A stretch of 64,000 bases of DNA, taken from assembly GCF_046119375.1 (NCBI RefSeq), contig NW_027362765.1:205840001-205904000 (forward strand). Reading direction: 5' to 3'. This DNA comes from Phyllobates terribilis. Lineage: Eukaryota. This document shows positions 1 through 64,000 of the stretch, in pieces; positions within the stretch are counted from its first letter, which is position 1, and every line of letters begins with the position of its first letter. A program made the translations under genes and the position numbers. Below the pieces are notes generated by a model, which ran no database searches, had not been told where the DNA came from, and saw nothing but the letters and a program-made list of their open reading frames with translations.

Positions 1-541
1 AACGACCTCGTTAGCGATTCAGAACTGAAAAACGTAGGCGTGCATAAATTGGACTTTTCTGCGCCCCTCGTCCCCGATTAGTAGTCGCTACAGCGTTCTC
101 ATTTTCCGCCGTGCATAAAGAAGCAACAGAATAGCGATTCCATCCTTTGTTTCTGACCTCGTGCTGGATTGCAGATCCTAGCAGAATTCTCCGGGCTGTT
201 GATATCCGCTCATTCGACTGAGTCCTGATTTTGCGGATCGTTGTAGCGTTCTCCGGCTGTGACTGGCCGTACATCTAGTCTTGTTCTTTTTATGTAATTT
301 TATGCACGCCTTTGTGACACAGTACAGTCCATATCAAGGTGTGGATCGTTGAAATAGCTGCTGTGTGAAAGCGTCCCAACGACCGCCGAGATCGTTAGTT
401 AGATCACTGGGGCTTCCGAAATCGTTGGGAAGTTCTGCATGTTTGACAGCTCCCCAGCGATCACAAAACGACTCTCCAGCGATCCCAAAACCGTGACGTA
501 ATAACGATCTTGCTAGCGATCTCGTTATGTGTGACGGGGCC
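1..541. mobile_element. Right end of a non-autonomous DNA transposon (T2/Kolobok- or Harbinger-like), cut by the window start
   Basis: CpG-rich segment with repeated (T)AGCGATC/AACGA motifs. It ends ...GTTATGTGTGACGGGGCC followed by TTAA (542-545). The family is assigned from recall of frog MITE termini. Confidence 0.45.
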
Positions 542-819
542 TTAAGCTAGGATTTACTTCTCCAGGAACATAGATTGTGTTTACTCACTTATCTCTGTAT
601 GTAAGTACCAAGATCTAGGCAAAGTTGTTTGCTTGCCCCCTTCCCCTCCTGGAGTCTGGGGCACATGTTTCACTGCCTCTACCCACCACACATAATTTTG
701 TTCACTCATTTTTCCAAGATGCAGATTACAAAAAGGAAGGAAAATCAAATAATTTTGGAAGAAAAATATTACAAATGATCAAAAAGATTTGCAGGACCCT
801 GGTCCAGCAGCCAAATGCT

Positions 820-1250
820 AGTAATAATTTTGCACAAATAAACTAGAAATTTTAATTAGAAACAAATACATATTTTATAGAGATGACCCAAAAAATGCAA
901 GGATCCTGGTCCACTGGTCACATTCGGTAGTCCGTGGCCAAGGAATCAAAAGCCTACGATTTTTCTCCTACCTGCCAGCATCACTGATGCCTCTTCTGAT
1001 TTGTAGCAATAGCGTGACATCATGCACATGTTTTGCCGGAAAAATAATGTTGTGCCGGTCCCACTAATCAGCAGAAGTGCCGTGGATGTCGCCAGGTAGG
1101 AGGAGGTTCGCAGGGCTCTGATCCGGCGGCTGTGGACTACCGATGTGGCTGCTGGACCAGGATCCTCCAATTTTTGGGTTCATCTCTATAAAATATGTAT
1201 ATTTTTTTCTATTTAAATTTCTAGTTTTTAATGGACAAAATTAATAAAAT
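820..1250. mobile_element. Palindromic (foldback) MITE-like element
   Basis: 841-913 (aactagaaat...ggatcctggtcca) is the reverse complement of 1153-1226. Pairing continues inward (ggtagtcc/ggactacc, ctcctacctg/caggtaggag). A partial third copy of the arm lies at ~765-825. Confidence 0.6.
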
Positions 1251-1889
1251 CAATTTTGAGGTGTTTGATCATTTAAGAGAATATAAATTGAATTTTTATA
1301 GAGTCATTAGAAGTTTTAGTGTGTATGTCCCCATGAAAACACACCTTGTTACTGGGACGGTTCAGTATTTCATAGCTTCCATGCAGATCTCATTAATTTT
1401 CTTATTGATGCTAAGTTATTGATTTTAATTGCTTGACATGACCCCTGGTGTCCCAATGATAACACTTCCTGTCCCATTACTTTGGCAGTCTGATGTCATG
1501 TGCTAAAGCTGCATAACTATCATTGATTTTTTTTATTTGTTTTGATTAGTTGCCATGTCATAAATTATACCACAGAGCTCCAGAGAAGAGAAGCAGGAAG
1601 TGTTGTCATGGGGACAAATATACAAATACACACTATATCAAGATAAGATATTTTTCTTTACAATTTGTAAAGCGGACCTGTCTCTAGAAAAACCATGCCC
1701 ATGTACTGTTACCACAGTCAGGCTCACTGCACTTCTTCCGATGCTTGTTGGGATGTTTCTGGACTCCTCCAACCTTTAAAAACAAACGCTCACATTTTAC
1801 ATCATATATGTAAATCATGTTAAAGGAGGAGTTCAGAAGGCTTGCACTTCATCACTATTGAGTTCCATCTGCTCCATCCTGCCCTCAGC

Positions 1890-2466
1890 TGTCACGCAAG
1901 GTGTGGGGAAGATTAAGTGCAACACAAAGGGAAGAGGAGGAGGAAGCCCAAACAATAGGGAAAGGGAGAGTGGAGACCCCTAGGAAGAGCTAATATCACC
2001 CTGCCTACCCTACCGTCCCTATATAGGTTCCACACCTATCGCCGAGCAGGACCCTAAGCCCTGGATGTCCCTAGAGCTTGGCCCTAGATAGGGAGGGGAA
2101 GGGGTGAGCACTGGTCAGTCCCCTCTACAAACTAAAGACAACAAGGAAGACAAACAAAGGGGATAAGCTTAGTTTGAGCAGACACTAGAGGAGAAACTGT
2201 CTTCCAAGGGCACCAGAGAAGTAGCTAGCCGACTGCTAGTGCTCCAAGCCTGCACAAAGGTAGAAAGACGTATGACCGGCGATTCCCTGGAGCAAACTGA
2301 TTATTTTTAACTCCCATGCAAGTGTGTGTCAATCCGCAGCTGGAGGGAGGTCTCCTCTGGGTCCAAAAGGAAGAAGGATTAAGAAGGCGTCTGTAATCCC
2401 AAGCGCAGTGACCTTCTACAACCAGATCCAGAGCAACTGTCTATTACACCTGACACACCCGTGACA
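1890..2466. mobile_element. Solo LTR (577 bp), probably Gypsy type
   Basis: Termini TGTCACG...CGTGACA form a 7-bp inverted repeat (TG...CA). They are flanked by a perfect 5-bp TSD TCAGC (1885-1889, 2467-2471). Confidence 0.85.
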
Positions 2467-2764
2467 TCAGCCTTTTGATCAACAGTCAAGACCCTCCAGA
2501 GGGTTGTGCAAAAATTTAGTGATTTGTGGTCGTCACCACGTCAACCCATCAAATTCATTAAGAGTGCCAGCACTTTGAAAGCCAGAAATGCCACTTCAGT
2601 CACTGACTGGAATAGCATTTCTGGTGCAGTGCACAGAGGTATATGACACTCAGAAGATCCACCAAAATTATTAAGTGGTGTGCACCTCTTTATGAATTTT
2701 GTGCTTTCTTCTACAGCAAGACTGGGTATGCGCAACACCAGTCTTGACGAATCAGCCCCATAAT

Positions 2765-3838
2765 ATATAATATAACTAGGGATGTGTCCTTCTGTCTGAA
2801 GCCTCTATAGACTGCGCAAGCACACTGCACCTGCGCAGTGTGGCCGGAGACAAAAAGACACATCCCAGACAGGGAAGAGGAGGAGTGTGGCACCGGAGAT
2901 AGCAGTATGCGTAGGCGCTGACCGCATACCGCAATCTCCAGTGCCAGTGGGGACAGACTATGTTCTTCAGAGAGACCGGAGGAGGAAAGTGGCACCAGAG
3001 TCTGTGCCTGCACATAGAGCAGACAATAAAAAAAAATGGCCAAAGAATCAGCACGTGTGTATATTGAGCTATCCAGCACCATTTTGTTGAATAGGAGTAT
3101 TTTTTTTTATTTATGGACGGATGGGGAACGTATACCAGTATGGGGGATCAGGATTGGGGACCAGAATTGGAGAGCGTATACCAGGATGGGGTACCAGAAT
3201 TGCAGAGCATTTACCAGGATGGGGGAGCATATACCAGGATTGGGGACTAGGATTGGGGAGCATATAACAGGATGGGGGAAAGCATATACCAGGATGGGAG
3301 AGCATATACCAGGATGGGGGATCAGGATTGGGGACCAGAATTGGAGAGCGTATACCAGGATGGGGTACCAGAATTGCAGAGCATATACCAGGATGGGGGA
3401 GCATATACCAGGATTGGGGACTAGGATTGGGGAGCATATAACAGGATGGGGGAAAGCATATACCAGGATTGGGGAAAGCATATACCAGGATTGGGGAGCA
3501 TATACCAGCATTGGGGAGCATATACCAGGATGGGGGAAAGCATATACCAGGATGGGGGAGCATGGACCAGGATGGGGGGCATATACCAGGATGGGGACCA
3601 GGATTGGGGAACATATACCAGGATAGGGGATCAGGATGGGGGAAGGTATACCAGGATAGGGGATCAGGATGGGGATAGCATATACCAGGATGGGGGAGCA
3701 TATACCAGATTTGGGGACCAGGATTGGGGAGCATATACCAGGATAGGGGACCAGAATGGGAGAGCATATATCAGGATAGGGGACCATATACCAATAAAAA
3801 TGCTCGCCACCTGGGCGTAGAACGGGTTCAATAGCTAG
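2765..3838 (+). mobile_element. Non-autonomous Helitron-like element carrying a minisatellite
   Basis: The 3' end has an imperfect GC hairpin (acctgggcgtagaacgggt), then a short spacer and CTAG|T at 3835-3839, which is the typical Helitron terminus. The 5' boundary is uncertain. Confidence 0.55.
3115..3792 (+). repeat. G-rich minisatellite, core ~19-20 bp (gcatataccaggatggggga) with ggattggggacca variants
   Basis: Dozens of copies of ATACCAGGAT(G/T)GGGG are directly visible. 3130-3293 is repeated at about 3312-3475. Confidence 0.9.
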
Positions 3839-4670
3839 TGTACACATAAGCTGATTTACCCTTCTGAATATGGTTTGTGTTAGACACTGCTATTACTCAC
3901 AAAGTTCTTCTGGAAGTCGGGATCTGTCTTACTATAGTGCTATGGAGGCAGCAGCTTCAACAGAACTTCTGCAAGATTTCAGCAGCGGGCGCAGTGCGGA
4001 GAACAGTGAAAAGAACTTGTCAATCCAGCTGGGTGGGAGGAGATAGAGTTTGCAGCCTAAATACACTTGGACTCAAAAAATCTGGCAGTGTGTAGTATGA
4101 TTAAAGAGTAATTCTGTGATGGATTTGCAAAGTAAGTACATCAGAACTATTTCATGATGTTTGCAGATGATCTTGTTAGAGCTAGATCTGGTGAGAAATC
4201 CTCTTTAACGGGACTATATCATAAAAAAAATTGTTTTCAACAATTGAAGAAATGTAAAGTATTAATGTTTTAATAAAAAAACATATGAAAATGTTTTGAT
4301 TTTTTTCACTGTTAAACACTAGGGGTAGCAGCTGCTGAAATTTGCCATGAAAACTCCTAGCTCATTTTACAACTGCAGTAAAAGTGGGCAGGATCTGCTC
4401 ACATATGTCTGATATCACTCCTCCCTTTCTGGACATTTGCAAAAGGATAAGAGGATGAAGTTTAAGTGTGGAGTCATATTGTTGGTGATTGCAATGTGAT
4501 ACTGACATGTGGAAAGTGTTACCGAGGACGGCTGGCAGCGCCAATTCTGTTAGTTGCTGCTGCTCGCTGTATCACTCGCTGGGATTAGATACACGGTGTG
4601 TATCACATGCTGAGATTAGATACACATCCGTGTTCTACGATCTTGTTCTGCTCCATCACATTTTTTATGG

Positions 4671-4812
4671 CAGGGATCAGCAACCTTCTGCACTCCAGCC
4701 ATTGTGAAACTACAATTGTCAGCATTCCCCGACAGTCACAGGCTATCAGGTGGCTGTCATGGCATGTTGGCAGTTGTACTTTCACAAATGCAGGAGTGCC
4801 AAAGGATGTGTA
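4671..4812. mobile_element. Short palindromic MITE (hAT-like CAGGG end)
   Basis: cagggatcagcaacc..gcactccagc..tgtgaaactacaa pairs with ttgtactttcaca..gcaggagtgccaaagg. Confidence 0.55.
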
Positions 4813-6984
4813 TGGTGACACTAATGTCTGTAAAAATAAAAATAATTGCTGTGCCATGGTCTGCCCTTGGGTTTACCGGTGTTTGAGGACAGAATGGTAT
4901 GGTCCATATATTAATAAAGTCACAAAGAACATCCCTTTTATCACTTTTTCTGCAGGTTCTTTTTAATCCTTAAATTATACCCCAATAAGTAAGTCACATT
5001 TTATCAACACCCAATTCTGTCATTACGCCGACCCCGGCTGTAGGTCAGTTCTTCTCTGTACTGTCACATTATCCCATGTCCATCTTGTAAGGTGACTTTT
5101 TATTGAGCTGAACCTTTTATCTGGTTCCACATGTCATTTATGCATTGCACAATAACTTTTGCCAATAAACGGTTATTTATGGTCGCTGAGATCCAGCACA
5201 TTTAACGTGTCAGCGACTTTACGTCCCACATAAGGGATGACCCTGATATCTATGAAACATCTCCTGACCATAAGGGCACTCTGTTTCTTAATCAGCCAGA
5301 CACTTCACCCTGTTAAACATAGTGTTGCCATTAACTCAAGTGTAACTAACCCTGTAATACGGTCGTAAACTGGTAGACCCAATGAGAAAATAAAAAGAAA
5401 CAAAAAAAATTACTTTTGAATTTTTCAAAAACACCTTGAAAAATAATAATAAAAAAAGACCCTGAGATGTTTCTCCACATGTCTAACTGCTCAGCCACAA
5501 TTATTTATTTTCAAACAGTCTTTTGGGGGTAATGTTCCATTTTCTTATTTCACACTCCTTTTTCTCATAAATGAACCATCGCTTCCATAAATCATTATGA
5601 AAACAGAGACTAACGCTGAGCCTGAAAGGTTGAGAGATTTATGTAACACGTTTATGTTTCCAATTTTCTCATCCCGGAGCCGAGCCTGCTACAGCTAAGC
5701 TAATAAAGGCAACTATTAATATTTCTTGTTGCCCGGCAACCATAGGGGAGAGAGTAATGGCTTGAGCTTGGAAAATAGATGACCGATAAGAGAAAAAAAA
5801 AATTTCAATTCTTTTATCATCTCTAGGGAAAGAGGTTTCACACATACATGATGATGAATGAGGGAGAGGCCAAGGGGGAGAAAAAAATACATATATATTT
5901 ATATTTCTTCTTTTCATACATTATGTCCATAGAAAATATGTGTTGAGATCAACATAAAAGCACACACACAAAAAAAATCCCAAAATAGTTGACATATTTT
6001 TTCATAAGCCATTATTTACCCTTCAAACATTCTTCAGCGTGGTAAGAGTTAATGGCAATTGAACCACCCGTGCTTGGAAATATCACATTTCTGCCATAAA
6101 TTTTGCATTTTCCTGAGGAATCTTATTACAATATTTATTCAATATGTTTCATTATGGAGAAAATTTGCATTTGTTTGGATTTGCATGAAGGCCCCGAGTA
6201 GTAAGGACCATTTATAACTTGCTAGTGAACACACTGACAGGCTTCATATATACAGCACACCCTAAACATGAAAAATATCCCCCCCCCTCTACTAATAACT
6301 CTTACATTCCCAGACGACACATTTAATATTAAAAATTCCACTTTAGATTTAATTCAAAATATATATATATTTTATTTTTTTAATACAAGGAACATTTCTG
6401 GGAGCAGAATTTCTTTTATATTGTATTTTATAATATTTTATTACTTTCATATATATGGCCTAATTGGAATCCGATGACAATACATCTCTTGAATATGTAA
6501 GCGACTTATTAATGCCACATTCACTGAGCATTGTAAATGACGAGATTTATAAAGAAAGCAAATAATAAAAAACAAAGCAAAGAGGTGCAACTTAATTGTA
6601 TAATTTAGCATAAAGCAATGAAGGCTTCATCGCCATGCGAAAAGCTGTCAGTTCTTCTAATATTCCTGAGAACTCATGAGCAAATAAAACGGCATATATT
6701 ATTTATATGGGGATTAATAAAATGATTATCAACTTTAAAATTCTGATTAAAAAAAGTAAATAGGAGATCATTAGATTAACCGGCTTCAGAATTGATGGAA
6801 TAAGATTAAGATGATTTTATCACGTTATTTTTTTTTTCAATTATTTTGTAGATTGAGGAAGGAAATGTTATACACTTCAATGACACAAATGCCATAGATT
6901 ATATAAATAGCATACAATATAGCATACAAGCATGAAATTTTAGCCTACGTGGAACAGACTTGTTTTACTAACACATCCCACAGA

Positions 6985-7866
6985 CGAAATTAAGATCTGG
7001 AGGACTTTGTGGCCAACTCATCACCTTGATCTCTGTCATGTTCCTCAAACCATTTCTGGACAACTTTAGCTTGGCAGTGGCATTATCCTGCTGAAATAGA
7101 CCACCGCCAGAAAGGAATATTGTCATGAAGGATTTAGTTGATCAGCACAATGTTTAGGGGTTACATGTCAAATTAAGATCCACAAGAATGTAAGAAGTTA
7201 GCCTGGAGCATTACACTGCTTTTGTTGGCTTGTCTTCTTCACAGACATCATTGTACAATCTCTTCCCCAGGTAAGTCATGCACTGGACATTTCACACAAT
7301 GTAAAAGCTGACATGATTTTTCAGGCCAGGCCTTCTTGTATAGTTACTTGGTCCAGTTTTGATACTCACATGAAAATGTTAGGATGCTTTCTGTGGTAGA
7401 CAAGGGACAGCATGGATACTCTGTCCATTGTACTGCTAAGCAGTTCCATGCACATCATACTGCAATGCACTACATGTTCCAACACTTTCCTATCATAGTC
7501 GATTCACTAAACCATTTGGACAGATGTCTGTCCAGCCTCTGTTTGAAGACTTCCATTGAGAGGTGGTGAGTTGTCCTTCAATGGAAGTCTTCAAACAGAG
7601 ACTGGACAGAGTTATGTCTGAGATGGTTTAGTGAATCCTGTATTGAGCAGGGGGTTGGACCAGATGATCCTGGAGGTCCTCTCCAACTCTAACATTCTAT
7701 GATTCTATGAATTGGTGCTACAGTAACCCTTCTGTGAAATCGGACTAGACAGGCTAGCCTTTTCTACCCCTACAGATCAATAAGCCCTGGGTACACATGA
7801 CCCTGTTGCCGTTCATCTGTTGTCCTTTCTTGGACCATTTTTGGTAGGTACTAACTACTGCATACC
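6985..7866 (-). pseudogene. Old degraded Tc1 transposase remnant, interrupted by a CR1 fragment
   Basis: The minus strand reads FQQDNA (~7085-7100), then after a frameshift KAKVVQKWFEEHD. Boundaries are approximate. Confidence 0.55.
7501..7711 (+). mobile_element. CR1 3'-end fragment with an inverted duplicate (hairpin)
   Basis: 7560-7709 matches the 3' end of the full-length CR1 (12630-12780), including the (ATTCTATG)2 tail. 7501-7559 is an inverted copy of 7578-7637. Confidence 0.85.
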
Positions 7867-8026
7867 TACAAATGCAAGAGGATAAAAAATTAATTAGTAT
7901 AAATTTTACCATATATATAAAATGCCCTCAACTGCTAGTGATGCATTTTTTGTTTGTAGAGATGAGGGAATTTTTTATATACAGGGTGGTCCAAAAGTAG
8001 GTGGACAGAAAGTGTAAGGTTATGAA

Positions 8027-8205
8027 GGGGGAGATTTATCAAACATGGTGTAAAGTGTAACTGGCTCAGTTGCCCTTAGCAACCAATCAGATTCCACTTT
8101 TCATTCCTCACAGACTCTTTGGAAAATGAAAGTTGAAATCTGATTGGTTGCTAAGGGCAACTGAGCCAGTTTCACAGATCTAGTTTTCACAGATAGATCT
8201 CCCCC
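8027..8205. mobile_element. ~180-bp palindromic MITE (GGGGGAGATTTATC...GATAGATCTCCCCC)
   Basis: Inverted arms actggctcagttgcccttagcaaccaatcagatt / aatctgattggttgctaagggcaactgagccagt. Confidence 0.8.
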
Positions 8206-8249
8206 AAATCTGTTTTCTTTTCAGATAATTCAGGTAACACATAATGGCA

Positions 8250-8757
8250 AAACCAGGGGAGGAGTCCTGAGGAGATAATTTGCATATTCCCACTGCATTT
8301 TGGGGTAAGTGAAGAGTCTCCGCGAGCTCAAAGAACACTGGATTTTGGCTGTTGGAGCTGAAAAGAGGACATCGGTAAACCAGGGGAGGAGTCCTGAGGA
8401 GATAATTTGCATATTCCCACTGCATTTTGGGGTAAGTGAAGAGTCTCCGCGAGCTCAAAGAACACTGGATTTTGGCTGTTGGAGCTGAAAAGAGGACATC
8501 GGTAAACCAGGGGAGGAGTCCTGAGGAGATAATTTGCATATTCCCACTGCATTTTGGGGTAAGTGAAGAGTCTCCGCGAGCTCAAAGAACACTGGATTTT
8601 GGCTGTTGGAGCTGAAAAGAGGACATCGGTAAACCAGGGGAGGAGTCCTGAGGAGATAATTTGCATATTCCCACTGCATTTTGGGGTAAGTGAAGAGTCT
8701 CCGCGAGCTCAAAGAACACTGGATTTTGGCTGTTGGAGCTGAAAAGAGGACATCGGT
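8250..8757 (+). repeat. Four tandem 127-bp monomers forming the CR1 5' UTR
   Basis: Copies start at 8250, 8377, 8504 and 8631 and appear identical. Each contains the octamer ATTTGCAT and a GG|GTAAGT motif. Confidence 0.95.
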
Positions 8758-8830
8758 AAACCGCGCGCCTGCATTTTGAAGCTTTTTTTTAAGCTTTTTT
8801 CACTGTTTTCAGAACATTAACAATAAGAAC

Positions 8831-9793
8831 ATGGAAGAGTCCAGGAGCCATTTGGTGAGCTGCATATCCTGCTACATGTTCACAGACTTGCCAGTGGAAA
8901 AGCCAAACTTCACATGCCAGAAATGCAAGCTTGTGTCCCTGTTGGAGGAAAAGTTGCGAAATCTAGGAGAGAGGTTAACTACCTTGAAAATCATTAAGGA
9001 AGGTGAAGAGTTCTTAGACAGAGCAGAATTATCTCTTCATGATTCAGAAAGAGAAGAAATTCGAACTGCACCTGACGAAACAGAGGAATGGAAGCATGTG
9101 ACCCACAGAAGCAGGAGGATCGAGAGGCAGTCAGCACCCATACTGCTCAGGAACCAGTACCAGGCTCTCACGCAGGAGAACCATGAAGAAATACAGCAAA
9201 ATAAGACTTTGCCAGCAATGAATAACCTTGTAAGCCCTCAGAATCCTCCTGGATGGAGAAAGAAGAATGTTGTGAAGAAAAAACGGAGAGTGGTGGTCAT
9301 GGGGGATTCCCTGTTAAGAGGAACAGAGGCCGCTATCTGCAGACCAGACATAACCTCAAGAGAAATGTGCTGTCTTCCAGGAGCAAAAATTAAAGATGTG
9401 TCTGACAGGATATCAAGACTCTTCAGACCTACAGATCACTACCCATTCCTGCTAATACATGTGGGGACAAATGACACCGCAAGAAAGGACCTGGAAACCA
9501 TCTGCAGTGACTTTGAAGACTTAGGCAAGAAAGTGAAAGAATTGGGAGCGCAGGTGGTCTTCTCATCCATCCTCCCAGTGGATGGCCATGGAACAATGAG
9601 GTGGAATAAGATTCTACAGGTGAACAACTGGCTACGTCGATGGTGCCGTCAACAAGGATTTGGATTTCTGGATCACGGAATGAATTACCTATACGATGGA
9701 CTACTTGCTAGAGATGGGATGCACCTTACGAAGACTGGAAAACATGTATTTGGAAGTCGCCTTGCTACACTCATCAGAAGAGCTTTAAACTAG
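8831..9793 (+). CDS. CR1 ORF1p (320 aa): Cys-rich/coiled-coil N-terminus plus SGNH/GDSL esterase domain
   Basis: Intact ORF with CISC...CQKC, GDSLLRG, HVGTND and DGMHL motifs, ending RALN* as is typical for CR1. Confidence 0.9.
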   Translation: MEESRSHLVSCISCYMFTDLPVEKPNFTCQKCKLVSLLEEKLRNLGERLTTLKIIKEGEEFLDRAELSLHDSEREEIRTAPDETEEWKHVTHRSRRIERQSAPILLRNQYQALTQENHEEIQQNKTLPAMNNLVSPQNPPGWRKKNVVKKKRRVVVMGDSLLRGTEAAICRPDITSREMCCLPGAKIKDVSDRISRLFRPTDHYPFLLIHVGTNDTARKDLETICSDFEDLGKKVKELGAQVVFSSILPVDGHGTMRWNKILQVNNWLRRWCRQQGFGFLDHGMNYLYDGLLARDGMHLTKTGKHVFGSRLATLIRRALN

Positions 9794-9915
9794 AACAATG
9801 TGGGAAGGGAAGCAAAAGGCCAGAAAAAGCCATACAGCTGACAAATATTATTGAGATCTCTGCTACTGGAAGTGGAAAGGAAGAACAAAGACAAAACAAT
9901 TTAAATAATAAAAAT

Positions 9916-12702
9916 ATGGGAGGAAGAGAAACCAATCACAAACTAAAATGTTTTTATACAAATGCACAAAGCATGGGCAACAAACAAGGAGAATTGGAAC
10001 TACTAATGCAGGAAAAGGAATATGATGTCATTGGAATCACTGAAACTTGGTGGGACGATACACATGATTGGAATAAAAGGCTAAAAGGCTACAACTTATT
10101 TGCAAGAAACAGACTTGATAAATGAGGAGGTGTTGCATTGTATGTTAGAAAAGCGTATATCTGCACAGAGATTGAAGCTTCAGAGACTGGGAGTACTGTG
10201 GAAACTGTTTGGGTAAGAATACAAGGAGAGAACAACGGAAAGGACACCATTGTAGGCATTTACTACAGGCCACCTGGGCAAGCTGAAGATATGGATGAAC
10301 TCTTTATGTATCAAATGACCAAGTTCTCCAAAAAATATGACGTAGTGGTCATGGGAGATTTCAACTATCCAGACATTTGTTGGGAATCTCTCTCAAGTAA
10401 AACTAACAGGTCAAGCAAATTCTTATCCTCTCTTGCTGACAACTTTATCTTCCAAAAGGTAGGGGAGTAAACAAGGGGATCTGCTACTTTGGATCTAATC
10501 CTAATAAACAGGGAGGAAATGGTTGAGGAGGTAAAGGTGGCTGGGACCCTAGGAGGCAGCGATCATGCTATTATAGAATTTTGGATAACTAGAGGAGGAA
10601 GACATGTGAAGACTCAAACTTCAAGGTTAGATTTTAGAAAGGCAGATTTTAAGAGACTCAGAAAGAGAATAGGAGGGATCCAATGGCTGGATGTCCTTAA
10701 GGACAAAAATGTCCAGGAAGGATGGGAAATTTTTAAAAATGAGATTCTCAAAGCACAATCGTTAACAATCCCGAAAAGTAGGAAGAATGGGAAGCATTTA
10801 AGGAAACCAGGATGGATGAACACAGAACTTAAACACATGCTAAAAAGAAAGAAAGAAATGTTTATTAAATGGAAAGAGGGAGGCATATCTAAAGAAGATT
10901 ATAATGCAGTCTGCAGATCCTGCAGGGCACGTATCAGGTTAGCTAAAGCGGACAATGAATTAAGGCTTGCAAGAGATGTCAAAAGCAATAAAAAAGGATT
11001 TTGGGGGTATGTCAAAAGTAAAAGAAAAGTCAAAGATGCTATAGGATTTTTACAGGATGAAAATGGAGAAATGGTAAGAGAGGATGTTGAGAAGGCCGAA
11101 CTTTTTAATTCCTATTTTGCATCTGTTTTCTCTCAGAAAGAAAATGTAACATCAACTGATCTTCACTGTCCTTTTAAAGGAATAGAGGAATCCAAGTTAT
11201 CTGTAAACAGAAAGATTGTGAGGGAATATTTAGCTAACATAAATGAGTTCAAGTCTCCAGGTCCAGATGAATTACACCCCAGAGTACTGAAGGAGATCGT
11301 AGAAGAAATTTTAGAACCACTCTCCATAATCTTTGAAAATTCTTGGAGAACAGGAGAAGTCCCAGAAGACTGGAGAAGAGCAAATGTTGTTCCTATGTTC
11401 AAAAAGGGGAAGAAGGTGGACCCAGGGAACTATAGGCCGGTGAGTCTGACTTCTATACCAGGAAAGATCTTTGAACAAATTATTAAACAACATGTATGTA
11501 AGTAAATGGATAAGAATGAAGTGATTAATCAGAGTCAGCATGGGTTTGTAACTAACAAGTCATGTCAGACTAACTTAATTTCCTTCTATGACAGAATCAC
11601 TGACTGGGTGGATCAGGGAAATGCTGTAGATATAGTATATCTTGACTTCAGCAAAGCATTTGACAAAGTATCTCACACCATCCTTATTGAAAAAATGACC
11701 AAGTATGCAATGGACCAGGCAACTGTTAGGTGGATTCATAACTGGCTTAGTGATCGGACTCAAAGGGTGGTTGTAAATGGCTTCACATCCAGCTGGATGA
11801 ATGTCTCAAGTGGGGTACCACAGGGCTCCGTCCTGGGACCTGTATTGTTCAACATCTTTATCAATGATTTAGATGAAGGAATTGAGGGTAAACTGATTAA
11901 ATTTGCTGATGACACAAAGCTAGGAGGGATAGCTAATACTAGAGAAGAGAGAGAGAGGATTCAAAAAGACCTAAATAAACTGGAGCAGTGGGCAGCAACC
12001 AACAGAATGGTTTTTAACAGGGAAAAATGCAAAGTACTACATCTGGGCAATAAAAATGAAAAAAGCATATACAGAATGGGAGGAATAGAGCTAAGCAACA
12101 GTACATGTGAAAAAGACTTAGGTATACTAATAGATCATAGACTGAACATGAGTCAACAGTGTGATGCAGCAGCAAAAAAGGCAAATACAATTCTGGGATG
12201 TATTAACAGAAGCATACAGTCTAGATCACGTGAAGTCATTATCGGTCTTTACTCCTCTTTGGTCAGACCTCATCTGGAATACTGTGTACAGTTTTGGGCA
12301 CCACATTTTAAAAAAGACATAGACAAACTAGAGCAAGTTCAGAGAAGAGCGACCAGAATGGTGACTGGTCTGCAAACCATGTCCTATGAGGAACGGTTGC
12401 AGGATTTGGGAATGTTTAGCTTGCAAAAAAGAAGACTGAGAGGAGACTTAATAGCTGTCTACAAATATGTCAAGGGCTGTCACATTGTAGAAGGATCATC
12501 TTTATTCTCATTTGCACAAGGAAAGACTAGAAGCAATGGGATGAAACTAAATGGGAGGAGACACAGATTAGATATTAGAAAAAACTTTTTGACAGTTAGG
12601 GTGATTAATGAGTGGAACAGGCTGCCACGAGAGGTGGTGAGTTCCCCTTCAATAGACGTCTTCAAACAGAGGCTGGACAGACATCTGTCTGAGATGATCT
12701 AG
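9916..12702 (+). pseudogene. CR1 ORF2 (APE endonuclease + reverse transcriptase) with three in-frame stops
   Basis: Four ORF-track pieces share one frame. APE motifs YTNAQS, GITETWW, MGDFN and SDH are present, as are RT motifs GVPQGSVLGP and FADD. Stops fall at 10123, 10468 and 11503, with no frameshifts. Confidence 0.95.
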
Positions 12703-12784
12703 TGAATCCTGCTTTGAGCAGGGGGTTGGACCAGATGACCCAGGAGGTCCCTTCCAACTCTACCATTCTATGATTCTATGAAAT

Positions 12785-13180
12785 AATTTAAATACAGATC
12801 AAAGAAAATGAATTTTAACAGAGTATTGGAAATCTCAAAATGCTGAAACCGTTAGAGCAAATTGGTTTGAAACATCTGGTACTCAAGCCCCAAAGAGACA
12901 AACCATTTACCGCATTCGGGACAAATTCAATGCCACTGGCTCAATCCTTAATGCTCCAAAAACTGGTCGACCCAAAACAGTCTGTACAGAAGATAATAAA
13001 CAGCTTTTTGCTGAAACATTTGTTCAGAGTCCAAAAAAGTCCACCAGAAGAGCCTCTTTGGAATTGGGAATTTCACGAGCTTCTATCATGCAAATCCTGA
13101 AATCTATTGGGTGGAAAGCTTATCGTCCACATCTAATTCATGGTTTATTGGAGGATGATCCAGACAGGCAGCTGCAATTT
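12785..13180 (+). pseudogene. Mariner-type transposase N-terminal fragment (HTH region)
   Basis: Manual translation: NLNTDQRK*ILTEYWKSQNAETVRANWFETSGTQAPKRQTIYRIRDKFNATGSILNAPKTGRPKT...SPKKSTRRASLELGISRASIMQILKSIGWKAYRPHLIHGLLEDDPDRQLQF. The catalytic domain is absent. Confidence 0.8.
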
Positions 13181-14103
13181 AGTGTTTGATAAATCTCCCC
13201 CTTCATAACCTTATTACACTTTCTGTCCACCTACTTTTGGACCACCCTGTATAATAAAATTTACACTAATTAATTATTTATCCTCTTGCTTTTGTTGGTG
13301 TGCTTGTTAGTTCTGGACTTTTTGTGTTACCTTTTTTTACCAGGAACATCCACCAAGACCTACGATTTTGTAAATGTTCTGAGCAATCACAATCTGGTCA
13401 TTGACAGTCGCTCAGAGCCTTATGTTTGCCTATTCTCTCTTTTTCAACACATCTACTATGAAAACTCATTGTTCACTTGCTGCCTAACATATCCCACAAC
13501 TAGACGCTATTTTCACAAGATAATAAATATTACTGTGGATGGGTACAAATGTAATTGGTGGCATAACTCTTTTCACATATCCATGTGTTAAGAGAGTCTG
13601 TCAACTGTTTTGGCCCTTCACCACTGCTGACAACATGAGATTGGACAGGTGTAGTGACGGCTGTAGCGGACTCCTGGTTAGATGCTAGAGTAGTATAGAG
13701 GAGAGGGGTTGTGCTGAAAGGGGTTGAAAGCCTAGACCACGTCAGCTTCGAGTACTGCCTTTGGTGCAAATTCAGACACAATACAAGCTGGTATAACATT
13801 TTCTCATTCATGCTACTGCTAACAGTAGAGATATACAGTATATATGTTTACATATCTACACCTCCAAAGTAAACACCTGTTAGAAGTTTTGCAGGGTTTA
13901 AACTTCTGACAGACTTTCATTAATATCCCTTTAACAGTTGTACTCTTTTATTTGGATTCACTACTACTTTCGGCTAAAATGGCATTAAAAATATTAAAGT
14001 TAAACAAGACCTTAGGTATCATAGAGCCATAGACACAAATTTTACTGCCATATAGTTCTAATAAATAGTACCATATTACATACATATTCTCCCCCTGAAT
14101 TAA

Positions 14104-14702
14104 AGAAACACTCCCATGAAGATTTTTTTTTAATAAATCTGTGCATATGTGTATCTAATGTTGTGTCCATGTGTTAATATAGTCTCCTATCACCACCTTC
14201 TCCAGTATTCAGCGCCATTCCGTTCTTCTACTCAGTGATTTTAGACTCTCCGGCTTACTATATGCTCCACTCAGAAGTCTATTTTAGGCCACGACCCTAC
14301 TATCAGTATTTGGTCAGTATTCGGTCAGTATTTTTTCTCAGGAGTGGGAGCCAAAACCAGGTGAGGAACAATCAGAGAAAAGGTATGATAGTAAGAAGTC
14401 ACCAATTCTGCATTTATCACCCACTCCTGGTTTTGTCTTACAAATACTGAGGAAAAATAGTGACCGAATACTGATAGTGGGGCCGTACTTACTATGTAGG
14501 TCTATGGAGCCTTGTTCTAACTCTCCATAGGTTTACATTGTAAAAGTCACTTCCTGGTCAAGCAGAGCAGTGACGCCACTGAGAAGAAGAGCAGAATGGT
14601 GCTACGTCCCAGAGAAGGTAGGTGATTTTATTAACACATACACACTACATTACACACATATATACCAATTTATTTACAAAAAGTTTTCATGAAAGGGCTT
14701 CT
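14104..14702. mobile_element. TTAA-flanked T2-type MITE with a nested ~200-bp MITE
   Basis: TTAA|AGAAACACTCCCATGAA ... TTCATGAAAGGGCTTCT|TTAA. Confidence 0.6.
14287..14484 (-). mobile_element. ~200-bp MITE, family A (Harbinger-like GGCC termini)
   Basis: Palindromic cagtatttggtcagtatt / aatactga...accaaatactg arms. Homologous to 35339, 36303 and 55904. Confidence 0.7.
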
Positions 14703-14801
14703 TTAATGATCATGGGGGAAAAAACCTTCTTAGTGCAGTATCCAATTGTGACACTTTGTCAATGAGGTCATGTTGAATTGTTCATATCAGTTAGTTATAT
14801 A

Positions 14802-16380
14802 CACTGCTCAAAAAAATAAAGGGAACACTTAAACAACAGAATATAACTCCAAGTAAATCAAACTTCTGTGAAATCAAACTGTCCACTTAGGAAGCAACAC
14901 TGATTGACAATCAATTTCACATGCTGTTGTGCTAATGAAATAGACAATAGATGGAAATTATTGGCAATTATCAAGACACCCTCAATAAAGGAGTGGCTCT
15001 GCAGGTGGGGACCACAGACCACATCTCAGTACCAATGCTTTCTGGCTGATGTTTTGGTCACTTTTGAATGTTGGTTGTGCTTTCACACTCGTGGTAGCAT
15101 GAGACGGACTCTACAACCCACAGAAGTTGCTCAGGTACTGAAGCTCATCCAGGATGGCACATCAATGCGAGCTGTGGCAAGAAGGTTTGCTGTGTCTGTC
15201 AGCGTAGTGTTCAGAGGCTGGAGGCGCTACCAGGAGACAGGCCAGTACACCAGGAGACATGGAGGGGGCCATAGGAGGGCAACAACCCAGCAGCAGGGCC
15301 GCTCCCTCCGCCTTTGTGCAAGGAGGAACAGGAAGGAGCACTGCTAGAGCCCTGCAAAATGACCTCGAGCAGGCCACAAATGTGCATGTGTCTGCACAAA
15401 TGGTTAGAAACCGACTCCATGAGGGTGGTATGAGGGCCCGACGTCCACAGATAGGGGGTTGTGCTCACAGCCCAACACCGTGCAGGACGCTTGGCATTTG
15501 CCACAGAACACCAGGATTGGCAAAGTCGCCCTGGCTCCCTGTGCTCTTCACAGATGAAAGCAGGTTCACACTGAGCACATGTGACAGACATGACAGAGTC
15601 TGCAGACACTGTGGAGAGTAATCTGCTGCCTGCAACATCCTTCAGCATGACCGGTTTGGCAGTGGGTCAGTAATGGTGTCGGGTGGCATTTCTTTGGAGG
15701 GCCGCACAGCCCTCCATGTGCTTGCCAGAGGTAGCCTGACTGCCATTAGGTACCGAGATGAGATCCTCAGACCCCTTGTGAGACCATATGCTGGTGCGGT
15801 TGGCCCTGGGTTCCTCCTAATGCAGGACAATGCCAGACCTCATGTGGCTGGAGTGTGTCAGCAGTTCCTGCAAGATGAAAGCATTGAAGCTATGGACTGG
15901 CCCACCCTTTCCCCAGACCTGAATCCGATTGAGCACATCTGAGCACATGTCTCGCTCCATCCACCAACGTCACATTGCACCACAGACTGTCCAGGAGTTG
16001 GCGGATGCTTTAGTCCAGGTCTGGGAGGAGATCCCACAGGAGACCATCCGCAACCTCACCAGGAGCATGCCCAGGCGTTGTAGGGAGGTCATACAGGCAC
16101 GTGGAGGCCACACACAATACTAAGCCTCATTTTGACTTGTTTTAAGGACATTACATCAAAGTTGGATCAGCCTGTAGTGTGTTTTTCCACTTTAATTTTG
16201 GGGGTGACTCCAAATCCAGGCCTCCATTGGATAATAAATTTGATTTCCATTGATTATTTTTGTGTGATTTTGTTGTCAGCACATTCAACTTTGTACAGAA
16301 CAAAGTATTTAGTGAGAATATTTCATTCATTCAGATCTAGGATGTGTTATTTGAGTGTTCCCTTTATTTTTTGAGCAGTG
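14802..16380 (+). mobile_element. Full-length Tc1 DNA transposon, copy 1 of family X
   Basis: TA TSD and TIR CACTGCTCAAAAAAATAAAGGGAACACT at both ends; 1579 bp. Confidence 0.95.
15099..16123 (+). pseudogene. Tc1 DD34E transposase, frameshifted with stops
   Basis: [15 protein letters not shown] start, then FTDESRF, MQDNARPH and SPDLNPIEH, with 34 residues between the second D and the E. Confidence 0.92.
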
Positions 16381-18565
16381 TATAAAAAACTTTAATAGAG
16401 TAGATTCTTGGCTTTGATATCATTGCATAGCTAAAAAAAAATAAATTCAGCGTGTGAATAACTACAAGGCCACTATGACAAGGTGGTATGAGAAAGACAA
16501 GGTTATGGGAATGTCTCTTGAGATCGTAAGCTGAGTTACATCATGGTTGATCATTCAATGGGTGATCTGTATAAATGCTAAAAGTTCTTATAAATCAGTA
16601 ATATAATGGACTATTTTTGACCAAAACCCTCTTGATTCATATTATGAACCTGCAATCCCCTGCACTTCTATATGGCGCCATTGTGAGGATAAGCAAGTGT
16701 TCTAGGAATATATAGAGCATGTGTACGTGATGCAGCAAGTGATAGACCATGCTACCTCCTTATAAATTGGAAGTAGATGGAGAGAATGGGCCTATAGTAG
16801 CCAATGAGTGATATATTATGGGTTTATACGACATGGGTCCATATTATTCCCGTGTGCATCAGTCAAGATTAAATCCCAAGGGCTTGTTTTTTGGAATTTC
16901 TGTGTGGATGCTTTGCAAGTCTTCCTGTGTATTTAGACCATTTAGAAGAAGAGCTTGTTTTGTTTTTGGAGAAGTACTAGTAAAGTCTATAGTGGAGTTT
17001 TCTCATAATACTCATGGATGGCGTATTCATTGGATGAATGATCACTTCCTGATTGGTGGAGGTCTGCCTGTGGGTCCAATGCTGTTTGAGTCCTGATTCT
17101 CAGAAATGTTTTCTTCCACCTGCTGTGCAGGAATCTACGACACTTACCACGTCACTTACATGGGGCTGACCGCTGCACCCTGCATAGACGGTAGTTGGGA
17201 GCACAGCTGTTTAAGGAATAAACCGGGGGACCAAAAGGTCAGATGCCCGTAATCGGAATGTTATGGAATATCCTAGTGATAAGCTATAACCTTAGAAGAT
17301 GGGAACACCCTTTAAGAAGTTCTTTACAAATGTTTATCCTCACTCTTATAAAAGTGTGTAAAATCTGTCCTAATCCGGTCTCAGAAAAGGGGACATAAAC
17401 ACAGTTAAGCTGAGAATTCAGGTTGAAATATTGTTGTCTTGCAGCTGCTAAATAAACATGAAGGCTCATTATCTTGGTGTGGGAAATAAGTGTTTCAGGA
17501 GGAGCTTTTGGCAGGCACAATATAGAAGAAGCTGGTAAAAAAGAATCGAAAACTTCTTTTCTAATGAGTCAGTTCATTAAGTAAAGCATTCGTCTGACGC
17601 ATTGGAGAGGTTGACTGTACAAAACAGTGTGTATATATTAATAGGGTAATTAAAATATCACTCTGCGTGTGTTTGAAAGGCTGCCAAATTTGCAGTGGTT
17701 ACCGCGTCAGGCAATTAGGCTTGACTATTTCCCAGGGAGAATACAGATTGTTCTTGGCGAGACAGGAGTGACTTCAATGAAAACAGGCTTTTTCTCATAC
17801 GTTAATAAGCCTACTGGTCAAATGGTGACAGCACAACTGATCAACCCTCAGTGTCAGGCTGGAAGTGCTTACCCGGCAACTTCTAAGTCATGTTTCTGCT
17901 GGAACAAAGGCAATAATGGTTCCTGGAGGATCAGAGAACGGACTGCGACACTGCTGTAGAAGGGCACTGCCAGCGTTATCACCTTTTTCAACAACTCCAA
18001 TACCCCATTGATTCCCGGCCACGCTTCATTTACCTGTGACTGTGTCTTTTCTACATCTGGAACTTCTCAAAGTTCTATGAACCTCTTGTGGCTGTTGTCT
18101 ACTAGACCTTTCTAGTACAGCAGGTGTTCAGTGGAGGCATGTCTAAGGCTCTGCTTTAGGCATTTTTCCCCCTTTTTCACTATAGTATACCATTTTATAA
18201 TATAACTTATACAATTGTATTATATAACTTTGTCCTTTTGGTAATAATTATACATGAAAAACTGCACTGTATAAACCTAGCCTAATAACCAAGGACAAAC
18301 ACAGACAATATAAATCCCCTGTACTAGAACTGTGTTTGGGCCCCCTGTTATCCTATAGCTCATCATATAGTACTCACTGTAATTATTAGTAATTGTGAGC
18401 TATGAAGTTTATCAGCTAATCCACTTAAATGCAATCTAAATGATAGTAGGAAACGGCTTATAAGATGACCTCTTGGGCCCCTATACACAGCTACTCAGGT
18501 TGCACCTATGGTGTGCCCTACCATGCTAACACTTTCTTAGTTTACATTGATACTACATTGGGATA

Positions 18566-20095
<1,530 letters not shown>

Positions 20096-20324
20096 TATAC
20101 ATAGTATTGCATAGTAAATAAGCAACCACTGGCTGGGGGTCAGAGCAATCACTTTCATTAGCAGCCTGATGCATGAATGTTCCTGAAGCTTTGTAGTCCA
20201 AGTGAAAAGTGATAGTGACTTACCATGCATGTTAAGACCTATGAAGCCCAGCAAGTGTCAGATCAGCTGAGATTATTGGCTCCTTGGCAAACTAGAAATT
20301 TCAACATACAGTATTTCATACACA

Positions 20325-21075
20325 GTATGATGCTTCCAACACAGTATGATGCCCCTCCTGCCCCACACACAGTATGACACCTCCACAGCTCCCTCACCCA
20401 CAGTTTGATGCTCCCACAGAGGCTCTTACACTATTATTCCCCCTCACACAGTATTATGCCCTCAGTCTTCCCCACACAGTACGGTATCCCTACAGCTCCC
20501 TCACACACAGTTTGATACTCCCACAATGCTCATACAGTTTGATTCCCCCACACACAGTATGATGCCCTCAATTTCTCCACTTAGTATGATAACCCCATTG
20601 CTCCCTCACACACAGTTTGATGCCCCCTCACATGCCCATACAGTATAATTATCTCCCACACAGTATGATGCACTCAGTCTCCCTCACATCTTGTGATGCA
20701 CGAACCCACATAATATGATGCCACAGTCACCCAGTATGATTCCCCCACAGCTATCTCCACTGCCTACCACACACAGTATAATACCACCACTGTGACCCAC
20801 ACACAGTATATTGCCCCCTGAGGTCCTCCACACAGTATGATGCCCTCACACCTCTCCTCTACACACCACACAGTATGATACCTGCACTGCCACAAACAAT
20901 ATGATGCTCCCACAGTTCCCCCACACAGTATGATGGACCCAACAGTCCCCTACACACAGTATAATGCCCCTACAGTACCGCCTCACAGTATGATAGACCC
21001 CACAGTCCCCTATACACAGTATGATGCCCCCACACAAAATAACGATGTCCCCACAGCCTCCAACACAGTATGATG
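20325..21075 (+). repeat. Degenerate C-rich minisatellite (cacacagtatgatgcccc core, variable ~20-40 bp)
   Basis: More than 20 visible CACAGTATGAT-like cores, followed by an aaaataaaactactcacct motif common in non-autonomous transposons. Confidence 0.85.
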
Positions 21076-23739
21076 GCCCTAAGTACTGATTGACAATAAA
21101 AAAAATAAAACTACTCACCTCGCCCAGTTCCCCCAGCAGAATTAATCTAGTGACGTCTTTGCACCTCTGAGACTAAGACACTTTCATGGAGCTCTGTAGT
21201 GACTTACTGCATGAGCCATTTGCACGTGCATTATTTGGACCATCCCTGGTTCTACTGAACCAATTTTAGATTTCTTTAGAACTATTTGAGGACGTAGCAC
21301 TGAAGCCATAAAAAATTATGCAATCAAAAGTACAATGATGAAGAAAGGAAGAAGAGAAAAATCTGGAATGGATTGCTGATGTATAAGTATATATAGATGT
21401 GGTGGAGCTGGGTTGGCCATGGCAGTACAACTTGTTATGTGTGTCTTTTTGTAGTATTGCAAGTTATGCACAAAACTAACAGCAAAAGGACAAATACAGC
21501 TCTGCTGCACATATAGAGTCAGTGTTATTGCATTTCTCACTGAATTTCCACTTATTGATTCATTTTGCAAATAACACAAAGAATTGCAGTGACCGTACAG
21601 CGTGTTAAGGCAAAGCTCACGAATCTCATTATTTTCTGTGTAAACAAGCCAGATATGAGAAGACAGTGGCATGAACTGGCCACCTATGTGACAGACCTCT
21701 ATTATTTTATGCGCCTACAAAAATACATGTATAGGTGTTTGGTATTTCAGGTGACTTTTAAGAATATTTCTGCCCATTTTATGATTTTTATCATGCAATT
21801 TCTACCAGTTTTAAGGTCTATTGGCTCTAATTTTTCAATTGTCACTGACCTCCTGGGTGGACCAAAGCTGCTATTAAGTCTTCTAGTCTCAGCAAACAGA
21901 GAAGAGGAGATCTTGCTCTCTTGTCTCTATGTAGCACATGTTCAGAAATAGAGGTAACATGGAGTATATTATAAAGCAGTACTGAGCAGTGTGGTTATGA
22001 ATCCAGCCCTGAGGTGAGATAAAGACTTACTAGAAAGCTGTAGCAGGATCAGACTCCCTGTCTGTTTCACTCTGCTCCACCTCTTTCAATAGGCAGCTGT
22101 AATCTGATCCCTCAGTGAGCTGGCAGTTTGTCTTATTTTAACTAAGATAGATTTTAGCTGTTTTACAGAGTGAATGATAAATTCAGCAGACAAAAGGGAA
22201 AAAGAAGTGACTCATAATTGAATAAATAGGCACATCTCTCTGAAGAGATATATTACACCATTTCTTATATTTGCTTGTACTATTTATATTTTGGAAACTT
22301 TGTTGACCAGTGAGTAGTGACCATTCCGGTATTTTTATGTTATCGTCACATAATATTATCATGACCTGGGTAGTACAGTATTAATCTACTAGTGATTCTA
22401 GAGGTTAATTTGTGTTTGTCTAAATTAACTTTTGTGTATTATTCAATGTGGTTAATGGGTCATCAAGGAGAACTCAACCTTGGGTGTTTAAGTTCCTTAA
22501 GGAACTGGTCATTATAGGAAGTTGAGACATGTACTTTGCTATATTCCCTTACTGCATTCCAGTTCAATGGCTCTGGGAGTCTAAAACAACGCTTCTTAAA
22601 CTATAAGGAAGTCGCCATTAGTGAGGGGTCCACTAGTTCTTAGGTAGTGTGCATGCCTCCCCATCTTTCCAGATTCAGCAGGACTGTAAGATACAGAAAA
22701 TATACATGAATACAAGAATTATATATATTGCTTCATGTCTCTCTGGTTCTTTGTGGGCAAATTATTAATTTGGGGTAAACCTTAAATATTTTAGATTAGT
22801 CTTTGCCCATTTTAATGGGTAGTAAGATCCTGTACATGGATTTTCTCCACATATGGTGCAATGTTAGCAAACATTGAAAATATACTTGAGATATTCAAGG
22901 TTTTTAGGAGTGTGGAGGTGCTAAGCAGCACCTGAAATGGGCCGCATCCTCCATGACACTCACTGTTATTACTATAATGAATATAGTGACTACAGATTAT
23001 ACAGATCAAACAATACAGCATCATTACTTGCGCCATGTCCTGGGTCCGCGCAGCTGCACCTCTAAACCTGGGTCATGGTGTGCTTTATCAGGCCTAGACA
23101 GCAGGCGCCAGTATTAACCCAGCTAATATAATCATTCTCCGTCCTGGAAATCATGCATCTCATGAATGGAGGAACAAGTCCCTGTTTGTCTCACAGTCTT
23201 GTCCTGCTGTTCCCCTGATATTCCCACTTCTAATAAGCTGATCAGAGCGAGCAAAGGCGCTTCTGTTATTTTAACGGATAAATTAGTTTGACTCTTAACT
23301 CAATAATTAAAACTGTTATGGCTTCAAGCCTGCAGAGATAATGTACCATTATTATGGTCGTTTGTTTCAATTAAATGCTTGCTGGTTTAACAATAGCAGC
23401 TGGGCACCTGTGTGTAAGCAGACATTACTCTGCACACAGAGACAGCTCCGGCGTCTACGCAAGAAATCTCTATTACACCAGGAACTTGGAGCGGGAAAAT
23501 TGCTATATAAATATTATAAAAATTGCTATATCCAAGCCACTCATAGCGAGACGAATTAACGAGATTGGAGATTTCAATCAATTTTAGTCCATATAAGTAT
23601 TTCAATCAAGAAGGCTTCATATTCATATAGTCACTTCTGTAAATTAAGGATTAAATAATATGGAAAAAAATATTCTCATTTCCAGGAAATCTGAAGATCA
23701 TTGATCATACAATTGACTTAGGGCTGGGTTGACAGTTAA

Positions 23740-24130
23740 AGGGGTTGTGTGGTACTTTAGATTATCCCCCCATGTATCCCCCCAGGTCCCTAAGACATTT
23801 GTAAATACTTTCCATTGCAGATAATGCCTGTGAGCGGTACTATCGGTGGCCGCTCACAGGCATCACGTGACCCCCGGCTGCAGCCGGCTCTGACATCTGC
23901 TGACGTCATGACAAGTGGTGGCATCAGTCGGGGGTCTTTTTCTTCCTGGTTCCAGGTGGATGCTCGGCTGTGGGTGGGGTTACCGTCAGCGCGGGGTCAC
24001 GTGATGCCTGTGAACGGCCACCGATAGCGCCGCTCACAGGCATTATCATCAACATGAGGTATTTACAAAAGGGCTTAGGGACCTGGGGTGGGATACATGG
24101 GGGGGTAATTTAAAGTACCGCACAACCCCT
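23740..24130. mobile_element. T2/Kolobok-type MITE (391 bp)
   Basis: TTAA|AGGGGTTGTG ... CACAACCCCT|TTAA, with long internal inverted repeats. Confidence 0.85.
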
Positions 24131-24416
24131 TTAATGAGACCTTATCTAAGACTTGGACATCCAGTCACATCCATTGATTGGTTAAAGCTATAGAAAAGCT
24201 CTTTAATTACTCATCAACGCAATTGGTCACTGTCACATGATGATATAGAAGAATCAGAAGTTTCATGTAGATTTATGATGACCACTTCACAGCAGAGGTT
24301 TCCATGGACTGTAAGGGAAGCTAAAGTGAACCGAGACTTCTGATGAATTTGGACTGCCATATACTACCACCTTGCATTAACATGGACAAATAATACGTAG
24401 ATGTACATTTACTTCA

Positions 24417-24875
24417 AGGGAATCTCTCACAATATTTTTGCCACTTAATCTGAAAGCAGCATAATGTAGTGACAAAGCCCCTGATTTCGGAAATGTGTCA
24501 CTTATTGGGCTGCTTGATGTAGTTTAGATCAAATCACAGTTTTATCGGCAGGAGATTATCACTGCAGGACTTGTAAACCTGCTGCCATGTAGTCCTCTAT
24601 GTTCATGAACTCCGTATAACCCCGCCCCCCACTAGTGACAGAAAGCTTTCTGCCTATGCACCATGTACACAGAAAGCTGCCAATCAGAGGTGTGGGCGGG
24701 GTTATGCAGAGCTCAGCATTCAGAGAACTAGTAGATCTGCAGCAGATAAAACAGGGATTTTATCAAAACTGCAGCAATCAGCCCCATAAGTGATACATTG
24801 CTGAAATCAGGGTCTCTGCCCTTGCTTCGTGCTGTTCACAGATGGTTTAGCAAAAACCTGCTGACAGATTCACTG
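24417..24875. mobile_element. T2-type MITE, family B (aagggaatctgtcagc-like ends)
   Basis: Homologous to 36850-37425, 54693-55097 and the half copy at 32595-32760. Confidence 0.7.
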
Positions 24876-26092
24876 TAAGAATGGCATACTAGTAAAAAAA
24901 TACACTGCTGTAAAATGCAAAGGGCACTTAACAAATTTGTCACCTCTTAATACATTTATTGCACTTTTTAATGTATTTTCTGATAACTTCAAATAGTCAA
25001 ATAGCAAAATATAAAATAGATAACAAGTTCTTTTTGAGATCACCTTAAAAAAATAGAAACAAACTAAATGGAATGTTGTGAAAGAATAACTAAAATCTTC
25101 TTTTATTTCATTATCTTCCAGACAGTGAAAAGTTCTGATTTTTTTGTAAAAAAGTTAATACATTTATTAGTTTGCTTATTTCTCTCCCAAACACTATGCT
25201 GCAATGCTGTTTCAATGTCCAATGTATGCTCCTTTAGAAGTTCTTTTAACTGCTGCTCTGCTATATCAGTAAACTACTATATATTCAGTCTGTGTACGGG
25301 ACTTTCCATCTCTTAGCCTCTCCGCCCCTGGACTCAAACATAAGCTATTTGTATATGGTATACCGATATTGCCAAGCAGCAGTTGAAAACAGATTCTGAA
25401 AAGAGAATAAGCAGATCATTAATACAGCATTGCAGCATAGAATTTGGGGGAGAAAGGATGAAAGAGTGATCATAGAGAGTTTATTCTTCCATTCTAATAG
25501 TGGACACATAGCAAAGCCCAGACAGATCCCTAAATAATCAATGCAGCCGATCAGTTATGCCACCGTTTTTCACATTATTTCATTTGTTCCTAAAATGGAA
25601 TGTAAGAACAGAAGTTTGAACATAACCCAATAAAGTATATTCCAAAAATCCATAACTTTGCAGTTCTTGGAGCATAGTTAAATGACAAAAAGAAAATGTA
25701 GTTATTATTTAGCCATATAGAACATTAAACATTAACAATAAGCAGTGTACTAAAAAATAAGAATTGTTCACTGCAGATAAACTAATTTGTAACCTTGTTC
25801 TTGATAGAATGTTTCATTTTTTAAGGTATGTATACATTTAGATGAGTAAAGCCCCTTCTCTAGTTTCAATTTTAACCAATGGAAGAAGACAACAAAAGCC
25901 ACAATTTTGCCATTTCTGACCTTTTGTTAAAGTGATATTTATGTTTTTAGTCACTGAAAAATGAACCATGCTTGATAGCTGTGCAGTAATAAACACAATG
26001 TATCCAGAAATATCTATGTTTCCAGGAGTGTAGCTATAGGAAGTATAGGGGCAGCAGTCATACTAGGGACACAAAGAACCCACTGGCACTCA

Positions 26093-26448
26093 AATGGGTT
26101 TTTCCAAGACTTTAATACTGATCAATCCTCATGATAGGTCATCAATACCACATTAGTAGGGGTCTGACTCCTGATCCTGACACCCCAATCTATCAGCTGA
26201 TTGAAGATCCCGCAGTGCACCAGGACTAGCACAGCTCCACAAATTATGTAGTGGCCATGAATAACTGGACATATGAGCAGTTAGATTAAGCATGCAGCCA
26301 CTTCACACAGAGCTTTGTCACTTCTGGTTTTCTATGGCACCTTAAATCAACTGATAAGTAGGGGACTGGGAGTTAGATCTTCAATATCAGTATGGTGAGG
26401 GTCTAACGTAAGGATAGGTCATCGATATTAAATTCCTGGAATATCTCT
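26093..26448. mobile_element. Degenerate T2-type MITE
   Basis: Imperfect TIRs (gggtttttccaagactttaata / tattaaattcctggaatatctct|ttaa). Confidence 0.5.
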
Positions 26449-26532
26449 TTAATAAAACAACTGTAATATTAATGGCACGTTGTAGCTGGAGTCACTGCTA
26501 CAGATTTTGGTGTTTGGAGATTGTGGTGTCTC

Positions 26533-29169
26533 AAGAAAGCACATTAGAGGAGAAAGTGGACCCATTGGGACTCCATGAACATCCACCAAGAAGGCACCAT
26601 AGAGAAGAAAATGGACCCATTGGGGCTCCATGAACCACCACCAAGAAAGTACCATAGAGAAGAAAATGGACTTATTGGGACTCTATGAACCACCACCAAG
26701 AAAGCTCCATAGAGAAGAAAATGGACCCATTAGGACTTCATGAACCACCACCAAGAAAGCACCATAGAGAAAAAAATGGACCTATTAGGACTTCATGAAC
26801 CACCACCAAGAAAGCACTATAGAGAATAAAATGGACCTATTGGGACTCCATGAACCACCACCAAGAAAACACTATAGAGAAGAAAATGGACTTATTGGGA
26901 CTCCATGAACCACCACCAAGAAAGCACCATAGAGAAGAAAATGGACCCATTAGGACTTCATGAACCACCACCAAGAAAGCACTATAGAGAAGAAAATTGA
27001 CTTATTGGGACTCGATGAACCACCACCAAGAAAGCACCATAGAGAAGAAAATGGACCTATTGAGACTCAATGAATCACCACCAAAAAAGCACCATAGAGA
27101 AGAAAATGGACCCACTGGGACTCCATGAACCACCACCAGGAAAGCACCATAGAGAAGAAAATGGACCCATTGGGACTCCATGAACCACCACCAAGAAAGC
27201 ACCATAGAGAAGAAAATGGACCCATTGGGGCTCCATGAACCACCACCAAGAAAGTACCATAGAGAAGAAAATGGACTTATTGGGACTCGATGAACCACCA
27301 CCAAGAAAGTACCATAGAGAAGAAAATGGACTTATTGGGACTCGATGAACCACCACCAAGAAAGCACGATAGAGAAGAAAATGGACCCACTGGGACTTCA
27401 TGAACCACCACCAGGAAAGCACCATAGAGAAGAAAATGGACCCATTGGTACTCCATGAACCACCACCAAGAAAGTACCATAGAGAAGAAAATGGACTTAT
27501 TGGGACTCTATGAACCACCACCAAGAAAGCACCATAGAGAAGAAAATGGACCCATTAGGACTTCATGAACCACCACCAAGAAAGCACCATAGAGAAGAAA
27601 ATGGACCCATTAGGACTTCATGAACCACCACCAAGAAAGCACCATAGACAAAAAAATGGACCTATTAGGACTTCATGAACCACCGCCAAGAAAGCACTAT
27701 AGAGAATAAAATGGACATATTGGGACTCCATGAACCACCACCAAGAAAACACTATAGAGAAGAAAATGGACTTATTGGGACTCCATGAACCACCACCAAG
27801 AAAGCACCATAGAGAAGAAAATGGACCCATTAGGACTTGATGAACCACCACCAAGAAAGCACTATAGAGTAGAAAATGGACTTATTGGGACTTGATGAAA
27901 CACCACCAAGAAAGCACCATAGAGAAGAAAATGGACCTGTTGAGACTCAATGAATCACCACCAAGAAAGCACCATAGAGAAGAAAATGGACCCACTGGGA
28001 CTCCATGAACCACCACCAGGAAAGCACCATAGAGAAGAAAATGGACCCATTGGGACTCCATGAACCACCACCAAGAAAGCACCATAGAGAAGAAAATGGA
28101 CCCATTAGGACTTCCTGAACCACCACCAAGAAAGCACTATAGAGAAGAAAATGGACCTATTGGGACTCCATGAACCACCACCAAGAAAGCACTATAGAGA
28201 AGAAAATGGACTTATTGTGACTCCATTAACCACCACCAAGAAAGCACCATAGAGAATAAAATGGACCCATTAGGACTTCATGAACCACCACCAAGAAAGC
28301 ACTATAGAGGAGAAAATGGACTTATTGGGACTCCATGAACCACCACCAAGAAAGCACCATAGAGAAGAAAATGGACCTATTGGGACTCAAGGAATCACCA
28401 CCAAGAAAGCACCATAAGAGAAGAAAATGGACTTATTGGGACTCCATGAACCACCACCAAGAAAGCACCATAGAGAAGAAAATGGACTTATTGGGACTCC
28501 ATGAACCACCACCAAGAAAGCACCATAGAGAAGAAAATGGACCCACTGGGACTCCATGAACCACCACCCGGAAAGCACCATAGAGAAGAAAATGGACCCA
28601 TTGGGACTCCATGAACCACCACCAAGAAAGCACCATAGAGAAGAAAATGGACCCATTGGGACTCCATGAACCACCACCAAGAAAGCACCATAGAGAAGAA
28701 AATGGACCCATTGGGACTCCATGAACCACCACCAAGAAAGCATTATAGAGGAGAAAATGGAGTTATTGGGACTCCATGAACCACCACCAAGAAAGCACCA
28801 TAGAGAAGAAAATGGACCTATTGGGACTCAAGGAATCACCACCAAGAAAGCACCATAAGAGAAGAAAATGGACTTATTGGGACTCCATGAACCACCACCA
28901 AGAAAGCACCATAGAGAAGAAAATGGACTTATTGGGACTCCATGAACCACCACCAAGAAAGCACCATAGAGAAGAAAATGGACCCACTGGGACTCCATGA
29001 ACCACCACCCGGAAAGCACCATAGAGAAGAAAATGGACCCATTGGGACTCCATGAGCCACCACCAAGAAAGCACCATAGAGAAGAAAATGGACCCATTGG
29101 GACTCCATGAACCACCACCAAGAAAGCACCATAGAGAAGAAAATGGACCCATTGGGACTCCATGAACCA
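26533..29169 (+). repeat. 55-bp satellite array (~48 copies) with higher-order duplications
   Basis: Unit catagagaagaaaatggacccattgggactccatgaaccaccaccaagaaagcac, period 55 (26598, 26653, 26708). Variant patterns recur at offsets 880 and 441. Confidence 0.97.
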
Positions 29170-29963
29170 CTCATATATATGGATGTATTACCAATCACAA
29201 TAGATTTTGGATGAGATAAAATTGTCACAATATAATGTCCAGATATCTCAGATAAGTCTATAGTCAGAAGACATGCATGTGTCTTTAGGAATAGTGGTAA
29301 CATCTCGTACACCATGCTGTCATTTAATGACAGTTTAAGACCATCCCCCGTTAATGACACTAATCAGCAGGATTGTGTATGATTCCCTCACTTCACATCA
29401 TTTTGTGGCTCAATCAAGCTGCTAATGAGTTGTTAATTGATAATTAAAGACATGATTCCACGACGCATGCAGTATGTGAGTTGATAGAGATGGATTATGT
29501 CAGTAAGTGGCATTTACCAGAACTTTACATATATATGTAAACTTCTAGTAAATATCATTAGCAGAAATTAGGACAAGTCTTAATAGTTTTGCCGATAACT
29601 TGCCCAATGTGTAATTCCTGAAATTACAAAGACGAAAAAAAATAATATAGTGATTATGTTTGTAAAGCACTTTACAAATCAATGGCACTATATATATGAG
29701 TAAAATAATTATTTAAATAAATAAAATATAAGATTTAATCATTGATAGCAAATTATATACATAACAAAACAGCAAATAAATAAGGCATCAAATCCACAAA
29801 GTTGATTCTAAAAGCAGTCCTGTCACTGGATTAGATAAAATAGCTTCCAAATATTTTTTGCATTTCTCTAAATCATTGTCTCAACGCGTTTCTCTAGTCT
29901 AAATTGGGGCAGTTCAACAGATGGTGATTTAATTTATAAATAAAATGGGGTCTCATTTACATA

Positions 29964-31597
<1,634 letters not shown>

Positions 31598-32321
31598 TAG
31601 GAATAAATATACTTAACCCAGTAACTATCTGTCCTACACCGCTATATACTGTATATGTGCCTTACTGGGGTAACTCTATAGATTTGTTTGTAATGTATAT
31701 ATTACACTGTGGACAATCATTAGAAAACACTAACTTCTACATAACTGTACTCTCATTATGGAAATACAAGACGGCAAGTTTCCCAATACTGGATTGTATG
31801 ACTTTTTGCCTTTACCCAATAGGGTAAAAGACTGTCTGTTAAACCACATAGATTACATTTTGGCATCTGAACAACACATAGTTAGATCCCAATGATATCC
31901 TATGCAAAGCATCCACTGATTACTGCTCTGATGTCTATTTCATATTTACATCAGTCATTATTAAATGATAGTGATGTAAGTGATTTGTATGAACTGTATA
32001 CACTGTAATATATACACTACAAACAAATCTATAGAGTTATCCTGGTAAGGTATATATAGAGGTAAGCTACCTGTGTCTGTAACAGCCAGTCAAAAAGGGC
32101 TGTCAGACAAAAAGAGATTCCAGCTCAAAAAATTAAAATATAATCATTATTCGTGAATACATTCAAACCCACCAAAAAAGGGGAGGACACAGGATATGTC
32201 AACAATCCAAATAATAAATGGAGAAAATTATATATGCCACCCTCTCTTTAACAATGTATGCAAAAAAAGCAAATGGCATGGAACTATTGTAACCTGCTAT
32301 TATCAATATATAAGAAAGAAT

Positions 32322-32324
<3 letters not shown>

Positions 32325-32389
<65 letters not shown>

Positions 32390-32392
32390 TAT
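32325..32392. repeat. (TA)n microsatellite
   Basis: About 34 TA units with one TG interruption. Confidence 0.98.
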
Positions 32393-33255
32393 AAAGTGCC
32401 ATGGGCAATGTCAATTGTATTGAAAACAAACCAAAAAATCCCTATATATGCAAATGCCTGAGTAATGCAAAAGTAATCCTAGGTGGTAAACAATCAATGA
32501 AAGTTGATAATAAATGGTATATTACCTAGATCAGGGACCACCAAAAAGGAGCAGCAGGTGCTGTATCCTCCCCACACCCAACGCCGTTTCGCCTATACTT
32601 CTCCCGGGGTTGTGTTACACTGGCAGCTTTCTGTGTACACTGCGCATGGGCAGAAAGCTGCCTATCAGTGGTATGGGTCAGGATACATTGCTGGAATCAG
32701 GGTCTCTACCCCTCATTATGCTGTTCACAGATGGGGTAACAAAAACCTGACAGATTCCCTTTAAAGGATATATTTTATCTAATCCTTGTAGTTGCAGTAA
32801 ATTGCCTTTTAGTTCCATTGGCTGAGTTATCAGGATTTATATTGAATTTATTAACTTTCTCAATCTATATTATACCAAAGGGTGAATAATACTACCACTA
32901 GTTAGAGCCAAAAACAGGATGGCATCTCATCATGCTTGATCAGAAAAGCCTTTCCTAAAGTATCACAAGCATCCCATTCTTGATCCAGTAGGACTGGATC
33001 CAATTCCATCGTTGGTGCTAATTATACAATTCGATATGGATCCAAAAGATGGCTACATGGATGGACCTCTAGGGTTACTCTCTTAACCCCAATATTCTAG
33101 TGATCATTGATATTGATTGTTATTAATGAACATGCTCACAATTGTACTGTGCAATGAAAACAACTATGAGAATGATGATATTTATGCAGGTAAACAGGTA
33201 TATTTCTATTTTGTTTTTTTAATATTACTCATATTTTTTCATTTCTACCCTTCAG

Positions 33256-33495
33256 ATACAGGAGCTGGTCCACTCTGAAGGATCCTCTTATGATCCCAAT
33301 CATCAAGTTTCCTTGATAAACCGGTCTGGAATGCTCCCCAGTCACATGAGTGCACTCAGCCAATCACAGCTTATCTCCCAAATGGGAATGAGGAGTGGAG
33401 TTACTCACGGATCACCTTCTCCACCTGGTAGTAAATCGGCTACACCCTCACCTTCGAGCTCCACCCAGGAGGAGGACACGGACTCCCACTATAAG
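33256..33495 (+). CDS. TOX2: TOX2 coding exon (homolog of human exon 4), 240 bp, phase 0-0
   Basis: ttcag|ATA...AAG|gtaaat. Encodes IQELVHSE...[15 protein letters not shown]...[25 protein letters not shown], a recognised TOX2 sequence. Confidence 0.93.
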
Positions 33496-33738
33496 GTAAA
33501 TAGTTCTACATATAATTTCTAGTAGTGTAAAATAGACAGAATTTAAGTATCAACTAAATATTTATATATATAGAAGTTACGGTCACACACTTAATCCTAA
33601 TCCTTTACAAATAATCAGCCATTAGTTCTACACATTTAGAATTATTTAGGTGTTAAAAAATGCTCTTATTTGGCCAGTGTCCATTTGTATTTAGTCTTGT
33701 ATTGAAGAGGTAGTCTCACAAAGATAACCCTGTTTTTA

Positions 33739-34141
33739 AGCATCATTCCAGCGTTTTTTGGGCATTTTTTTCAGTGCTGGAGTGGTGCTACTAATCGAAG
33801 GTCCCTGACCTTTGTCTTATACTTACCCGCTACTGTCTTCACTGTTTATCGGTGCCATGGTGCCATCTTGTGACCACTGACCGGAAGTCAGAAGTAACGG
33901 TCACAAGCTCTCAACGTAAGTCTATGAGAACGAGGGTCTCATAGACTTGCACTGAAAAGTGACCTCCAGCTCACTCAGCAAACACTGGAGCGATTCAGCA
34001 GGTCACAACCTACTGAATTAAACCGGAGCGGTGCTGATAGAAGGTGACGACAGCGGCTGGTGAGTATAAGATAGGTGCAGGTAACTTAGATTAGAAGCAC
34101 CACTCCAGAGCGGCAAAAGGAAAAAATGCTGGAGTGGCGCT
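33739..34141. mobile_element. T2-type MITE in a TOX2 intron
   Basis: TTAA-bounded inverted ends (agcatcattccagc / gctggagtggcgct). Confidence 0.6.
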
Positions 34142-34321
34142 TTAAAAAGAGAAAAGAATCCCTTGTATGATGTTGATATGCAGAAACAGAATAAACAGCA
34201 TATTTCTAGATGTTCTCATGGTAAAACAATATTTAATTCATAGAAATGTAGCTTATGTATTTAGGCCTCCACTCTCAACAGCTAACAAGCCACAATGGAA
34301 CAAAAATGTGTCTGTTTGCAG

Positions 34322-34549
34322 GTTGCTGGAGAGAAACGACCTTCTGCTGACCTGGGTAAAAAGCCAAAAAACCAGAAGAAAAAGAAGAAGAAGGATCCAA
34401 ATGAGCCCCAGAAACCTGTGTCGGCCTATGCCCTATTTTTTAGGGACACACAAGCAGCTATCAAAGGACAGAACCCCAATGCCACATTTGGAGATGTGTC
34501 CAAAATTGTTGCTTCTATGTGGGACAGCCTGGGTGAAGAGCAGAAACAA
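34322..34549 (+). CDS. TOX2: TOX2 exon 5: basic NLS and N-terminal part of the HMG box, 228 bp
   Basis: ttgcag|GTT...CAA|gtgagt. Encodes [58 protein letters not shown]. Confidence 0.97.
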
Positions 34550-34627
34550 GTGAGTGTGCTTTTCCTAGCGGATTACAGTTTCTCTTAAGAAAATTTTTTT
34601 ATTGATGAGAATATTCTTGAGATTTAA

Positions 34628-35320
34628 CACCTTCAGGAACAGCCAATTTTTTATTTTTGTGCTTTTATTTTGTCCTCCTCTTCTTCCACGAGGCATAACT
34701 TCTTTATTATTCTATCGACATAGCCGTATGAGGGCTTGTAATTTTTGGGATAATTTGTATTTTGAATGACACCATTCATTTTACCTCATCATGTACTGAA
34801 AATGTCAGAAACATGATTATTCAAGTCAGTCCTATTACAGCAATAGCAAACGTTGCGTTGTTTACCAATGAAGTTCATTTATTTTATGTTTTGGTAGATC
34901 TGACTTTTACGAATGCAGCGATACAAAATGTGTATTTTTTTCATGACTTTATTTTTAATGGGGCAAAAGAGGAGGGATTTGAACTTTTGTATTTTTTTTT
35001 CTTCATATTTTTTAAAACATTTTTTTCTTCACTTTTTATTGTATTTGTTAATCCCCTTAGAGGACCTGCGATCGTCTGATCACTTGTGCTATACATAGCA
35101 GTGTTTCAGCACCGCACTGCTGTGTATAGCTAAAATCATAGTCTCCTATGAATGCGAGCTACAGGCTAGCTTTCACAGGAGATTCGTAGTGACAGGCACG
35201 GGGGTCATCAGCAGACCCCTGGCTGCCAGGGCAGCCCATCGGTGCCCCAGGTGTGCCGATGTGTGCGTGGAATGACGCGCCCCCCTGCCGGCGCATGTTA
35301 AATGCCGCTATCAGAGATAG
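34628..35320. mobile_element. Fragment of a non-autonomous piggyBac-like element
   Basis: Begins TTAA|CACCTTCAG (CCCCTT-like terminus). The interior resembles common frog piggyBac-like repeats from recall; the right boundary is approximate. Confidence 0.4.
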
Positions 35321-35338
35321 CCCCATCTGCGGCTGTTA

Positions 35339-35533
35339 GACCACGTGCACACGTTGAGTATTTAGTGAGGTTTTTTACCTCAGTATGTGTAAGCCAAAAC
35401 CATGAGTGGGTGATAAATACAGAAGTGGTGACGAGTTTCTATTATACTTTTCCTCTGAATGTTCCTCACCTGGTTTTGGTTTACTAATACTGATGTGAAA
35501 TACTGACCAAATACTCAATGTGTGAATGCGGCC
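35339..35533 (+). mobile_element. ~200-bp MITE, family A
   Basis: TTA TSD on both sides, palindromic arms. Confidence 0.75.
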
Positions 35534-36302
35534 TTAGGAGCAGATGATGGCTGAATAATTCAGCCATCATCTTATGGGAAAGGTGAGGGCCCGGCGTGTG
35601 AGTCCACATCAAAGGCAGGGACATGACATATGACGTAAGTTTACATTATGTGTCGTGAAGAGGTTAATTTCTTTTCTAAGATTTTGATATGAAAAAAACA
35701 TTGCAAATTTTTTAAAAAATGCATGCCACACAAAAACTCATTTAAACAATAAGTCATTTTCTAGTGATAGCTTCCCTTTAAAATAGATCAGGCACAGGTA
35801 CATAATACTATACTTTGCTGTTTACTGATCCATTGCACTGTAGCATCACAGTTGTCATTTTATAGCTGCGCTTCCTACAGGAATCTATGGGCAGATGTGG
35901 TTACTGTTGGTGCAGATCGTGCATTTCATGCTTAAAAGGTTAACATAAGACGAAGAGCTCATAGGATTATTGCCGCACACTCCATAAGATAACGCGCGGT
36001 GAATGGCAGCACATTCACAAATACCTCATTTCAGAGAAACGGAATGATAGATCGCAAAACTGGATTAAACACTTGTCCGAGCCGTGAAGAGATTGCCTTC
36101 AGAATTGGGTTTATACCGTATGAGACACTGCAGGAGTAGCCTTCAATTCAAAGAAAGAAGCAAGATTTACTTACCTTATGGTGGTGAGAACTTCTGCAGG
36201 GACTTCTGCTATTCTGTAGGACAATGTAATGACTGTACCAATGGTATAGAAAACGTAGTCGCTTGTTAGATATATTGGGTTCCTGTTTCTTCAGCACTAT
36301 AA

Positions 36303-36496
36303 GACCACGTTCACACATTGAGTATTTGGTCAGTTTTTTGCATCAGTATTTGTAAGTCAAAACCAGGAGTGGGTGATAAATGCAGAAGTGGTGACGTGTT
36401 TCTATTATAAATTTCCTCTGATTGTTCCTCACCTGGTTTTGGCTTACAAATACTGATGTAAAAAACTCATCAAATACTCAACGTGTGCATGTGGCC
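36303..36496 (+). mobile_element. ~200-bp MITE, family A
   Basis: TAA/TTA flanks; GACCACGTTCACAC...GTGTGCATGTGGCC. Confidence 0.75.
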
Positions 36497-36849
36497 TTAG
36501 GCTACTTTCCCATGGTGAGATTTTGGTGAGGACCCATTTAAAAAAAAAGCCTATTTCACTTAACAGATGCAGAAATGGTGCAGAAAGTCTGCAACATCAA
36601 AAACTCACCAAAAGCAAAAGGGGCATCTGCAACCCCTGGCCTAGAAGGAACTTCTGATTTTTTGGGGGCTATCTGCAAGTAAATTTGCAGAGGTTGAGAG
36701 CTAGTGGCACCATCATAGCATTACTAGAACTATTTCCAGAATATCACTTAACACTAGAGAAAGTATCACTTGGCCATATATTTATTAGGTTACTTTCCTT
36801 TGAATATTAAGAGTGGCCTGTTGAATTGAAAAGCGGCTTGCAACCTTAA

Positions 36850-37425
36850 AGGGAATCTGTCAGCAGATATTTGCTATGGAATCGGAGGGCTGTATGATAT
36901 AGGGAAAGAGGGACTGATTCCAGGGAAGCGTCATTTACTACATTTACTAGACTGCTTGGTGCAGTTTTCATAGAATTCCTGTTTCCTCTGCTGTAGATGT
37001 AGCAGTGCTCAGAATGCTGATCTCTGTATAACCCCGCCCCACACCACTGATTGACAGCTTTCTGTGTACACTGTACATAGTCAGAAAAACCTACAAGAAG
37101 CAAAATGAAAATAAACCCTGCTGTAAATAAATAAAAAGCAAGTGCATTTAAATAAAATAGGGTTCTTAGTAACACTGTTTTTGATCAAAAATAGTATGAA
37201 AGCTATCCCACCAGCGACAAGGTGAACCCGTTCGGGATAGAACATAGTCAGCAAGCTGCTAGTTAGCTGGTCTAGCTTGCAGTCGACACCTAGTTCTGCA
37301 GTGATAATCTCCTGCTGATAAAACACTGATTGTATTGAAACTACAGCAAGCTGCTGAGCAAGTTCTGGAATCAGGCTCTCTGCCCCTACATTATGACGCT
37401 GTCAGATAACATGGCAACAGTCCCT
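36850..37425. mobile_element. T2-type MITE, family B, with a ~180-bp unrelated insert (~37082-37260)
   Basis: TTAA|AGGGAATCTGTCAGC ... CAGTCCCT|TTAA. Confidence 0.7.
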
Positions 37426-38379
37426 TTAATGAGTTTTGGGACCTCTGTTTGAAATTTCACCTCCAGTTATAAATATATCCATATATTAGCGAGCTATTTG
37501 CCAGTTACCTAATTAGGGGACTCTCTTGGGAAGAATAACCTTACTGCACTCTGCAGTGCATGACAGCAGTAGAAAGCAGCAATCTCCTGACAGTAGGCAC
37601 TGTAGACGAGTCTCCTCGGCTTCGGTTTAGAGGGTTTGCTGCTAAACTCTTACAATGGTGGCCTTTAGTGGGAATAGAAGCCTAGTAGACCAATGTAGCT
37701 CAGTCTCCAAAAAGTCCACGACTATCGCCAGGAACAAAGTACAGTATTACACCACCCCAACGCAGGTGTTGAGCTGCACGCAACGCCATCCTACTCATAG
37801 TCTAGAGTGGGTTTCTGATAATGTAACTGTAGCCATGTAGCCATTCATATTTAAATACCAATCTAGACAAAACAGCCATCTATTGCTAATTAAACGTATT
37901 TATGATTTTTTATACAATGACATATTTTATAGATTTTTTTTTATCTCTCCTTTAGAACCCCTCTAGTGTAATTATACATGTTATACATGATTAGTAAAAT
38001 AGGGTCTGATTTTTTTTCCCCTTTCCCCAGAAACACTGATGCTCTTTTAAATAGATTTTCCTAGAATTAAAACCCTTGACTATGGACAACCCCAATAATC
38101 AAAAGATCCTAGGTCCCCTGTTTGGATAAAGCGGTGATGGGGCACCACATTTCCTGTGATCATGTCCCACTAGTGAGATCCCCAGCAATCAGACTCTTAT
38201 TAACACATGTCGTATTTATAGCTTGATTTGGGGAAAACTCATATAGGTATAAAATTAGTGGAAAGTAAAAAGAATCAGGTTTACTTTAATCCCACAGACC
38301 AGCCTTTACTATAAGGAAACAGCCACACACATCAGATTTATTGCAGAAAAACAAATCTGCTACAAAAAGAAACCAGCTA

Positions 38380-39949
38380 CACTGCTCAAAAAAATAAAGG
38401 GAACACTTACACAACAGAATATAACTCCAAGTAAATCAAACTTCTGTGAAATCAAACTGTCCACTTAGGAAGCAACACTGATTGACAATCAATTTCATAT
38501 GCTGTTGTGCAAATGGAATAGACAATAGATGTAAATTATTGGCAATTATCAAGACCCACTCAATAAAGGAGTGGTTCTGCAGGGGGGACCACAGACCACA
38601 TCTCAGTACCAATGCTTTCTTGCTGATGTTTTGGTCACTTTTGAATGTTGGTTGTGCTTTCACACTCGTGGTAGCATGAGACGGACTCTACAATCCACAG
38701 AAGTTGCTCAGGTAGTGCAGCTCATCCAGGATGGCACATCAATGCGAGCTGTGGCAAGAAGGTTTGCTGTGTCTGTCAACGTAGTGTCCAGAGGCTGAAG
38801 GTGCTACCAGTAGACAGGCCAGTACACCAGGAGACGTGGAGGGGGCCGTAGGAGGGCAGCAACCCAGCAGCAGGACCGCTACCTTCGCCTTTGTACAAGG
38901 AGGAACAGGAGGAGCACTGCCAGAGCCCTGCAAAATGACCTCCAGCTGGCCCCAAATGTGCATGTGTCTGCACAAACGGTTAGAAACCGACTCCATGAGG
39001 GTGGTATGAGGGCACGACGTTCACAGATGGGGGTTGTGCTCACAGCCCAACACCGTGCAGGACGCTTGACATTTGCCACAGAACACCAGAATTGGCAAAG
39101 TCGCCCCTGTGCTCTTCACAGATAAAAGCAGGTTCACAGTGAGCACATGTGACAGACGTGACAGAGTCTGGAGACGCTGTGGAGAGCGATCTGCTGCCTG
39201 CAACATCCTTCAGCATGACCGGTTTGGTAGTGGGTCAGTAATGGTGTGGAGTGGCATTTCTTTGGAGGGCCGCACAGCCCTCCATGTGCTTGCCAGAGGT
39301 AGCCTGACTGCCATTAGGTACCGAGATGAGATCCTCAGACCCCTTGTGAGACCATATGCTGGTGTGGTGGCCCGGGTTCCTCCTAATACAGGACAATGCC
39401 AGACCTCATGTGGCTGGAGTGTGTCAGCAGTTCCTGCAAGATGAAGGCATTGAAGCTATGGGCTGGCCCGCCCGTTCCCCAGACCTGAATCCGATTGAGT
39501 ACATCTGAGACATCATGTTTCGCTCCATCCACCAACGTCACGTTGCACCACAGACTGTCCAGGAGTTGGCGGATGCTTTAGTCCAGGTCTGGGAGGAGAT
39601 CCCACAGGAGACCATCCGCAACCTCATCAGGAGCATGCCCAGGCATTGTAGGGAGGTCATACAGACACGTGGAGACCACACACAATACTGAGCCTTATTT
39701 TGACTTGTGTTAAGGACATTACATCAAAGTTGGATCAGCCTGTAGTGTGTTTTTCCACTTTAATTTTGGGGGTGACACCAAATCCAGGCCTCCATTGGTT
39801 AATAAATTTGATTTCCATTGATGATTTTTGTGTGATTTTGTTGTCAGCACATTCAGCTTTGTACAGAACAAAGTATTCAATGAGAATATTTCATTCATTC
39901 AGATCTAGGATGTGTTATTTGAGTGTTCCCTTTATTTTTTTGAGCAGTG
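38380..39949 (+). mobile_element. Full-length Tc1 DNA transposon, copy 2 of family X
   Basis: TA TSD, same TIR and collinear with 14802-16380; 1570 bp. Confidence 0.95.
38676..39691 (+). pseudogene. Tc1 DD34E transposase, disrupted
   Basis: [12 protein letters not shown] start, then FTDKSRF, with stops and frameshifts. Confidence 0.9.
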
Positions 39950-40209
39950 TATATACCTCTAAAAGGAAATGTTTTAATGTCAAACTTGAGAATTTTTGCA
40001 AGCACCATTCAGATAAATGGGAGAGTTACAGAAACTTCTACAACCAATTGTCAGAGTAAGAATAAAGTCTAACACTTAGGAGAAAATTTGCTATAAATTT
40101 GTTGGTCCGTGTCTATATTCTTTGTACATAGATGATAAGATTTGTTCAGGTGTTTTGTTGGCCTTCCCTGTAAGAAATCAAGTAGGTTTCCCATAGCTTT
40201 CCAATATTA

Positions 40210-40602
40210 AGGGGTTTTTCACTTTCAGGAATGCTGTAAAATAGCTAATATAACAAGCAGAGCCGGTACTCACCCTCCCTGGATCCAGCGCTGGCTCGCC
40301 ACGGCTACTCAAGTGTCTGTGTTTTGGCTGCAGTGGAGACATCACATTGACAGCGTGCCTGCCCACTGCAGCCATACACTGAGCTCAGTGATTTCCGTTG
40401 GACTTGAGGTAGCCAGAACGAGCTGCTGAGCTAAGTTATTGGCTACAGTGGGGATGCGTGTTGTCAACGTTACACCAAAGCTTCGAGACCCGAGCAGCAG
40501 TGAGGAGCAAGTGGTGGGCCTGGGGAGAGCGAGTTCCTTCTAAGTTTATTTTAGCTATTTTACAGCATTTGGGGTCCCTTTTTCTGAAAGTGAAAAACCC
40601 CT
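40210..40602. mobile_element. T2-type MITE
   Basis: TTAA-GGGGTTTTTCACTTTCAG ... CTGAAAGTGAAAAACCCCT|TTAA. Confidence 0.75.
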
Positions 40603-40755
40603 TTAATGAAAGCATCTGGATATACCGAGCATTCTGGACACATAACCCATGTAATGCCAATAGGAGCCAGACTAAAGTGACTCCACCCTGGAGCAAGGTT
40701 GGAGGCATCTAGGACACATCTGCCTCTCCTAATGGCTGGTTGTGTTTTTTTGCAG

Positions 40756-40836
40756 GCATACAAGAGAAAGACCGAGGCAGCCAAGAAGGAATATTTGAAG
40801 GCCCTTGCAGCCTACAGAGCAAGTCTGGTTTCCAAG
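40756..40836 (+). CDS. TOX2: TOX2 exon 6: C-terminal helix of the HMG box, 81 bp
   Basis: tgcag|GCA...AAG|gtaac. Encodes [27 protein letters not shown]. Confidence 0.97.
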
Positions 40837-41313
40837 GTAACAGACCGAAATAATATTAATGTCAGTCCCCAGGGAATTCCCCCAATAACTTGCATTATTT
40901 AGAAGCAAACACTATGTTCCAGTTCAATATCACAGACTGTACTTGGCGTATAAACATTGTTATAATTATATTACGCACTTTTATTTGTAGCGTTTTTAAG
41001 GTATGAGGTACATTCTGTTTGGTCTGTAATGAGAATGTTTTTATATTTGGGATTTATACCACTGTTATATTATTTATGGCGGTCGATGCTTGCTTCCTAA
41101 ACACAAAGTACAGAATAATCCACTTTGTTTCTTCCTATATATATGATAGCATAGACAAAGGAGAACTTTATGCTTAAAATCCCATACAGAAATGAATTAA
41201 ACATACTATCTATAGTGATCTGCAAGATTGTAGATATTATGTTCTATACATGAGCCCTATATGTGTATTTATTGAACATTCATTTGAAGTTTCTATTACT
41301 TTTATTACCCTAG

Positions 41314-41709
41314 AGCTACACTGACCAAGGAGAGACGAAAAACTCCCAGCCCAGTCAACCCTCCAAAATGATTCTCCCAAAGCAGTCCATGTATAATCTG
41401 CCTCCACAATCTTCATCACCATATCCAGGCCTGGCTTCATTTCTGTCCCCTGCAGACCTGCCAAGTTACCGCAGTCATCCTCACCCAAGTCTCTCCCGAA
41501 GCCTCAATGCCAAATCTATGTTGCCCAGCATCAGTGCCTCACCTCCACCACCTTTTCAGATAAGCCCTCCCCTCCACCAGCACTTGCGCCACCCCTCCAG
41601 CTCTCTTCTTAATCAATCCCTCAATATGCAGCAAGTACCACAGCCACCCATCCTTCCCCCATCCATTGGACTACAGTCACCTATGAGTTCATCTCCCACA
41701 GGTCAACAG
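41314..41709 (+). CDS. TOX2: TOX2 exon 7: Pro/Ser-rich region, 396 bp
   Basis: ccctag|AGC...CAG|gtaag. Encodes SYTDQGETKN...PGLASFLSPADL...SASPPPPFQISPPLHQ...GQQ. Confidence 0.93.
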
Positions 41710-41776
41710 GTAAGGAAGTTAATGTTGTCTGATTTTTTTTTAGTTTTTATTCATTAAGGTTTTTTATGGTCAACTA

Positions 41777-44700
41777 CCGTATATTCCGGCGTATAAGACG
41801 ACCTGGTGTATAAGACGACCCCCCTACTTTCCTGTTAAAATATAGAGTTTAGGATATATTCACCGTATAAGACTACCCCTTTTCCAACGCATACCAAACA
41901 CCGGTAAAAATTTTAAAAAAACAGATTTGAATTTAACATGGTCCTTTTTTAATTTAAATTCTTATGACATGCAGGTATATAGCAGGAAAACTGTCACTCA
42001 TAAACATATTAAAATAGGGGGGACCCCACGTCATTTTTTTGGGGGGTCCCCCATTCTAATAGCTAGTAAAGGCTAGGTATTCAGCTGGGGGCTGATATTA
42101 GTAGCCTGGGAAGCTCCGTGGGTATTACCCCCTTCCCAGACTTCAAACATCTGCCCCAGCCGTCTGCTTAACCTCCGCTAGAGACTATAATGATGGTGGA
42201 TCCCACGCCAATTTTCTTTTTAAAAAATCCTTTATTTTAACACTAAATGACAATTGAGGGGTTAATAAAGATGCAGTCCCTAAATTATTATTAATTTTGT
42301 AATTAATTTTTCCCAAAAATGTTGACGTGGGCTTCGCCATATTTTTGTGTCCAGCCAGGTACAGCAGGCAGGAACGGGCTGCCCCCAACCACCAGCTGCC
42401 TATTTGTACCTGGCCGGACACAACAATATAGGGAAGCCCTTTTTTTTTTAATTATTTCATGAAATAATTAAAAAAAAAAAGACGTGGGGCTTCGCCCTAT
42501 TTTTGTGTCCAGCCAGGTACAACTAGGCAGCTGGGGGCTGGAATCTGCAGCGCAGGGAGGCCCAAGCTTTCTGGCCCCCCCCCCGCTGCAAATTGCAGTC
42601 CGCAGCCACCCCGGAAAATGGCGCGTTCATAGAAGCGCCATCTTCTGGCGCTGTACCCAACTCATCCAGGGCCCTGGTGCGGTGGCTCACTGGGTAATAA
42701 AGGGGTTAAGGCCAGCTTGGCATTATCAGCTGGCCCTAAGCCCGAAATTCATGGGGTCACGCCAATATTAGACATGACCACCATGAATTTCTAGTAAAGT
42801 AATTAAAAAAAACACAAACACCCAGAATAAAGTCCTTTAATTGAAATAAAGACACAATTTTTTAATGTTCTAAATTAAACTATACTTACCATCACGCCCA
42901 TTCCAGCTGAAGCCAACGATCTCCTGCAATAAAAGTAAAATAATAAAGCAACCTCATCCTTACCTCTCCATGGTTCCCAGGACCGGTCCAGCTCTGCTAC
43001 ATTCACATGACAGGCTGTACCGCAGCAGAACGCTGCCGTTCAGCTTGCCATGCGGCAGACACTGAGAAGCGCAGGCATGCTTGTGCTCCTCAGTGTCTGA
43101 CTGTGACGGCATCCAGATGAGCCGAGATCATGTCCAATGAACTCGGCTCACCTCATGCACGTCACTGACAGCGTGGGAAAATTCTCCTGCTCCCCGCATG
43201 CGCAGTAGAAGTTTCCCACGCTGTCAGTGACGGACGTCCAGGAGGTGAGCTGAGTTCATTGCCGGCTCATCTGGATGCCGTCACAGCGAGACACTGAGGA
43301 GCGCAAGCATGCCTGCGCTTCTCAGTGTCTGCGGGATGACAGGCTGGATGGCAGCGTTCTGCTGCGGTCCAGCCTGTCATCTCGATGTAGCAGAGCTGAA
43401 GCTGTCCTGGGAACCATGGAAAGGTAAGGATGATGTTGGTTTATTATTTTACTTTTATTGCAGGAGATCGTTGGCTTCAGCTGGAATGGGCGTGATGGTA
43501 AGTATGGTTTAATTTAGAACAATAAAGAATTGTGTGTTTATTTCAATTAAAGGACTTTATTCTGGGTGTTTGTGTTTTTTTTAACTTTTACTATGGGGTT
43601 AATAATGGGGGTGTCTTATAGACGCCTCTCCATTTCTAACCTGGGCTTGATGTCAGCTGGCATTATAAGCTGACATCAACCCCAGCCCTATTACCCCACT
43701 GCCACCGCACCAGGGCAGCGTGGAAGAGCGAGGCTAAGTGCCAGAATTGGCGCATCCTATGAATGCGCCATTTCTGGGGCGGCTGACGGCTGGTGTTTCT
43801 AGCCTGGGAGGGGGCCAATATTCATGGCTCCCTTCCTGGGCTATTAATATCAGCCCCCAGCTGTCTGCCTAGCCTTTGCTAGCTATTAAATTAGGGGGGA
43901 CCCCACGTCATTTTTTTGGGGGGGTCCCCCATTTTAATAGCTAGTAAAGGCTATGTATTCAGCTGGGGGCTGATATTAGTAGCCTGGGAAGCTCCGTGGG
44001 TATTACCCCCTTCCCAGGCTTCAAACATCTGCCCCAGCCGTCTGCTTAACCTCCGCTAGAGCCTAAAATTAAGGGGAACCCCACGCCAATTTTTTTTTAA
44101 ATAAATCCGTTATTTTAACACTAGATGACAAGTACAGTAACCAGCACTGTCACTGTACTTCATATATATGTGACTGACATGTTTCTATCTATCTAATCTA
44201 TGTGTGATGCTCTATCTTTCTGTTATAAATTGTCGGGTACAGATGCTGAATTGCCGGCCGGCTTTTTTAAAGAGACGGTGCATGAAAACACTATTATTTG
44301 TTTTAATAAATCCTTTACACTAAATGACAAGTACAGTAAGCAACACTGTCACTGTACTTCATATATATGTGACTGACATGTTTCTATCTATCTAATCTAT
44401 GTGTGATGCTCTATTCTTTCTATTCTAAATTGTCGGGTGCCGGCTTATGCCGCTGCTGAATTGCCGGCTTTTCATATATTGTCACAGAAGCGATGCGAAA
44501 TTCCCAGCTCCGGACACAGCGCAGCGCTTCTGTGACAAGTGAAAGCTGTCGGCACAGAAGCCCTGCGCTGTGTCCGGAGCTAGGAATACGCAGCGATGTG
44601 TCAGTTTCAGCACAGAAGCGCTGACTATCTGGACCTACCGCCGCCGTATTTTAACTCCCTCCACCTTATATTAACTCCGACATGGCAGGGATACGGCCAC

Positions 44701-44841
44701 GGCAGCTTATTAACACCCCCAGAGTATCCCCGCATGTCAATTTCTGAAAGTTCAAAAGCATTACCGGCGTATAAGACGACCCCAGACTAGACAGAAGATT
44801 TTTCAGTCTTCAAAAGTCGTCTTATACGCCGGAATATACGG
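41777..44841. mobile_element. Non-autonomous pogo-like (Tc1/mariner) element, 3065 bp
   Basis: TA TSD and a perfect 26-bp TIR CCGTATATTCCGGCGTATAAGACGAC. No transposase. Internal direct repeat (~42010-42183 vs ~43885-44060) and a large palindrome. Confidence 0.88.
42803..43584. repeat. ~780-bp inverted repeat (foldback) inside the pogo-like element
   Basis: Arms of ~390 bp pair from taaaaaaaacacaaacacccagaataaag to ctttattctgggtgtttgtgtttttttta. The loop is at ~43186-43206. Confidence 0.9.
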
Positions 44842-45257
44842 TATGTCTTTCTTTTGCTGTCTGTGAATTATACTCCTACTTACTGTACCTTAAGCTAATT
44901 TTCGTAAGGTTCTCTAGGGCAATGTTCGCCATCCATTGGTTCTGACCCTCATGTGCCTCCAAGCTCTCTAACTGAGCATTTCCAGTAGTCCTTCCCAGTG
45001 TATTACAGGCACCAGGGAGAGTAACATATCTATTACTAGCTCATATGTTTTTCTCTTTTAATTACCAATTTGTCTCAACATATTTGGCAATATGACAAAT
45101 TGGCACATATGCCCTAGAAGTTCCATTTCTCTGTCCCATTTTAATAATCCACCTGAAGGTCTGCAATTAGTCTGTCTTCTTCCTTACTTTTTTGTCAATG
45201 GACCTGGTATCTCCCAACTTTAACGCTTTGCATTTGTTTTTTCACTATCATCTTAAG

Positions 45258-45388
45258 GAATTCTCCCATCTCCCATCAGAATTTCCTAGCAATGTTGGCC
45301 CACGATCCCCAGCTTCCTCCAATCCCCCTGGAAGTACAGAGTGGGACAATGAGTTTCCCAGCAGAGAGTGTGGGATCAACCACTGCAG
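45258..45388 (+). CDS. TOX2: TOX2 exon 8, 131 bp, phase 0-2
   Basis: cttaag|GAA...TGCAG|gtgagt. Encodes EFSHLPSEFPSNVGPRSPASSNPPGSTEWDNEFPSRECGINHC, homologous to human DFPHISEFP...WDSSYPSGECGISTC. Confidence 0.9.
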
Positions 45389-45470
45389 GTGAGTACACCT
45401 TAGAGCACAAAGGTCGGCCTGTGTCCAAAGTGTTAGGAAAATTCAGACTACACCTGATTTGTATTATAAG

Positions 45471-47467
45471 TGTTATGCACACGCCCGGACTGACTGGCGT
45501 GTGCGTGTTTATGTAGTGATTCCACTGTGCCATGAACCGGAGAGTGCCTGGAGGGGCGTAACTAAGTATCTGCCCGATCCGACCAAGGTGGCACGACGGC
45601 ATACGACGCCAGTGCACCAAGGAGGAACCGAGCAGAGAGACCAGGTGCTACTCCAGGACAGACCCCGGACACGGCTGTTGACCCACACAGGGGAATACAG
45701 GAACAGACTGGTAGGCTGGCACAACTGGTATGCAGGCAGGCGGGTATGCAGGCAGGGGGGTACAGGCAAGCACAGCTAGAGTGCAGACAGGGAGGCACTA
45801 GCAGGTAGGAACACAGGCGGGATAGGACCCAGTACACACTGGGACTCAGGAACAATACAGGCAGAGGGGTACAGGCAAGCACAGCTAGAGTGCAGACAGG
45901 GAGGCACTAGCAGGTAGGGACACTGGCGGGATAGGACCCAGTACACACTGGGACTCAGGAACAGAACCACAGATGTGGCGGACAAACACAGCAGAGTGAG
46001 GCCGCCCAGAGAGGTGAGCGAGAACAGGGCAGGACAAAGCCGCCTGGAGCGGTGAGCAAGAGTAGAGCAGGACAAGGCCGCCAGGAGCGGTGAGCAAAGG
46101 GTCAGAGCTGAGCGAGACTGCCGGAGCAGTGAGCAAGAGTGGAGCAAGACGAGACCGCCTGGAGCGGTGAGCAAGAGTGGAGCAAGACTGCCGGAGCAGT
46201 GAGCAAAAGGATAACAGCGGAGCGAGACTGCCGGAGCAGTGAGCAAAAGGGTCAGAGCGGAGCAAGGCTGCCGGAGCAGCGAGCAAAGGAGTCAGAGCAG
46301 GCTAGAACCGCCGGAGCGGTAAGCAAAGGAGTCAGAGCAGGCTAGAACCGCCGGAGCGGTGAGCAAAGGAGTCAGAGCAGGCTAGAACCGCCGGAGCGGT
46401 GAGCAAAGGAGTCAGAGCAGGCTAGAACCGCCGGAGCGGTGAGCAAAGGAGTCAGAGCAGGCAAGGCTGAGCAGGGGGGACAGGGCTCTGTTCACACGGA
46501 ACAGACAGGAAGGGAAAGGCAGAGCCAGATACCCACAGGGTACTTGCAGTGAAGTAGCGAGTGGACCACAAACTCACAAACGGGAGTACAGAGACAACAA
46601 GCAGGAGTTAGGTACGAGTTCAGACTCTGCAGAAAAAGGAAGGGAACGGACATAGAGGCAAAACAGGTAAAGGATAGGAGAGAGTTCAGACTGGAACTGA
46701 GTGTATGGAGGAGACCGACACTGCAGCGGAATACAGGAGCGGGTCTGGGAATACGGCCCCCAGAGAGGCAGGATGAACAGGCAAGGAGCGTGTTCAGACA
46801 GGACAGACAAGATACAGGAGCGGGTCTAGGTAATCGGCCCCTAGAAGGCAGGAGGAACAGGCTAGGAGCGTGTTCAGACAGGACAGACAAGATACCAGAG
46901 CGGGTCTAGATAATCAGCCCCTAGAAGGCGGGAGGAACAGGCTAGGAGCGTGTTCAGACAGGCCTGGAAATACAGCCTCCAGGATAGGCAGACAAGAGAA
47001 CACAGACAGGACTCAGTTCAGACACGGGAACTGATACCGCAAGGCAGGAGACATAGACAGGACTCAGTTCAGACACGGGAACTGAAACCGCAAGGCAGGA
47101 GACAGACAGGACTCAGTTCAGACACGGGAACAGATACCGCAAAGCAGGAGACAAAGAACGGGACCTGGCACCTTCAGAGTGCAAGCACACACTGAAAGAA
47201 ACACTATGCTCAGGCAGGGATAGATGGGAGCAGCTGAGCTATATACCAGGTGACAGACAGCAATAGGCTGAGGACGCACAAGGGGTGTGACCCACAGCAG
47301 GTACAAAAAGCAGGAAGTGATCGGGCGCCGCCCTTAAGCAGCAGAAGCAGACACAAACAGACAGCATGGAGGGAAGCCAGAGAGACATTCTGGACTGGAG
47401 ATCAAGTGCGCGCTCTTGCACAGTGGGAGATGGACCACCATGCAAGGACGCCGCCAGGTATGTTACA
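45471..47467 (-). repeat. 3' LTR (1997 bp)
   Basis: Direct repeat of 49478-51594. Contains internal 109-, 40-, 80- and ~49-bp tandem arrays. Confidence 0.95.
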
Positions 47468-49338
47468 GTACCCCCCCCCTTACGCCCCCTCTTCTTCAGG
47501 CCTGCCAGAATCTTCCGCAGGGAATTCGAGGACCAGTCGTTCACTTCAAGGAGATCACTTCCACTGTCCACAGGAAAAACTGATCTCATCTGGTTAGCTA
47601 GGATGCTACCTCCTATCCAGCCATCCTCAGCAACAGACGAAACGGGTGGAGTACCAGGAACAGCACACAAGGAAGTCTCTCTCCACATATTTTCAGGTGG
47701 CACCCCAGAGGGTACAGGAGACAACTGGAAGTCCTTCACTGGGTTGGAGGGGGACAGAGACTTGAGGGTAATCTCTGCTTCGAGGTACATCTTGTCAAGC
47801 TTACAGGAAGAAATAGACGGGTTATCAGGTACATAATGAGGAAAAGTCACTGTCTCTTTGTTATCTGGTGGTACCCCGGAGGATTCAGGAAACAACTGGA
47901 GGTCCCCCGCCGGGTCAGAAGAGTGCAGAGGCTCAGAGAAAACATCTGCTTCAGAGTACACTAGGTCGGGCTCACTGGACGAAGCAGGCGAGGTATCGGG
48001 TACCGAGTATAGGAAAGTCTCTGTCCATTCACCACCAGGTGGCACCCCGAAGGGTTCTGGAGACAACTGGCGGTCCTCCGCCTGGTCAGAGGGGTGTAGA
48101 GACTCACGGGTAACCTCTGCTTCAGAGTACACTAGGTCGGACTCACTGGACGAAGCAAGCGAGGTATCAGATCCAGGATATAGGAAAGTCTCTGTCCATT
48201 CACCACCAGGTGGCACCCAGAAGGGTTCTGGAGAAAACTGGAGGTCCTCCGCCTGGTCGGAGGGGTGTAGAGACTCGGGAGTAACCTCTGCTTCGGAGTA
48301 CACTAGGTTGGACTCACTGGACGAAGCGAGCGAGGTATCAGGTACAGAGTATAGGAGAGTCTCTGTCCTTTCGCTACCAGGTAGCACCCCGAAGGGTTCA
48401 GGAGACAACTGGAGGTCCTCCGCCTGGTCGGAGGGGTGTAGAGACTCGGGGGTAACTACCACTTTGGGGTACCCTTTGTCAGGCTCACAGGACGAAGCGG
48501 ACAAAGTATTGAGTACCGGGTGTAGAGAAGTCTCTCTCCATTTGTCATCGAGTGGTATCCCGGAGGATTCAGGAGGCAACAGGGGGTCCTCCACCAGGTA
48601 GCAGAGGTGCACAGACTCTGAGGTAACCACAGCTTTGGAGCATCCTTGGACATGCACACCGGTAAAAGTGGGTGAAGCATCTGATGCCGGGTGCAGGAAG
48701 TTCTCCTGTGTGGAGTCTGGATGGGCAGAAGTCTCTTCGGGCAGGAGAACTGGTGCACTACCCACGCACATTACCAGTTGGGGCTTCTCCAGGATACAGG
48801 GAGATGAAGCTTCAGTAGGGACTTCAAGGTTGGGGTCAGGAGGTCTCAGGGAGGACAGACCCTGGCGTGACGGCTTGCCTCTACGTCTAGCACGTCTGGA
48901 CTGCCTCTTGAGGTTGGGAGAAGTATTCCGGAAAGCGTAGTCACCCTGTGAGGATTCTGGGTGGGCAGTAGTCTCATTGGGCTGGAGGACTATTGCGCTA
49001 CCCACACACATTACCCGTCGGGGCTGCTCCGGGATATTGGGAAGTGAAGCTTCAGCAGGGGCTTCAGGGTTAGGGTCCTCGAAGACCATACGAAAGGCCA
49101 CCAGGAAGGCCTGCAGGTCAAGGACGACAGGATCCCATGCTTCCCATAGGGGGGTGACCCATTTCAAGGCATCACCCGCTAGGTAGTCAATCATAAAGGC
49201 CACTTTAGCCCAATCTGAAGGAAAATAGAGAGGGTAGGCCTTAAAGTGTAGCATGCATTGCTCCACAAATGCACGACACTGTCTTGGATCCCCATAGTAA
49301 CGTGGCGGATCCGCAGGAACGAGAGCTGATAGATCCAT
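47239..49338 (-). CDS. 699-aa ORF: Ty3/Gypsy Gag capsid N-domain (PEG10/RTL/DUF4939-like), acidic Pro/Ser repeats and a degenerate integrase-chromodomain tail
   Basis: PPRYYGDPRQCRAFVEQC...AKVAFMIDYLAGDALKWVTPLWE...FLVAFRMVFEDP; six ~57-aa repeats (171-bp period at 47946, 48117, 48288); ends KKRGRKGGGTVT across the PPT and continues into the 3' LTR. Confidence 0.72.
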   Translation of the reverse strand: MDLSALVPADPPRYYGDPRQCRAFVEQCMLHFKAYPLYFPSDWAKVAFMIDYLAGDALKWVTPLWEAWDPVVLDLQAFLVAFRMVFEDPNPEAPAEASLPNIPEQPRRVMCVGSAIVLQPNETTAHPESSQGDYAFRNTSPNLKRQSRRARRRGKPSRQGLSSLRPPDPNLEVPTEASSPCILEKPQLVMCVGSAPVLLPEETSAHPDSTQENFLHPASDASPTFTGVHVQGCSKAVVTSESVHLCYLVEDPLLPPESSGIPLDDKWRETSLHPVLNTLSASSCEPDKGYPKVVVTPESLHPSDQAEDLQLSPEPFGVLPGSERTETLLYSVPDTSLASSSESNLVYSEAEVTPESLHPSDQAEDLQFSPEPFWVPPGGEWTETFLYPGSDTSLASSSESDLVYSEAEVTRESLHPSDQAEDRQLSPEPFGVPPGGEWTETFLYSVPDTSPASSSEPDLVYSEADVFSEPLHSSDPAGDLQLFPESSGVPPDNKETVTFPHYVPDNPSISSCKLDKMYLEAEITLKSLSPSNPVKDFQLSPVPSGVPPENMWRETSLCAVPGTPPVSSVAEDGWIGGSILANQMRSVFPVDSGSDLLEVNDWSSNSLRKILAGLKKRGRKGGGTVTYLAASLHGGPSPTVQERALDLQSRMSLWLPSMLSVCVCFCCLRAAPDHFLLFVPAVGHTPCASSAYCCLSPGI
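47471..47481 (-). other. Polypurine tract
   Basis: The minus strand reads AAGGGGGGGGG-TAC immediately before the 3' LTR (TGTAACA). Confidence 0.85.
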
Positions 49339-49465
49339 CTGGACGGTGCGTAATTCGCCTGGAACTCAGCTAAGGAAAAAAAAAATTTATTTATTTATTT
49401 TAATGCATGTATTCGCTGGAAAACTTCTCAGAGAGCGAAGGCCGTGGGGCTCAACGGGAACCATG

Positions 49466-49475
49466 GCCTGAGCAT
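49466..49475 (-). other. Primer-binding site, non-tRNA (self-priming type)
   Basis: Minus-strand ATGCTCAGGC lies 2 nt after the 5' LTR. It lacks the TGG start of a tRNA PBS and is complementary to LTR position 51342-51333. Confidence 0.7.
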
Positions 49476-49477
49476 GC

Positions 49478-51594
49478 TGTTATGCACACGCCCGGACTGA
49501 CTGGCGTGTGCGTGTTTATGTAGTGATTCCACTGTGCCATGAACCGGAGAGTGCCTGGAGGGGCGTAACTAAGTATCTGCCCGATCCGACCAAGGTGGCA
49601 CGACGGCATACGACGCCAGTGCACCAAGGAGGAACCGAGCAGAGAGACCAGGTGCTACTCCAGGACAGACCCCGGACACGGCTGTTGACCCACACAGGGG
49701 AATACAGGAACAGACTGGTAGGCTGGCACAACTGGTATGCAGGCAGGCGGGTATGCAGGCAGGGGGGTACAGGCAAGCACAGCTAGAGTGCAGACAGGGA
49801 GGCACTAGCAGGTAGGAACACAGGCGGGATAGGACCCAGTACACACTGGGACTCAGGAACAATACAGGCAGAGGGGTACAGGCAAGCACAGCTAGAGTGC
49901 AGACAGGGAGGCACTAGCAGGTAGGGACACTGGCGGGATAGGACCCAGTACACACTGGGACTCGGGAACAGAACCACAGATGTGGCGGACAAACACAGCA
50001 GAGTGAGGCCGCCCAGAGAGGTGAGCGAGAACAGGGCAGGACAAAGCCGCCTGGAGCGGTGAGCAAGAGTAGAGCAGGACAAGGCCGCCAGGAGCGGTGA
50101 GCAAAGGGTCAGAGCTGAGCGAGACTGCCGGAGCAGTGAGCAAGAGTGGAGCAAGACGAGACCGCCTGGAGCGGTGAGCAAGAGTGGAGCAAGACTGCCG
50201 GAGCAGTGAGCAAAAGGATAACAGCGGAGCGAGACTGCCGGAGCAGTGAGCAAAAGGGTCAGAGCGGAGCAAGGCTGCCGGAGCAGCGAGCAAAGGAGTC
50301 AGAGCAGGCTAGAACCGCCAGAGCGGTAAGCAAAGGAGTCAGAGCAGGCTAGAACCGCCGGAGCGGTGAGCAAAGGAGTCAGAGCAGGCTAGAACCGCCG
50401 GAGCGGTGAGCAAAGGAGTCAGAGCAGGCTAGAACCGCCGGAGCGGTGAGCAAAGGAGTCAGAGCAGGCTAGAACCGCCGGAGCGGTGAGCAAAGGAGTC
50501 AGAGCAGGCAAGGCTGAGCAGGGGGGACAGGGCTCTGTTCACACGGAACAGACAGGAAGGGAAAGGCAGAGCCAGATACCCACAGGGTACTTGCAGTGAA
50601 GTAGCGAGTGGACCACAAACTCACAAACGGGAGTACAGAGACAACAAGCAGGAGTTAGGTACGAGTTCAGACTCTGCAGAAAAAGGAAGGGAATGGACAT
50701 AGAGGCAAAACAGGTAAAGGATAGGAGAGAGTTCAGACTGGAACTGAGTGTATGGAGGAGACCGACACTGCAGCGGAATACAGGAGCGGGTCTGGGAATA
50801 CGGCCCCCAGAGAGGCAGGATGAACAGGCAAGGAGCGTGTTCAGACAGGACAGACAAGATACAGGAGCGGGTCTAGGTAATCGGCCCCTAGAAGGCAGGA
50901 GGAACAGGCTAGGAGCGTGTTCAGACAGGACAGACAAGATACCGGAGCGGGTCTAGGTAATCGGCCCCTAGAAGGCGGGAGGAACAGGCTAGGAGCGTGT
51001 TCAGACAGGACAGACAAGATACCGGAGCGGGTCTAGATAATCGGCCCCTAGAAGGCGGGAGGAACAGGCTAGGAGCGTGTTCAGACAGGCCTGGAAATAC
51101 AGCCTCCAGGATAGGCAGACAAGAGAACACAGACAGGACTCAGTTCAGACACGGGAACTGATACCGCAAGGCAGGAGACATAGACAGGACTCAGTTCAGA
51201 CACGGGAACTGAAACCGCAAGGCAGGAGACAGACAGGACTCAGTTCAGACACGGGAACAGATACCGCAAAGCAGGAGACAAAGAACGGGACCTGGCACCT
51301 TCAGAGTGCAAGCACACACTGAAAGAAACACTATGCTCAGGCAGGGATAGATGGGAGCAGCTGAGCTATATACCAGGTGACAGACAGCAATAGGCTGAGG
51401 ACGCACAAGGGGTGTGACCCACAGCAGGTACAAAAAGCAGGAAGTGATCGGGCGCCGCCCTTAAGCAGCAGAAGCAGACACAAACAGACAGCATGGAGGG
51501 AAGCCAGAGAGACATTCTGGACAGGAGAACAAGTGCGCGCTCTTGCACAGTGGGAGATGAACCACCATGCAAGGACGCCGCCAGGTATGTTACA
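49478..51594 (-). repeat. 5' LTR (2117 bp)
   Basis: Differs from the 3' LTR by one extra 40-mer, one extra 80-mer and about 8 substitutions (manual count). Confidence 0.95.
51367..51372 (-). promoter_or_regulatory. Putative LTR TATA box (predicted TSS near 51342)
   Basis: TATATA lies ~220 bp inside the LTR start on the minus strand, 30 nt upstream of the PBS-complementary segment. Confidence 0.6.
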
Positions 51595-52517
51595 ATAAGC
51601 AAGAAAAATAAATCTCTCTTTTAATTCCCTCTTTCTGAATTGATTTTTATTGGAATGTTTTTATAACTTTGTCTTCATAAATTACAACACCAGTGTTGAC
51701 TTGTTTTTGAGCAATCTATAAAATCAGACGTAACTTTCTTTACAAAGTCCAGAGACCGTAACAATACCAGTAAAGAAGAATTTTACATCATTATAAAATG
51801 TTACATTCAGTTTTAAAAAATATATATATATTTTTCACATTAAGTTTGTTAATTAGGTGCATTACTCCATAGTCTGTGATATTCTGCCTTTTTGTTACAT
51901 TGAAACATGGCTGCCTTTGAATACAATGGGCATCATTCAGATGACCCATGGATGAGATCCAAATTCTATTTGTTTGAGGGTTTTTTGTTACAGATCTATT
52001 AATTTGAATTGGCAATTTTGATCATAAAATTGAATCAAACACAGAAATGTTTCCATTAGTTTCCCCATAGGCTATAGACTATAATTGGTATGTTTTCTAT
52101 CCATGATAGAACATGTATGTAAAAATGGACATCTGAATTAGACCTTACATTGGTAACATGAAGCTGTATGGAAGGGAGGGAGAGCAGGGGAAGACATAAT
52201 ATATATGCTAATCACTGGGGGATTGCTGGAGAAAAATATACTGCTGTCGAACAGGGGACCTCTGATGACTGTGTCCCACGCTGAAGGGAGGTGAACAGAT
52301 TGAACTAGACTTTCCTTCAGTAAGGATATGTTTCAGTTTTCTGCTCAAGTCCTTTATCTAAATACTTTGGTATTGCAGAGTAACTTCTTGGCACACCCAG
52401 CACTAATGGTGCACACAGGTACACATCTGGACCCAGGGCTGCATTGTCTACATGGAGGTGACTTGAAGGCAGCATCATATTTAAAACCAAAGCATTAGAA
52501 AGCAATTTTATTATTAA

Positions 52518-52915
52518 AGGGATATTCCCAAAAAAACAAGACATTCCCTATCCACAGGATATAGGATAACTTTCTGATCGCTGTGGGTCCAGCCGATCTT
52601 AAGATCAGGGCTTTTGAACAATGAGTAGAGGTCTTTGAAGTCCTATCCTGAGGTGCCCATGCTCGGCCTCTGCTCCATTTACTGTCTGTGGGACTGCCGA
52701 GTATGGTGTACAGTTATTTCCGGCATTCCCCTAGACAACGAATGGAACGGAGGCCACATGAGCACCTCCACTCCATTCAGGACTGAGCTGCAAATCCTGG
52801 TTCCTGGGGTTCCCGAGCCCTGATCTTAGGTGGTGCCATCTGTCGAACCCACAGCGATCAGCAAGTTAGTCCTTATATTTTGGATAGCGGATAAATTGAT
52901 TATTTGGGAATAATC
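52518..52915. mobile_element. T2-type MITE
   Basis: TTAA|AGGGATATTCCCA...ctgatcgctgtggg / cccacagcgatcag...tgggaata inverted arms. Confidence 0.65.
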
Positions 52916-53156
52916 ATTTTTCACAATACCAAAAAAATATTGAATCCCAGAGTACCCCTTAATCTTTGGTAGATAATAGGCCAAGGAACGGTTTTACATT
53001 TTGTATGCGTTACACCACATTGTAAAAGAGAGACCAACTTAAAGCTGAAGATGATGTTGAAAATGTTTTTCGTTTTTTCTCAGTAAACATGCTTAGATGG
53101 TGATTACTACACTGTAAAACCAATATCTAAAACCAGAATCTCTTGCTTCCTTTAAG

Positions 53157-53193
53157 TACTCTGCCAGGAGACAAGTCTCTCTACCTCACCTAG
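53157..53193 (+). CDS. TOX2: TOX2 terminal coding exon 9 (37 bp including TAG)
   Basis: tttaag|T ACT CTG CCA GGA GAC AAG TCT CTC TAC CTC ACC TAG. With the phase-2 AG from exon 8 this gives STLPGDKSLYLT*, matching the TOX2 C-terminal DKSLYLT. Confidence 0.93.
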
Positions 53194-54125
53194 AACCACA
53201 AGCAAATTTGTAAATGGAGGCTGAAGGAATGGACATTTCAGAGAGTCTACAGCACTGGACATCTAGAACAAGGATGGCACAGTCACCAAGAAAAGCAAAC
53301 TTAAGTGGTCTGTTCTTAGCAAGCTTTAAAGAATTGGCTTGGTTTGCAGAAATAAACTTGGTGAAGGCAAGAAACCAAGCTCCCATAACTTCTAAAGAAC
53401 AAAAGAGACACCTCTTGTGGCCACCATATTTGCTATGGAAAGCATGGGGATGAGTTCATCCGGGCATATAAAATATGTAAAGAGGTTTGTTAATATTGTA
53501 TATTTGAAATGACCCCACCCCTCCCACCGAAACCAAACAATACTTCTTATAAGTGGGAAAACAACAAATACCTACATGAAATGTGCAAATATACAAAAAA
53601 AAAATCATGGAAATGTGATAAAAAAAAAAATAAAAGTATGAAAAATATAATTTGTTGAATAGTTGTAAGTAGATTTATCATGTGGTTTAGGACTGTGCTC
53701 AAGACATCTTTACAATTTTCTTTGTGTATAGAAATAAAAAGTAGCTTACTTTATAGTAAAAGCATTTTATATTAATTGTAGCACATTTTTTAGTTATACA
53801 TAGGATGTGTAAAATACTGCCAAATTTTTGTTCTTTTTTTTTTTTTTTTTTTTTTCATTTTTTAATTTTTACAGTATGAAAATAATTTCTATCTGTGTGG
53901 AGTCATGAACTTATTCTATTTTTTTTTCAGTCATAATTTCACCTTATTCTAAATTGTTGACAATAATTTTATTTATGAGAAGAAAAAGATACAAAGCGGA
54001 TTTCTGATTTAATAATAAAACTGCTTTTTTATGTTTCGATCTGCGCTGAATTCATGTGCAGTCAGAATATTCATTTTGTTTCACAACTGCTTATTTGACT
54101 TTTCTTTTTAATAAAAACATTTGAA
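53194..54125 (+). other. TOX2: Probable TOX2 3' UTR with candidate AATAAA signals (53629, 53733, 54014, ~54110)
   Basis: AU-rich, TE-free stretch after the stop codon. The true cleavage site cannot be determined from sequence alone. Confidence 0.6.
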
Positions 54126-54196
54126 AAATGGGAACGAAATTGCGTTTGTTTCTGTTTCTTTAAGTAAGATAATGTATTTTGAGATCTAATGCTTAA

Positions 54197-54547
54197 GGTA
54201 TGTGCCCACAATCAGTATTTGCAGCGTTTTGGACGCAGCTCACCTGCGCTGCTTCCAAAATGCTGCGTTGTACAGTAGAACCACAGTGGATGGGATTTAT
54301 AGAAATCCCATGCCCACTGTGCTTCTATTTCGACGCCGTGTAAACTCACTGACTGCTCGGCTTTACGAGCCGCAGCATGTCAATTTCTGTTGCGAAGACA
54401 TTAGTCTCCGCAACAGAAATTTCCCCAATTGAATGCATAGGGTGCGGTAACTCCGCATGTGTTCAATGAATTTACCTGCGCGATCGGACGCAGCGAAAAT
54501 ACGCTGCGTCCAAAGCACTGCTATTGCCTGATCGTGGACACATAGCC
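54197..54547. mobile_element. Harbinger-like MITE (~350 bp)
   Basis: TAA/TTA flanks; GGTATGTGCCCACAATCAG ... CTGATCGTGGACACATAGCC. Confidence 0.7.
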
Positions 54548-54692
54548 TTATGGGATGAACACTTTTTAGAGAAAATCTATGTGACTATCCTTATAGGCTG
54601 ATTTGTAGATGCATGCAAGGTTGGATTGTCCCACCAAATTACCAGAGGACCCTCCAGTGGGCTCAGGCTCTGATACAATAATGGGTTCTTAA

Positions 54693-55097
54693 AGGCAATC
54701 TGTCAGCAGGTTTGTGTTATGTAATCCGAGAGCAGCGTAATATAGGACAAGATAGCCTGATTCCAGGGATGTATGACTTACTGGCCTGCTTGGTGCAATT
54801 TTGATAGAATCCCTGTTTTCTCTGCTGTGGACGTAGCAGTCGTCATAATGCTAAGCTGTATATAACCCCACCCACATCCCTGATTGGCAGCTTTATGTGA
54901 ACACTGTATATTGTCAGCAAGCTGCCAATCAGTGGTGAGGGAGTGGTTACAGTGATAATCTCCTGCTTATAAAACATTGATTGTATTGAAACTACAGCAC
55001 ATATCCTAATAAGTGACACATCTCTGGAATCAGGTTCTCCTGCCCTATATTATGCTGTTGTCAGACTAAATAGCAAAAACCTGCTAACAGATTCCCT
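54693..55097. mobile_element. T2-type MITE, family B
   Basis: TTAA|AGGCAATCTGTCAGCAGGTT ... AACCTGCTAACAGATTCCCT|TTAA. Confidence 0.8.
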
Positions 55098-55903
55098 TTA
55101 AGAAAAGTCAAAGACAAATCTATTTAGAGTTAACTTTGGAGCCAAACACCTACCTCTTCAGTCTATCTTTTGAGTTGACCTACACATAACCTATTAAATC
55201 TCATTGACAATAAGTTCTGTGTGTTCAATGATCACAGCAAAATAGCCTGTGCATGTTCTTTAGACGGAGATGGAGAGTGTTCACTTTTTTTTTATAAAGC
55301 CCAGGAACCTTAAGCATGCCATACACTTCAGATGACTATTGGTCAAATGATACTTTTGCTGATCATTTGTCTGACAGCTATCTTGGCTTGTTCTCCCGTA
55401 CACAGAAGCACTCACTCGGCCGAGTGCTCCTGTGTTCTATATGAGAAAGCTGCCTAAAGGTATCTCTGCTGGTTGCTTATCTCCAGGAGAACAAAGTGAT
55501 CAGCTATCTGAAATCGGACATGCTTGATCAACATCTTCCCCAACGATCAGTTGGCTGGCGCCCCATACACCGAGTATCAGCGGATTTGGCCAACATTAGT
55601 CTAATTTGTATTCTTTAGGCCAACATTAGATTCAAACTGTACTTGTAGTAGTCACGTCTTACATTCATATTGTAAACTATATGGACTTTAGGAACCAGAT
55701 CTTCAAGGCACAACCTCTGATTGCATATGTATGTAGGCTGCTATGCAAACATTATATGCATACCGCTCTTTTCAGAATATAGCATGCACTTTTTAGCTAT
55801 ATAAAATAGTGCCAAAAGTGTGTGCAGTCATGAAGGTCAAATAGTGCCAGACCTACCTTACTGCTTCCTTAATCATCATTGAGATTCATATAGCGCTCAC
55901 TCT

Positions 55904-56094
55904 GGCCATGTTCACATGTTCAGTATGTGGTCAGTATTTTACCTCGTATTTGTAAGCCAAAACCGGAGTGGAACAATTAGTGGAAAGGTGTAATAGAAAC
56001 ACGTCACCACTTCTGCATTTATCACCCCCTCCTAGGTTTGACTTTCAAATATTGATGTAAAAACTCAGCAAATATTCAATGTGTGAACATGGCC
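55904..56094 (-). mobile_element. ~200-bp MITE, family A
   Basis: GGCCATGTTCACA ... TGTGAACATGGCC. Confidence 0.75.
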
Positions 56095-57329
56095 TTATAC
56101 TACTGAATAACACATGAAGAAACAAGAATCCAATATATCTAGATTCATAACAAGCAACTACGTTTTCTATACCATTGGCGCAGTCATTACATCGTCCTAC
56201 AGAATAGCAGACGTTCATGCACAAGTTCAGACCACTATAAGTGACTAAATACTGAACGTGTGAACGTGATCTTTCACTGAGAGAACTGTGCAGCTCCTCA
56301 GTTCTCTCCCTGCTGACACCCATCTGTGCTATCAGTGCTAAGCAGGAAAGACTGAACTAGACCAGCATGCTAGCAGCTTAGGGAAAGCTTATGTCCACAT
56401 GAAGGTCAAATAGAAGGAATACTTGGTGCATGGACTCAAGAAAAATAAAATTGTAGGCAATAAGTTTATTTACATGCAGTAGAAGATACTTGGTCTTCTG
56501 CACTTCCATGTGCTGCTTTGACTGCACTATATAGGATACGCATATGATGCAATGCTTGTTTGGCCAGATTTATGTGTGCTCATGAAAGGCACAGTAATCA
56601 ATATAGCACAGCACTGCTTGATATAGTCTCCAATAGCCATCCTTTATAGTGTGTGGGCTGGAACAGCATCTATTAAAATGTACAACTGGCTAAATTGTGT
56701 ACACAATGTTTATATGGCACAAATGAAAAGCATTACCAATGTAATGCACCAAGCACATAGTTGATTGCACAATAAGTCAAAGAATTTTCGTTTGATAATT
56801 GTAAACAATGTTGCTCTTCCTGACACACCAACACATGCAGGGAAGTGTTCACTTTGCAGCTAGCTAAAAGGGTTTTCCTGGTCAAACATATGGTCGGCAA
56901 CCATTCTCTGTGCAAAAGCTTCACCAATTAGGGAAGACAGACTTGCCTGTTAAAATACCAATTCCATCTACGCAAAACTTTCTTAACAATTGTTTTAAAA
57001 ATTGTAAATATTTAGAAATAAATTCACTTAATGAAGTTCAAAGAATTTTGGTTTGATAATTTACAACAATTTTGCCCTTTCTCACAATCCTGATTAGGTT
57101 GCTACTGGGAAAATTCACCTCAGATGCCGGCAAAATATTATATAATTTCACCCCAAATTAGAAAGAAGGTGACTTTATTGTACTGAAAAATTGCTACACG
57201 TAATATGATCAATTTAATTGTTGAAAAAATGTTGCATTTTGTGTCCAAACCTGGTAGGGATGACTTTATGATACAATAAATAATGGCAGCTAGATATCTT
57301 CCATTGAGCCTCAGCACATTTGGTTCTTT

Positions 57330-57761
57330 CGCGATAGGCTATACAATCCAGGTAGTGTGGCATCAATTTTGGTGAAGTTGGACACATGACAGTACAATTT
57401 CCATGTGTAGAAGAGACCTGGGATCAGATTTCGATCGAGACATACTTGAATCCGATCGAGAGCATGCCCAGAAGGATTCAGGTGGTATTGAAAGCCAAAG
57501 GTGGATTTACAAAATACTAATAAAATAATAAAAATTTTAATTTATATTTTTAGAAGCAAAACAGTAACAATGCAGTGACATGACAAGAACCTGCATAACT
57601 AATCATATGCTAAATAGTCGCAAGTCAAATTTATGTATGAGATCACCGGGGTGATTGTCTATACAATGATGGTAGTCCCACATTCAAAGCAGTAGTGGAT
57701 GTGAGATATGGAGCCTGAAAGTCAAAAGTTCAAACCATTGTTACCCTTTTGCTCATCAGTG
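57330..57761 (+). mobile_element. 3' remnant of a Tc1 element
   Basis: Reads VEETWDQIS..IESMPRRIQVVLKAKGGFTKY* (stop 57518-57520) and ends ...CCCTTTTGCTCATCAGTG|TA. Confidence 0.7.
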
Positions 57762-59018
57762 TATACTCTACAATGCCATTCACTTCCTGCTTGCTAAAGC
57801 GCTTGCCAGAGGCAAAGGAGGGAATATGTGAGTTGCATTTGATACTAGTACTGCCAGGATGGATGCTGCCAGCACTGATATTATTTTTTTTTCATATTGC
57901 CCTGCCACGTCCATCACCCGTGCCATGTTTGGGTTTATCATACATTTTGGACAAAAGTATAACTTTTAATTTGTTTATAAACTTTGTTAACAAACTTTAA
58001 AGTTCTCCCACCCTTGACAAATTAACTTAACCATAAATAAAGAATTCACTATGTAATTATATGTACAAAAAGTAATTTGCGGCAACGGCCAGCAGTTGAA
58101 CGTGACTAGTCAAACGGTTGCAAAACCTTAACCTCTTGTGTTTTTGTTTTTCATTTTTTTCTCTTAAATAACGACATTCAACCAAAATTAAAAGTAATTT
58201 AATGAAACCTAAAGTGCTAGGTTGCAAAGTTGCTACACGTAGGCTCACTATTGGTATCAAGCATGTGTCAACAACAGCAGTTTGGTTGTGGTGTGTACGA
58301 TATCTAGAGTCGACAATTAAAAAATAAGTAAGTTCCAAAAATAAAAAGGAGAACTGATATGTTAAAGGTGAAGAAAAAGAAAAGACCATGTGCCTTAATA
58401 AATAGGATGGGACTAGAAAATCCAGGAAGAATGAAGCATTGGAGCAATAAAGAGGGTTCAACAAGTTATTTAAAACAACGCATGCACTTTACTAGCTAAA
58501 CACTTAAATAAATAAAATCCACATGCCTTTACAAAATAGGATGGTACCAGAAAATCTAGATAGAATCACATCCCAACAGCAAGCACATGCAACTGGCTTC
58601 GGTATTTGGGTAGCGTGTGTACACATCTAATATTAGACTATTGGAGCAATGAAGTGGGCGCAAAATATTTTAAACAACACACACACTTTGGTAGGTAAAC
58701 ATGTGTGCTAAAGTTACAGAATTAAGGAGATTTCTCTTTAAAAAAAATGCCGCATCTCAAAACACAGTTATCGCACTTCCATGTAAACAAAAAAAACAAG
58801 CCTTGAATTCAGAATTTGGATTTAGTTGGACAATCTGCAACAAATAGTTTAATACTACCCCTGCTTGCTGGCACTATTTGAAAAAAACAACTATTAGGGT
58901 ACTGTTGCTGCAATATATTATAGATGTATTAATTCACAGTCTCATTCTGATTTGTGATGATGAGACGTTACAACAGTTCACGGTACATCACTTGAATCTT
59001 GGATTTCTATTCACAGAC

Positions 59019-59472
59019 TATGCAAATTGCCTCTTCAGAGAAAAACAGGACTTCTACTCTATAGCGCCACCCATTGGAAGCAGCAATCCTACAAGTCACA
59101 ATCAACCCTTTAACGAGTCGTACAATATGACTTAGGATAAAAGCCAAATTAGCATCTCAATTTGCAGACACGGTGTTTAGGGCTCTTGGCCCTACTCAGT
59201 GCAAAGTATGAGCACTGATTTGGCTAGATGAGAGGCTCTGGACTGAGGTCTAAGGGGTAACGTTTCTCCTTATGGAGAGTGACACACCAGCGCTGGCACA
59301 TCAAGGTAAGTAAGCTTATTCGCCATGCAATGCTCCTCTGGGAAATTTAATATGCAAATTGCCTCTTCAGAGAAAAGAGGACTTGTACTCTATAGCGCCA
59401 CCTATTGGAAGCAGCAATCCTACAAGTCACAATCAACCCTTTAACGAGTCGTGCAATATGACTTAGGATAAA
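59019..59472 (-). mobile_element. Retrozyme / Penelope-like pLTR-derived repeat: 332-bp monomer, ~1.4 copies
   Basis: 59019-59141 is directly repeated at 59351-59472 (period 332). It contains a hammerhead fold and octamers. Confidence 0.75.
59142..59225 (-). ncRNA. Minimal type I hammerhead ribozyme, core-mutated
   Basis: Minus strand: stem I uuugca - CUGAGUA - stem II GGGC/caaga/GCCC - UAAA - stem III CAC c GUG - UC^ugcaaa, with stem I extended by agccaaau/auuuggcu. Consensus G8 and G12 are both U. Confidence 0.75.
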
Positions 59473-59789
59473 GACTGAGACTACCACTTCCATTTTCAGT
59501 CTGTTACTTCAGCACTGAAGTAGTACACCACAATTGCATTAAGCTATTTTCTATCTCTTTTCTGAATGCACATGTTCCCCTGTTTCCGGAAAAACCTTAG
59601 ACAAAAAAGAGGCAAAGGCCGAGCATGCACACCTCTGCTACAATCAGGATGGGGCTGTAGAGCTTTGATCTCAGGATTCCAGAAGCCCGATTTCGGGAAT
59701 GCTCAGGATTCCAGTAGTCGACCACCAGCGTTTAGCAAGTCATTCTCTATCCCATGGATAAGGAATAGCTTGTGTTTTTGGGAATAACC

Positions 59790-60160
59790 CTTTACTGCAT
59801 TAATACATCAATAGGTCATCAATTTCTGATTGATGGGGGTGCTTCACCCGGCCGATCAGCTGTTCCCAGTGACAACAACGGATGGAACTGTTCAATTACG
59901 GAGCTGCAGAGCTCAGCTCCATTGACAGAATAGTGGCCAAGGATGGGTACGGCACTTCCACCCCCTATTTATTTGAATAGGGGGAAGATGTGTGGTCACT
60001 ATACAGTCAACAGAACTGTGCAGCTCTGTAACCGAACAGTTACGTCCGGCACCCGGAGCAGCGGATTGGCCGGGGAGCTACATATCACACGCCCATCGAT
60101 CAGACATTGACGATCTATCCTAAATATAGGCCATCAATGTTAAAGTCACTGACAACCCCT
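59790..60160. mobile_element. Degenerate T2-type MITE
   Basis: Ends ...GACAACCCCT|TTAA; internal inverted ggtcatcaat/attgacgatc motifs. Confidence 0.45.
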
Positions 60161-60794
60161 TTAAGTGATATATGTTAACAGCTTAGAATAGTGATATTGG
60201 AACAATAATAGCATTCGCTATGAAGTGGAAAATGATGATAAATACAATCATAATAATGTGTACAAGCCTTTCCAGCTTGTACAGATGCATCACATTCTTG
60301 TTAACTGACAGTAGAAAAAGTGCCTTATTTTTACTGTCTGTCCAGGATTTTCTTTGGCTGAGCATAACAAAAAGAAAGCTAAGGATAGAATCCCAGTCAT
60401 ATAAAGGCCTGTACTACGTTGACCAAGGTTTATCAGTTTTTCTCAGCTCCTTCGATATTGTAATTTTTTATTTCATCATGCATTTCTAATTTTTTGATAG
60501 TATTACATAATAAATGGTATTATATATTCAGTACTTGTTAGAAAATTATATTTTATTACTGCTGCTGAGTTTCCATTGTAACAGGCTGTGTTTTTAGTTC
60601 TTATTAAGATTCTTCTTTGACAGCAGTTCCCCAGTTTAGTGTGAATGAATATTGGAATCAGGATTCAGGAATATTCTGATAATACATGTGAAGTTTAATG
60701 ACAAATTTTTCAAAACTCAAAAAGTTGCCCTACAAAATCTTTTGGCAGACATGAGTTTGTGTAGTTTTAAACTCCAGTATACAAGATTTTATAA

Positions 60795-60848
60795 CAATGT
60801 GTAAAGCGGCATGGAATTAATGGCGCTATAATAATAAATAATAATAAT
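60795..60848 (+). mobile_element. Short LINE (L2-like) 3' tail
   Basis: tgtaaagcggcatggaattaatggcgcta followed by (TAA)n, resembling frog L2 3' ends from recall. Confidence 0.4.
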
Positions 60849-62209
60849 GTGTGTATCCTATTTCTTCTATACTATTCAAAGTAGGCACAGACTGCTCAGG
60901 AAAAGTCTACAAGAACTCATAAAGAAGTGTAGATTTTATTCTTCGGTGGATCAGCACTTTGAGCAGTTTGCAGTTTTATTCTTATGGGTTAACCTGTGCG
61001 AACTTTATCTCTGACAGCTCTCCTGTGTATTACAGAACAGAAAAAGTGCCATGTATTACAACACAGCAGCTGTTATTCTGTCCCATGAAGTGTGCCATCA
61101 TAGGAGAAGATCAGGTGGTGTCACCTACTGGTCAAAGTACAGCAGTCCAAACCTATTCACAAGCTTTCTAGCAAGAAAAAAAAATCACTTTGAGCAAGGC
61201 ACTGTAATATTCAGCAAAGCACAGTTTGTATTTTCAATGGCAAACTAAATATGTTATTCAAAAATGAATGAATTCTTATGTATCTTGCCAAAACGATGGC
61301 ATTTTGCATTAATTTTAGCCCAATAGTTCATATTTAGCAGCAATTGTATTTTAAAGAAAAAAATTCATGCAGTTCTGCATAGTGTGGAAGAGATGAAAGA
61401 AATAAGAGCCATAATTATACCCTTAGTTGTCCTGTGCCCAGATAAGATGAAATAATATACTATTTGCAGGAACTGATTTAGGGTAAGCAAGGCCTTGGGC
61501 AGTTTAGAGTGTGTGGGACCCCTGTCACCGGATGTATCGTGATATGATGATGGGCGGGGTCATGTGATAGTTCATGTGATTAATAATAATGATGGACATC
61601 TGAGCGACATCTGAGCGACATCTGCTCGAGATGCTCGGTGCTCAGCGAGTATTTCTGGGTTGCTCGGGCGGGAGCTCGGGTCCTCGCCCTGCATGTTTGG
61701 AGCTCTTTAGAGAGCCAATGAACATGCAGGGATTGCCTGCCACTCACTGTAATGCCGTAGCCATGTTGGGTGTGGCATTACAGTGATTGGCTGGCCGCAA
61801 TCTATATAAGACCTGGTGACCCTATGCTCATCACAGTATAACCTTCAGACAGGCAGAGTAGGGATAGCTGCTGCTTTGTGAGGGACAGAATTGGCTGTGT
61901 AATAGTTAGGTATAGGTATTCCACATCAGGGTACATATCCATCTGAACTAACAGAATCCAGCTGCATATATTCAGTGGTGATAGCAGGAGTTAGGCAGGC
62001 AGAGATTGTGAACACTATACAGCACAATAGAGTCCATTGCGCGTTCTGTCTGGTGCTGCTGCTGCCTGTTACAGATAGCCATTGGACTAGATATCAGGGC
62101 TCATTTTTGCTCTTAATCCTGATTATTTTCTCAAAAAGAAATAGATTTCAACATTTTACTGCTCCATTTGCTTGTTTGCACTGCAGAATACAGTCAGATC
62201 TTTTCCATC

Positions 62210-62620
62210 ATCAGATGTGATCCCATATTACTACGGTACAAATCCAGCCATTTGTAGGGACCGTGTAAAATATTATCCTCCTTTTACAGTTTGGCAGCAG
62301 TGTGTTAGTGAAGCTATTCACACATGGTTGCTGACAATATTTGTAAACTACAAGGCCGGTATTTAAAATCATGGGCGTCCATCAGACGCATCCCATATGA
62401 CTGCGGTACAAATCCAGCAATTTGTAAGGACCGTACCAAATATTATCCTCCTTTTACAGTTTGGCAACAGTGTCTCGGTGAAGCTATTCACACGTGGTCG
62501 CTACCAATAATTGTAAACTACAAGGCAGGTATTTAAAACCGTGGGCGTCCGTCAGACTCATCCCATATAACTGCGGTACAAATCCAGCCATTTGTAGGGA
62601 CCGTGCCAAATATTATCCTC
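62210..62620 (+). repeat. 170-bp tandem repeat (~2.4 copies) upstream of the hAT transposase
   Basis: tcccata at 62221, 62391 and 62561. Confidence 0.9.
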
Positions 62621-62628
62621 CATTTAAA

Positions 62629-64000
62629 ATGGGCAATGTGAGTGTCAGGGGACGGGGAAGCAGACGTGATGGTGATGGTGCATGCAGAGGCTGAGCGAAT
62701 GGCCAAGCTGAAATTGTGCCATAACAAGCACCCACATCTTGTCACCCGGCCTTCCTGTCCCAATTACTAGGTGACCGCAGCACACCACTATTGAACCCAG
62801 AGCAGTGTCGAAAGGTTGTTGATTGGATAGCAGATAATGCTTCCAGTCATTTTGCCACCACCACCACCACCCTTTCTTTCACATGGTCAAGTTTCAGTAG
62901 CCGTGAGTCTGGACCGCATATTCCTCACCCTGATACTCCTTCCTCCCACCATGCCGAGTGCCCGGAGACAACTGATCCCACACTTGGACACTCCGAAGAG
63001 CTGTTCACTTTTCCATTTATAGATTCGGGCCTCTCAACCGACCCGTTTCAAGCAGGGCAAGAGAAGATCGCATGTAGCGATGCCCAAATATTTGAGCAGC
63101 CACGATCACATGAAGGCGATTGTGGGAAACTGTCACAAGAGGTGGATGATGATGAGACACAATTGCCAGAAAGTCAGGAGGAGGACCAGGGTGAGGAAGT
63201 GGAAGATGAGGTGGTGGAAGATGAAGTCTCTGACCCAACCTGGCAAGGTGACATGCAGAGCGAGGACAGCAGCACACAGTGGGAGGGAGGCATAGCACCA
63301 AAGCAGGCAGGAACAAACAGTGAAGTGGCCACAGACACAAGAAGGGCAACTGTTCCCCGGAACACAAACAAGACGGAAGTTGCCAGTACATCTGTTAGGT
63401 CTTCCCGAGTCTGTTTTTTTCTTAAAGACTGTGCAGAAAACCCCAAAAAGGCCATTTGCACTACCTGCCAGGCCACCATCAGCAGGGGTAGCAAAACTAA
63501 AAGCCTGACCATCACCAGCATGCTCAGGCACATGACAGCAAAGCACCCGACTAGGTGGGCCGAACAGTGTCTGCAGGGTGAAACCACTGCTTGTTCCGCT
63601 GTTGTGCGTGCACGCCAATCCCCTGTCCATAGCGCATGCGAAGATGACTCTCGCCCTGCACCTGTCATTGCGCACTCGCAACTACCACCATCAGCAAGCT
63701 TGTCCCAGCGCAGCATTCAGTTGTCTATACCCCAGTCATTGGAACGCAAGCACAAATACGCAGCCACCCACTCACAGGCCACACTACTAAACTCGCACCT
63801 TTCTCGAATGCTTGCGCTCGAAATGTTGCCTTTTAGGCTCGTGGAGACAGAAGATTTCCACAATCTGATGGCGGCGGCCGTCCCTTGGTCCCCAGCCGCC
63901 ACTATTTTTCCCGGTGTGCCGTCCCCGCATTACACAAGCACGTGTCCCAGAACATTAGCTGTACCCTCAACAACGCAGTTACTGGGAAGGTCCACATAAC
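62629..64000 (+). pseudogene. hAT transposase with BED zinc finger, disrupted
   Basis: The ATG at 62629 is in frame with ORF 62791 but has stops at 62692 and 62722. BED finger AICTTC...SMLRHMTAKH, then LALEMLPFRLVETEDF. A frameshift near 63885 restores VPSRHYFSRCAVPALHKHV. Confidence 0.88.

Follow-up and report, generated by a model that had tools for sequence, protein, structure and literature searches.

The question raised by this locus is why an LTR element that has lost its enzymes should keep a long open reading frame. We analysed the whole stretch of 64,000 nucleotides, here called the window, in which the element occupies the minus strand. A first-pass annotation, made from the letters of the sequence, had proposed a mobile non-autonomous family whose protein, a capsid domain with a repetitive tail, is under selection. 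The features to which the argument refers are the following.

Whole element, minus strand: LTR-interior-LTR with an ATAAG TSD on both sides (self-comparison of the window)
51595..51599, no strand: right TSD, ATAAG (self-comparison)
49478..51594, minus: 5' LTR with TG...CA ends, 2117 bp; contains tandem repeats of 16, 109, 38-40, 80 and 51 bp
51367..51372, minus: TATA-like box
51333..51342, minus: predicted self-primer, complementary to the PBS; lies 30 nt after the TATA box, where the transcript probably starts
47468..49477, minus: interior between the LTRs, 2010 bp
49466..49475, minus: PBS (non-tRNA, self-priming type)
49387..49464, minus: short upstream ORF starting at the ancestral ATG of Gag
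49369..49410, minus: AATAAA-rich stretch, pyrimidine tract and YAG, splice-acceptor-like
47239..49338, minus: 699-codon ORF from the ATG at 49338 to the stop; 623 codons in the interior and 76 in the 3' LTR, with the stop at the TATA box of that LTR
49072..49314, minus: CA-NTD (Gag capsid N-terminal lobe), aa 9-89, under purifying selection
48928..49077, minus: ~50-aa repeat 1
48868..48912, minus: basic patch KRQSRRARRRGK, homologous by position to what follows the CTD in Gag; kept in both waves
48688..48837, minus: ~50-aa repeat 2
47602..48627, minus: six 171-bp (57-aa) acidic Pro/Ser repeats, omega ~1, frame never closed by shared variants
47470..47658, minus: decayed integrase chromodomain and Pol C-terminus, in frame
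47471..47496, minus: polypurine tract (PPT)
45471..47467, minus: 3' LTR, 1997 bp; relative to the 5' LTR, a few substitutions and a difference of two repeat units (one of 40 bp, one of 80 bp)
45466..45470, no strand: left TSD, ATAAG (self-comparison)

The loss of enzymes was readily confirmed, as no PR, RT, RH or IN domain match was obtained in the 2010-bp interior. To count relatives we searched the 10.57-Gb genome with the exact 29-nt LTR-PBS junction, which returned 5,362 matches (0 for the reversed control), while the LTR start sequence returned 22,224. The first 61 junction matches on contig C1, with one tandem partner left out, formed a sample of 60 copies; since the junction lies outside the ORF, this sample was not chosen for open frames, and junction-based sampling favours young copies. 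All 60 lacked pol and had interiors of 1.5-2.5 kb. The ORF was open from its ATG to the PPT in 51 copies, carried internal stops in 8 and had lost its start in 1, so that the retention test proposed in the first-pass annotation found the frames mostly unbroken. Perfect 5-bp TSDs flanked 56 of the 59 copies scored, median LTR-pair divergence was 0, and 40 of 40 scored matches were copies 99-100% identical. With thousands of junctions, TSDs and near-identical LTR pairs, the mobile non-autonomous family is established: it replicates by retrotransposition without enzymes of its own, and it is young and actively spreading.

The family holds several subfamilies and recombinants. In 4 of the 60 copies (L095, L119, L123 and L131) a 279-bp in-frame duplication has produced a tandem second CA-NTD, the two NTDs having diverged; single-NTD copies include recombinant forms. 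Tandem LTR-interior-LTR arrays with ~4 kb spacing occur at C1:86492389-86504731 and C2:776094905-776103177. Among copies the LTRs (in this element e.g. 49783-50298 and 45776-46291) vary from 1.3 to 2.2 kb through internal tandem repeats, their lengths can differ within one young copy, and their strong purine/pyrimidine strand skew gives rise to incidental ORFs. More than half of the element's sequence words were present in sequencing runs labelled with three organisms, and no RNA run was among those listed.

The 699-codon frame that had drawn attention to the locus is real, and its length is incidental: 623 codons belong to the interior, and the final 76 arise where the frame runs on into the 3' LTR. 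A full 699 aa is encoded by 11 of the 30 closest copies, and 17 of the 30 are frame-shifted in the G-run of the PPT; in a wider sample the frame across the PPT was retained in 43 of 50 open copies.

The ~90-aa capsid domain reported at the start of this frame was confirmed, as the N-terminal lobe alone. The DUF4939 check was run on the ORF with Pfam profiles and gave a match at aa 11-86 scoring 32.4 bits, above the curated cut-off of 29. The ORF covered positions 22-92 of the 198 in the Ty3_capsid profile, and full-length Gags resident in the same genome aligned over aa 11-104 at 43-52% identity. A custom profile of the capsid CTD found nothing at E<10 in the six frames of the element, while the same profile matched 107 of 150 relatives. 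In a representative protein library the best 150 of 1124 matches all lay over the NTD; the CA-NTD was matched there and the repeats were not. A protein homologue search with the whole ORF or aa 1-100 found none, a PDB sequence search returned E2 enzymes only, at insignificant scores, and every ESM Atlas match lay below 0.9 and serves as a lead only.

The predicted structure of the CA-NTD has a Gag CA lobe fold (pLDDT 88). Compared with capsid lobes of Arc, dArc, PNMA2 and Ty1, the model scored Z 6.4-9.5, which is middling for a helical bundle; the best match was the dArc1 N-lobe (residues 47-122, Z 9.5), N- and C-lobes were tied (Z 8.1-9.5), and the fold alone cannot assign the lobe. Foldseek with the same model gave no match at E<=0.001, its top rows being Arc and PNMA2 capsids. 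A complex prediction of the CA-NTD with two full-length capsid copies, run without alignments, scored 0.02. Judged from the sequence comparisons, the capsid part is the N-terminal lobe, with CTD and zinc knuckle absent. A complete Gag builds its shell with NTD, CTD and NC, and this protein is not one; nor is the element an autonomous chromovirus with PR, RT, RH, IN and chromodomain, since a decayed chromodomain remnant is all that is left of these.

The remainder of the frame is organized as first described, with two ~50-aa repeats 240 bp apart followed by six 57-aa units at exact 171-bp spacing. The six units are 79% alike, and copies carry between 4 and 9 of them. Residues 238-580 contain 59 D/E against 13 K/R, and the basic patch was retained by 59 of the 60 young copies and by most of the older wave. 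On the opposite strand the repeats also contain a frame of 253 open codons (47840-48601, plus strand), which has no Pfam match. The decayed chromodomain-like tail was also recognized correctly: full-length relatives in the same genome align in frame to aa 561-623 over their chromodomain end with a score of 76, against 30+/-4 for shuffled sequences (0 of 200 shuffles reached 76), and the nucleotide level agrees. The conserved chromodomain motif has been lost, Pfam Chromo found no match in the tail, and in 33 copies, about half, a 195-bp in-frame deletion removes the remnant.

The same design recurs in an older wave of at least 150 copies with 88-95% protein identity. There a single frame extends from the CA-NTD to the PPT and takes in remnants of the Gag end, the protease and the chromodomain together with the same units; the protease catalytic motif is gone. 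In full-length relatives the gag and pol frames are offset by -1, which means that the older-wave lineage joined them. Measured against one reference, 29 old copies had stops at 19 positions, 17 of them private. Some older-wave copies (L185-L214; e.g. L186, L192 and L197) are still open from the first Gag ATG, and in others an A/T-expanded leader with the YAG is already present. Full-length chromoviruses in the same genome carry Gag, PR, RT, RH, IN and chromodomain; 2 of 16 sampled had LTR pairs >99% identical and pol frames >1,000 codons. A search for an autonomous partner with a matching LTR end gave 14 pattern matches, all of them family members, older-wave copies, or 3' or solo LTR flanks, and no close helper was identified among the top Ty3_capsid families sampled.

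The annotation had placed the whole ORF under selection, and the copies allowed this claim to be divided by region. Changes shared among copies have passed through replication, so that a contrast of shared with private changes reads selection. Changes after insertion are neutral, with 152 nonsynonymous and 61 synonymous (N:S) among all private changes and a within-old ratio of ~1 (0.8-1.5). In the CA-NTD, the codon model gave omega 0.47 (2dlnL 10.1, P~0.002), shared N:S was 37:34 (P=0.05 against its own private changes, P=0.004 against all private changes), and the net old-versus-young ratio was 0.27 (CI 0.14-0.53). Synonymous divergence of the CA-NTD is as high as elsewhere, which places the constraint on the protein and not on the RNA. 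Compared with omega 0.19 in full-length Gags, the constraint on the CA-NTD is relaxed but real. For linker and repeats the codon models, which ignore recombination, gave omega 1.33 and 1.10, not different from 1; N:S was 89:41 for shared and 90:42 for private changes, and net old-versus-young ratios in the tail were 0.86-1.1 with wide intervals (0.4-3).

Stops and indels gave another picture of the same tail. None of 292 shared substitutions created a stop, against 8 of ~222 private ones (P~0.001), the expected share being 3-4%. All shared internal ORF indels were in frame (279, multiples of 171, 195, net -96, 3 and 6); by comparison, this held for 33 of 106 LTR indels and for 1 of 10 leader indels. 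Gains of repeat units are in frame by construction and count little. In the indel listing 6 of 16 raw entries were not multiples of 3; these represent one 438-bp deletion class that the aligner split into five pieces (net -96) and two changes in the PPT G-run. The shared/private count left out L102 unit 1, L126 unit 5/6, second NTDs and the linker of five deletion-class copies. The tail is selected against stops and frameshifts while its sequence is neutral. Selection on the ORF thus held for the CA-NTD as sequence and for the tail as frame; amino-acid constraint on the repeats did not.

The leader resembles that of self-priming elements. Ten nucleotides of the LTR, 30 nt beyond the TATA box, are the complement of the PBS; this match is found in 55 of the 60 young copies and in 12 of 18 from the older wave, and self-primer and PBS change together between the young family, the older wave and full-length relatives. 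Self-priming of the Tf1/Sushi type, a trait of that group (PMC6317226), is therefore predicted. The 5' leader is ~2 kb long with 7 ATGs, and the upstream ORF, which has a strong start context, runs for 19-31 codons before its stop in 59 of the 60 copies. All 60 copies have an AATAAA cluster together with a pyrimidine tract and YAG, the latter two 30 nt before the ATG; the region may act as a splice acceptor or poly(A) signal, or it may reflect slippage. We found no strong splice donor anywhere in the element, and its LTR lacks an AATAAA. Contigs from 5 sequencing runs were uninformative for expression or splicing, as they consisted of genomic LTR flanks with no joint at the acceptor-like site; a joint of 484 nt, which is not divisible by 3 and whose exact junction was ambiguous, appeared in a contig from 1 of 4 runs.

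What, then, might an enzyme-less element gain from half a capsid and a tail kept only in frame? The reading we prefer, with a probability of roughly one half, is that this Tf1/Sushi-type element encodes a selected CA-NTD with a frame-only tail, and that the protein likely docks on the capsid shells of relatives and favours packaging of its own RNA. Full-length chromoviruses in the same genome would supply RT, IN and shell; the protein would be made from the second ATG; and its CA-NTD would join helper capsomers as RTL8 does with PEG10. The tail may be a disordered spacer, or the passage of the ribosome may itself be needed, for tether time or RNA stability, and the basic patch could provide a grip on RNA in place of the lost knuckle. 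If the product acted purely in trans, then broken copies should amplify equally. Since selection is seen on every replicating lineage, the element that encodes the protein is probably the one to benefit, and the gain would fall mainly on the encoding copy through the same RNA or the same cell. If the ORF were read from a spliced RNA, then a tether to the same RNA would fail. A point against docking is that the CA-NTD is ~50% identical to the sampled full-length Gags and has a higher omega than theirs; moreover RTL8 lowers PEG10 particle yield, the opposite of a benefit (PMC11684626). The ATG-rich leader, the acceptor-like site for which we found no strong donor, and the failure to find a close autonomous partner with these LTRs among the families sampled also count against this reading. 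More tentatively, the lineage may have evolved, over at least two waves, a capsid adaptor: one or two CA-NTDs joined to an acidic tether of unconstrained sequence, by which the element's own RNA would take over helper particles. The lineage would then be a living precursor, in thousands of copies, of RTL8/LDOC1-type genes and an LTR counterpart of cis-preference parasitism.

The frame could instead serve the RNA, with translation across the interior shielding genomic RNA from nonsense-mediated decay or routing it to assembly and the CA-NTD a separate, minor matter. Such a role would fit an omega of ~1 without stops over linker, repeats and the protease and chromodomain remnants in two waves, the varying number of units, the deletion of the chromodomain remnant in half the copies, and the joining of gag and pol frames despite the absent protease catalytic motif. 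Because it leaves the protein-level constraint and duplication of the CA-NTD unexplained, and because the repeats lengthened the ORF where the interior might just have shrunk, we find it somewhat doubtful as the whole account; it is compatible with docking, and the two are not exclusive. If nothing were selected, then youth alone would keep the frames open and chance would have expanded the 171-bp units, as a median LTR-pair divergence of 0, the neutral repeat sequence and the open antisense frame might suggest. This is very improbable: the shared-versus-private contrasts of stops and indels, an omega below 1 for the CA-NTD in three analyses, the same design in the older wave and the 3-26 stops in the other five frames across the repeats largely refute neutrality.

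Selection might also have been exerted by the host, the family being a dispersed restriction factor in which the CA-NTD fusion poisons helper capsids in the manner of RTL8 or p22 and hosts favour expressed open copies. The lobe architecture is that of RTL8, which reduces PEG10 particle yield, the acidic tail is bulky, and in zebrafish Bik-1/2 a host has already put a young Gag-only family to use (PMC12067270). We consider this explanation unlikely, since the family depends on those capsids yet amplifies massively now, selection acts on all replicating lineages and not on a few fixed loci, and changes after insertion are neutral. Least credible of all is that the locus is itself a domesticated host gene of RTL/SIRH type. 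DUF4939 and the CA-NTD-only architecture recall LDOC1 and RTL8, and the term proto-domesticated gene had been offered on first description; it does not suit one of thousands of young, LTR-flanked copies with intact LTRs and TSD.

Returning to an element that would dock on the shells of its relatives, we compared it with known systems. It is a Tf1/Sushi derivative by its TG...CA LTR ends, 5-bp TSD, PPT and Sushi-type Gag capsid, and its LTR ends fit the Sushi motifs in Table 3 of PMC3601003. With the Tf1/Sushi chromoviruses of the same genome it shares these LTR features, the self-primer 30 nt after the TATA box, a CA-NTD ~50% identical, ~80% of a U5 segment and a homologous Pol end; it differs from them in having no coiled coil, CTD, zinc knuckle, PR, RT, RH, IN or working chromodomain. 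It fits the operational definition of TR-GAG given in PMC6022998 (LTRs with GAG or GAG+AP only). Wheat RLG_Sabrina_SA and RLG_WHAM are described in PMC9744471 as semi-autonomous, gag only or gag-pro, of high copy number and long co-evolved with helpers, and some Sabrina derivatives as encoding short capsid-like proteins. Like these plant elements ours combines LTRs and a gag remnant with high copy number and no RT/IN; whereas they are described there as suppliers of Gag, its lone N-lobe cannot supply a shell, and it is set apart by a frame-constrained, neutral repeat tail and its animal Tf1/Sushi lineage.

Among host genes the closest resemblance is to RTL8, LDOC1 and RTL5 (Mart/SIRH), which have a Sushi-type CA-NTD (DUF4939) without CTD under purifying selection. 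RTL8, a CA-NTD-only protein, is reported to bind the PEG10 capsid and to be incorporated into PEG10 particles (PMC11684626), and RTL5 is reported to be strongly acidic (PMC10604271). In contrast to these fixed, immobile loci of 1-4 copies without LTRs, the element is mobile, present in thousands of copies, and retains intact LTRs and cis signals. Zebrafish Bik-1/Bik-2 and chicken ENS-1/ERNI are likewise young vertebrate non-autonomous LTR families with Gag and without pol; as described in PMC12067270 they are ERV-derived, with a full-length Gag and a demonstrated host function, whereas ours is a half capsid of Ty3/gypsy origin. Ty1 p22/p18 also is a self-encoded capsid fragment. The analogy with p22 drawn in the first-pass annotation chose the wrong lobe, however: p22 is the CA-CTD (per PDB titles), comes from an autonomous element and restricts it, whereas here the sequence aligns to the N-lobe and belongs to a separate non-autonomous family. 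RTL8 is the better analogue, and we infer that a fragment of RTL8 type acting for its own element is the best reading.

No earlier description of the family or of its design was found in the open-access literature; it may be catalogued in Repbase or Dfam. Gag-only non-autonomous elements were already known; Xenopus gag-only LTR elements and the internal ORFs of MaLR also belong to this background. The notable result is a selected half capsid with a frame-only tail maintained over two waves and in thousands of copies. Non-autonomous LTR elements are commonly seen as non-coding or as suppliers of full Gag, and here half a capsid and a sequence-free frame are kept. The copies offer a ready-made set of natural variants in which to ask how LTR elements without enzymes come to be packaged and whether translation itself is a cis signal, and they bear on how CA-NTD-only genes such as RTL8 and LDOC1 could arise before domestication.

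The window contains several other features. A broken LINE with an SGNH/esterase-like ORF1 and RT (8780-12702, plus strand) is preceded by four identical 127-bp repeats (8250-8762). There is a 55-bp satellite of 48 copies (26532-29170), a Tc1-like transposase fragment (30369-31109, minus strand), a MITE-like 322-bp inverted repeat, 93% complementary (42803-43584), and a BED-finger (hAT-like) ORF at 62725-63999 on the plus strand.

What the first reader, a model, noticed from the sequence alone, without database searches (positions are those of the whole stretch)
49466..51372. Tf1/sushi-type self-priming signature across a ~1.87-kb loop
Seen: the PBS (minus ATGCTCAGGC, 49475-49466) is not a TGG-type tRNA site. 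It is the exact complement of GCCTGAGCAT (51342-51333), which begins 30 nt after the LTR TATA box, where the transcript should start. Known: S. pombe Tf1 primes reverse transcription with its own first 11 nt, and this was proposed for vertebrate sushi-group elements. Inference: this non-autonomous element keeps tRNA-independent priming while looping out ~1.87 kb, far longer than in Tf1.
Basis: partly seen in the sequence, partly recalled or inferred. Interest (0 to 1): 0.8.

Follow-up and report, generated by a model that had tools for sequence, protein, structure and literature searches.

The report
Long-loop self-priming frog retrotransposon family
A young jumping-gene family with about 7,000 copies has no tRNA landing site; the site instead matches ten bases 1.0-2.2 kb upstream in its own terminal repeat, and relatives change both sides together, so it likely starts DNA copying with the tip of its own RNA, a trick proven in yeast Tf1 and already proposed for this vertebrate group.

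Summary
Observation confirmed. The window holds a young gag-only LTR element (minus strand 51594-45471; LTRs 2117 and 1997 nt, 8 mismatches; CTTAT duplication). Its PBS, ATGCTCAGGC, lies 2 nt after the 5' LTR, lacks TGG, and complements GCCTGAGCAT 30 nt after TATATA, 1857 nt upstream.

The genome holds 7,123 such LTR-PBS junctions and 34,694 TATA+primer sites. An older subfamily changes both sides (TTGCTCAGGC/GCCTGAGCAA). Eight further PBS variants in pol-bearing relatives each match their own LTR, across loops of 327-705 nt. A covarying U5 hairpin fits the Tf1 'pretzel'; the U5-leader helix is only weakly supported. No helper-primer footprint and no tRNA match were found, though the tRNA screen was incomplete.

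A self-derived primer is about 0.9 likely; fold-back versus sister-RNA priming is unresolved. Start site, cleavage and cDNA are untested. The mechanism is known for Tf1/sushi. The long loop is real but predicted to cost only ~1 kcal/mol more than in autonomous relatives. A candidate intron would remove the PBS from gag mRNA. The scan noted similar signatures in BEL/Pao and diatom copia. New variant; interest 0.4.

The parts
51595..51599 (-). Target-site duplication CTTAT, upstream copy
49478..51594 (-). 5' LTR, 2117 nt, TGTAAC...TAACA; only 11% A; swollen by tandem arrays of 51, 80, 40 and 109 nt
51367..51372 (-). TATA box (TATATA), 30 nt before the primer
   Evidence: 30-nt spacing in 98 of the first 100 listed genome matches despite divergent spacers
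51333..51342 (-). Predicted self-primer GCCTGAGCAT (predicted RNA nt 1-10; start site inferred)
49476..51332 (-). 1857-nt stretch between primer and PBS (rest of R, U5, 2-nt spacer); predicted template of strong-stop cDNA
   Evidence: 1000-2187 nt, median 1695, in 57 related copies
50619..50624 (-). Candidate splice donor GTGAGT, the only GT[AG]AG in R-U5 (untested)
49524..49545 (-). U5 strands GGTTCA and GGAATCA of a candidate U5-leader helix (weak support)
   Evidence: pair counts; no better than shuffles by energy
49484..49511 (-). U5 inverted-repeat hairpin GCACACGCC/GGCGTGTGC just before the LTR end
   Evidence: (A-U to U-A double change in 17 of 66 copies)
49466..49475 (-). PBS ATGCTCAGGC, 2 nt after the 5' LTR, no TGG
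49448..49463 (-). Leader strands TGGTTCC and TGAGCC of the candidate U5-leader helix
49370..49385 (-). Candidate splice acceptor (pyrimidine tract + AG) 31 nt before the gag ATG (untested)
   Evidence: sequence; present at -31 to -33 in 67 of 71 related copies with a located gag ATG
47239..49338 (-). Single 699-aa ORF: gag capsid-like DUF4939 N-terminus, 57-aa tandem repeats, reading into the 3' LTR and stopping in its TATA box; no pol
47471..47481 (-). Polypurine tract AAG9, 3 nt before the 3' LTR
45471..47467 (-). 3' LTR, 1997 nt; 8 mismatches to the 5' LTR plus one 80-nt and one 40-nt repeat-unit gap; second primer copy at 47215-47206
45466..45470 (-). Target-site duplication CTTAT, downstream copy

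Best explanation
This is a young, gag-only LTR retrotransposon of a ~7,000-copy chromovirus-related family whose primer site matches ten bases 30 nt behind its own TATA box, so it likely primes reverse transcription Tf1-style with the first ten bases of its own RNA, probably by folding back across a 1.86-kb loop. Shown: the anatomy, the complementarity, its covariation across families, the fixed TATA spacing and the U5 hairpin. Inferred steps: (1) transcription starts at the G at 51342; (2) nt 1-10 anneal to the PBS next to the U5 hairpin and possibly a U5-leader helix (the Tf1 'pretzel'); (3) RT/RNase H supplied in trans by an unidentified autonomous chromovirus cuts after the duplex, as in Tf1; (4) RT makes a ~1.86-kb strong-stop cDNA that jumps to the 3' R. 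The loop is long because tandem arrays expanded inside R/U5, and length is predicted to cost only logarithmically. A self-derived primer of either geometry (this or rival 1) is about 0.9 likely.
For: Exact 10-bp match behind TATA; 0 of 3000 shuffles. Long-LTR lineage: PBS first base A goes with primer last base T in 26 copies and T with A in 30, with 1 discordant among 57; this is probably one or few events, not 56. All 14 of 20 unselected T-type copies with a locatable 5' primer match perfectly. L249 carries a further change in the PBS and both LTRs, and L242 in the PBS and 5' LTR. Eight more PBS variants in pol-bearing relatives each match their own LTR behind a TATA-like box, weak in families B and D: 29 of 35 clean-ended DUF4939 loci give 10 bp or more, and 17 of 17 TSD-confirmed PPT loci give 9-11 bp. 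These families lie on separate branches of an RT tree; the three polyproteins scanned have RT-RH-IN-SH3_Tf2-chromodomain. TATA-to-primer distance is 30 nt in 98 of 100 listed matches although the spacer differs widely. U5 hairpin with a double change. Folding the 1925-nt primer-to-leader RNA gives the duplex at P 0.97-0.996.
Against: The start site is not observed: only assembled contigs of uncertain RNA status were available. The folding result is fragile: with 5 extra 5' bases, or with the RNA extended to 4.2 kb, the minimum-energy fold loses the duplex, and the program cannot model the pseudoknot. The U5-leader helix scores no better than shuffled leaders in this family (185 of 200 shuffles as good), and one hairpin pair is broken in 15 of 66 copies. 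Single-copy PBS mutants are mostly uncompensated: 0 of 20 with A-type LTRs and 2 of 16 T-type, as expected for decay after insertion. A second primer copy at the 3' R, 2.25 kb downstream, could compete. No close autonomous parent was found (gag 35-45% identical to the nearest pol-bearing families).
Confidence: 0.65

Rival explanations
1. Same primer, different geometry: the 5' ten bases come from a second, co-packaged RNA of the same family, so no 1.86-kb loop forms.
For: It predicts the same complementarity and covariation. The fold-back is not robust in folding runs. L237 has A-type LTRs, spacer and leader but a PBS identical to a T-type variant, two changes in a copy whose LTRs differ by 1 of 350 nt; this is what priming by another RNA would leave if the PBS is copied from the primer (one case).
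Against: Loop closure is cheap: about 12 kcal/mol against a -17.4 duplex. Only 1 of 100 listed non-A-type PBS junctions has the A-type spacer, so cross-subfamily priming is rare, though the subfamilies may not have been active together.
Confidence: 0.25
2. The primer is donated by the helper's RNA, for example family B (GCCTGAGTAT, one G-U wobble on this PBS), and the element's own match is vestigial.
For: Family B is of similar age (LTR pairs mostly 99-100% identical) and its primer would pair at -15.4 kcal/mol.
Against: Only 2 junctions genome-wide carry the B-type PBS ATACTCAGGC in this family's context, against 4 with the same G-to-A change at a control position; this test assumes the PBS is recopied from the primer. 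The family's own 5' end tracks its own PBS in both subfamilies.
Confidence: 0.05
3. A host tRNA, half-tRNA or other small RNA primes at this PBS, and the LTR match is incidental or structural.
For: The tRNA screen was incomplete: the Rfam search scored 63 of about 379,000 candidates, and the 12 loci scanned were all tRNA-Lys(TTT).
Against: No TGG in any of the 10 family-level PBS variants. The primer followed within 6-30 nt by a T-loop motif occurs once in the genome and is not a tRNA. One host RNA cannot follow ten different PBSs that each match their own LTR.
Confidence: 0.03
4. Chance match in a long LTR.
For: A 10-mer complement appears somewhere in 54 of 3000 shuffled LTRs.
Against: 0 of 3000 behind a TATA-like box; the match recurs with different letters in every family with a clean LTR end, apart from degenerate copies.
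Confidence: 0.01

Closest known systems
Tf1/Tf2 of Schizosaccharomyces pombe and Tj1 of S. japonicus
   Same: PBS complementary to the RNA 5' end instead of a tRNA. In Tf1 the first 11 bases pair and RNase H cuts between bases 11 and 12 (PMC7175516, passages). A three-duplex 'pretzel' with two helices flanking the PBS (PMC10085805, passages).
   Different: Duplex of 10 bp; loop of 1.0-2.2 kb, against a Tf1 LTR of a few hundred bases (recalled); no pol, so the cutting enzyme must come in trans; Tf1 is shown by experiment, this is not.
Vertebrate Tf1/sushi (V-clade) chromoviruses: sushi-ichi, Amn-ichi/ni/san; Butler et al. 2001
   Same: Self-priming is described as a common feature of the group, vertebrates included (PMC10085805, PMC6317226, PMC4600332, passages; Butler 2001 itself not seen). 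Gag groups with vertebrate chromovirus gags (weak support). LTR end CATAACA fits the Sushi CNTNACA motif (PMC3601003, passages).
   Different: Non-autonomous; 2-kb LTRs (mean Sushi training LTR 572 nt in PMC3601003); no AATAAA near the LTR end, unlike the Sushi profile; LTR start TGTAAC departs from TGTYANR; candidate intron spanning the PBS.
[quoted passage not shown]
   Same: Frog LTR elements without pol; 1A11 encodes a 71-kDa Gag-like protein (PMC4585706, passages), comparable to the 699-aa ORF here.
   Different: Sequence relationship not tested. Copy numbers there are tens to hundreds. That paper cites tRNA-Arg priming for Xretpos and assumes these elements are immobile, whereas this family has thousands of near-identical copies.
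Autonomous chromovirus families A-F in the same genome
   Same: Same geometry: PBS 1-2 nt after the LTR, 9-12 bp match to a G-starting stretch behind a TATA-like box.
   Different: They carry pol, have 420-870-nt LTRs and 327-705-nt loops; A, B and E have stronger U5-leader helices.

Membership tests
Tf1/sushi self-priming group | PBS not complementary to a tRNA 3' end (no TGG) | tested here: met
   PBS is GC-ATGCTCAGGC; none of 10 family-level variants has TGG
Tf1/sushi self-priming group | PBS not matched by a tRNA fragment | tested here: inconclusive
   Rfam search yielded only tRNA-Lys in the 12 loci scanned; primer + T-loop pattern gave 1 hit, not a tRNA
Tf1/sushi self-priming group | PBS complementary to a stretch of the own LTR behind the promoter, covarying across families | tested here: met
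Tf1/sushi self-priming group | That stretch is the actual RNA 5' end | not testable with these tools
   Only contigs of uncertain RNA status; inferred from the fixed 30-nt TATA spacing
Tf1/sushi self-priming group | Pretzel helix 1: U5 inverted-repeat hairpin next to the PBS | tested here: met
   561 of 593 cells paired, one double change in 17 of 66 copies, one pair broken in 15; -17.7 kcal/mol
Tf1/sushi self-priming group | Pretzel helix 2: U5-leader duplex | tested here: inconclusive
   458 of 462 and 378 of 396 cells paired with one-sided changes only; 185 of 200 shuffles as stable; better than shuffles in families A, B, E
Tf1/sushi self-priming group | RNase H cleavage releases the primer | not testable with these tools
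   Needs particle RNA or cDNA 5' ends
Chromovirus (Ty3/gypsy) autonomous element | Own pol with RT-RH-IN and a C-terminal chromodomain | tested here: not met
   No pol in the element; present in relatives L074, L143, L172. So it is a non-autonomous derivative, not an autonomous member
Chromovirus (Ty3/gypsy) lineage | Gag related to vertebrate chromovirus gag | tested here: met
   DUF4939 E 3.7e-6; 35-45% identity to gags of chromodomain-bearing families; exact branch weakly supported
LTR retrotransposon, integrase-inserted | TG...CA LTRs, 5-bp target-site duplication, PPT | tested here: met

The most novel reading that the evidence does not exclude
The 2-kb LTR is a splice switch built around a self-priming site. 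A conserved GTGAGT donor at 50624 and an acceptor at 49370 define a 1255-nt intron containing U5, the pretzel and the PBS, so spliced RNA makes Gag but cannot be reverse transcribed, while unspliced RNA folds its 5' tip across 1-2.2 kb and primes itself. The PBS is rewritten from the primer each cycle, which lets primer and PBS drift together through a dozen sequences in one genome and lets a pol-less passenger use any helper's RT.
Probability: 0.3. Interest if true: 0.6.

Novelty: new variant of a known kind. Interest (0 to 1): 0.4.

Why it matters
Self-priming is proven only in fission-yeast Tf1 and is proposed for vertebrate relatives from sequence. Here one genome gives ten family-level primer/PBS pairs, plus two single-copy compensated variants, with fixed promoter spacing: strong comparative support for the vertebrate case. 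It indicates that the mechanism tolerates 1-2.2 kb between primer and PBS and loss of pol. With about 35,000 promoter copies, the family makes the prediction cheap to test from natural RNA (cap site at +1, cut end at +11, 1.86-kb strong-stop cDNA). The mechanism itself would not surprise a specialist.

Tried and rejected
Start site and splicing from public runs: no RNA holder listed as such. Four contig sets laid on 47440-51800 show no start or end sites, and no joint at the candidate intron among the 15 of 61 joints shown; no evidence either way.

tRNA catalogue: only tRNA-Lys(TTT) in 12 of 30 loci scanned.

Protein homologues of the gag N-terminus at near lengths: none.

The metagenome scan gave 54 loci of 26-63% identity, which I did not analyse.

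PBS recopied from the primer as a general rule: only 2 of 36 PBS-mutant copies are compensated, so weak support only.

Loops of 2.1-2.4 kb in family A copies L025, L032 and L052 were dropped: their 3' LTRs are 0.7-0.9 kb, so these are probably later insertions.

The fourth motif match at 63520 has no similarity to the element.

Poly(A) signal: no AATAAA in the LTR; CATAAA near the end occurs in only 21 of 79 copies, so the R/U5 border is unplaced.

Primary Levin papers (PMC1369541, PMC1563812, PMC109269, PMC230564) were not held; Butler 2001 was not seen. No supplements were read; those of PMC6317226 may list loop lengths for predicted self-priming elements.

Full report
OBSERVATION. The minus strand carries a complete LTR element from 51594 to 45471: 5' LTR 51594-49478 (2117 nt), 3' LTR 47467-45471 (1997 nt), TG...CA ends, a CTTAT target-site duplication and an AAG9 polypurine tract. 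The LTRs differ by 8 mismatches in 1997 aligned bases plus one 80-nt and one 40-nt repeat-unit gap. The interior holds one 699-aa ORF whose only Pfam match is DUF4939 (E 3.7e-6, just under the cut-off); there is no pol. Two bases after the 5' LTR lies ATGCTCAGGC (49475-49466), the exact complement of GCCTGAGCAT at 51342-51333, which starts 30 nt after TATATA; 1857 nt separate the two strands. In 3000 shuffles a 10-mer match occurred anywhere 54 times and behind a TATA-like box never. The host is inferred to be a frog: the closest named homologues of a related polyprotein are anuran, up to 84% identical. The genome G000 has 10.6 Gb.

THE FAMILY. All 150 scored matches to the gag N-terminus were 100% identical. 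The LTR-end/PBS/leader pattern with the PBS core left free matches 7,123 places, control 0. Of these, 1,506 have a non-A first PBS base, mostly TTGCTCAGGC among the 100 listed. TATA followed within 16-32 nt by the primer matches 34,694 places, control 18. In the first 100 listed the distance is 30 nt in 98 and 29 nt in 2, although the spacer differs strongly between subfamilies. That is what a start site fixed by a TATA box predicts, but it remains an inference.

COVARIATION IN THE LONG-LTR LINEAGE. Of 20 near-identical copies, 17 had clean LTR ends; 15 matched over 10 bp and 2 had a PBS substitution. Of 20 unselected T-type copies, 14 had a locatable 5' primer and all 14 read GCCTGAGCAA, matching TTGCTCAGGC. 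Over 57 of 66 copies with a locatable 5' primer, PBS A pairs with primer T in 26, T with A in 30, and 1 is discordant; 41 are perfect, and the set includes copies picked for deviant PBSs. Loops run 1000-2187 nt. This change is probably one or few events. Among 36 copies with a mutated PBS, 2 are compensated (L249 in both LTRs, L242 in the 5' LTR); 34 are not, including all 20 with A-type LTRs. So the idea that the PBS is recopied from the primer has only weak support here.

COVARIATION ACROSS FAMILIES. From a DUF4939 search (46,492 candidates, 150 scored) I fetched 80 loci. Of these, 34 gave no LTR pair and 11 no clean end; of the 35 left, 29 match over 10 bp or more and 32 over 8 or more at the promoter-proximal site. 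From PPT patterns I fetched 40 loci. All 17 with a TSD-confirmed LTR pair match over 9-11 bp; 12 had no 5' LTR and 11 no TSD-confirmed end. Five of those 11 checked by hand gave 10, 10, 9, 7 bp and none. Besides the two long-LTR types, the PBS variants are ATACTCTAGC, ATACTCAAGC, ATACTCAGGC, ATACACAAGC, TTTCACCGAC, AAGTCCAGC, ATGTCCAGC and TATAACCGGC (three of them single copies), with loops of 327-705 nt in intact LTRs. They fall on two well-supported branches of an RT tree among frog and fish sequences, and the three polyproteins scanned have RT, RNase H, integrase, SH3_Tf2-1 and a chromodomain. The long-LTR gag is a long branch with no close pol-bearing parent, so the helper is unidentified.

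STRUCTURE. Tf1 needs a three-duplex pretzel (PMC10085805, passages). A 9-bp hairpin at the U5 end is paired in 561 of 593 cells, with an A-U to U-A change in 17 of 66 copies and one pair broken in 15. A U5-leader helix is compatible in 95-99% of cells with one-sided changes only, but is no more stable than shuffled leaders in this family (185 of 200), unlike in families A, B and E. The primer duplex is -17.4 kcal/mol. Jacobson-Stockmayer loop cost is 11.0 kcal/mol at 657 nt and 12.2 at 1857 nt, so the long loop is not a physical puzzle. Whole-RNA folding gave the duplex at P above 0.96 for the exact 5' end but lost it with 5 extra bases or a 4.2-kb RNA; it is inconclusive.

RIVALS. tRNA priming: no TGG; the tRNA set obtained was only Lys(TTT); a primer + T-loop pattern gave one hit, not a tRNA. 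Helper-donated primer: family B's primer would pair with one wobble, but only 2 junctions carry its PBS against 4 at a control position. Sister-RNA priming cannot be told from fold-back; L237 is a single possible footprint. Public runs gave no start site or splice information.

AN ADDED FEATURE. R-U5 has one GT[AG]AG, at 50624, more conserved than its flanks between subfamilies, and a pyrimidine tract + AG sits 31-33 nt before the gag ATG in 67 of 71 copies. Splicing would remove 1255 nt including the PBS. This is untested, and six conserved bases are weak evidence.

WHAT IS KNOWN. Self-priming was shown for Tf1 and is described as common to the Tf1/sushi group, vertebrates included (PMC7175516, PMC10085805, PMC6317226, PMC4600332, PMC5341516; passages seen, primary papers not held). 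Gag-only frog LTR elements are known (1A11 and others, PMC4585706, passages). Searches for 'Xenopus + LTR retrotransposon + self-priming' (0 papers), for self-primer with chromovirus, vertebrate and non-autonomous (listing only) and for self-priming with long LTR, strong-stop and spliced (2 HIV papers, listing only) showed no report of a non-autonomous or kilobase-loop self-priming vertebrate element in the open library; subscription papers, Butler 2001 and Repbase were not searchable. Earlier scan notes report similar signatures in BEL/Pao and diatom copia elements, none in this group; I did not test them, and here the primer is contiguous in the DNA rather than made by splicing.

VERDICT. 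It works like Tf1 by every sequence test that gave a clear result; it is a non-autonomous derivative of the vertebrate chromoviruses rather than an autonomous member. A self-derived primer is about 0.9 likely, fold-back geometry about 0.65. New variant of a known kind; interest 0.4.

Noticed in passing
window 50624-49370 (minus): Candidate 1255-nt intron spanning U5 and the PBS. The donor GTGAGT is 94-100% conserved in T-type copies against 77-81% in its flanks, but is GTGAAT in 7 of 41 A-type copies; the acceptor is present in 67 of 71.
   Followed up: partly
L237 (G000:C1:382545271-382552771): Young A-type copy whose PBS equals a T-type variant (two changes) while spacer, LTRs and leader are A-type: a possible footprint of priming by another RNA.
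   Followed up: partly
G000:C2:456619959-456856074, C1:781914978-781919475, C1:86492385-86504724: Family copies spaced about 4.1 kb apart, consistent with tandem elements sharing an LTR; tandem Tf elements are described in PMC11042837 (passages).
   Followed up: no
window 45471-51594: 34,694 TATA+primer sites against 7,123 LTR-PBS junctions imply roughly 20,000 solo or orphan LTRs; at about 2 kb each the family would fill on the order of 60-70 Mb (inference).
   Followed up: no
window 47239-47467: The gag ORF runs 229 nt into the 3' LTR and stops inside the TATA box (ATA TAG); open frames of copies with an identical N-terminus range from 115 to 887 aa.
   Followed up: no
window 49464-49387: A GCCATGG start directly behind the PBS opens a 25-aa frame; its phase to gag varies with homopolymer length among copies.
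   Followed up: partly
L068, L074 (LTR ends): In families A and B a U5 stretch (GGTATCC, GGGTATCT) could pair with the spacer and PBS itself, an alternative fold that would hide the PBS (read).
   Followed up: no
L171, L180: Internally deleted copies of families E and D with near-identical LTRs keep their PBS/primer match.
   Followed up: no
window 8780-12702 (+): Broken non-LTR-type element: esterase/OSK-like ORF followed by an RVT_1 region.
   Followed up: no
window 30369-31109 (-): Tc1-like transposase fragment, with 138-nt inverted repeats at 29962-30099 and 31462-31599.
   Followed up: no
window 26422-29300: Array of about 50 units of 55 nt.
   Followed up: no
window 42803-43584: 322-nt inverted repeat, 93% complementary, 138 nt apart.
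   Followed up: no

Follow-up and report, generated by a model that had tools for sequence, protein, structure and literature searches.

The window, by which we mean the whole 64,000-nt stretch of Phyllobates terribilis DNA analyzed here, carries near its end a single copy of a 332-bp non-coding repeat with a hammerhead motif on the minus strand. Unit positions (u) are counted from 59472 along that strand, which places the cut between u306 and u307. The features of the copy are listed below.

59019..59472 (-), complete insertion of 454 bp (1.37 retrozyme units of 332 bp), 5'-truncated, with its 3' end at the fixed site A
59351..59472 (-), redundant segment, 5' copy, 122 bp, presumably the second lap of the reverse transcript
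59019..59141 (-), redundant segment, 3' copy; 59019 is the fixed 3' end A, the putative first start of reverse transcription
59015..59020 (-), putative 6-bp target duplication TAGTCT, with its partner at 59483-59478, then 5 extra bases
59393..59408 (-), CTCF-like word CCAATAGGTGGCGCTA, which we take to resemble the CTCF motif (putative binding); a similar word is found in the sister family
59352..59359 (-), octamer ATTTGCAT, marking site A and retained by the sister family
59326..59344 (-), SPH/Staf-like word, retained by the sister family as well
59270..59282 (-), ribozyme strand, PSE-like word TCACTCTCCATAA, sharing 12 of 13 letters with the element at -70 in two host U6 genes
59243..59251 (-), site B, the family's other fixed 3' end, internal in this copy; putative second start, about 103 nt past A
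59216..59221 (-), putative transcription start, predicted from PSE distances in host genes to lie about 50-55 nt before the cut
59143..59225 (-), hammerhead including the extension of helix I, predicted to form a single long rod in intact copies (z -7.2)
59161..59205 (-), type I hammerhead core with a 6-bp helix I, a 4-bp helix II and a palindromic mini helix III; cut between 59167 and 59166
59205-59200 and 59166-59161 (-), helix I
59199-59193 (-), first core box, with T at 59194 (G8)
59192-59180 (-), helix II
59179-59176 (-), TAAA of the core, with T at 59179 (G12)
59175-59167 (-), CACCGTG-TC, mini helix III and cut side

Elsewhere in the window lie a 55-bp minisatellite of 48 copies (26532-29170), a frame that we take to be a Tc1-type transposase (30369-31109), an element in which two direct repeats of about 1.5 kb surround a 708-aa frame (45727-51281) and, presumably, a hAT-type transposase frame (62725-63999). 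Four identical 127-bp tandem units at 8250-8762, each with an octamer and then an SPH-like word, are a possible monomer-type 5' promoter. The plus-strand open reading frames directly after them (8780-9793, 10471-11505 and 11506-12702) presumably belong to a near-full-length CR1-type LINE, with ORF1 followed by the endonuclease/RT frames.

A period of 332 bp with about 120 bp of terminal redundancy had been described in an earlier reading of the window made from the sequence alone (the sequence-only reading), and this was confirmed, since 59019-59141 aligns with 59351-59472 in 123 columns at 96% identity, with a period of 332 (331 past a 1-bp indel). The length of the redundancy differs between copies of the family, indicating that it is not an LTR. 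The window copy has 19 differences from the family majority and is an ordinary simple insertion ending at A, with a duplication of at most 6 bp, which is too short to stand above chance by itself. With 454 bp and a single broken ribozyme, it represents a dead end. On the plus strand, opposite the ribozyme strand, a change in this copy created a perfect 5' splice-donor word, AAGGTAAGT, at 59303-59311.

The minus-strand type I hammerhead with a near-palindromic stem III proposed in the same reading proved to have the expected layout, and its core is intact in relatives, where the motif is canonical (6-bp helix I, CUGAYGA). A relaxed-pattern search of the window gave three matches, and this hammerhead alone was G+C-stemmed with a 6-bp stem I. 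The Rfam check that had been suggested did not find a hammerhead either in the window copy or in an intact array; the assignment therefore rests on motif, fold and covariation. Both catalytic guanines, G8 and G12, are T in the window copy, as had been read, and further changes disrupt the extended helix I, so that the minimum-energy fold lacks the rod and the prediction of a dead ribozyme stands. Both guanines sit in CpG, which probably explains their decay. The window copy is thus decayed, predicted to be inactive and without evident function. Intact copies, on the other hand, are predicted to self-cleave as dimers. The circular monomer is predicted to be stably folded (z -4.3 and -3.8), and the first nine bases of the cleaved monomer (59166-59158) have their complement at 59361-59353.

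The family was then characterized in the 10.57-Gb genome. A DNA search with the unit returned 2,410 first-look candidates, the best of the 40 scored being 94-96% identical. The search for intact cores called for by the sequence-only reading gave 808 exact matches to a 33-letter pattern genome-wide and none for the reversed control, and an exact 23-letter word of the 3' end gave 3,513 and none, respectively. The copies are dispersed and SINE-like, not in long arrays, contrary to the satellite-like nature first supposed. Tandem arrays are short, reaching about six units at most in 138 insertions. A large satellite array was considered and found unsupported: the genome-wide counts are below those predicted from the C1 sample, leaving no room for a large array in the assembled sequence, in which the assembly could have collapsed repeats. 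Consecutive intact ribozymes were found as four exact cores at 332-bp spacing (C1:129892853-129893881) and as two exact cores (C1:735834698-735835061). The mean divergence of the copies from the majority is 2.2% at non-CpG and 12.8% at CpG positions, and the whole core and helix II are kept in 38 of 79 hammerheads of a set not selected for intactness. The proposal of a retrozyme family with active tandem copies was thus upheld for the intact cores and the tandem units, and not for the word "active".

Several properties place the family among the non-LTR retrozymes. The non-coding unit falls within 150-450 bp and has one type I hammerhead; LTR, PBS and PPT are absent; duplications exceed 4 bp; the monomer is strongly self-paired and, as a predicted fold, compatible with hammerhead formation; and the family, though not the window copy, includes tandem arrays in which two or more intact ribozymes follow one another. 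A sister family of 319 bp (3,052 candidates), about 80% identical, retains A, B, the octamer, the SPH-like word, the PSE and the ribozyme. Its helix II has a double change from C-G to G-C, and a second double change lies in the extended helix I, both read off alignments and not from a formal covariation count. Contigs at least 85% alike numbered 685, 767, 122 and 277 in four sequence runs, presumed to be RNA, from four organisms; they show that related sequence is present in other organisms and say nothing of its transcription, its strand or circles. In eight loci (L043:1984-2525, L070, L071, L117, L189, L032, L212 and L010) young copies have members of older sister families (73-86% identity) no more than about 2.5 kb away. 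In L189 a young copy is inserted at the A end of an older one, a hint of self-targeting.

The octamer and the SPH-like word were found at the coordinates first reported (59359-59352 and 59344-59326), 192 nt upstream of the cut where about 190 had been given. The snRNA-type promoter proposed from them was strengthened by the PSE-like word, which the sequence-only reading had overlooked. In the upstream regions of two distinct host U6 genes, TCACTCTCCCTAA and TAACTCTCCATAA lie at about -70, with a TATA downstream at -31; TCACTCTCCATAA is the best 13-mer match of both regions to the unit, and 1 of 1,000 shuffles was as good. No TATA was found at the U6 distance after the PSE of the unit, which points to a Pol II snRNA-type promoter with a predicted start near 59221-59216. 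The agreement with host genes is partial. The octamer and the PSE are 77 nt apart in the unit versus about 170 nt in the U1 and U6 genes of the host; the region upstream of host U1 matches the unit at the octamer only, and the U1 PSE and a third U6 PSE match poorly. Among the five host U6 loci, one (L276) is without the promoter words and another (L279) has a more distant PSE. The SPH part of the proposal fared less well, since its spacer of 5 nt is one base longer than the 4 nt of the host U6 SPH-like word, leaving that assignment unproven. The host U1 genes include a tandem array with a 1,079-bp period (G000:C1:534628252-534671568), and a U6 cluster has spacings near multiples of 450 bp (G000:C2:805655372-805818074).

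Newt satellite 2 has an octamer and a PSE, and its transcripts in the ovary begin about 47 nt 5' of the cut. Its promoter is cited as an snRNA-type Pol II promoter in the accessible part of PMC2220036. As in that type of promoter, the octamer and PSE of the 332-bp unit are upstream of the ribozyme on the transcribed strand, and intact copies are likely to be transcribed from this internal snRNA-type promoter. The octamer may also, or instead, act as an RNA signal, as it marks end A and overlaps the complement of the 5' end of the cleaved monomer.

The ends of the insertions were determined in 90 loci chosen by the ribozyme pattern and 70 chosen by the end word, all within the first 801 Mb of contig C1. 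Removal of 4 and 13 loci, respectively, that repeated the insertion of another locus, and of 5 segmental duplicates, left 86 and 52 (138 insertions: 97 simple, 40 inverted and 1 complex). Of the 97 simple insertions, 82 ended at A (u113-134, directly after the octamer) and 4 at B (u218-237); among the 57 simple insertions whose loci had been chosen independently of A, 51 ended there. The inverted insertions are arranged head to head. Their outer ends were A and B in 26 of the 40, A and another position in 8, B and another position in 5 and two other positions in 1, and no A+A or B+B insertion was found among them. Shuffling of the 80 ends gave a mean of 13 like pairs, and zero like pairs occurred in none of 200,000 trials. 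A and B are separated by about 103 nt in the 332-bp unit and by about 94 nt in the sister family, where 9 of 11 distinct inverted insertions had A+B ends (30 loci, query-biased).

Flanking duplications ranged from 7 to 14 bp. Those of at least 7 bp were present at 74 of 138 insertions versus 25 of 600 mismatched flanks, and those of at least 9 bp at 52 of 138 versus 2 of 600. The flanks of the insertions are 69% A+T, compared to 56% farther out. Copies are mostly 0.1-3 units long, and of the 82 simple copies ending at A, 40 are longer than 340 bp. Fixed 3' ends, 5' truncation, partial tandems, an inverted 5' copy and a one-ended tail are together the signature of a Penelope-like element (PLE), which the insertion ends display with an unusually long tail, its length being the A-to-B distance instead of 30-40 bp.

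Intact cores, dispersal, duplications, two fixed 3' ends, exclusive pairing of A with B, inversions, lengths greater than one unit and the PSE match are all observed in the family itself. Taken with the predicted promoter and fold, they make it probable that the family is a dispersed 332-bp non-autonomous retroelement with an snRNA-type promoter, self-cleavage as a dimer, probable RNA circles and insertion by the RT/endonuclease of a PLE, the window copy being a decayed member. In such an element Pol II would start about 50 nt upstream of the ribozyme and run through at least two units, and cleavage would free monomers and multimers, which would then be ligated. The PLE enzyme would nick the two strands of an A+T-rich target at points 7-14 bp apart; one of them would prime at A, and priming by its partner, where it occurs, would be at B. 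Synthesis would circle the unit until a random stop, giving simple A-ended copies or head-to-head A+B copies. The PSE together with two ribozymes would be regenerated only by insertions of at least about 600 bp, a length reached by 2 of 41 insertions in the length-unbiased set.

The 5' ends and the laps of the insertions bear on the nature of the template. The cut site was passed in 77 of 88 passes (143 segments; 7 complex loci left out). Stops within u298-314, at the cut, numbered 11 versus 5.7 expected (p 0.03, uncorrected, for one of several windows of positions), and a pile-up at the predicted transcription start was rejected, with 9 stops seen versus 9.3 expected. The sole clear stop zone was u52-68 (19 versus 7.9 expected), at the 3' foot of a long hairpin. 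Read-through of the cut and of the predicted start, with arrays of at most about six units, would favor circles. Laps were compared at polymorphic sites covered twice within one insertion and showing the minor allele, and 27 further loci from the DNA search were included. Laps within single insertions disagreed at 48 of 121 informative sites; of 72 informative insertions, 42 were fully concordant and 30 had at least one discordant site, 10 of them at least two. The background divergence between laps is 3.5%. The discordance rules out rolling around one plain monomer circle as the sole route, and there must be a contribution from template switching, from circles of more than one unit or from later insertions at the A end of an older copy (as in L189).

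The mosaic haplotypes and the slight excess of 5' ends at the cut are also what would be expected if the same element, moved by the same Penelope-type enzyme, were copied from linear multimers or template-switched RNAs, circles being irrelevant to its mobility. In the accessible text of PMC11167929, moreover, the PLE of the anole used uncleaved RNA and its hammerhead was dispensable in vitro. We regard linear templates as unlikely nevertheless, since stops are missing at the predicted transcription start, long arrays are rare and the counts leave no large one in the assembly, the upstream promoter would be lost in each round of linear copying, and 42 of the 72 informative insertions are fully concordant. 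For the element copied from circles, a more specific mechanism is possible and is put forward tentatively: the template would be an RNA circle produced by the ribozyme and equipped with an snRNA-type promoter of its own, and a two-subunit Penelope-type enzyme would prime the two target strands at A and B, two different sites defined by structure and separated by about 100 nt, never using the same site twice and often using two different RNA molecules.

A partner element was sought with GIY-YIG, yielding 4,370 candidates, of which 63 were scored, and revealing a genome rich in Neptune-type PLEs. None of 30 GIY-YIG loci drawn from the scored set had a terminal repeat like the unit (best z 2.4), and the partner Penelope RT asked for by the sequence-only reading was not recovered from them. 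The abundance of these PLEs, together with PLE-like ends, inversions and tail, would suit copies that are solo pseudo-LTR fragments of an autonomous PLE, 5'-truncated and with no replicon of their own; in the accessible part of a study of Xenopus (10.64898/2026.07.22.740005), 24 of 57 retrozyme families resemble known TEs, nearly all of them PLE termini. This origin is very improbable for the 332-bp family. In 220 loci the unit was always preceded by more unit, in register and for up to six laps, and never by shared coding sequence (RT and GIY-YIG) abutting it. PLE-like fragments in the flanks belong to several families at varied distances and orientations (tblastn with a noisy query set matched 51 of the 220 loci, a figure that is not a PLE count). 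Furthermore, the canonical hammerhead of the unit, with its 6-bp helix I and CUGAYGA, differs from the variant motifs of the host Neptune termini. Most copies lie in unrelated flanks with duplications, and the view that the unit is not merely the terminus of autonomous Penelope elements was therefore maintained.

Some of the loci showed further PLE-related features. In L008:1940-2821 a Neptune-type PLE frame immediately follows an inserted family copy of like orientation that has a duplication on either side; the target was probably hit by chance. At nine loci (L139, L130, L143, L148, L142, L129, L124, L147 and L122) the 3' ends of Neptune-type PLEs, downstream of GIY-YIG, stop right after CAG/GTGAG, a word resembling a splice donor, and their hammerheads are variants in which the first core box deviates from CUGANGA. 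Other hammerhead families with a longer helix II, probably PLE terminal repeats, were seen in the flanks of L039, L004, L007 and L209.

Satellite DNA spread by DNA-level recombination, with incidental ribozyme and promoter words, would account for the tandem units and agrees with the local-amplification model proposed for retrozymes, whose mechanism is described as still open in the accessible text of 10.64898/2026.07.22.740005, but it is scarcely credible here, being contradicted by the fixed 3' ends, variable 5' ends, 7-14 bp duplications, polarized inversions and dispersal, and by ribozyme covariation between families.

The retroelement reading places the family between amphibian retrozymes and PLEs. 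Newt satellite 2 and the axolotl Rtz331 with HHR_Amex1, for which cleavage depends on dimers, resemble it in the non-coding unit of about 330 bp, the type I hammerhead with a weak palindromic helix III, the self-paired monomer and duplications of more than 4 bp, a likeness of features and not of sequence alignment (PMC7229834, accessible part). On the other hand, the copies described here are dispersed and not in arrays, their number is in the thousands compared to about 60,000 motifs in salamanders, and their fixed ends and inversions are not described for salamander retrozymes in the accessible part of PMC7229834. According to what is accessible of 10.64898/2026.07.22.740005, non-LTR retrozymes occur in all seven amphibians sampled, with 57 families in Xenopus, including REP4; the Xenopus units average 316 bp and lie as monomers along the chromosomes, PLE dependence is proposed, and only one of nine dimers was cleaved in vitro, a point against the retroelement reading favored here. 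The present family agrees with them in its amphibian host, unit size, monomers along chromosomes and proposed PLE dependence. The link to PLEs was drawn there from homology and co-occurrence; here it comes from insertion ends, without a homologous PLE having been found. Amphibian, including frog, non-LTR retrozymes are thus already known, and the 332-bp family adds a member; it or a relative may be among the Xenopus families in the supplements of that study.

For PLEs, Craig et al (PMC8557442) describe an architecture with a tail at one end only, and Frangieh et al (PMC11167929) report a protein that cuts and extends both strands of A+T-rich DNA, with reverse transcription starting at two internal sites whose distance equals the tail, as far as the accessible parts of both papers go. 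The family shares with these EN+ PLEs, including Poseidon of the anole, the partial tandems, 5' truncation, inverted 5'-truncated copy, one-ended tail, A+T-rich targets and, putatively, two internal starts of reverse transcription; it differs from them in having no ORF, in its longer tail, in its canonical hammerhead and in its octamer and PSE, where the host Neptune termini have TATA-like and polyA-like words. In the accessible parts of PMC7761336 and PMC7229834, PLEs are named only as likely mobilizers of animal retrozymes, whose repeats are without a motif identifying the partner. In the open literature covered, including PMC4209133 and PMC7761336 in their accessible parts and with most subscription papers outside it, neither an analysis of the ends of retrozyme insertions nor a PSE promoter from a frog was found; PMC5680766 had nothing relevant, and nothing relevant was found on twin priming in PLEs.

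The insertion ends tie animal retrozymes to PLE enzymes, and the strict pairing of A with B gives two exact, testable start sites. If priming at A and B proceeds as tentatively proposed, the PLE tail and the inverted ends would be the footprint of an asymmetric dimer, and the 332-nt RNA would be the smallest natural substrate for testing asymmetric A/B priming. The promoter of octamer and PSE would carry the design of newt satellite 2 into a second amphibian lineage.
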